From: a virus
Lineage: Duplodnaviria > Caudoviricetes
DNA: 24,266 bases
IMG/VR virus record: IMGVR_UViG_3300017912_000320
Coordinates: 1-24,266 of that record
Direction: 5' to 3' (one strand)
Shown here: positions 1 to 24,266 of the stretch, piece by piece
Layout: each line of letters starts with the position of its first letter
How positions within the stretch are numbered: position 1 is the first letter of the stretch
Position numbers and translations under genes: made by a program
Notes under the pieces: generated by a model
What the model was told of the DNA's origin: nothing
Database searches by the model: none
What the model saw: the letters and a program-made list of their open reading frames with translations, nothing else

Positions 1-9
1 GAGGTAGAC

Positions 10-222
10 ATGTTCTATGCAAGTTTGATTGGCTGTCACTTGATGATGAAGAACGCCTGTTTTGAAATGAAAGATGACAGGGGTCCTTATGAAACTGAAA
101 AGCAATGTGAAGAACGTATCGATGAAATGCTGGCAGACACAATAAAAATGTGGCTTCAATTTAAATCACCGATAGCGGTAACAGGATGGAAGTGTGAGAA
201 AAAAGATGGCGTCTCAACCTGA
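10..222 (+). CDS. Small hypothetical phage protein (70 aa)
   Basis: ORF track; GAGGT Shine-Dalgarno at 1-5 upstream of ATG at 10; overlaps the next ORF as expected in an operon. No function recognised. Confidence 0.7.
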   Translation: MFYASLIGCHLMMKNACFEMKDDRGPYETEKQCEERIDEMLADTIKMWLQFKSPIAVTGWKCEKKDGVST

Positions 223-373
223 GTGCTGGTCATGTGGACATCAGCTAATATGGGGCGGTGATCATGATAGTGAAGATGCAGATGGCAAAGAATATATTGA
301 ATCAAACCTGCACTGCCCCAACTGTGATGCCTTTTATCTGTACTTTCAGCCCCTAGAAGGACCAGATCAGTGA
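206..373 (+). CDS. Small zinc-ribbon-like protein (55 aa), not in ORF track
   Basis: Hand translation: MASQPECWSCGHQLIWGGDHDSEDADGKEYIESNLHCPNCDAFYLYFQPLEGPDQ*. Two CxxC pairs; fills the gap between 10..222 and 370..564; its TGA overlaps the next GTG start (GTGA at 370-373). Confidence 0.8.
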   Translation: MASQPECWSCGHQLIWGGDHDSEDADGKEYIESNLHCPNCDAFYLYFQPLEGPDQ

Positions 374-564
374 CAACACAAACGTGGTATTATCAAAAGT
401 GCTGGCGAGATGGCGGCGCACCCTTCTGGGATACCTATGTTCATGCAGAATGTAGGGTGATTAGGCAACAAGAAAGAAAAAAACGTGATTCTCAGCGACC
501 TGAAGGTACTATGACACAGCTATCGTTCATGAACGCCCTGAGAATCGATGTTAAAAATCAATAA
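370..564 (+). CDS. Small hypothetical protein (64 aa)
   Basis: ORF track; GTG start coupled to the upstream TGA. Its 3' end overlaps the tail of the minus-strand ArfA-like ORF. Confidence 0.5.
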   Translation: MTTQTWYYQKCWRDGGAPFWDTYVHAECRVIRQQERKKRDSQRPEGTMTQLSFMNALRIDVKNQ

Positions 565-696
565 AAACAACCACATAAAAAAAGAAAGGGTTCTGCCCTT
601 CCTTCTGTAAGACCCCTTACCTTTGCGGGGTTTGACTATTTTTAGCCTGAATCGTCGTAGTTTCAGGCTTCTTGCGACTGGGTTTTTGGTTCGCAT
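520..696 (-). CDS. arfA: ArfA-like alternative ribosome rescue factor (58 aa full length), not in ORF track
   Basis: Hand translation: MRTKNPVARSLKLRRFRLKIVKPRKGKGSYRRKGRTLSFFMWLFLLIFNIDSQGVHER*. AGGAG Shine-Dalgarno 7 nt upstream of ATG. Contains N-x5-L-x4-FR-x7-KGKGSYxRKG, which aligns without gaps to E. coli ArfA residues 14-43 as recalled from memory; basic core and hydrophobic tail. Confidence 0.75.
   Translation of the reverse strand: MRTKNPVARSLKLRRFRLKIVKPRKGKGSYRRKGRTLSFFMWLFLLIFNIDSQGVHER
577..606 (-). terminator. Rho-independent terminator ending the late operon, inside the ArfA-like ORF
   Basis: Minus strand reads AGAA-GGAAGGG-CAGAA-CCCTTTC-TTTTTTT: 7-bp stem with one G-U pair, 5-nt loop, U7 tract. 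Lies where the two transcription directions converge. Confidence 0.7.
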
Positions 697-830
697 GCTA
701 CTTCTCCTTGACAGCAGTCATCAACTATCTGACCACATGTAACACATTGTTCGTGTCCGTGTACATAAGCTGTCTTCAGATTCCCCTGACACCGTGGGCA
801 GCGAGGTGAGCAGTGTTCCTTACTCTCCAT
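663..830 (-). CDS. Small Cys-rich protein (55 aa), not in ORF track
   Basis: Hand translation: MESKEHCSPRCPRCQGNLKTAYVHGHEQCVTCGQIVDDCCQGEVACEPKTQSQEA*. 8 Cys including two CxxC, HGH and CC; start overlaps the lysozyme 3' end, end overlaps the ArfA-like start. Confidence 0.75.
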   Translation of the reverse strand: MESKEHCSPRCPRCQGNLKTAYVHGHEQCVTCGQIVDDCCQGEVACEPKTQSQEA

Positions 831-1281
831 CTGCCAGTGCCCTCATGCGTGTTACCAAACGACGTGCGCGGTTCGGCACCTGCGTATACCACTTCGAGTC
901 GACCATCTGATCGGCTGCTTCATTGAAGTTTCGTGCGTCTACCCCTGCCTTCATTCCGACAAACTTTGACAGGCGGGGATACCCCAGGTTGAACATCATG
1001 TTTGCAATAATAAGCTGACATTCTTCTGGTAGGTCATTCCAGTCTGGGTACAGACGGTGACAGTCCTCAAGTGTAACAGCGATGTCCAACTTGAACACGT
1101 TGTCCACACGTTCCTGTTCAATGACTGTGCCTACTGGTAGGCCGTACTCAGGGTCGTCTTTTTTAATGAGGTGACCAATTCCAAAAGTTGGTAAATTTAG
1201 GTGGTCCAAATATATTTCGTACTTGCAGCCCTCGTCGGAGGCAAGCTCCTGACGTAGCTGGTCTATGGTTGTAGATTTCAT
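820..1281 (-). CDS. T4-type lysozyme / endolysin (GH24 muramidase)
   Basis: DEGCKYEIYLDHLNLPTFGIGHL has the T4 lysozyme E-x8-D-x5-T catalytic spacing and GIGH; NMMFNLG and SKWYTQVPNRARR match the T4 lysozyme C-terminal motifs. ATGA overlap with the upstream gene. Confidence 0.93.
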   Translation of the reverse strand: MKSTTIDQLRQELASDEGCKYEIYLDHLNLPTFGIGHLIKKDDPEYGLPVGTVIEQERVDNVFKLDIAVTLEDCHRLYPDWNDLPEECQLIIANMMFNLGYPRLSKFVGMKAGVDARNFNEAADQMVDSKWYTQVPNRARRLVTRMRALADGE

Positions 1282-4200
1282 TGTTGTGTCCTCTGGAAAA
1301 TCTGTAAGTTTTTCAGCGCATCGATTGGATTGCCGCCGGAAAGTAATGGAAGTATACCACCACTGCTTTGTGGTTGTGAAGTAGGTGCGGGAGCCGCCGT
1401 TGTTTGGGCAGGAGCGGCCCCCGCTTGCGCTACCGCCGGAGGAGTTGCGGTTGCTGCAACTGGTTGTTGGTCAGGCTCATCAAGAACCAAGGGCCGAGAT
1501 TCTTGAACCTGTGGCTCTGATTCTGGCTGTGCGCCTAGTTTAAGTTTACGAAACTCTTGTCTAATACGATTAAGTTCAGGAATGGGTAAGCGGTTGTCGT
1601 TGTCCCGAACTTTTTTCTTAATTTCTTTTGATGGTTTAAATGGAGCAAAGTCACCGCGCATTAGTTCAGAAACATTTGCAACTCTGTTTTTCTTTAATGT
1701 TCTACGAATTTCTGCGTCTGAGACACCTAACTTACGCATGTTCTCGATGACGTAAAACATTTCATTCATAACTCTGAACCGCGCCTCGTTTGCGGCCCTA
1801 AATGTGTCAATAGCATTCTGAGGGTCAAGCTGACTGCGAGTACTTACAGCGGTGTTAAATATCTGAGACGTGCTTTGCAATGCACGACCGTATTCATATC
1901 CACGATACATCATGATGTTTTCAGGCTTGACTTCATTTTCGGTAATGCCTGTAAATGCTCTGAAGACTTCTTGAGCAACTCGACGTTCGTTGCCATTTGG
2001 GTCTGTGGTGTCAGACATCAGTGACCGAGCAAAGCGACCGGGTTCCATTCCTGGCTCCTGAGTTTCTTTCCTCATACCTTTTAATGTAACGGGCACAGCC
2101 CCCGGAACGAAAGAATCAGCAATATGGAAGAAGCTTTTCATTGCTTTATCACCGACTGTGTCTTCTTGACGGTATACTTTAGCACCAGTTTGTGTTCTAC
2201 CGTTACGAAGTGTGGTGTCTACAATTCGTTCTGTAACAATTGATTCGCTGGCAAACGGGTCAAATATTTCTTTTACAGCACCTAGTATTGCATCAGAAGC
2301 AATCTTGCCAGTGTCGCTGCCCATGTCTTCACCACGATTCACCGCGTTTAACACTGCAAGAAATGGCCGCTGAAGATAATCATACGGATTTGTATAACTG
2401 TAGTCGATATATCCTGTGACTTTGCCATCTTTTACAGAAGTAGGAATCAAGCGACTGTTCTTTTGCCAAGGAGCCGCTGTCTCTCGAACCGCTTCCATTT
2501 GTTCTTCGATGTTGTCTATACCTGTCAAGTCCATCGCCATCTTTTGTATGGTGGCAGGAGCGACAAACATTGTCATTGAAGCACCCATCAGTCTGCGCAT
2601 GCCGACCTCATTTATTCCTTTGACTGCGGCAGCAGCTTTATCCGCGTCACCACCAAATCTAGCAATCATTTTGTCATCAACTTTGACTGCTAGTTCATCA
2701 AGAGCCTGTTTGAGTGTGTTGGCACTGGTGCGGATAATTTCAGCAGGGAAGGCGATGAAGTTACCAACAGGAAGTTTACGCAGGCTTTTAATAATTTCTG
2801 GCACACGCTCATAGTTAGGCACAGTGTTCTTTACTATATCCGCCGCGTATTCATCTGAGCTTTTTCCAAAGACAGCCCTAACTTGGTCTTCTGTGCCCAA
2901 GGCTTTTAAAATTTTGTTTTTCTCAAATTCAAAATTGTAAACCTTCCAAACGTCATCACCACCCTGATAGAAATCACGAGCCTTTGTGTTTACACCTGAA
3001 AGAAAGCTGCCCATCTTTCCTCTGCGAAAAGTATCCGCAAAGCTTCCAGAAGTAGGAAGACCAAGTTGATCTACTTGAGCGGTTCTTGTACCGCCAAGGC
3101 CCTCTGATATCAAACGGTCAATTTCTCTAATTTGAGACTGTGTACCAACAACACCGAGTCTTTGCATCTTTTGAAAATACTCTGCTTTGTCTGGACGTTT
3201 GGTTATGTTGTTCCAAACAAGACTAACGCTATCAAACAAGTTTGCACCTGCGCCAACATTGCCCTGCATTGTTGCAAACAGACCAGCAGATGTTACGTTG
3301 CGGACCTGTGTGATCGGAGAGTAGATAGTTTTACTGGCTTGAGAGGCACCCTTGGCTCTAAGAAACCCGGAATACAAAGCACGAGACAAATTACCCATAG
3401 TTCCAGCATCACCAAAAACTCTGGTGGTAATGTCTTTGTACACTCTATTGTTTGCATACAAGCCTTCTAAAGAACCATATCCAGACTTACCTTCAAGCTT
3501 AGTGTAGTTTCTTTTTTGAGCCTCCGTAAGACTATTAAAACCATCTGCACTTAAAAACAGACCGCGTTCTCCATCAACTAAATTTGTTGTTATGTATTTA
3601 TTAAAATCATCAACCGCCCTAAACTCTGCCATGTCAGCAATTGTTCCAATGAATGCTTCCTGTGGGTCTTTTATCTCGCCTAGTAGCCGACGAAGTTGAT
3701 CTGGCACAGCTTGTCTTGTAGCAAACATTCCTGTTTTAATTTTATTCTTTGCAATCCTGTCTGGCTTTTGACCGCTTTTAGGTAAAAATCTGTTTGCGTT
3801 AGAATAATTATCTATGTACGCCTGTGTCAGCCTTTCAGCAAACTCAGGCTTTGTTCTAATGCCTGTTGCATATTCTAAAATGTCACCTTCTAATCTTTGC
3901 ACTCCAAGTTCATCAGCAATTTTTTCAGCAATCTTACCATTCTGTTGAAAGAACTTAACCGTCTTTGCTCTTTCAGCAATAAACTCATCTGAACCTATAA
4001 AATTTTTATCTTCAAATATTTTGTAACGACGACGTAGGTATGAACCAATGTTTTCTTGGATAGCTAGAATAGCCTCATCTCCTGCACCTTTAGTTAAATA
4101 ATCAGAGTTAATAATGTCTGAAGATAACTTGTCTACCTGTCGGCGCATTTTTTTAGCAGGTCGGCGCATGAGTTCTGGAAGTGCGGTTAGTTCTGTTTCA

Positions 4201-5186
4201 CCTGTTAAGTAACCATACAACCTGTTGTTCAATTCGCTTCTGGCAAGAGGAGACCCGTCAGCCATAACTTCTTCAGAGTCTTTTAAAATCTTGTCCATAC
4301 CTTTTTCAAGTTCACGAAGAGTTGTGGCAGCTTGATTTATATCTGCCTCAACCTTACCGTTTATCTTTGCAGACTCTTCAAACATTTCTTGTGTCATATT
4401 CCCGCGTGAACGGAACACAGATAAGAAAGAGTTTACCCCGTTACCAACAAGGGTGTCCTCTTGAGCCAAGTCTGCTATAGGCTTTCCAATGGCTTTTCCT
4501 GTGCTAATAACTGTTCGAGCCACAGGAGAAACAATAGGTGTAGCTGCCTTAACAGCCACCTTACCGCCAAGACCAACAGCTTTTAGCGCAGGTTCAACAG
4601 CGGCAGCAGCACCAGTTGCTTCGATGCCAATCTTTAGTTTGTTTGCGATACGGGCAGCGGCAAGTTCTCTGCCTTCAAGACCAATGGTGTCTATTGTTTT
4701 TGTTGGTCCTGCATCAAAAAAATCACCGATAGTAGTAACACCATCTGTAGCAACAACAGCATCAGTGACACCTGCGGCACCGATTTGCGCTGCTTTTTGA
4801 GCAAGTTTAGGTAGGTTTTTTACACGGCTAAGTTTACTCACCGCGCTTGCAGCACCAAGACCCGGCACAACAAACTGTGAAACAACTTCTGCAATCTCAC
4901 CTGCGGCACCTTCTGGGTCGATGCCAGCAGCTTCGCGGATACCATCGAAAGCTTCTGTTACATCACGCGAGTAACTTGTGTCAAAAGCAAGGTCGATGCC
5001 AGCAGCACCGAGTTCCGCGATCCCCTGTGGAATGGCAAGCAAGCCAGATGCAATACCTTCAGCAATTTCCTGTGTCGTTGACTCTTGAGTCTCGGACGTA
5101 GGCTCTTCATCAAGTTTAAGAACACCAGCAGAAGGCTCGTCAAGTTTAAGAACACCAGCAGAAGGCTCGTCAAGTTTAAGAACCAT
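1278..5186 (-). CDS. Large internal virion / DNA ejection protein (1302 aa)
   Basis: Long, helical-looking ORF with a Gly/Ala-rich N-terminal region; last and largest of the genes after the nozzle, the usual position of the large podovirus ejection protein. No catalytic motif recognised. Confidence 0.65.
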   Translation of the reverse strand: MVLKLDEPSAGVLKLDEPSAGVLKLDEEPTSETQESTTQEIAEGIASGLLAIPQGIAELGAAGIDLAFDTSYSRDVTEAFDGIREAAGIDPEGAAGEIAEVVSQFVVPGLGAASAVSKLSRVKNLPKLAQKAAQIGAAGVTDAVVATDGVTTIGDFFDAGPTKTIDTIGLEGRELAAARIANKLKIGIEATGAAAAVEPALKAVGLGGKVAVKAATPIVSPVARTVISTGKAIGKPIADLAQEDTLVGNGVNSFLSVFRSRGNMTQEMFEESAKINGKVEADINQAATTLRELEKGMDKILKDSEEVMADGSPLARSELNNRLYGYLTGETELTALPELMRRPAKKMRRQVDKLSSDIINSDYLTKGAGDEAILAIQENIGSYLRRRYKIFEDKNFIGSDEFIAERAKTVKFFQQNGKIAEKIADELGVQRLEGDILEYATGIRTKPEFAERLTQAYIDNYSNANRFLPKSGQKPDRIAKNKIKTGMFATRQAVPDQLRRLLGEIKDPQEAFIGTIADMAEFRAVDDFNKYITTNLVDGERGLFLSADGFNSLTEAQKRNYTKLEGKSGYGSLEGLYANNRVYKDITTRVFGDAGTMGNLSRALYSGFLRAKGASQASKTIYSPITQVRNVTSAGLFATMQGNVGAGANLFDSVSLVWNNITKRPDKAEYFQKMQRLGVVGTQSQIREIDRLISEGLGGTRTAQVDQLGLPTSGSFADTFRRGKMGSFLSGVNTKARDFYQGGDDVWKVYNFEFEKNKILKALGTEDQVRAVFGKSSDEYAADIVKNTVPNYERVPEIIKSLRKLPVGNFIAFPAEIIRTSANTLKQALDELAVKVDDKMIARFGGDADKAAAAVKGINEVGMRRLMGASMTMFVAPATIQKMAMDLTGIDNIEEQMEAVRETAAPWQKNSRLIPTSVKDGKVTGYIDYSYTNPYDYLQRPFLAVLNAVNRGEDMGSDTGKIASDAILGAVKEIFDPFASESIVTERIVDTTLRNGRTQTGAKVYRQEDTVGDKAMKSFFHIADSFVPGAVPVTLKGMRKETQEPGMEPGRFARSLMSDTTDPNGNERRVAQEVFRAFTGITENEVKPENIMMYRGYEYGRALQSTSQIFNTAVSTRSQLDPQNAIDTFRAANEARFRVMNEMFYVIENMRKLGVSDAEIRRTLKKNRVANVSELMRGDFAPFKPSKEIKKKVRDNDNRLPIPELNRIRQEFRKLKLGAQPESEPQVQESRPLVLDEPDQQPVAATATPPAVAQAGAAPAQTTAAPAPTSQPQSSGGILPLLSGGNPIDALKNLQIFQRTQQ
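5110..5183. repeat. Perfect 30-bp tandem repeat (about 2.5 copies) encoding VLKLDEPSAG
   Basis: tcaagtttaagaacaccagcagaaggctcg twice, followed by tcaagtttaagaac; in frame at the N-terminus of the 1302-aa ORF. Confidence 0.97.
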
Positions 5187-5195
5187 GATACCCCC

Positions 5196-7244
5196 TTACT
5201 TAGGAACTAGGTTCCCGCCTTGTTTAACATAAGTAACACCACCTAATTCTGCTTCTTGACCATCAGGTAAGTTTTTTAATTTGGCTTGCTGGCCTGCGGT
5301 TAAAGTGCTTATGGCGAGGGGCTGTGCAGGAGTATCCCCCCTTTCGCCTGTAATTCTTTGGTACTGAGCGGCGAAGTAGTTTTCAAAATCTTTACCACTT
5401 GGATTTTCTATCCCCTGCTTTTCAAGGTCATCTCTAGCTTGATCCATAGCCGACTCTTTATTCATTGAGTCTAACACATAGCGCGACTGTTCAGGAGCTA
5501 GTGGCCCTGTTTTAGTTGTTGACCGCACAAGGTTTCTAGAAATTTCTTCTACTCTACTTTCAAACTGCTTCATTACATCATCGTCTGATAAATCCAAACC
5601 TTTTTGCGCAAACTCAAATGCTGCGGCCTGATGTGCGTCCGGCAGAGCAGTAAGCTGTGTTCTTAACAAAGCAGCTTCGTTGTTTGCCCTGTCTCTTTCA
5701 GCCGCATTTGTCTGCTGGTTGTTTGCTATTTTTATCTGACTGTTGAGCTTTAACACTAAGTTAGATCTAGCGGCAGCAATCTGCGCGTCCAGTTTATCTA
5801 TCGCAAAACCTTCTGCTCGTAGTGTTTTACGCCAGTCATACGCTTGTGTTCTATCAAGTTTTTGTAACTCTCTTTCCCATTGCTTCTCTTGTTTGTCATC
5901 GGCAATCGCGTCTTGTATGCCCAGCAATTTAATTTTTTCTTTACGCGCACGTTTCCGCTCTTTTGTTTCTGACATCTTATCAACAGTTGGTTTCAAAGCA
6001 GCGGTTATGTTTTCAAGAGCGTTGTCACTTCGACCAGAGGCAATCGCAACGCCAAAGTCCACCAAGAAATTATTGATGGTATAGTTGTCTTCTGGTGACT
6101 CACCCAGTAGTTCCTCATACAACTCTATGTTTGCTTTTGCTCTATCTTTTACAGACAGTTTTTTCTCTGGGTCTTTTTTGTTTGTAAGTTCTAGTAAAGC
6201 ATCATTCTTTGTGGTGTCGTCTGCGTCAGAGTTTAGAATGTCCTGTGTGCCTTTTTTAATTGCAGCCTTTGACGTATCTGGATCTAAGTCTGCTGCGTCG
6301 TCTAGTACAATGGGATCCAACAATGCTACAGTAGCAGCACTTGTTCCTTTTGTTTTTGTCTGAGTGTCCGCCCCAGAGACCGCTGTCTCAGATACTTCTT
6401 CTGCAACAGTTTTAGTGGGTGCGTTACCTAAACCTACGAAGCCACTGTCCGCGTCACCCTCTTCACCAAAGTCATAGTCGGTGCGAACAGATTTGCCATC
6501 AGGACCTATGTTTCCAAACTCATCGTCCTCTGGAAGTAATAAATCTGTAGCAGGTAAGGCTGTCCCCGGAACTGATGCGGCACCCGTTGGTAGGCCCATA
6601 CCCTCTGTCTCATCATAGGTCAGATATCCAAGCTTGCGATCGATTGGGTCTGTAATCTGTCTAAGATCACTTCCCATCTTTTTTATGCCTTTTTTAAGTA
6701 AAGCCGTGATTCCTTCGCCTGGTTCAGAAATTGGTGTGGCAATTTCACCAGTTCCACGAACAAAATCTAAAACAGACGAAAGTCTGTTAGCGTCATTTCT
6801 TGCGGCTGTTTTTATTGAGTCAACAAACTTTCTGTTTTCACCCGCAGCAACATCTAATATTCCCTGACCAAGTTCGCCAGCGTCTGTTAATGCATCTGAA
6901 ACCGCTTCTCTAGGCGCACGAGCAAGCTGCTGTCCACTGGTAGCCAGAAAATCTGCTGTTGGAGACCCAGCCTCTTTAGTTGTTACTGAACCAAGAGCTT
7001 GAGAGGCAGCTAACCTTACCTGCTTTGGATAGGACGGAGCGGTCAGTGCTTGAAGTGCTTGAACATCACCGCGCTGTACAAGTTCGGGAATTAAGTTCAA
7101 TTCATAACTACCAATCTGTGCACCGCCAACTCTTTTTTGTACGGTGCGAACCATCTCAGGCGAAGATGCGAGGATCCCGGCTGGAGCACGAGAGTCCGCC
7201 AGTACGGTGCGAAACATTTTACGACGTAGAACTTCGTTGTTCAT
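5196..7244 (-). CDS. Putative internal virion / ejection protein (682 aa)
   Basis: Position between the pilot-like proteins and the large internal protein; acidic low-complexity middle and coiled-coil-like C-terminal half. Confidence 0.55.
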   Translation of the reverse strand: MNNEVLRRKMFRTVLADSRAPAGILASSPEMVRTVQKRVGGAQIGSYELNLIPELVQRGDVQALQALTAPSYPKQVRLAASQALGSVTTKEAGSPTADFLATSGQQLARAPREAVSDALTDAGELGQGILDVAAGENRKFVDSIKTAARNDANRLSSVLDFVRGTGEIATPISEPGEGITALLKKGIKKMGSDLRQITDPIDRKLGYLTYDETEGMGLPTGAASVPGTALPATDLLLPEDDEFGNIGPDGKSVRTDYDFGEEGDADSGFVGLGNAPTKTVAEEVSETAVSGADTQTKTKGTSAATVALLDPIVLDDAADLDPDTSKAAIKKGTQDILNSDADDTTKNDALLELTNKKDPEKKLSVKDRAKANIELYEELLGESPEDNYTINNFLVDFGVAIASGRSDNALENITAALKPTVDKMSETKERKRARKEKIKLLGIQDAIADDKQEKQWERELQKLDRTQAYDWRKTLRAEGFAIDKLDAQIAAARSNLVLKLNSQIKIANNQQTNAAERDRANNEAALLRTQLTALPDAHQAAAFEFAQKGLDLSDDDVMKQFESRVEEISRNLVRSTTKTGPLAPEQSRYVLDSMNKESAMDQARDDLEKQGIENPSGKDFENYFAAQYQRITGERGDTPAQPLAISTLTAGQQAKLKNLPDGQEAELGGVTYVKQGGNLVPK

Positions 7245-8065
7245 TAGGAACCCCCAAAGTTAAGCAGATTTCCAAAGCCACCAACCTGACCAGCAGCACC
7301 AAGACCCGCGATACCGAGTCCGAGAAGTTGTGAGCCAAGGCTTGGACTCGGAGCCGAAGTTGTTTGCATAGTTGACTGCAACGCTGGTACACCACGGAAG
7401 ATATCTGATAAGAATCCAATTTCCTGAAACGGCAGGGCCTGTCGTGCCAGTTCATTGGCTCTGGCAACATCAAAGCCAGCCTGTTGCTGACGCTGTTGTA
7501 GACTACCAATTCCCAAAAGCTGATTGACATCCTGTATTCCCATTTGCTGCTGTGCCTGACCAAGTCCGGCCTGTAAACGGGCAGCGTTTTGTGCGGCCTG
7601 TTGTGCCTGTTGAAAGCCAGCCTGTCTTATTTGACCAGCGGAACGTGCCTGCTGCTCCAGTGTTTTACCAGCTAACCCTGCCTGTGCGACACCAAATCGA
7701 GAACCTCCAAAAGCACCAGAAGCTACGCCCTGCCCTGCAAGTTGCCGCTGCGCCTTTGCACCTTCACGAGCAATGTCCTTCATTGTCTGTTGGACAACTT
7801 GATCTTCGTATGGGTTCATAAACTGTTGCGCACCGCCGGGACCTGCCAACTGAGCCGCCCGGTCAAGGTACGGCTGATACCCACCAATACCTGCATCTGC
7901 TAATGCTATTGCTCGGTTCTGCGCATCTGATAATTCAGCTAGTTGCTGCGGCGAGTACGGTTGTTGTGTACCACGAAGAGCCTCTGCCTGCGCAAAAATG
8001 TCTTTTAGAAACTGTTCCTGAAAGGGAGCAAGTCTTGTTATCTGTTCTACTGTTTGTTTTGACAT
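7244..8065 (-). CDS. Putative DNA transfer / pilot ejection protein (273 aa, Gln/Ala/Gly-rich)
   Basis: Gln-rich helical composition, GAFGGSRFGV segment and a hydrophobic glycine-zipper C-terminus (LLGLGIAGLGAAG); start/stop overlaps on both sides. Confidence 0.6.
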   Translation of the reverse strand: MSKQTVEQITRLAPFQEQFLKDIFAQAEALRGTQQPYSPQQLAELSDAQNRAIALADAGIGGYQPYLDRAAQLAGPGGAQQFMNPYEDQVVQQTMKDIAREGAKAQRQLAGQGVASGAFGGSRFGVAQAGLAGKTLEQQARSAGQIRQAGFQQAQQAAQNAARLQAGLGQAQQQMGIQDVNQLLGIGSLQQRQQQAGFDVARANELARQALPFQEIGFLSDIFRGVPALQSTMQTTSAPSPSLGSQLLGLGIAGLGAAGQVGGFGNLLNFGGS

Positions 8066-8916
8066 TAGCCTGTCGCCTCTAAGTCTGACATCATATCATA
8101 TAAACGTGCGGCACCGATATCTCTATCGCCACCGCCTGCACCTCGGACAGCCTTGGCTGTTAAAACAAACTCCCCGTCAGAGAGTCTTGCTGGCACAGAA
8201 TCTGACGTTCCTGTGCCCGGTCCGTCAACCTCACCACCGCCTGCATGTACATCCCCACCATGAGCATAACCAGAAGAACGAGCAACAGGCCGATATGGGT
8301 CAGTGTAGTAATTGTACCCTGGATCCTGAAGTTCTCTAAGTTCATCTGCATATTGTTTCATATCCGTAGGGTCATCCATATCATACCTTTTTCCAGACCT
8401 GCCCACAAGTGTGCCCTTAACTTTGCCCGGTCCTGTGTCTGCGTAGCTGAAACCTTTTTCTTCTTCCTCTTCTTCATCAAACATACCGCCAGCAAGTGCT
8501 AACGCACCAGCACCCAACCCAAGTTTTGTGCCCATGCTCATGTCGTCGAACATTGAAAGAATGCCTTTACCCTTTTCTGGCCCACCCACGCCAATCATCT
8601 TACTTGGATCAAAGCCCCCTGTTTTTGCCAAAGCTTGTGTTGGCGCACTACCCAGCCCAAGCATAGATGTGCCTTTGTAACTTGGAAGCAAGCTACCTAT
8701 ACCACTACCGGACCCTAACCCAAATCCTGCACTTTTAGCAAAAGAACCCGCACCATAGCCCAAAGCCCCCGCAAGAAGAGCATCCTTTACATCTCCACCA
8801 CCCGCAAGAGATCCAATTCCAGACCCAAGAGCCGCGCCCATTGGACCGCCAAGAGCAAACCCAACAACTCCGCCAATGGGAGCAAGCATTTTTTTAAATG
8901 ATTTAAATAGACCCAT
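8065..8916 (-). CDS. Putative membrane-penetrating ejection protein (283 aa, glycine zipper)
   Basis: Basic N-terminus followed by GxxxG-rich hydrophobic segments; C-terminal GPGTGTSDSVPARLSDGEFVL motif; first of the internal-protein genes. Confidence 0.6.
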   Translation of the reverse strand: MGLFKSFKKMLAPIGGVVGFALGGPMGAALGSGIGSLAGGGDVKDALLAGALGYGAGSFAKSAGFGLGSGSGIGSLLPSYKGTSMLGLGSAPTQALAKTGGFDPSKMIGVGGPEKGKGILSMFDDMSMGTKLGLGAGALALAGGMFDEEEEEEKGFSYADTGPGKVKGTLVGRSGKRYDMDDPTDMKQYADELRELQDPGYNYYTDPYRPVARSSGYAHGGDVHAGGGEVDGPGTGTSDSVPARLSDGEFVLTAKAVRGAGGGDRDIGAARLYDMMSDLEATG

Positions 8917-9146
8917 TACGTTACGACCTTCACAGTTCCGCTGTCGTTATACAAGGACCCAGTTTCAAGGCCCGTCGCTGAAGTAGGCAAGGCCGTCAGC
9001 GTTAGTTTAGTTCCTCGCATTTCACCAGGATTACGCTCCTGCTCAATAAATACCTGTATAGAACGCACAAGATCCGCCATATACTGTTGTGTATACTCGA
9101 TCGGTGGTTCTGGAAGCCTCGGTGGTGCAACCTGATTACTTGACAT
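8916..9146 (-). CDS. Small virion protein downstream of the nozzle (76 aa)
   Basis: ORF with TAATG overlaps at both ends; Pro-rich N-terminus, a helix and a short beta-rich C-terminus. Function uncertain. Confidence 0.6.
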   Translation of the reverse strand: MSSNQVAPPRLPEPPIEYTQQYMADLVRSIQVFIEQERNPGEMRGTKLTLTALPTSATGLETGSLYNDSGTVKVVT

Positions 9147-12100
9147 TATCTTCTACCGTCCTGCCTTATGTCTACACGAGGGCTACCCAACTTCCATTTA
9201 GACCCTAATGCATTTGATTCTACACGAAGTGCAAAGGAACGTCCACGAACTCTTAAATCTAGCTGTTCTGTAAACTCTTCTACTGGTGTTGTTTGTGTGC
9301 GGCTGGTTGTGCCAGACTGCGTGTTTTCAAAGTCTGCCCCCGGATTGTTACGCGCTTTTACTGTAAATGTAGCCTGTGGTGAAGACAAATTAGTTGAACC
9401 GTCAAAAGTTAAGTCGGGTATAACTTTTCGTAAATATGTAAATCTGTCGCCGTCACCAATGTCTATTGCTGCTGACTCAATGAAGGAATTCATAGCAGAG
9501 CCATCGTCGTCATAACCAAACTCGTGGTTGTAAAGATAGTTGTTTCCAGTAGCTAAAGGAAAGGTCCGAGTTCCACGATCCAACCATGCTGTTCTAGAAA
9601 GTGTGCCGAAGTACCATACTTTTTCGCTATAGTTGTAGGTAACATAACGATCGTTGTCTGCCGAGTTAGATGATGGGTAAAACCATGTTACTTCGCTGAA
9701 CTCAGAGTTAATACCAGCAATTACTTTGCTTCTCTGTTCTAAGTTAAAATTTAAAAACACTTTGTCTTTTACTGAGCAAGGCAGTGTTTGTGTCTGACCA
9801 GCGTAGACATAGAATGTATCAATACCCATCCAAAAAACAAAATCTTCTGTCGCTACAGCAGCGTTTGGACTCATAATAGTAATGTTACTGGACAGTTGTT
9901 GTAAACCAAAGGTAAATGGCGGACCAATAAATCGCATAGATGTAAGAGCAGTGTCTGTCCACACCAGTATCTCACGTTTTGTTTCAACGGCCTGCATGAA
10001 AGTAGAACCCGAACCCAAACGCAAATCCCCCGCCGTGTTGTCCTCGGTGGGATACCAATCTAACGGGTCTTCTTGATTAGAAAAGCGGATAAGAAGTGGG
10101 TCCTGTATACCGTTTCCATCTGTAGCAGAAGAGCTTGTATTAATGCCGTCGGAACCAAAAGCAATTACATGCCTGTCTCTATCCGACACCAAAACCTGCT
10201 TACATTTTGTAGGAACACTTCTTTTAAAAAACCCTGCGGACGGAGTTAATGTGTTTAGCTTAACAGCCCGATTTGAAAGCGTGTTTGTTTTGTCCCAGTA
10301 ATATATTTGGTCATCTCTTGGATTAAGAAGTAAATCTTCACCAAGATTATCGTGTGACCATAAACGTATTTGACCTGTGGTTGTTACACCGCCAGATGCT
10401 GCGTCCCCCCATCCTGAAAAGTCATTAATTGGGTCAGCGTTACCCTTTGCCAATCGCACAACAGAACCATCAGCATGAGTTGCGGCTACAGTCGGGCCAA
10501 AAGTATTGACGTTGGAGCTTGTTAAAGTTCCTGCGTAACCTCTTGTGCACCCTGTCAAGTCATTTGTAATCGCTGTAATCGTGAAGGTTAGGTCATTCAG
10601 AGGGGTTGCCCCACCTAACGTGTTGCCAGCTATTGTAATTGTATCTCCGACTGCGTAACCGCTTCCAGCGGTTGTCGCGGTGACTGACGTGTATGTTGTT
10701 GATCCTGCAACAACAGTAAATTCTGCGCCCGTGCCGCTGCCGCTTGTGCTTGCTTGAACTTTACCTGTATGCGTGGCTGAACCAGCCGTTCCACCAGAGG
10801 CTGTTATGGATCCTACTGTTTTGACACCAGTGCTTGATACGCCGCCCACAAGTATAAGCTCATTGCCTATTAAGACTACATCACTGGCAACTATGCCAGT
10901 AGTGTCCGTCAGTGTAATTGTGGTGTCAGAGGAGCTAAGAGTTCCACCTTCGTTCAAGGTCGTCTGTAAAGCACCAGAGGTAACCCCGTAGTATTGCCCT
11001 GCTCCCCAACCTGTGCCCCCAACCGTTGTATCTAACCCTACATTTACTTGATATTCTGCCACAGTGTTGTTCACAAGACTGTCTACTTGAAATGTTTTGT
11101 CTGTGGAAGTGCCGGAACCTAGGCCCATTGACAGTGTAAGGGTGAAAGTGTCACCTACTCTGTACCCACTTCCTCCGTCACTTACAGAGTTTGCTCCGTT
11201 AAAAGTGTAGCTAAACTGAAATGTTCGTAATACTATCGGAGTGCTTTGAGTAATAACACTGCTAAAACCAATAGTATTTTGAGTAAAGTTTGCGGTAAAC
11301 CCTGTCCCATTTCCCGCGCCAACTACAGTTAAATCAAAAGTATGTGCTTCGACAGCAGTTATGTTTAAAACAAGATCATTCGCTGTTGTTGCCCCGCCAA
11401 GACTTGTCCCTAAAATTGTTATGTTTTCATTTACGTCGTAACCATCCCCACCATCTGTGACCGCATCTACAGTATATCCACCGGAACCATCTGTTGTAAT
11501 AGTAAATTTAGCCCCACTGCCCCCACCAGACGACGTTCCTGTTACGTTTGTAAACGTAGCACTGCCTGTAGAGGTTCCAGAGGTAACACTTACTGTTTTT
11601 ACAGGATTGCTGTTTTCAGCAGGATTAAATGCAGATACTGCATCAGCGTCAGTGGGATCTACTGTTGAAGTAGGTCCCAAAACTGAACTTGCTTGAGCAA
11701 CCTGCCCGGTAATGGACATAGTTTCAATGCCGCCAGTCGCTCCGTCTAAAACATCCCCGTCAAGGGAAGTTACTGTAATTGTTAAATCATTGGTTGGAGA
11801 AGAGCCGCCGAGAGAGGTTCCTGGAATAGTAATTGTATCATTTACTGCGTATCCTGTGCCAATGTTCGTCACAGTAACAGATGTGTAACTTGAGGAACCT
11901 GCAACTACAGTAAACTCCGCCCCTGTTCCACTGCCGCTTGTTGCGCTTTGTGTTTTCCCAGTGTGCGTAGCCGAACCAGCAGAAGTACCAGCAAGCGTTG
12001 TTTGCCTTACTCCAGTTGTATTTGCTGTTGCGGTTAATGTAATTTCATAATTATCCGCATCAAGCACAGCAGTGATTTGATGCTCTGCATTAAGTAAAGC

Positions 12101-12526
12101 TGCTGTAATATTTGGACCTAAAGACTCAGCCGCAGAAAAAGTTACAAAATCATTCTGCGCTGCACCGTGTGAAATGTCTGTTACTTTAATTACGTTAGAG
12201 TTGTTAGTAGCTGTAAAAGTCACCTCTCCTGCGGAAGTTGTCTTTCTTACAGGGGTTATGTCGTTAAAGTTCTGACCTTCTTCAATGTAATATTTTATGT
12301 GAGAACCTAATCCTAAAAAATCAGAACCATCTAACGCTATCCAATTGTGAAGCGCACGAACCGTGCCCAAATAAGTACTGCTAGTATACTTGGACCAGCC
12401 GCCCATTTTTTCAGGGTATCCAAACCGAAACCTAATTTTGTCACAGTCGCGCCATCCCCCTTCGTTAGAGTACGAAGTGACTTCTCTGTTAATCCCTGGT
12501 TTAAATTGTAACTTTGTTAAGGGCAT
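9146..12526 (-). CDS. Tail nozzle / tail tubular protein B-like (P22 gp10-like stabilisation protein) with inserted Thr/Gly/Ser-rich repeat domains (1126 aa)
   Basis: Beta-propeller-like C-terminal half (LIRFSNQED, AGDLRLGSG, ILVWTD, VFWMG, EVTWFYPS, YVTYNY..WY) ending in RVDIRQDGRR; position just before the ejection proteins. Family call from motif recall and synteny. Confidence 0.7.
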   Translation of the reverse strand: MPLTKLQFKPGINREVTSYSNEGGWRDCDKIRFRFGYPEKMGGWSKYTSSTYLGTVRALHNWIALDGSDFLGLGSHIKYYIEEGQNFNDITPVRKTTSAGEVTFTATNNSNVIKVTDISHGAAQNDFVTFSAAESLGPNITAALLNAEHQITAVLDADNYEITLTATANTTGVRQTTLAGTSAGSATHTGKTQSATSGSGTGAEFTVVAGSSSYTSVTVTNIGTGYAVNDTITIPGTSLGGSSPTNDLTITVTSLDGDVLDGATGGIETMSITGQVAQASSVLGPTSTVDPTDADAVSAFNPAENSNPVKTVSVTSGTSTGSATFTNVTGTSSGGGSGAKFTITTDGSGGYTVDAVTDGGDGYDVNENITILGTSLGGATTANDLVLNITAVEAHTFDLTVVGAGNGTGFTANFTQNTIGFSSVITQSTPIVLRTFQFSYTFNGANSVSDGGSGYRVGDTFTLTLSMGLGSGTSTDKTFQVDSLVNNTVAEYQVNVGLDTTVGGTGWGAGQYYGVTSGALQTTLNEGGTLSSSDTTITLTDTTGIVASDVVLIGNELILVGGVSSTGVKTVGSITASGGTAGSATHTGKVQASTSGSGTGAEFTVVAGSTTYTSVTATTAGSGYAVGDTITIAGNTLGGATPLNDLTFTITAITNDLTGCTRGYAGTLTSSNVNTFGPTVAATHADGSVVRLAKGNADPINDFSGWGDAASGGVTTTGQIRLWSHDNLGEDLLLNPRDDQIYYWDKTNTLSNRAVKLNTLTPSAGFFKRSVPTKCKQVLVSDRDRHVIAFGSDGINTSSSATDGNGIQDPLLIRFSNQEDPLDWYPTEDNTAGDLRLGSGSTFMQAVETKREILVWTDTALTSMRFIGPPFTFGLQQLSSNITIMSPNAAVATEDFVFWMGIDTFYVYAGQTQTLPCSVKDKVFLNFNLEQRSKVIAGINSEFSEVTWFYPSSNSADNDRYVTYNYSEKVWYFGTLSRTAWLDRGTRTFPLATGNNYLYNHEFGYDDDGSAMNSFIESAAIDIGDGDRFTYLRKVIPDLTFDGSTNLSSPQATFTVKARNNPGADFENTQSGTTSRTQTTPVEEFTEQLDLRVRGRSFALRVESNALGSKWKLGSPRVDIRQDGRR

Positions 12527-12533
12527 GTGCCAC

Positions 12534-13292
12534 CTATGTGGGTTGTGGAAGGGCTGTTAAAGTCGTATATATCCTCATCATTAAACCTGCTTTACCAATG
12601 TTGTAAGGTGATCTTGCAGCAAATCTGTACCACCTATGGTTTGCATTAATATATTCACCACCTCCACCATAATAGAGTTCAGTAGTATGAAAGATATACT
12701 GTACAGCACTTGAAAACCCAGCGGGGCTATAATTTGTGGTGTCTATGGCTCCATCGCCGTTAAACTGAAGGACGTAGTCATACCCACCACCTGTGTGAGG
12801 ATTTCGATAGCCTTTCCATGCAAATATTAGGTCTGTCACGTTAGAACTGTCTGTGCCTCCATAAAACAAAACGATAGGTGTAGTTAAATCTACATCCTCG
12901 TTTTGATGCACACCAAAAGATAAACTTGTAATATATCCTGTACCTGCCCGAAACACAGGCTGGTAATAATATGGATTACTAGAGGTAGAAGTTCCACTGT
13001 AGCTATACGGAGTACCTGTAACGGAATCAGTTGCCGCCAAGCCTACCCCAGAAAATCTATCTGGGCCAACATCATATCGTAAAGAAAAACTTACATTTCT
13101 AGCACTTGCACCTGAAACGCTTCTAAAATTGCTAAAACTTATAGCCCCGCTTGTAGGCACATTAGCATTAGTTGCGTTAGCTGTAACAAGGCCCCCGCCT
13201 TTATAATATTCAGACAAGCCGTCAGGTTCTGACCCGCCAAAGACCGTTCTAAGGTCAGACATATTTATTGGCCCAGAAGCAGGAATAGGCAT
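12534..13292 (-). CDS. Putative fibre-tip adhesin / receptor-binding protein (252 aa)
   Basis: N-terminal SGPINMSDLRTVFGG..LSEYY..VPTSGAISFSNF cap motif followed by a Tyr/Gly-rich domain; 2 nt downstream of a fibre gene. Confidence 0.55.
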   Translation of the reverse strand: MPIPASGPINMSDLRTVFGGSEPDGLSEYYKGGGLVTANATNANVPTSGAISFSNFRSVSGASARNVSFSLRYDVGPDRFSGVGLAATDSVTGTPYSYSGTSTSSNPYYYQPVFRAGTGYITSLSFGVHQNEDVDLTTPIVLFYGGTDSSNVTDLIFAWKGYRNPHTGGGYDYVLQFNGDGAIDTTNYSPAGFSSAVQYIFHTTELYYGGGGEYINANHRWYRFAARSPYNIGKAGLMMRIYTTLTALPQPT

Positions 13293-13294
13293 AA

Positions 13295-14101
13295 TTATAT
13301 AGTCCCAAATGCTGTCACATCATTAGCTGATGTAATTTGTCCGTTAGTGCCAATTTTAGCTACGGCTGTTGTTGTGCCGCCTGTTGTATAGCTAAAGACT
13401 AATTCATTACTAACAACGCTTAAAGTCCAATCCCCCAAGTTAAACGTACTGCCACTTATCGGCACAGTAGAAAAACTTAAAGTACCAGATCCATCTGTCT
13501 GTAAATACTGACCGTTCGTGCCGTCAGCCGTGGGATAGTTTAAACTTGCTGCCTGCAATTTAGATATAGCAACTGTACCTGTGCCATTAGGTGTTATGTT
13601 AATGTTGCCGTTGCTTGTAGAAACAATCGAGTTTCCGTTAACGTCCAAATTTCCTCCAAGCTGAGGAGTTACGTCGCCGACAAGATCGGACGGAAGCACA
13701 CGAACATTTGCGGTTGAACCTATGCCATCACTATATATCCAAGCAGAGGCTCCCGCTAAAATAGTAACATTGTTGCCACTGCCTTGTGTAAACACAACCG
13801 AATGTGATGTTGTATTAGAAACTAGATACAGTTTAGATTTGTCGTTTGGAAGAAGTGTAATGGTGTGAGTGCCACTAATGGTTCCTGCGGTTAAATACAA
13901 AACTTTATAGTGACCTTCAGATTTAGCCCCGTCAGTAACACTTAAATTACTAGAAGTTCCGTCTAACTGAAGATTTTTAAACCCAGCTAAGTTACGGTCA
14001 ATGATATCAAAATTTTCGTTTACGGTTTCGCCCCAAGAACCAGCTTGTTCGCCAGAGCCTGGTTTTTCTATACCGCTAGAATCTGTGTAGGTACTTGCCA
14101 T
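13295..14101 (-). CDS. Tail fibre protein (268 aa)
   Basis: N-terminal GEQAGSWGETVNENFDIID anchor-type motif; fibre shaft motifs TPQLGGNLDVNG, NGNINITPNGTG and YPTADGTNGQYLQTDGSGTLSF. Confidence 0.7.
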   Translation of the reverse strand: MASTYTDSSGIEKPGSGEQAGSWGETVNENFDIIDRNLAGFKNLQLDGTSSNLSVTDGAKSEGHYKVLYLTAGTISGTHTITLLPNDKSKLYLVSNTTSHSVVFTQGSGNNVTILAGASAWIYSDGIGSTANVRVLPSDLVGDVTPQLGGNLDVNGNSIVSTSNGNINITPNGTGTVAISKLQAASLNYPTADGTNGQYLQTDGSGTLSFSTVPISGSTFNLGDWTLSVVSNELVFSYTTGGTTTAVAKIGTNGQITSANDVTAFGTI

Positions 14102-14821
14102 TTAAACCACCTTGTTTGTCCATGTTTCAGACGATGTGCCTGCGTTTATTTCTGTCCAGCTATCGCCTGTGTGTGTTACCTGTGTCCAGCTTTCTGGTGT
14201 GCCACTTGCGTCAACCTGTACCCAGAGTATAGCACCATCTGCCGTCATAATAAACACAGAGTCCATTGTCTGCGCGGCAAAGCGCAAGAACCCGCCCAAA
14301 GCTTCGACAACATCAAACTGAGAGTCCATACTCAGCCCTGTTCTAAGTAGCAAACCACCTAGTGGGTCGTAGTCGAATTGTGCGGTTTGGTCACTGAGCA
14401 AGTAAAGTATAGCTATGGCAGCGGATGTTTGTGTGAAGTTAAAGTCTACTTGAGCTACGCCGGAGACTACTTTGATTGCTGTGCTTGTCTGTGTGAAGTT
14501 AGAATCAACTGATGCGTCAGCAGAGGCTATAAAGTTTGCCGCCGTTGTCTGATCAAACTGAAAGTCTAAATCAGCTACGCCTGTAGCAAATCGCAAGCCT
14601 TGTGTGGTCTGTGTAAAGTCAGATGTAATTTCTATTTCAGCAATAAGTGTACCCGCTGCTGCGGATATCTTAGAGAAAAAGGCGTCAACCGACATACTAC
14701 CGCTAAGTATGGCGGATAAGTCTGTTGACTGTGTGAAGTTTGCGTCAAGCGACTCAGACCCAAAAAGCACAATACCTTGGGTAGCAAGCGGGTTTTCCGA
14801 TATCGACAGTTCGCCGAACAT
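14102..14821 (-). CDS. Virion protein built of about 20-aa repeats with Trp-repeat C-terminus (239 aa)
   Basis: D-x-x-F-T/D-Q-T-like motif recurring about every 20 aa (about 9 times); C-terminal W-T-x repeats. Confidence 0.6.
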   Translation of the reverse strand: MFGELSISENPLATQGIVLFGSESLDANFTQSTDLSAILSGSMSVDAFFSKISAAAGTLIAEIEITSDFTQTTQGLRFATGVADLDFQFDQTTAANFIASADASVDSNFTQTSTAIKVVSGVAQVDFNFTQTSAAIAILYLLSDQTAQFDYDPLGGLLLRTGLSMDSQFDVVEALGGFLRFAAQTMDSVFIMTADGAILWVQVDASGTPESWTQVTHTGDSWTEINAGTSSETWTNKVV

Positions 14822-15345
14822 CAGCCTGCTATTTCCATTACATAAAAAGTTGATGAGGTGCGAGAATAATTATTTAAACCTCGCCTATTTATGTACCATG
14901 TTTCACCACCTGCTGACACCACACGCCATTGCAACTTATAAACTAATGCGTTGGTAGAATTAGGGCTATCAATAAACATATGACTTCTTGGGGAATAACG
15001 ACCATTTGTGCCATACCAATGTTGATTGAATGTATTAATGGTGTCTGCGCCAGACCCTTGCCCAATTTCCGTGCTATCTCTTAAAAGTTTCATAAGTGCG
15101 CCGACACTACCACCGCTACTGCCCATCGAGCCAAATGAATACTGAATTAGTATTTTGCTACTTGCTGCCCTTGGGGTAATTGTCGCCGTTGCAAACGCAA
15201 TATCAGCAAAACTTGTTGAGTCCGTGGTCACAACACTAGTTGATGAATTTGATACCACTTGCAAAATAGAACCAGAAGGCTGTTTGGAAGACGGAACTGT
15301 AGTGCTTGTACCTAACAGATTGGCAAGATTACGGGCGTTACTCAT
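14821..15345 (-). CDS. Short fibre-tip protein (174 aa)
   Basis: MSNARNLANL N-terminus plus a GSILQV..ITP..SSKILI..DSPNST..Y domain shared with 16340..16888 and 20009..20545. Confidence 0.65.
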   Translation of the reverse strand: MSNARNLANLLGTSTTVPSSKQPSGSILQVVSNSSTSVVTTDSTSFADIAFATATITPRAASSKILIQYSFGSMGSSGGSVGALMKLLRDSTEIGQGSGADTINTFNQHWYGTNGRYSPRSHMFIDSPNSTNALVYKLQWRVVSAGGETWYINRRGLNNYSRTSSTFYVMEIAG

Positions 15346-15348
15346 AGC

Positions 15349-15747
15349 TTACTCCGGCTTATCAGGCCACACCACATCGTCAAGTGATGAGAAGGTTTCG
15401 GTAATGTCGCGCAAATCCTGACGATAGGCTGTGCGTTCTGCGGACATGGTAAGATCAGACGATGCCCACCAATCTGTTTCAGCGATACGGCGATTACGCT
15501 CTTCGCGCAACAGTTTCATCGGCTCCAGTTCGTTAAGTTCGTTAAGCTTTGTTTTGACCGTACCCCATGTTATTCCCGCCTTTTCCCACGCATCTGAGTC
15601 ATTGGACAGTATAGCTGTGTTATTGCCATCCACACCCACTACAAGACTAAAGCCTGCGTTAAAACTAATCGCGTCTGTAGGCTCGCCACGAAGTACAAAC
15701 TGGCAGTTTGGGTCTAGTGCTAAGATTGCTTCTGTTACTGATGCCAT
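15349..15747 (-). CDS. Tail fibre assembly chaperone-like protein (132 aa)
   Basis: C-terminal LREERNRRIAETDW...YRQDLRDIT...VVWPDKPE, typical of phage tail-fibre assembly chaperones. Confidence 0.75.
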   Translation of the reverse strand: MASVTEAILALDPNCQFVLRGEPTDAISFNAGFSLVVGVDGNNTAILSNDSDAWEKAGITWGTVKTKLNELNELEPMKLLREERNRRIAETDWWASSDLTMSAERTAYRQDLRDITETFSSLDDVVWPDKPE

Positions 15748-15755
15748 GATTTAAC

Positions 15756-16343
15756 CTATTGATATGCTATGCGTATATAACTGTCGCTTTCATCAAAAGT
15801 GCCAGTGGCTAGTGAAAATTCAAATTGTGTAAGTTCAGCAGACAGTTCTTTGTAACCAGTAAAACGAATAAAATAGCCGGGACTATCTTGTATCGCCATT
15901 CCATCACAAGTCCATTTGTTGCCATGAACTCTAAACAATTCGCCTTGAATCATTAATACATTACTATTAGCTGTCCATGATGACGGCCCCCAAGCACCAG
16001 TTGAAGTACCACCATAAACAGAAGCCCCACCTGTAGCAGCAAAAACATCAATCCCTTGATAACCAGAGGTTTCAATGCCCCCACTATCACCAATTCGGAT
16101 TTTTGGCGCAGCAGTACCTGTGCCGCTTGACTTCCAAACACCAAATTTAATAATATTTACGCCACTAGGTATTCCTGTAAATGTTCTTGAACTTTGACCA
16201 TTTAATGTTTGGATTGCAGGAAAAGTAAAACCAACACCCGTTGGTGTATTATTAAAATTAACTACACCACTGCTATCTATCGTTAGCGCAGTGTTCGAGT
16301 TCGTTGGGTCTTGAATTTCGGTGACTTTTAATATGCTGGTCAT
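15756..16343 (-). CDS. Short fibre-tip protein (195 aa)
   Basis: Shared N-terminal module MTSILKVTEIQ..TALTIDSSG plus a beta-rich domain not repeated elsewhere in the window. Confidence 0.65.
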   Translation of the reverse strand: MTSILKVTEIQDPTNSNTALTIDSSGVVNFNNTPTGVGFTFPAIQTLNGQSSRTFTGIPSGVNIIKFGVWKSSGTGTAAPKIRIGDSGGIETSGYQGIDVFAATGGASVYGGTSTGAWGPSSWTANSNVLMIQGELFRVHGNKWTCDGMAIQDSPGYFIRFTGYKELSAELTQFEFSLATGTFDESDSYIRIAYQ

Positions 16344-16888
16344 GCACCAATCTCCATTAAAGTCATTGTTGAAACAGGAGAGCCAAAGTAACTGGTTGCA
16401 TCAGTGTCGTTATGAGTTCTATTAACGTAAACAGAATACGTTGTGCTAAAACCACCAATGTCTATACTGTATTGAACAGCACTGGTCGTAGAAGGAGAGT
16501 CTAAATATTCAATTGCCCCTGCTATCATATCATACTGTGTGCTGTTTCCGCTATAGTACTGACAATAATCAAAGGTAACTCGCTTTCTGTTAGAGCCGCG
16601 CTGGTTGCCCAAGGCATCGTCAATAGCGGTTCCGTCTCTTAAAATTCTTCCCCTAAATGAAAAGTATTGTGTAGCCAGACATAAAGAAGCTTTTACTAAA
16701 ATTTTACTGCTAGTTGACTTGGGTGTGATATTACACCTCAGTCCTGTAACTTCAGCAAAATTCGGGCCAATGGAAGTTGAGAAGGTGTCCTTAAAAACTG
16801 TCTGTTGCACCTGCAACACATGACCTGGAATCTCCACCCCGTTGTTTGTGGTCTTCTCATTTATTGTATCTACAAATAATGTTGACAT
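16340..16888 (-). CDS. Short fibre-tip protein (182 aa)
   Basis: N-terminal MSTLFVDTI module plus the ITPKSTSSKILV..DSPSTTSAVQY domain. Confidence 0.65.
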   Translation of the reverse strand: MSTLFVDTINEKTTNNGVEIPGHVLQVQQTVFKDTFSTSIGPNFAEVTGLRCNITPKSTSSKILVKASLCLATQYFSFRGRILRDGTAIDDALGNQRGSNRKRVTFDYCQYYSGNSTQYDMIAGAIEYLDSPSTTSAVQYSIDIGGFSTTYSVYVNRTHNDTDATSYFGSPVSTMTLMEIGA

Positions 16889-16896
16889 AACTTGTC

Positions 16897-17445
16897 CTAT
16901 GTTGCCGCTAGCTTTTCAAAAACAACGTAAGTTCGTAACTGATTGGCGTTGCCGCCCATAGTACCTGCAGCATGGGTTTGAATACTAAATTTTGCTCTAG
17001 CAGTTGATGCGTTAGTCACGTCAACATACATAACGGTAGTCGTATCACAATATTCACTTGTGGCCGCATTTTGAAAAGCATAAGCTCTGTCAGTAAAAGT
17101 AGACCCACTATCTGTACTAAACCTATTGATTATACCAAAATAATAGCCCCCGTTACTTCCCTGCCAATATAATTTAGCAGTACATCTCCATTTTCCTGTG
17201 CTAGGAAAAGTAAAAATGCCTGAACTGTGGCTCATGCCTGTACCAATTTTTTCCCAATCAACAGCCCATCTAGTAAGAGTAGTAATGTCTTGTGTTGTAG
17301 AACTAGAAATTGTTACATTTGCAGGAAGATTCCAAATGTCTAACTCTGTAGTATTGGGCATACTTACATACCCACTACTGTCAATCGTCATGGCATTTGT
17401 ACCTGCCGCAGTTCTTATCTGGTCTACGTTTAATATAGAAGCCAT
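16897..17445 (-). CDS. Short fibre-tip protein, possibly C1q/TNF-like (182 aa)
   Basis: N-terminal MASILNVDQI..GTNAMTIDSSG module; SGIFTFPSTGKW resembles the C1q GxFTxPxxGxY strand. Confidence 0.6.
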   Translation of the reverse strand: MASILNVDQIRTAAGTNAMTIDSSGYVSMPNTTELDIWNLPANVTISSSTTQDITTLTRWAVDWEKIGTGMSHSSGIFTFPSTGKWRCTAKLYWQGSNGGYYFGIINRFSTDSGSTFTDRAYAFQNAATSEYCDTTTVMYVDVTNASTARAKFSIQTHAAGTMGGNANQLRTYVVFEKLAAT

Positions 17446-17452
17446 TTATGCC

Positions 17453-18181
17453 TCACAGTATTGTCAGATTACCATTGACGGTAATCGCAGTTGATGTGTC
17501 TATGGTCAACGGACCAATCGCCAATGCGTTCTTGGTTGATGCTATTGTAGTATCTTCGTCTACTGTTTGTCCATTGGTACGGAATACAGCCGTATCAACC
17601 GTGGTGTTTGTGGTCTGAAACTGTGTTGCTGTAATCTCAGCCGCAAACGTACCGCCGCTGGACTTGCTAACTGTATCTGTCACAGTAAACGCACGGAAGG
17701 CACGGATGACTAACTCATCATTTACCGCTGCACCAGAGCCAAGTGTAATCGTATCACCATTGCTGGCAGTAAAGTCTGAACTGTCGAGGTGTACACCATT
17801 TAGATATACATCTACATCGTTACCAGAGAAGGCCAGTATTGCACCATTAGCATCTGCACCTGTAAACGCAGTCTGACTTGCTGTTGCTGTGTACTTAAAC
17901 AACTGCATCGCGTAGCTGGTGGGTTGGTCTACTGCGCGACCAAAGTAGCGAACTTGTATTACATCGCCGTTAGCTGGAGGTGACGAAAAGGTCAGGGTTG
18001 TGCCTTGCGCTGTGTATGCCTTGCCTATCCCTGGCTCTTGGATGACGTTACCAATAACAACCATAATAGCTTCGCCGCTGACAACGCTTTGCGCCAGCGT
18101 AAACGCAGTTGCGCTTCCGGTACCTGTAAAGGTCTGAAAGCTAATGTCACCTACATTTGGGTCAATGCCTATATATGCCAT
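17453..18181 (-). CDS. Fibre connector protein (242 aa)
   Basis: MAYIG N-terminus and two tandem beta modules (the first shared with 19135..20007); C-terminal FRTN..GPLTI..ITVNGNLTIL motif shared with 21489..21704. Confidence 0.65.
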   Translation of the reverse strand: MAYIGIDPNVGDISFQTFTGTGSATAFTLAQSVVSGEAIMVVIGNVIQEPGIGKAYTAQGTTLTFSSPPANGDVIQVRYFGRAVDQPTSYAMQLFKYTATASQTAFTGADANGAILAFSGNDVDVYLNGVHLDSSDFTASNGDTITLGSGAAVNDELVIRAFRAFTVTDTVSKSSGGTFAAEITATQFQTTNTTVDTAVFRTNGQTVDEDTTIASTKNALAIGPLTIDTSTAITVNGNLTIL

Positions 18182-18540
18182 TAGTCAGAGTCCCCTGTTT
18201 TTGGGTTTGCGTCTTTAACAGCTTGAATTTGGGCCTCCATATCAGCGGGAAAAACCCCCGCCTTGAACAAGGCATCAAGTTGGTCCCCGATAGCTGGATA
18301 ACTGGACACCCGCCTTGAAACATAGTCAGAGTTTCTACGAGCCAAAAACTCAGTAGCTGTCAAGAAACCGTCTAATCGAATAGTACCTTCACCGTCTTCT
18401 CTAGGCATGTCTTTGCCCATATCAAAATCATCGGTAACTGTGTACTCAGTAAGGCTAGAATCCGCCACGAGTGCCTCATCCCGCTTAGAGCTAGTGGTTA
18501 CAATTCGGTCTTCTTTTTCATTTATGTAAACATATAACAT
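18181..18540 (-). CDS. Putative fibre assembly chaperone (119 aa)
   Basis: Acidic protein with helical C-terminal Y..RR..YPAIGDQLDAL..IQAVKDANPK, directly after a tip gene; function inferred from position. Confidence 0.5.
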   Translation of the reverse strand: MLYVYINEKEDRIVTTSSKRDEALVADSSLTEYTVTDDFDMGKDMPREDGEGTIRLDGFLTATEFLARRNSDYVSRRVSSYPAIGDQLDALFKAGVFPADMEAQIQAVKDANPKTGDSD

Positions 18541-18552
18541 TTTGGATTACCT

Positions 18553-19125
18553 TTAAAAAGAAGACCAAGAAGACCAAGAACCACCATACCTATAACGCAT
18601 ATATCTATTATTGCTGTGATATGAGAAAGCTAATTGTGTCATGTTTCCTCCTCCCGTTTTCTGATTATATTCAAAAGTAAAGGGGTGAAAATAATAACTT
18701 CCTCCGGGGCCATTTGAGTGGGTTCCAAGCAATAATGTTTGACCGCAACCTGACCTTGCGTTTGTAGCGTCGTTCCAGTCGGTAGTACCAGCCGTGCTGA
18801 CCGCGCCTATTCCACCAATAAGCTGTCCATACTGACTAATTTGTGCATCATAATTACTCGAACTGCCTTTAAATACTTTATCGCCAGAACTTTCGATACG
18901 CATTGTTTCATCTGTTGTGGAGCCATCTGTTTTTTTAAAAATAATTTCTCCATCAGAGCTTCCATCTCGTGCGGTTATTATTACCGCACCGCTGGTTGAC
19001 TGAATGGTGACAATGTCATCTGTACCTGATGAATCTGTCATTGTGATGGTTGGGTCATCACTCGTAAGAGTTAGTCCATTAGATAAAGTACCAACTGCGC
19101 CAGAACTTATTTTGCTTAATGGCAT
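18553..19125 (-). CDS. Short fibre with knob-like tip (190 aa)
   Basis: MPLSKI N-terminus; shaft motif ETMRIESSG; C-terminal TQLAF..YMRYRYGGSWSSW resembles pyocin-knob-type fibre domains. Confidence 0.6.
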   Translation of the reverse strand: MPLSKISSGAVGTLSNGLTLTSDDPTITMTDSSGTDDIVTIQSTSGAVIITARDGSSDGEIIFKKTDGSTTDETMRIESSGDKVFKGSSSNYDAQISQYGQLIGGIGAVSTAGTTDWNDATNARSGCGQTLLLGTHSNGPGGSYYFHPFTFEYNQKTGGGNMTQLAFSYHSNNRYMRYRYGGSWSSWSSF

Positions 19126-19134
19126 TTCAAACTC

Positions 19135-20007
19135 CTATGATGTCAAATAGCTAAAGCTAATATAAAACTCATGGTTAGACTGCAATAAATTATGAGTTAT
19201 TGTAGACCACGAACCATTAGCTCTAATTTTAAAAAGCCGAAAGTTTGAAGCTGAACCAGCAATATACATGGTAATGTCATCTTCGTTACTGATGTTAACA
19301 TTTTGGTGCATCACAACACCTGTTCCTCCCCAACCAGATGCAGACGCATAAGGCAGTCCTTCTACATAAAGTGCATTACCAGATGAATCAGTAAAAGCAT
19401 ATACTTGACACCAAATAGTAACCATGTTGCCTATTTTAACATAGTGTGCGCGATTATAAGAAAGTGAACCATATGAAGATGTGGGCGTCCAAGTGCCTTG
19501 CTCAAAATCAGTAAGGGTATTAGTGGTAACAGTTTGCCCAGTAACGGTAGAAGAACTAAGATTTAATTTAATCCCAGCATCTGCTGTAATAACTCCTGTG
19601 CTATCTAATGTGCCAGCAATGTCTATGTTTGTATCTAGTTTTGCAGATGTAACAGCATCGTCTGCAATCTTGGCGGTAGATACTGCATCAGCCGCCAGCT
19701 TCGCAGTTGTAATAGAAAGGTCGGGTGCTTCTAGCCGTGTTGTTACTTCTGCCTGACCGCGATAGATAACGTACACGTTGCCTGTGCCTAATGGCGGAGC
19801 CTCGTCAAACGTCAGGGTAGTTCCTGTGGCTGTGTATGACTTACCCACCCCAGGCTCCTGCTGCACGTTGTCAACGAATACCTCTAGCTCCTCACCAGTG
19901 TTCACGGCGCGGTTAAGTGTGAACGCGGTCGCCGAACCTGTGCCGTTGAAGGACTGGCTCGTTGTCTTTGTTAACTGCTTATTTGGTTGTGCGCCGATGT
20001 ATGCCAT
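19135..20007 (-). CDS. Tail fibre protein with MAYIG module, 10-aa shaft repeats and tip domain (290 aa)
   Basis: N-terminal module shared with 17453..18181; ITTAKLAADA-VSTAKIADDA-VTSAKL repeats; tip motif EQGTWTP..YVKIGNMV..GLPY. Confidence 0.7.
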   Translation of the reverse strand: MAYIGAQPNKQLTKTTSQSFNGTGSATAFTLNRAVNTGEELEVFVDNVQQEPGVGKSYTATGTTLTFDEAPPLGTGNVYVIYRGQAEVTTRLEAPDLSITTAKLAADAVSTAKIADDAVTSAKLDTNIDIAGTLDSTGVITADAGIKLNLSSSTVTGQTVTTNTLTDFEQGTWTPTSSYGSLSYNRAHYVKIGNMVTIWCQVYAFTDSSGNALYVEGLPYASASGWGGTGVVMHQNVNISNEDDITMYIAGSASNFRLFKIRANGSWSTITHNLLQSNHEFYISFSYLTS

Positions 20008-20008
20008 G

Positions 20009-20545
20009 TCACACCTTTATTTCTGTGGCTGTCATTGAATATTCACCACCACCATGAACACTATAACAAGTTCCAGTTCCATAACCGATGCTGTGATACC
20101 ACTTGTAAGTTATTGCAGAAGTTGTGTTCGGAGTATCTATATGACGAGCAGAGTGTGGCCCATAATGACCGCTGTTATTATCGTAATGATAAGCCAATCC
20201 ATAATAATTTGGCACTGCGTAATTAGTTGAACGTGGAACAATAGCTGTGCTGTCTCTGTAAAGTTCCCAAACCAAAGCAATACCAGCATTATAAAAAACC
20301 ATAGTAGAGAAAACTTCTACAAGTATTTTGCTGTTTGAAAATTTAGGGGTAATTGTAACTTGGGCGTTGTCATAGGAAGTGCCATCACCTAGTTGTGCGG
20401 CTGTTCCTGAACTGGTTTGTATGTGTGAAGATGAATTTGTAAAAGCTTGAAACGTCTGTATCTGGACAATAGACCCAGCACCCATGTTAATTGCAGAACC
20501 ACCAGAAGAATCTTGGATAGTGTCGACTTTGATTATGCTAGTCAT
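20009..20545 (-). CDS. Short fibre-tip protein (178 aa)
   Basis: MTSIIKVDTIQ module plus the GSIVQI..ITPKFSNSKILV..DTPNTTSAITYK domain. Confidence 0.65.
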   Translation of the reverse strand: MTSIIKVDTIQDSSGGSAINMGAGSIVQIQTFQAFTNSSSHIQTSSGTAAQLGDGTSYDNAQVTITPKFSNSKILVEVFSTMVFYNAGIALVWELYRDSTAIVPRSTNYAVPNYYGLAYHYDNNSGHYGPHSARHIDTPNTTSAITYKWYHSIGYGTGTCYSVHGGGEYSMTATEIKV

Positions 20546-20554
20546 CCTGTTCTC

Positions 20555-21046
20555 CTACCTAACCAAACCAATAGTGCCAAAGGTATATCTATTAGCACCG
20601 CTACCACTATAAAAATTTACACCATTATTATTTTGCCAATAAATTACGTCATTCGCTAAACAAGTAAGAAGAACAGACCCACGGTTCACCCTATGTTCCT
20701 CATAAAAACGGGCTTGAATTGAATTTACTCCTGAACGGCCTCTGTAAACAACAATTTCGTGGGCTGCATCTGCGTTTATAAGCCCACCATGAGAAACCAT
20801 ATAAAGGCCATCTACAGGGCAAGTAAATTCCCAGTTAGTGGTACTCCATAAAGATGAGTCACCATCTGCCACATTATCGAATTGCATACGACCAGCAGAC
20901 ATAGTTTCGTAACTACCAGTACCACCTCCAAAATCAACGATAATATAGGGTCTTTGTGAAATTACAACACGACCACTGCTATCAATGGTCATAGCATCTG
21001 TGCCGTTGGTGTGCTGGATAGTTTGTACACCTAATTCGCTTGCCAT
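20555..21046 (-). CDS. Short fibre-tip protein, C1q-like (163 aa)
   Basis: MASELGVQTIQ..GTDAMTIDSSG module; FDNV..FTCPVDGLY is a C1q-like signature. Confidence 0.65.
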   Translation of the reverse strand: MASELGVQTIQHTNGTDAMTIDSSGRVVISQRPYIIVDFGGGTGSYETMSAGRMQFDNVADGDSSLWSTTNWEFTCPVDGLYMVSHGGLINADAAHEIVVYRGRSGVNSIQARFYEEHRVNRGSVLLTCLANDVIYWQNNNGVNFYSGSGANRYTFGTIGLVR

Positions 21047-21064
21047 GACTTACCTCTAATTAAA

Positions 21065-21496
21065 TTATGCGACCATAAACGTACAAGCACATGATATCCA
21101 ACTTGAACTTGGTGCGCTTTGTGTTATTACATTTCCGTTTTGGTCAATATCTAATCTAGCTAAATTATTAGCGTTTTGAACTGCAAGAATTATTCGGGTC
21201 GGCGGTCGATAACCAACGGGTAACTGAAAAATAGTGGTATTAACTACATTTTGACTCGTAATACCTTGAATATTAACAATATTACCGATTTTACGATATC
21301 GTACAGGACCATATGTGGTTGTGTCATAGTGTGTAAAATTGTTTAAAAGTGTAGCTGTAATCCAACCACTATCATAATCACTACTATTAAATGTTACATC
21401 GCCACTAAATGTTACATCGCCACTACTATCAATCGTTAGCGCAGACGTATTAGCGGTCTTACCATATATTTCATCTACAAGAATACGACTAGACAA
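21065..21496 (-). CDS. Short fibre-tip protein (143 aa, TTG start)
   Basis: SSRILVDEI..SALTIDSSG module; DSGW..YRKIGNIVNIQG..FQLPVGYRP tip motif; GGAG 9 nt upstream of TTG. Confidence 0.65.
   Translation of the reverse strand: MSSRILVDEIYGKTANTSALTIDSSGDVTFSGDVTFNSSDYDSGWITATLLNNFTHYDTTTYGPVRYRKIGNIVNIQGITSQNVVNTTIFQLPVGYRPPTRIILAVQNANNLARLDIDQNGNVITQSAPSSSWISCACTFMVA
21388..21425. repeat. Perfect 18-bp tandem duplication (SGDVTF x2)
   Basis: taaatgttacatcgccac taaatgttacatcgccac ta on the plus strand. Confidence 0.95.
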
Positions 21497-21704
21497 CGGT
21501 CAACACTCCATTAACGGTAATTGTTGCGGAAATGGTTATCGGTCCAAAAGCCCCTGCGTTTTCTGTGGAGGCCACAGTTAAATTGCTAGTAATGCTGGTA
21601 GCGTTTGTGCGAAACGGGTTAGTGCTAGTCGATGCCGCGATGTCTGCGTTATGCACACCGCCGTCTTTAATCTGATTTGTGTCAATCGTGCTAAGTGCCA
21701 TCAA
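21489..21704 (-). CDS. Minimal fibre connector protein (71 aa)
   Basis: MALSTI N-terminus (compare MPLSKI of 18553..19125) joined almost directly to the FRTN..GPITI..ITVNGVLTVV C-terminal motif. Confidence 0.65.
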   Translation of the reverse strand: MMALSTIDTNQIKDGGVHNADIAASTSTNPFRTNATSITSNLTVASTENAGAFGPITISATITVNGVLTVV

Positions 21705-22030
21705 GTAATCTCCAATACAGACAGTGTAACGTCCGCCGCTGATGCTTGACTTGCTGTTATCCTCAAAATGTCAGAAGCGTTCATCACAATCTTCTGATCT
21801 CCACCAACTGCTACCAGTGACGAGCCAACAGGAACAATGGCTGACTTTACAATATGTACATTGTCGCCATCGTTATTGATTAACTGTACGTTTACCGTGA
21901 TTGAAACCGACAATATATTGGCAATGTTTAAGCCGATAATTGTTGTTTCTGTCGCGCTGGGGCAGGTATAAACATCTGCGTTGGCTGTCCCCACTGCGGT
22001 GTCTGTAAATGTTTTAAATGCGTTAGCCAT
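21701..22030 (-). CDS. Small beta-sandwich virion protein, putative fibre hub (109 aa)
   Basis: All-beta pattern ending in SVLEIT; follows the gene ending in ALAFAIALG. Confidence 0.55.
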   Translation of the reverse strand: MANAFKTFTDTAVGTANADVYTCPSATETTIIGLNIANILSVSITVNVQLINNDGDNVHIVKSAIVPVGSSLVAVGGDQKIVMNASDILRITASQASAADVTLSVLEIT

Positions 22031-22034
22031 TTTT

Positions 22035-22415
22035 CTATCCCAATGCTATTGCGAATGCCAACGCATTCGGGTCTTGTTCTGTAAAGTTCTGTGCGGTTCC
22101 ACTCGCGTCATTAAATATCATCTTCTCTGCTGGCAACGTACAGAAGATGGTGCGGGTGCCTGATGACCAACTAACAGCGTTATCAGAATTGCTAGACTGC
22201 AAAATTGTGGTACGGGCCAAGGTTGTACCAGATGCAGTGTAGGTTCCAATACCAATCTCAAAGTCGGTTCCATCCGTGCAAGAATAATAGGTAGTGTTAC
22301 CATCACCTATTTGACTAAACGCCTCAAAACCACCTACCGCACCCGCAAGAGTATATGTGCCAGTGCCCGTTGTGGTCGTTGTCTCTTTCACGCGGTCTTT
22401 CAGAACAAGAGCCAT
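22035..22415 (-). CDS. Fibre base / structural protein (126 aa)
   Basis: DRVKETTTTTGTGTYTL..FEIGIGTY N-terminal domain; hydrophobic C-terminal ALAFAIALG. Confidence 0.6.
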   Translation of the reverse strand: MALVLKDRVKETTTTTGTGTYTLAGAVGGFEAFSQIGDGNTTYYSCTDGTDFEIGIGTYTASGTTLARTTILQSSNSDNAVSWSSGTRTIFCTLPAEKMIFNDASGTAQNFTEQDPNALAFAIALG

Positions 22416-22843
22416 TACTTCAACTCGACTGTAAGATTCCCAGCGTTAATACGGAAGATATCCCCCGTAGCAATAGTCTTACTTGCATCCAGTGCGCCAA
22501 CAAACAGAATGTTACCGCTTGAAGCCGCATCTACAAGAAATGCATGTGTTACAGTGTTGCTAGTTCCAGTTGATGCCGGAAACTCAATGTTAGCTGCGTT
22601 GGTAACTGTCTGTTGATCCGTGCTTGCAGAAGCCAGTGTCCAGTTAGCTGCGGTCACTTGCTGTCGTGCATACGAACCAAAAGTTGCTTCTGTTAATGAA
22701 CCAGCCTCTGCGTCAGAAACTGCTGTTGCCAAGCCAACATATATACTGTCGCCCGGTGTTGCGAATGAACCAGCATTATTCTTGAAAATAAAACTAAGTA
22801 TTTTATTCTCAAGGTAAGTGGTTGCTGCGTTACTTGTTGCCAT
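22415..22843 (-). CDS. Fibre-associated beta-sandwich structural protein (142 aa)
   Basis: YLENKIL..IYVGL..SYARQ..NAANIEFP..GNILF..L..SKTI..GD motif pattern of small phage structural proteins; GGAG Shine-Dalgarno upstream. Confidence 0.6.
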   Translation of the reverse strand: MATSNAATTYLENKILSFIFKNNAGSFATPGDSIYVGLATAVSDAEAGSLTEATFGSYARQQVTAANWTLASASTDQQTVTNAANIEFPASTGTSNTVTHAFLVDAASSGNILFVGALDASKTIATGDIFRINAGNLTVELK

Positions 22844-22852
22844 TTGTTACTC

Positions 22853-23500
22853 CTAAGTCCTTGGCCTATCAGGTAAGCCCCTACGATTAGCGTCTGAGTT
22901 TTCTCTGGCTTCCGCCAAGTCTTTCAAACGCTGAATCTCCTGTGCGAACCTTTGTTCGTACAGTTGCATCATATCCTGCTCACCTTTCATGTAAGTATAC
23001 GCTTCCACAAGTGAGCCGTAAAGAAGAGCGTTAGGGGCGTTTTCGCTCAACCACGATGTTGCTGAATCAAGCCCAGCGGTGACACTGGCTGGTCTATAGT
23101 AATAATGTAGCTCTACTGTGTAATTGCTGTCTGGAGTAGGGCCAACAATAAAATTATCCACGTCGTAAATACTGTAGTATTTTGGTCTGGCATTTGCGCC
23201 TGTGTCTATGGAATACTGCTGAACAAAGTTTACATCCTTAAAGTCTAAGAACACCTTGTTCGACGCTGTTGTAATTTGAAAAGAAAATGGCGCAAGGTAG
23301 TCAGTAGGAACAGACAGGTATGGGTCAGCATTTGTCAAGGCAGACGTGGCGTTCTTACGAAACAACTCAAGGTCAACAAGTGTGAAGATACGATCTTCTG
23401 CACCACGAATAAACACAGGCAGGTTGGTGACGAAAGATGTTTCCGTGTTTTCTGCGAAGTCTTGAATAGCTTGTTTGAGTTGTGCGTATGTAAATGACAT
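22853..23500 (-). CDS. Head-tail adaptor / tail tubular protein A-like (215 aa)
   Basis: TYAQLKQAIQDF..FI..AEDRI, PKYY, GPTPD..Y.VELHYY and ALLYGSLVEAY..K helical/beta layout typical of podovirus adaptors; size and position fit. Confidence 0.7.
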   Translation of the reverse strand: MSFTYAQLKQAIQDFAENTETSFVTNLPVFIRGAEDRIFTLVDLELFRKNATSALTNADPYLSVPTDYLAPFSFQITTASNKVFLDFKDVNFVQQYSIDTGANARPKYYSIYDVDNFIVGPTPDSNYTVELHYYYRPASVTAGLDSATSWLSENAPNALLYGSLVEAYTYMKGEQDMMQLYEQRFAQEIQRLKDLAEARENSDANRRGLPDRPRT

Positions 23501-23512
23501 GTTACCTGCTCA

Positions 23513-24163
23513 CTATACTATTGTTATGTTTCCAACCATGCTGCTGTGAACAGTACACTGGTACACCAACGAAGTGTCACTAGGCTCATGTGGCACAATG
23601 AACTGAGTTAGCCCGGTGGTGCTGTTGTAATTGTCCGTTACTCCTGTTGTAAAAGCAGAGCCACCAGAGGATGTTCGTATCTGCAAAGGATGGCTGCTTA
23701 CATAGGATGTGTTATCGATTAAATATGTGTGACCTTTGTAGAAGGTAAAGTTGGGATTGTTCCCAGCAGTAGCACCGGGACCAGAAAAAGTGTAGGCAGA
23801 ACCCGTTGCCGCTGTTGTTGTGTATGTGGTTGTTGGGCCGCTAACTTCATCATTTAGTCGTATCCAATTGCCGCCGTGGGCAAAATACATACCACCCGTT
23901 GCGTGAACATGAGCAATCGCGCCATGATAGGTTGATGCACTTGGTAAATCAGTCAGAGCAGCGTAATAAAAAACAATTTTGTTTGCTCCAGAACTTACAT
24001 CAAGCAAGCCAGCAGCATTAATAATATCTGTTAACGTAGTGCCGTCCCCTAACGCATTGTAGATTTCGGTGAAGTTATCATTGATCTTATCTGCGCCATC
24101 ACGCAGAGTATCACCAGTGCCATCGTTTGCGGCAGAGCCAATTCCTACTGTTTGTTTTGCCAT
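23513..24163 (-). CDS. Fibre-like virion protein with T4 gp9/gp10-type N-terminus and cupredoxin-like C-terminal domain (216 aa)
   Basis: ANDGTGDTLRDGADKINDNFTEIY N-terminal motif; C-terminal HPL...YQCTVHSSM. Confidence 0.65.
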   Translation of the reverse strand: MAKQTVGIGSAANDGTGDTLRDGADKINDNFTEIYNALGDGTTLTDIINAAGLLDVSSGANKIVFYYAALTDLPSASTYHGAIAHVHATGGMYFAHGGNWIRLNDEVSGPTTTYTTTAATGSAYTFSGPGATAGNNPNFTFYKGHTYLIDNTSYVSSHPLQIRTSSGGSAFTTGVTDNYNSTTGLTQFIVPHEPSDTSLVYQCTVHSSMVGNITIV

Positions 24164-24265
24164 TTAGCCCTCGTCAAAAGTCTTAGTTGCCGAATCGAGT
24201 GTAACATTTGTCGCATCAAAGGTCGATGCTGTTGTTGCCGTACCAGTCCCCGGCCCAGAGGTCGC
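24164..24265 (-). CDS. 3' end of an upstream structural gene (partial, cut by the window edge)
   Basis: Open frame ..ATSGPGTGTATTASTFDATNVTLDSATKTFDEG*; its TAA abuts the ATG of 23513..24163. Confidence 0.7.
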   Translation of the reverse strand, partial: ATSGPGTGTATTASTFDATNVTLDSATKTFDEG

Positions 24266-24266
24266 A

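Follow-up and report, generated by a model that had tools for sequence, protein, structure and literature searches.

A phage gene of the ArfA family with a terminator-like hairpin inside its reading frame: a predicted feedback-controlled ribosome rescue factor

Does a phage gene of only 58 codons encode a factor that frees stalled ribosomes, and what would the part of the reading frame beyond its ArfA-like core be for? The question is raised by the end of a run of minus-strand genes in the window (the whole 24,266-nucleotide stretch of marine phage DNA analyzed here), where a preliminary description, made from the sequence alone, had proposed a minus-strand ORF encoding an ArfA-like ribosome rescue factor. 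The features of this locus are as follows.

520 to 696, minus strand: ORF, short ArfA-family gene of 58 codons plus TAG; PF03889 match above the cut-off
704 to 709, minus strand: Shine-Dalgarno-like AAGGAG, 7 nt 5' of the ATG
607 to 624, minus strand: KGKGSY motif, residues 25 to 30 (E. coli positions 34 to 39), the mRNA-channel binder in E. coli ArfA
580 to 606, minus strand: in-frame hairpin of 11 bp with a loop of 5, found by folding, beginning at codon R31 and kept in the clade
577 to 583, minus strand: U-run of seven after the last G-C pair, where the transcript is predicted to end before any stop codon
577 to 696, minus strand: predicted coding part of a stop-less mRNA, 39 to 40 residues going by the terminator position
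520 to 576, minus strand: read-through tail, unconstrained; its end in relatives lies ~32 to 90 codons past the start of the motif
663 to 830, minus strand: ORF of 55 aa upstream, containing two CxxC pairs and sharing 34 nt with the start of the ArfA ORF
820 to 1281, minus strand: phage lysozyme, an upstream member of this run of genes (PF00959; PHROG endolysin)
370 to 564, plus strand: last convergent plus-strand small ORF, ending 16 nt from the hairpin and overlapping the read-through tail

Translation of positions 696 to 520 returned exactly the 58 amino acids quoted in the preliminary description, and the Shine-Dalgarno sequence claimed for the ORF was found at 709 to 704. The ATG together with an AAGGAG or AGGGAG site is retained in 14 of the 14 clade loci examined, with the caveat that the same bases are Gln-Gly-Glu codons of the overlapping upstream ORF. 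The ArfA (DUF331) profile PF03889 matched the ORF at 28.2 bits (E value, 1.3e-6; cut-off, 25.5), the match spanning residues 16 to 35 only; an NCBIfam search of the ORF gave no match. All six matches in a PDB sequence search were ArfA (E value, ~0.01), and three clusters among the ESM Atlas matches listed carry the ArfA label. The alignment to E. coli ArfA that had been proposed as gap-free holds against the sequence in NC_000913.3, at an offset of +9 and with 14/31 identities over ORF residues 5 to 35. The score of the ORF in this comparison, 67, was reached by 0 of 20,000 shuffles (best shuffle, 50), and the ORF ranked best of the 423 six-frame stretches in the window; residues 5 to 22 alone matched in register (P value, 0.0024). 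At the level of the family, a profile of 33 sequences aligned with E. coli ArfA without gaps (probability, 97; E value, 6e-11). Variants among the 14 clade loci number 12 synonymous and 5 non-synonymous in codons 12 to 30, and the core of the ORF is evidently under purifying selection. An AlphaFold model of the 35-residue core (helix at 6 to 11, the rest extended; mean pLDDT, 72; pTM, 0.29) was uninformative. Collectively, profile, motif, and regulatory layout mark the ORF as real and ArfA-like and place it in a short ArfA subfamily.

The minus strand of the window carries tail, virion, and lysozyme genes, and the ORF closes this minus-strand run, behind the virion and lysozyme genes, in agreement with the proposed place at the end of a late operon, where "late" is inferred from gene content. 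In the survey of related phages that had been suggested, the ArfA ORF was conserved and its location after the lysozyme gene held. The upstream 55-aa ORF is also present in relatives and gave no match in Pfam or PHROG searches. On its other side, the ArfA ORF faces small plus-strand ORFs; the closest relative has DNA polymerase A there. Small Cys-rich, zinc-ribbon-like ORFs border the junction (663 to 830, minus strand; 194 to 373, plus strand). Upstream of the lysozyme gene lies a sigma-70-like site (1380 to 1351, minus strand; 10/12, extended -10), kept in 5 of the 14 clade loci searched, some of which are too short to contain it; its reading as a promoter was dropped as not above chance (3 found, 1.8 expected). 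Farther along (14100 to 21500, minus strand), small tail-fibre-like genes follow one another in a long series, and three of these match phrog_6942. The adaptor protein and polymerase are nearest to those of HTVC023P, HTVC027P, 023Pt_psg01, and DSL-LC04, which makes the phage HTVC023P-like; identity to these nearest cultured phages is 36% at best for the adaptor and 46 to 52% for the polymerase. The GC content of 44%, compared with ~26% for a SAR11 locus, does not assign a host. An Rfam search of the window gave no match. In a 52-kb relative (G007), no tRNA or tmRNA gene was found; it carries an Rfam Mu-gpT-DE RNA (RF03012, at L576:5456-5508).

The part of the frame beyond the ArfA motif was where the preliminary description needed correction. 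TLSFFMWLFLLIF, which reads as a hydrophobic segment of the protein, corresponds to the 3' arm and U-run of a terminator-like hairpin, followed by unconstrained read-through. Because the hairpin and U-run sit inside the frame, the "hydrophobic tail" would be read-through of a predicted terminator. As a functional or conserved hydrophobic domain, TLSFFMWLFLLIF was rejected: codons 41 to 58 differ among the 14 clade loci by 5 synonymous and 40 non-synonymous variants and are without constraint. Codons 31 to 40 hold 0 synonymous and 7 non-synonymous variants, and the pattern along the ORF passes, as judged from these variants, from protein constraint to RNA constraint to none. The in-frame terminator, which had been missed, is the strongest functional clue at this locus. 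Both the stem-loop in the frame and the poorly conserved hydrophobic tail that characterize ArfA genes are found here, at sequence level. Published accounts of arfA and brfA describe a stem-loop that leads to a non-stop mRNA, the product of which is removed by trans-translation unless this is overwhelmed (as far as PMC8012679, PMC3989581, and PMC6881298 were available). As for arfA and brfA, the active product here is likely a peptide of ~40 residues made from a stop-less mRNA.

How much weight can this hairpin bear? A terminator scan of positions 1 to 1400 of the window found a single terminator-like site, the one inside the ORF; chance alone would give about one such site in every 1.4 kb, so the weight of the hairpin rests on its conservation. 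The hairpin of the window is itself modest, with a core of -7.8 kcal/mol and a z of -1.4 for folding of the whole region. Contigs from four RNA-library runs of one study cover the locus patchily and give no end signal, and such contigs show neither strand nor ends. Since MAFFT left unrelated hairpins out of register, comparison was made by folding each hairpin instead. The sequences of the hairpins differ between loci, and they start at the same RK codons throughout.

To define the sample, a pool of 340 viral loci was built from the window, 20 further loci, 79 new loci from the best 80 of 180, and at least 120 from each of two pattern scans. Collapsing duplicates and dropping one locus without the motif left 221; a score of 35 bits or more was reached by 169 of these, 167 of them with sufficient flank. 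Overall, 45 of these 167 loci (28 + 17) had an in-frame terminator. Among stand-alone loci with tails of at least 18 codons, 28/65 had one (expected, 1.0 by full shuffle and 1.6 with the 5' arm fixed), as did 17/49 fused loci (expected, 0.3), 0/52 early-stop loci, and 0/1 open-ended locus. The detector was refined once; its first version gave 20/65 and 19/49. Viral loci are related by descent, 14 belonging to the clade of the window; after clustering at 80% identity, in-frame terminators were found in 8/43 clusters, with ~2 expected. The predicted stop-less layout recurs in distinct phage lineages and in some cells. A tblastn search of cultured phages with the 40-aa core gave no match; a longer homologue as the query did retrieve cultured carriers. 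HTVC027P, HTVC034P, CRP-212, Cr30, RsoM2USA, and pf16 all stop early, without the hairpin, and in the further matches CRP-13, HTVC204P, and ZZ1 the motif was not found with the pattern used.

The survey also revealed several other arrangements. At 49/167 viral loci, the ArfA module is fused within a basic protein, of ~100 to 160 aa in the examples viewed; fused examples such as L041, L045, L048, L050 (positions 1387 to 1797), L065, and L081 have other small modules on both sides, with GG-type linkers. Seventeen of the 49 retain the hairpin and a weaker U-run right after the module, and leaky termination or cleavage could release the ArfA module from the fused forms. A canonical gammaproteobacterial-type ArfA, with the N-terminal part and an early stop, is encoded at L416, L433, L475, L519, L525, L528, and L573, the last being phage pf16, whose copy lacks annotation. 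Pelagiphage members (L021:7769-7945, L084:1411-1626, L089, and L090) are extended at the N terminus by a stretch containing a DGxSR...W/F..IF module, and this module also yields short matches in T7-like pelagiphages. Low-scoring relatives (L439, L453, L474, L487, L493, L500, and L521) have the KGKGSY tail only, in longer proteins with acidic stretches after it, and several of them sit on large contigs.

The subfamily extends to cells. A GTDB scan found 416 relatives, 77 of the best 80 being labelled Pelagibacter or its family or order, and a profile search placed 972 clusters at 50% identity in the short-ArfA subfamily. L110 and most of L102 to L181 are SAR11 chromosomal short ArfA genes of ~33 to 40 aa with their own stop; that at L110:2480-2599 is flanked by a winged-helix regulator and a pfkB kinase and passes the Pfam ArfA profile. 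Across low-GC SAR11-like loci, the gene's own stop came no more than 15 codons from the motif in 77/81 and an in-frame terminator was found in 0/81. Ending at its own stop without a terminator, the SAR11 short ArfA looks constitutive. RF1, RF2, SmpB, and a two-piece tmRNA are present in three SAR11 genomes of 1.3 to 1.4 Mb, where RF2 retains the switch-loop Trp; ArfB, sought in the same three genomes, was absent, with only two GGQ proteins found. In a sample of Alphaproteobacteria, 18/401 genomes matched short ArfA. ArfB was found in 4/18 carriers versus 137/401 of the sampled genomes (the 137 include unpublished G042 and G217), and mutual exclusion of short ArfA and ArfB across the Alphaproteobacteria is unsupported by these numbers. 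Long in-frame hairpins with U-runs occur in cellular genes as well, at L199, L204, and L205 (one lineage) and at L209. In the first three (about 300 to 1700), the gene immediately upstream of short arfA encodes an MscS channel; in E. coli, arfA is adjacent to mscL (NC_000913.3). L177 has the same in-frame hairpin design; a primase-helicase is found nearby, and the locus may belong to a prophage.

To consider how so short a protein might act, its residues were compared with those of E. coli ArfA. The account in PMC5378476, as available to us, has the basic C-terminal part of that protein plug the empty mRNA channel and assigns the opening of RF2 to an N-terminal minidomain; A18 lies packed between C1914 and I11; L19, L24, and F25 bind RF2 W319; the A18T variant binds without release; and truncation at residue 47 leaves the protein active, whereas truncation at 40 does not. 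The role given to the KGKGSY segment, in the available part of PMC6299226, is binding in the mRNA channel. The motif and basic tail are found in the phage ORF as KGKGSY-RRKGR, and the predicted product reaches E. coli position 48 to 49, past the sufficient 47. The minidomain is not found: R2, R9, S10, and R15 stand at I11, A18, L19, and L24, and only F25 is kept. For this reason the ORF is classed apart from plain ArfA. Two caveats of the preliminary description, that residues 1 to 9 of ArfA are absent and that Arg occupies the Ala18 position, were confirmed by the alignment; they are, however, not defects of this copy, being typical of a large subfamily that includes the SAR11 chromosomal genes. 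Of 144 motif-bearing top representatives, 136 have Ala at position 17, 122 have Lys or Arg at position 18 (E. coli Ala18), 137 have Leu or Val at position 20, and 137 have Phe or Tyr at position 25; at the positions of Leu19 and Leu24, most residues are polar. An N-P-x-A-K-x-L helix is strongly conserved, and the protein starts no more than 5 residues from the conserved Asn in 66/144. Given the subfamily-wide lack of the RF2-activating residues A18, L19, and L24, we infer rescue activity from other features: the constitutive-looking SAR11 gene, the repeated stop-less layouts, the single Phe of BrfA, and the active 40-aa ArfT. These suggest that the subfamily is a re-shaped activator, not a dead one.

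Several known systems resemble the phage gene in part. With E. coli ArfA (YhdL, PF03889; beta- and gammaproteobacteria), it shares the gap-free register, N14, L20, F25, KGKGSY, R41-K42, and a basic tail, together with an in-frame hairpin and a hydrophobic read-through tail that is dispensable. It differs in being phage encoded, in lacking residues 1 to 9, and in not keeping A18, L19, P23, and L24, the conserved Ala of the short subfamily standing one place earlier; its product would have ~40 aa rather than 52 to 55, and its hairpin starts right at the RK codons and resembles an intrinsic terminator, in contrast to the long RNase III stem of E. coli arfA. The SAR11 chromosomal short ArfA has the same subfamily motif and 48 to 64% identity over the core, but ends at its own early stop without a terminator. 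Two phage genes have been annotated as ArfA or ArfA-domain genes, HTVC027P gp30 (PMC12753301) and Citromicrobium phage RXM g10 (PMC8953757), in each case by annotation only in the text available; RXM g10 is likened to the ORF by that annotation alone. HTVC027P, among the nearest cultured relatives of the phage group, has the same subfamily motif in gp30, which differs by a 25-residue N-terminal extension, a stop codon 13 codons past the beginning of the motif, and the lack of an in-frame terminator. The available text of PMC12753301 calls gp30 highly expressed, while its supplement row gives 0 to 66 raw fragments and lists the gene as Late; we count gp30 only as transcribed, at a low level. 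BrfA of Bacillus subtilis also has an intrinsic terminator inside the frame; the available account (PMC6881298) reports experimental demonstration of its tmRNA feedback and the use of a single Phe against the RF2 Trp. ArfT of Francisella tularensis is described in PMC6299226, as far as available, as an active 40-aa protein that has a KGKGS-like stretch and whose gene lacks a terminator, as in the early-stop members of the short subfamily. In contrast to the ORF, which passes the ArfA profile, BrfA and ArfT are set apart from ArfA in these papers, with which the comparison is by their descriptions only.

We therefore propose, with a probability of roughly two in three, that the ORF encodes a feedback-controlled ribosome rescue factor, predicted from sequence to free host ribosomes stuck on stop-less mRNA. 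RNA polymerase would stop near position 577, and late transcripts of the gene would end without a stop codon. As long as the host has spare tmRNA-SmpB capacity, the nascent peptide would be tagged and destroyed; when truncated mRNAs accumulate late in infection, the 40-residue peptide would escape, so that it would accumulate only once host trans-translation was saturated. The KGKGSY-RRKGR tail would then enter the empty mRNA channel, and a peptide strand and F16 would engage a release factor of class I, RF2 being the likeliest; the release factor would free the stalled chain and return the ribosome to phage protein synthesis. Without the N-terminal minidomain of E. coli ArfA, the peptide must open the release factor in a manner that differs in detail. 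Counting against this proposal, most phage members, the cultured carriers examined, and 81/81 SAR11-like loci are without an in-frame terminator. The subfamily-wide loss of the E. coli residues tied to RF2 opening, the modest stability of the window's hairpin, and the lack of clear exclusion of ArfB also weigh against it.

The peptide might instead bind the empty mRNA channel, and perhaps RF2, in the manner of ArfA(A18T), and thereby block tmRNA tagging or park ribosomes and RF2, to the benefit of the phage. Such a role fits the loss of the activating patch (I11, A18, L19, and L24) alongside a channel-binding tail that is better kept than any other part, as well as fusion of the module into larger basic proteins at 49/167 viral loci. 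In SAR11, however, genes with the same pattern are chromosomal and look constitutive, and a plug there would carry a cost; the strong conservation of the N-P-x-A-K-x-L helix and of F/Y25 suggests contact with a partner, and the stop-less layout would fit a back-up rescuer better than an inhibitor. We regard this alternative as unlikely, though it is the most credible of those considered.

Still less probable is that the gene is of the rescue type but its hairpin is a plain terminator between convergent operons, the stop codon having been lost by accident and tmRNA feedback being absent. The window hairpin does lie at the meeting point of two gene runs and may double as an ordinary terminator; L020 and L087 are likewise at convergent junctions, several hairpins have a T-run on the opposite strand too, and one RNA-library contig, from a relative, passes across the site (contig-level data from one study). 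Against this, a terminator precedes the stop at 26 stand-alone loci with enough flank and follows it at only 2 of the 89 stand-alone loci that lack an in-frame site, which argues against a plain operon-end terminator. The hairpin also stands mid-frame in 17 fused genes, with same-strand genes next in the examples viewed, and its start is always at the same codons.

Finally, a generic basic nucleic-acid-binding or virion core peptide, with an ancestral or compositional likeness to ArfA and no role at the ribosome, is improbable: the ORF is short and rich in Lys and Arg, its Pfam match is confined to residues 16 to 35 with none in NCBIfam, and fused forms adjoin other small basic modules, yet no composition-matched shuffle in 20,000 equalled its match to E. 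coli ArfA, its N-terminal part is in register, and cellular members and a stop-less layout would be unexpected for a virion peptide.

We suggest more tentatively, as an idea we hold somewhat short of even odds, that a distinct minimal ArfA subfamily opens the release factor without the minidomain, that it is an overlooked back-up to trans-translation in SAR11, that several marine phage lineages have put the gene on a stop-less transcript end and thereby sense tmRNA saturation and turn on ribosome rescue of their own, and that fused forms may yield the same peptide by leaky termination or cleavage. Phage-encoded ArfA is not new as an annotation, as RXM and HTVC027P attest. In a full-text literature search, whose coverage did not extend to subscription journals, no paper was found on a stop-less layout of phage arfA and no description of a SAR11 short ArfA gene. 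In the parts available, papers place ArfA only in beta- and gammaproteobacteria (PMC6881298), a survey table gives arfA in 0/2,376 Alphaproteobacteria (PMC11633108), and PMC13434031 mentions only host ArfA, rising during DRT2 defence. The surprising part is the stop-less phage layout and the link to SAR11, phage ArfA as such being already known.

If the proposal is true, a gap would be filled, in that SAR11 genomes without ArfB carry a short ArfA despite the survey figure of 0/2,376. With an ArfA that naturally lacks the activating minidomain, how RF2 opens without a stop codon becomes directly testable; were the peptide a plug, phages would have in it an inhibitor of trans-translation. As a feedback-controlled rescue factor, it would mean that abundant marine phages do more than use host ribosomes: with a feedback-regulated factor of 40 residues, they would also manage ribosome quality control in the host.

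Follow-up and report, generated by a model that had tools for sequence, protein, structure and literature searches.

The locus described here raises the question of whether a phage can place a homologue of the ribosome rescue factor ArfA under non-stop control, a form of regulation established for bacterial arfA and brfA (PMC8012679). The DNA analysed, referred to throughout as the window, is the 24,266-base virus record IMGVR_UViG_3300017912_000320; it has a G+C content of 41-49% and represents approximately 41% of a genome. Our best reading, to which we give slightly better than an even chance, is that the window encodes a short phage ArfA homologue whose message would be rendered non-stop by an internal terminator, making the product a back-up rescue peptide gated by tmRNA.

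An ArfA-like gene at the end of the late arm

The gene lies last in a minus-strand run extending from 24163 to 520, which encodes tail, adaptor, ejection-type and virion proteins, a lysozyme, a Cys-rich ORF and finally the ArfA-like ORF. This late same-strand run is approximately 23 kb long and ends at the site of a hairpin. The features around the gene are as follows.

820..1281, minus strand: phage lysozyme (PF00959, above cut-off), on the same arm and upstream of the ArfA-like ORF
663..830, minus strand: small Cys-rich, zinc-finger-like ORF, overlapping the start of the ArfA-like ORF by 34 nt
704..708, minus strand: Shine-Dalgarno-like AGGAG, 7 nt upstream of the ATG
520..696, minus strand: ArfA-like ORF (from the ORF list), 58 aa to a TAG, final gene of the late/structural arm
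577..696, minus strand: segment of 39-40 aa that would be translated from a transcript ending at the U tract, approximately E. coli ArfA residues 10-49
370..564, plus strand: final ORF of the convergent arm (from the ORF list), overlapping the ArfA-like tail in antisense

Among cultured phages, the adaptor is best matched by HTVC027P and HTVC023P of Pelagibacter (31-36%), and a close relative's polymerase by 023Pt_psg01, DSL-LC04, HTVC023P and HTVC027P (46-52%), which indicates that the window phage is a distant relative of HTVC023P-type phages. A counterpart of the plus-strand ORF 370..564 is present in L002-L004 and was not seen in L006 and L016; in relatives, small convergent plus-strand ORFs lie downstream of DNA polymerase. 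The Cys-rich ORF matched no Pfam or PHROG family. Read from 830 to 663, it has the pattern CxxC...HGHEQCxxC...CC and accompanies ArfA-like genes of both the non-stop and the fused forms described below: a homologue precedes the gene in the close clade as well as at 16 loci of the fused form. A search of the window, and thus of about 41% of the genome, found no tRNA or tmRNA. A promoter-like site at 1380-1351 was considered as a conserved dedicated promoter and rejected, as it is absent from several relatives. Further up the arm, the N-terminus of a 1302-aa virion protein (5186-5100, minus strand) carries a tandem repeat, VLKLDEPSAG twice followed by VLKLDEEP.

The sequence-only reading had called the gene ArfA-like, and homology searches agree. 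The Pfam ArfA family (PF03889) matches at 28.2 bits against a cut-off of 25.5, over residues 16-35 only. A family profile built from 71 sequences, namely the window peptide and 70 short sequences among the 150 matches listed, finds the solved E. coli ArfA chains with an E-value of about 5e-11 and nothing else below E 3.5; the window peptide alone matches these chains with E 0.005-0.012. A six-sequence profile retrieved 653 proteins (E 0.001) from a set of representatives at 50% identity. The window protein had no match in NCBIfam and none to PF23876 (DUF7230) at E 0.1, a family that matches weakly in one fused homologue. The ArfA-like gene is single-copy in each of the five related records searched. 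Searching cultured phage records by tblastn with the peptide, a short homologue and the zinc-finger ORF returned nothing, which shows little because the queries are short and basic; HTVC027P gp30 was later found by profile. A weak profile match in HTVC023P lies off-frame in an A-rich stretch from which the motif is absent, and was rejected.

In an ungapped register, window residue n corresponds to E. coli ArfA residue n+9. N14, F25, KGKGSY and RKG are kept, and KGKGSYRRKGR aligns, on sequence alone, to E. coli ArfA 34-44, ahead of the predicted cut. Residues that are not kept in this register are A18 (R in the window), L19 (S), L24 (R) and the KH motif (RT); the family's invariant Ala falls one residue earlier than E. 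coli A18, and the window peptide has no equivalent of E. coli residues 1-9. In E. coli ArfA, A18 packs on I11, and L19, L24 and F25 bind Trp319 of RF2 (PMC5378476). Strand 27-30 and the N-terminal fold also count among its RF2-contacting and activating parts, and the positions changed in the window peptide have roles in RF2 activation or channel binding in E. coli. Given the altered A18, L19 and L24 and the missing residues 1-9, activation of RF2 cannot be assumed.

These substitutions bear on an alternative in which the peptide is also gated by tmRNA and occupies the empty mRNA channel but activates no release factor; it would then compete with SmpB-tmRNA or leave ribosomes parked. The basic channel-binding segment is fully kept beside a short and altered RF2-activating N-terminal part, and the E. 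coli variant A18T is reported to bind and to recruit RF2 and yet to give no release (PMC8012679). We nevertheless consider such a plug unlikely. The F25 equivalent is kept, BrfA and the 40-aa ArfT activate release factors through different N-termini (PMC8012679; 10.1101/465609), and the same short form occurs with a normal stop on SAR11 chromosomes, where a housekeeping rescue role would suit it.

A hairpin and U tract within the reading frame

The hairpin consists of GGAAGGG (602-596), the loop CAGAA (595-591) and CCCTTTC (590-584), written as minus-strand letters, and its stem includes one G-U pair. It divides the ORF into a part that would be translated and a tail.

584..602, minus strand: terminator-like stem-loop with a 7-bp stem and a 5-nt loop, extendable to 606-580
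577..583, minus strand: U7 tract (seven T in the sequence), the predicted mRNA 3' end
520..576, minus strand: unconserved read-through tail, with a hydrophobic sequence in the window, overlapping the end of ORF 370-564 in antisense

The codon map places Y30 at 609-607, R31 at 606-604, F39 at 582-580 and F40 at 579-577. Hairpin and U tract span codons 32-40, and the TAG at 522-520 lies 55 nt beyond the U tract. Letters and codon map thus agree with the original observation of a hairpin and U7 inside the ORF, approximately 55 nt before its stop; the start at 606 given there reflects four extra bases able to lengthen the stem. The hydrophobic run FFMWLFLLIF occupies codons 39-48.

A 43-nt piece containing the hairpin has a folding energy of -13.2 kcal/mol (z -2.42; 5/200 shuffles), and when the same nine residues are recoded synonymously, just 3 of 2000 variants fold equally well. 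The core stem of the window (-7.8 kcal/mol, vs about -10 in most relatives) is slightly weaker because of its one G-U pair. Its U tract is longer, with seven U vs six in eight bases, the latter being the count in 12 distinct relatives tabulated. Read on the plus strand the hairpin is weak (z -1.18), and it is therefore not bidirectional in the window. Under a strict terminator filter, which left the first 330 nt of each strand reading unscored, the hairpin is the sole passing site within the window. It is thus the only strict terminator on the late arm there, in line with its earlier description as the late-operon terminator, and it probably also ends late-arm transcription. A loose scan for the terminator consensus picked up the hairpin and gave no overall enrichment (4 sites in positions 1-3000 vs 3.1 +/- 1.8 in shuffles). 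A second hairpin and U run past the stop (approximately 517-483) was rejected as a designed back-up terminator, having a z-score of -0.06 and not being kept in L006-L013.

The layout is constant among close relatives. Of 20 viral loci found, 18 form a close group (79-97% alike), and each of them has retained the hairpin, with no stop before the U tract ends. The sequence-only reading would have been contradicted by homologues with a stop before the hairpin, and within this clade none has one. All 18 also keep the GGAG of the ribosome-binding site. Stem pairs are preserved in 25-27 of 27 related sequences, non-stop and fused forms together, with one stem position occurring as G-C in 18, A-U in four and G-U in three. 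Outside the close clade, a normal stop without any hairpin is the prevailing arrangement among homologues. The two more distant loci differ: in L021 (35% alike) a different terminator occupies this position, and L020 has no hairpin, its frame stopping five residues past the motif.

Codon variation among 14 distinct close sequences separates three segments. Codons 12-30 show nine synonymous variants and one amino-acid variant, codons 31-40 show none and seven, and the tail shows seven and 31. This pattern points to protein selection on the core and RNA selection on the hairpin, with none visible on the tail, although part of the large tail variation arises because the tail has been replaced by other DNA. 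ORF lengths vary accordingly among the close relatives: 58 aa in nine loci, 72 in one, 88 in five and 114 in two, with one contig ending early. Over the first 12 tail residues, GRAVY ranges from 1.9 to -0.28; the window and L002-L004 have a hydrophobic tail, and in other close relatives it is polar or replaced. The ORF's own C-terminal end is polar. The tail had been likened to the destabilising tail of full-length ArfA, and a conserved degron is not supported, since the feature passes from strongly hydrophobic to polar among close relatives. The accompanying caveat that the hydrophobic run could be a by-product fares better, and from the sequences it probably is one.

The RNA data bear on whether transcription stops at the hairpin. 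Four RNA or probable RNA runs contributed small shares, as assembled contigs only. One RNA-library contig from a close strain, at a depth of 3.1, extends 35 nt past the U tract; it may represent read-through, RNA of the convergent arm, or DNA. If the terminator were leaky, the working product could be the 58-aa read-through protein, with or without a hydrophobic degron. The bridging contig, the G-U pair in the window stem and the hydrophobic tail of the window and L002-L004 would all fit such a product. It is very unlikely in our view, however, because a 7-bp stem followed by U7 is a strong layout, the length and sequence of the tail are unconstrained among relatives 79-97% alike, and the contig has its other possible sources.

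Layouts in the wider family

We classified homologues by the position of stop and terminator. Of 308 motif-bearing loci, 239 were kept (profile score of at least 40 and 170 nt of flank), giving 199 distinct sequences; L012 was left out owing to its short flank, and the window was counted apart from the viral classes because the energy cut-off of the classifier missed its stem. Among the matches listed, a sample of the roughly 1,200 viral matches, 67 distinct viral sequences have a stop but lack a terminator, 23 are non-stop and 24 are fused. A stop followed by a terminator was found among these matches in L233 by the strict classification and in L186 by a looser scan. Twelve of the 23 non-stop viral sequences listed lie outside the window's clade and have other hairpins in the same place, again with no prior stop; L200 and L296 are borderline, with a TAA at the end of the U tract. 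A tree of 112 rows and 30 columns requires seven changes of the non-stop label, of which well-supported branches force only two.

In a crude orientation count, in which several loci are misread, 54 of 63 stop-bearing forms lie mid-operon with a same-strand neighbour, and terminators within ArfA-like genes occur where the gene is last in its arm. Viral loci and the window together contain 25 strict terminators among the matches listed: ten lie in ArfA-like genes, nine have no long sense ORF, and six lie beyond a long ordinary ORF. The last group provides a small control, in which all six follow the stop and none is read through. L021 and L258 account for two of the six: in each, a single hairpin acts in both directions and was counted here on the strand opposite the ArfA-like gene. 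The convergent gene ends before this hairpin, and the ArfA-like frame does not.

Several further groups were observed in these data. L049, L053, L057 and L092 (approximately 970-1400) form a second non-stop group located at the end of a replication arm, downstream of a gene resembling DNA polymerase and an ORF of 84-90 aa with no known family; several of its hairpins work in both directions. ORFs on large viral contigs (L188, L207, L214, L223, L224, L237 and L250) combine KGKGSY-x-RK with the N-terminus K[ST]xEELxx[YF]xxF[KR][KR]RG, score low on the mini-ArfA profile and are perhaps a separate branch. In L081 (approximately 1290-1320) the hairpin in the ArfA-like ORF is oriented for the opposite strand and is directly followed by the stop, with Lys codons providing the U tract for the convergent transcript.

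In other phages the layout is also found at the end of replication arms, so it has no fixed link with virion production. This affects the proposal that abundant stop-less late transcripts serve as a sink that titrates host tmRNA-SmpB, for which the site does have the merit of terminating a 23-kb same-strand late gene run. We consider a sink extremely unlikely. Stalling would be limited to ribosomes that start at the ArfA-like cistron, which leaves this part of the sensor-or-sink claim in the sequence-only reading without support. Moreover, any stop-less ORF would serve as a sink, yet all the read-through terminators found were in ArfA-like genes.

The fused forms show that the hairpin also occurs in another context. 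In some relatives the ArfA module lies within a longer basic protein, often behind the Cys-rich gene (16 loci). The homologous hairpin outperforms the recoding null in 12 of 14 comparable fused sequences (at most 9/2000), and it is followed by a weak U tract of two to five U in the next eight bases. An exact 20-nt pattern occurs at 32 viral loci; at 30 it falls within an ArfA-like gene, of the non-stop type in 18 cases and fused in 12. The downstream part of the fused protein corresponds to phrog_17747, and two of 78 phrog_17747 loci contain an in-frame ArfA; L399 and L430 encode the same phrog_17747 protein without the insert. Modules in-frame inside small basic phage proteins (phrog_17747 and others) were observed in L024 (1135-1494), L038 (1138-1503), L324 and L325. 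The inserted modules have the same hairpin, are flanked by M/L-K-x-G-G junctions and are often directly followed by an in-frame ATG; as a speculation, the junctions might be processing sites.

The window clade nests among the fused forms, in a weak tree (SH-aLRT 80 and 86, 30 columns). Together with the retention of the hairpin in fused relatives, this nesting suggests that the hairpin may predate its non-stop role here. The sequences would fit either an order in which the hairpin came first and the U tract was then gained in the window's clade, or a hairpin that travels with the cassette as a non-stop signal, acting also via leaky termination or processing. The first order leads to an alternative in which the layout is a by-product. 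On relocation of the two-gene cassette to the end of the late arm, which needs a terminator, a hairpin from a fused ancestor would have gained its U tract, and the loss of the stop would have been tolerated and not selected as a switch. The synonymous constraint on the same hairpin where the U tract is weak, the nesting, the mid-operon position of most stop-bearing forms and the status of the hairpin as the arm's only strict terminator are all in keeping with this history. We give it only a small chance, since ordinary terminal genes stop first (6/6), other lineages have the same layout with unrelated hairpins (among the matches listed, a stop and then a terminator is seen in L186 and L233 only), and the peptide core is under purifying selection. 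Whatever the origin of the hairpin, the mRNA would in any case be non-stop.

In a scan of bacterial genomes, 80 of 80 loci stop 4-16 residues past the KGKGS motif without a terminator, and 78 of these are titled Pelagibacter, Pelagibacteraceae or Pelagibacterales (SAR11). On these SAR11 chromosomes (78 of 80 loci, within L104-L183) the ArfA-like gene encodes approximately 35-45 aa and ends in a normal stop. The peptide cut at the U tract therefore has the natural length of its SAR11 homologues. Its predicted end corresponds to E. coli ArfA position 48-49, slightly beyond the 47 residues reported as the shortest active length (PMC5378476), and on sequence grounds a product of 39-40 aa is plausible as an active form, as had been proposed for a peptide of about 39 aa. 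A survey reported no arfA in 2,376 Alphaproteobacteria (PMC11633108); 401 sampled genomes of the class of an alphaproteobacterial locus gave 16 matches. The motif was located in seven of 17 alphaproteobacterial loci, four of which stop early and three of which have a long hairpin before the stop, two with a U run (L310 and L311). The stems of L310, L311 and L308 are long and imperfect and more like RNase III sites, and the terminator call in L308 is doubtful.

The predicted message and known systems

Our best reading draws on the homology, the position and conservation of the hairpin, the absence of a prior stop, selection on core and hairpin, and the drift of the tail. Its functional steps, from termination and tmRNA tagging to empty-channel binding and release-factor recruitment, are modelled on E. 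coli arfA and B. subtilis brfA. Host RNA polymerase, on which the related phage HTVC027P is reported to rely (PMC12753301), would halt at 577, ending the late arm and leaving a message without a stop codon. Ribosomes initiating at the AGGAG site would stall past codon 39-40, and tmRNA would tag the 39-40 aa peptide for degradation. The peptide would accumulate only when tmRNA-SmpB is overloaded during infection, and it could then bind empty mRNA channels and recruit a release factor, by analogy RF2. Counting against this reading, the non-stop form is a minority form and HTVC027P gp30 has a normal stop; a terminator is needed at the arm end anyway; one RNA-library contig crosses the site; and the RF2-activating N-terminus of E. 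coli ArfA is only partly kept.

If the best reading is true, the phage retains a host feedback circuit, senses the trans-translation load and supplies a rescue factor on demand. A broader reading, which we hold to be improbable, is that an ArfA cassette of 35-40 aa serves marine phages as a tunable module that can be wired in three ways: with its own stop, gated by a terminator, or with the same hairpin inside a basic polyprotein between M/L-K-x-G-G junctions. The gated form would then be a counter-defence, switched on when host mRNA-cutting defences flood tmRNA, so that ribosomes become available again for late phage synthesis; its release route may differ from that of E. coli. Marine phages and SAR11 chromosomes commonly carry the short ArfA branch, despite its absence from the survey of Alphaproteobacteria (PMC11633108). 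A 39-aa peptide and a 30-nt hairpin also offer an easy test of what ArfA minimally needs for release-factor activation.

Among known systems, E. coli ArfA (YhdL, PF03889; PDB 5MDV, 5MGP, 5U4I, 5H5U) shares the core of N14, F25 and KGKGSY-x-RKG, and its gene likewise has a stem-loop within the ORF ahead of the stop and a poorly conserved tail. The window gene differs in being phage-borne, approximately nine residues shorter at the N-terminus, and without A18, L19, L24 and KH in register. E. coli arfA has a long RNase III stem that is also able to terminate (PMC3989581), whereas the window has a short terminator-type hairpin. In this respect it resembles B. subtilis BrfA (YqkK), in which an intrinsic terminator before the stop gives a non-stop mRNA under tmRNA control (PMC8012679). 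The active form of BrfA is approximately 62 aa, against the 39-40 aa predicted here, and PDB matches up to E 10 for the family profile and the peptide included no BrfA chain. Francisella ArfT is similar in its length of approximately 40 aa and its basic KGKGS-like stretch; its stop is preceded by neither a terminator nor an RNase III site, and it partners with RF1 or RF2 (10.1101/465609).

In marine phages, arfA has been annotated as gp30 of Pelagibacter phage HTVC027P, reported to be highly expressed both early and late (PMC12753301), and as g10 of Citromicrobium phage RXM (PMC8953757). HTVC027P is a marine phage among the closest cultured relatives of the window phage; its ArfA-family gene differs in having a stop seven residues past the motif, no terminator, and a location before the small terminase. 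The available text on gp30 (PMC12753301) and g10 (PMC8953757) makes no mention of non-stop control, and a search of mostly open-access literature found no paper on such control of a phage arfA. The annotation of arfA in phages and the non-stop control of its bacterial counterparts are thus known; what appears to be new, judging from the sequences, is a short phage ArfA homologue with a conserved non-stop layout.
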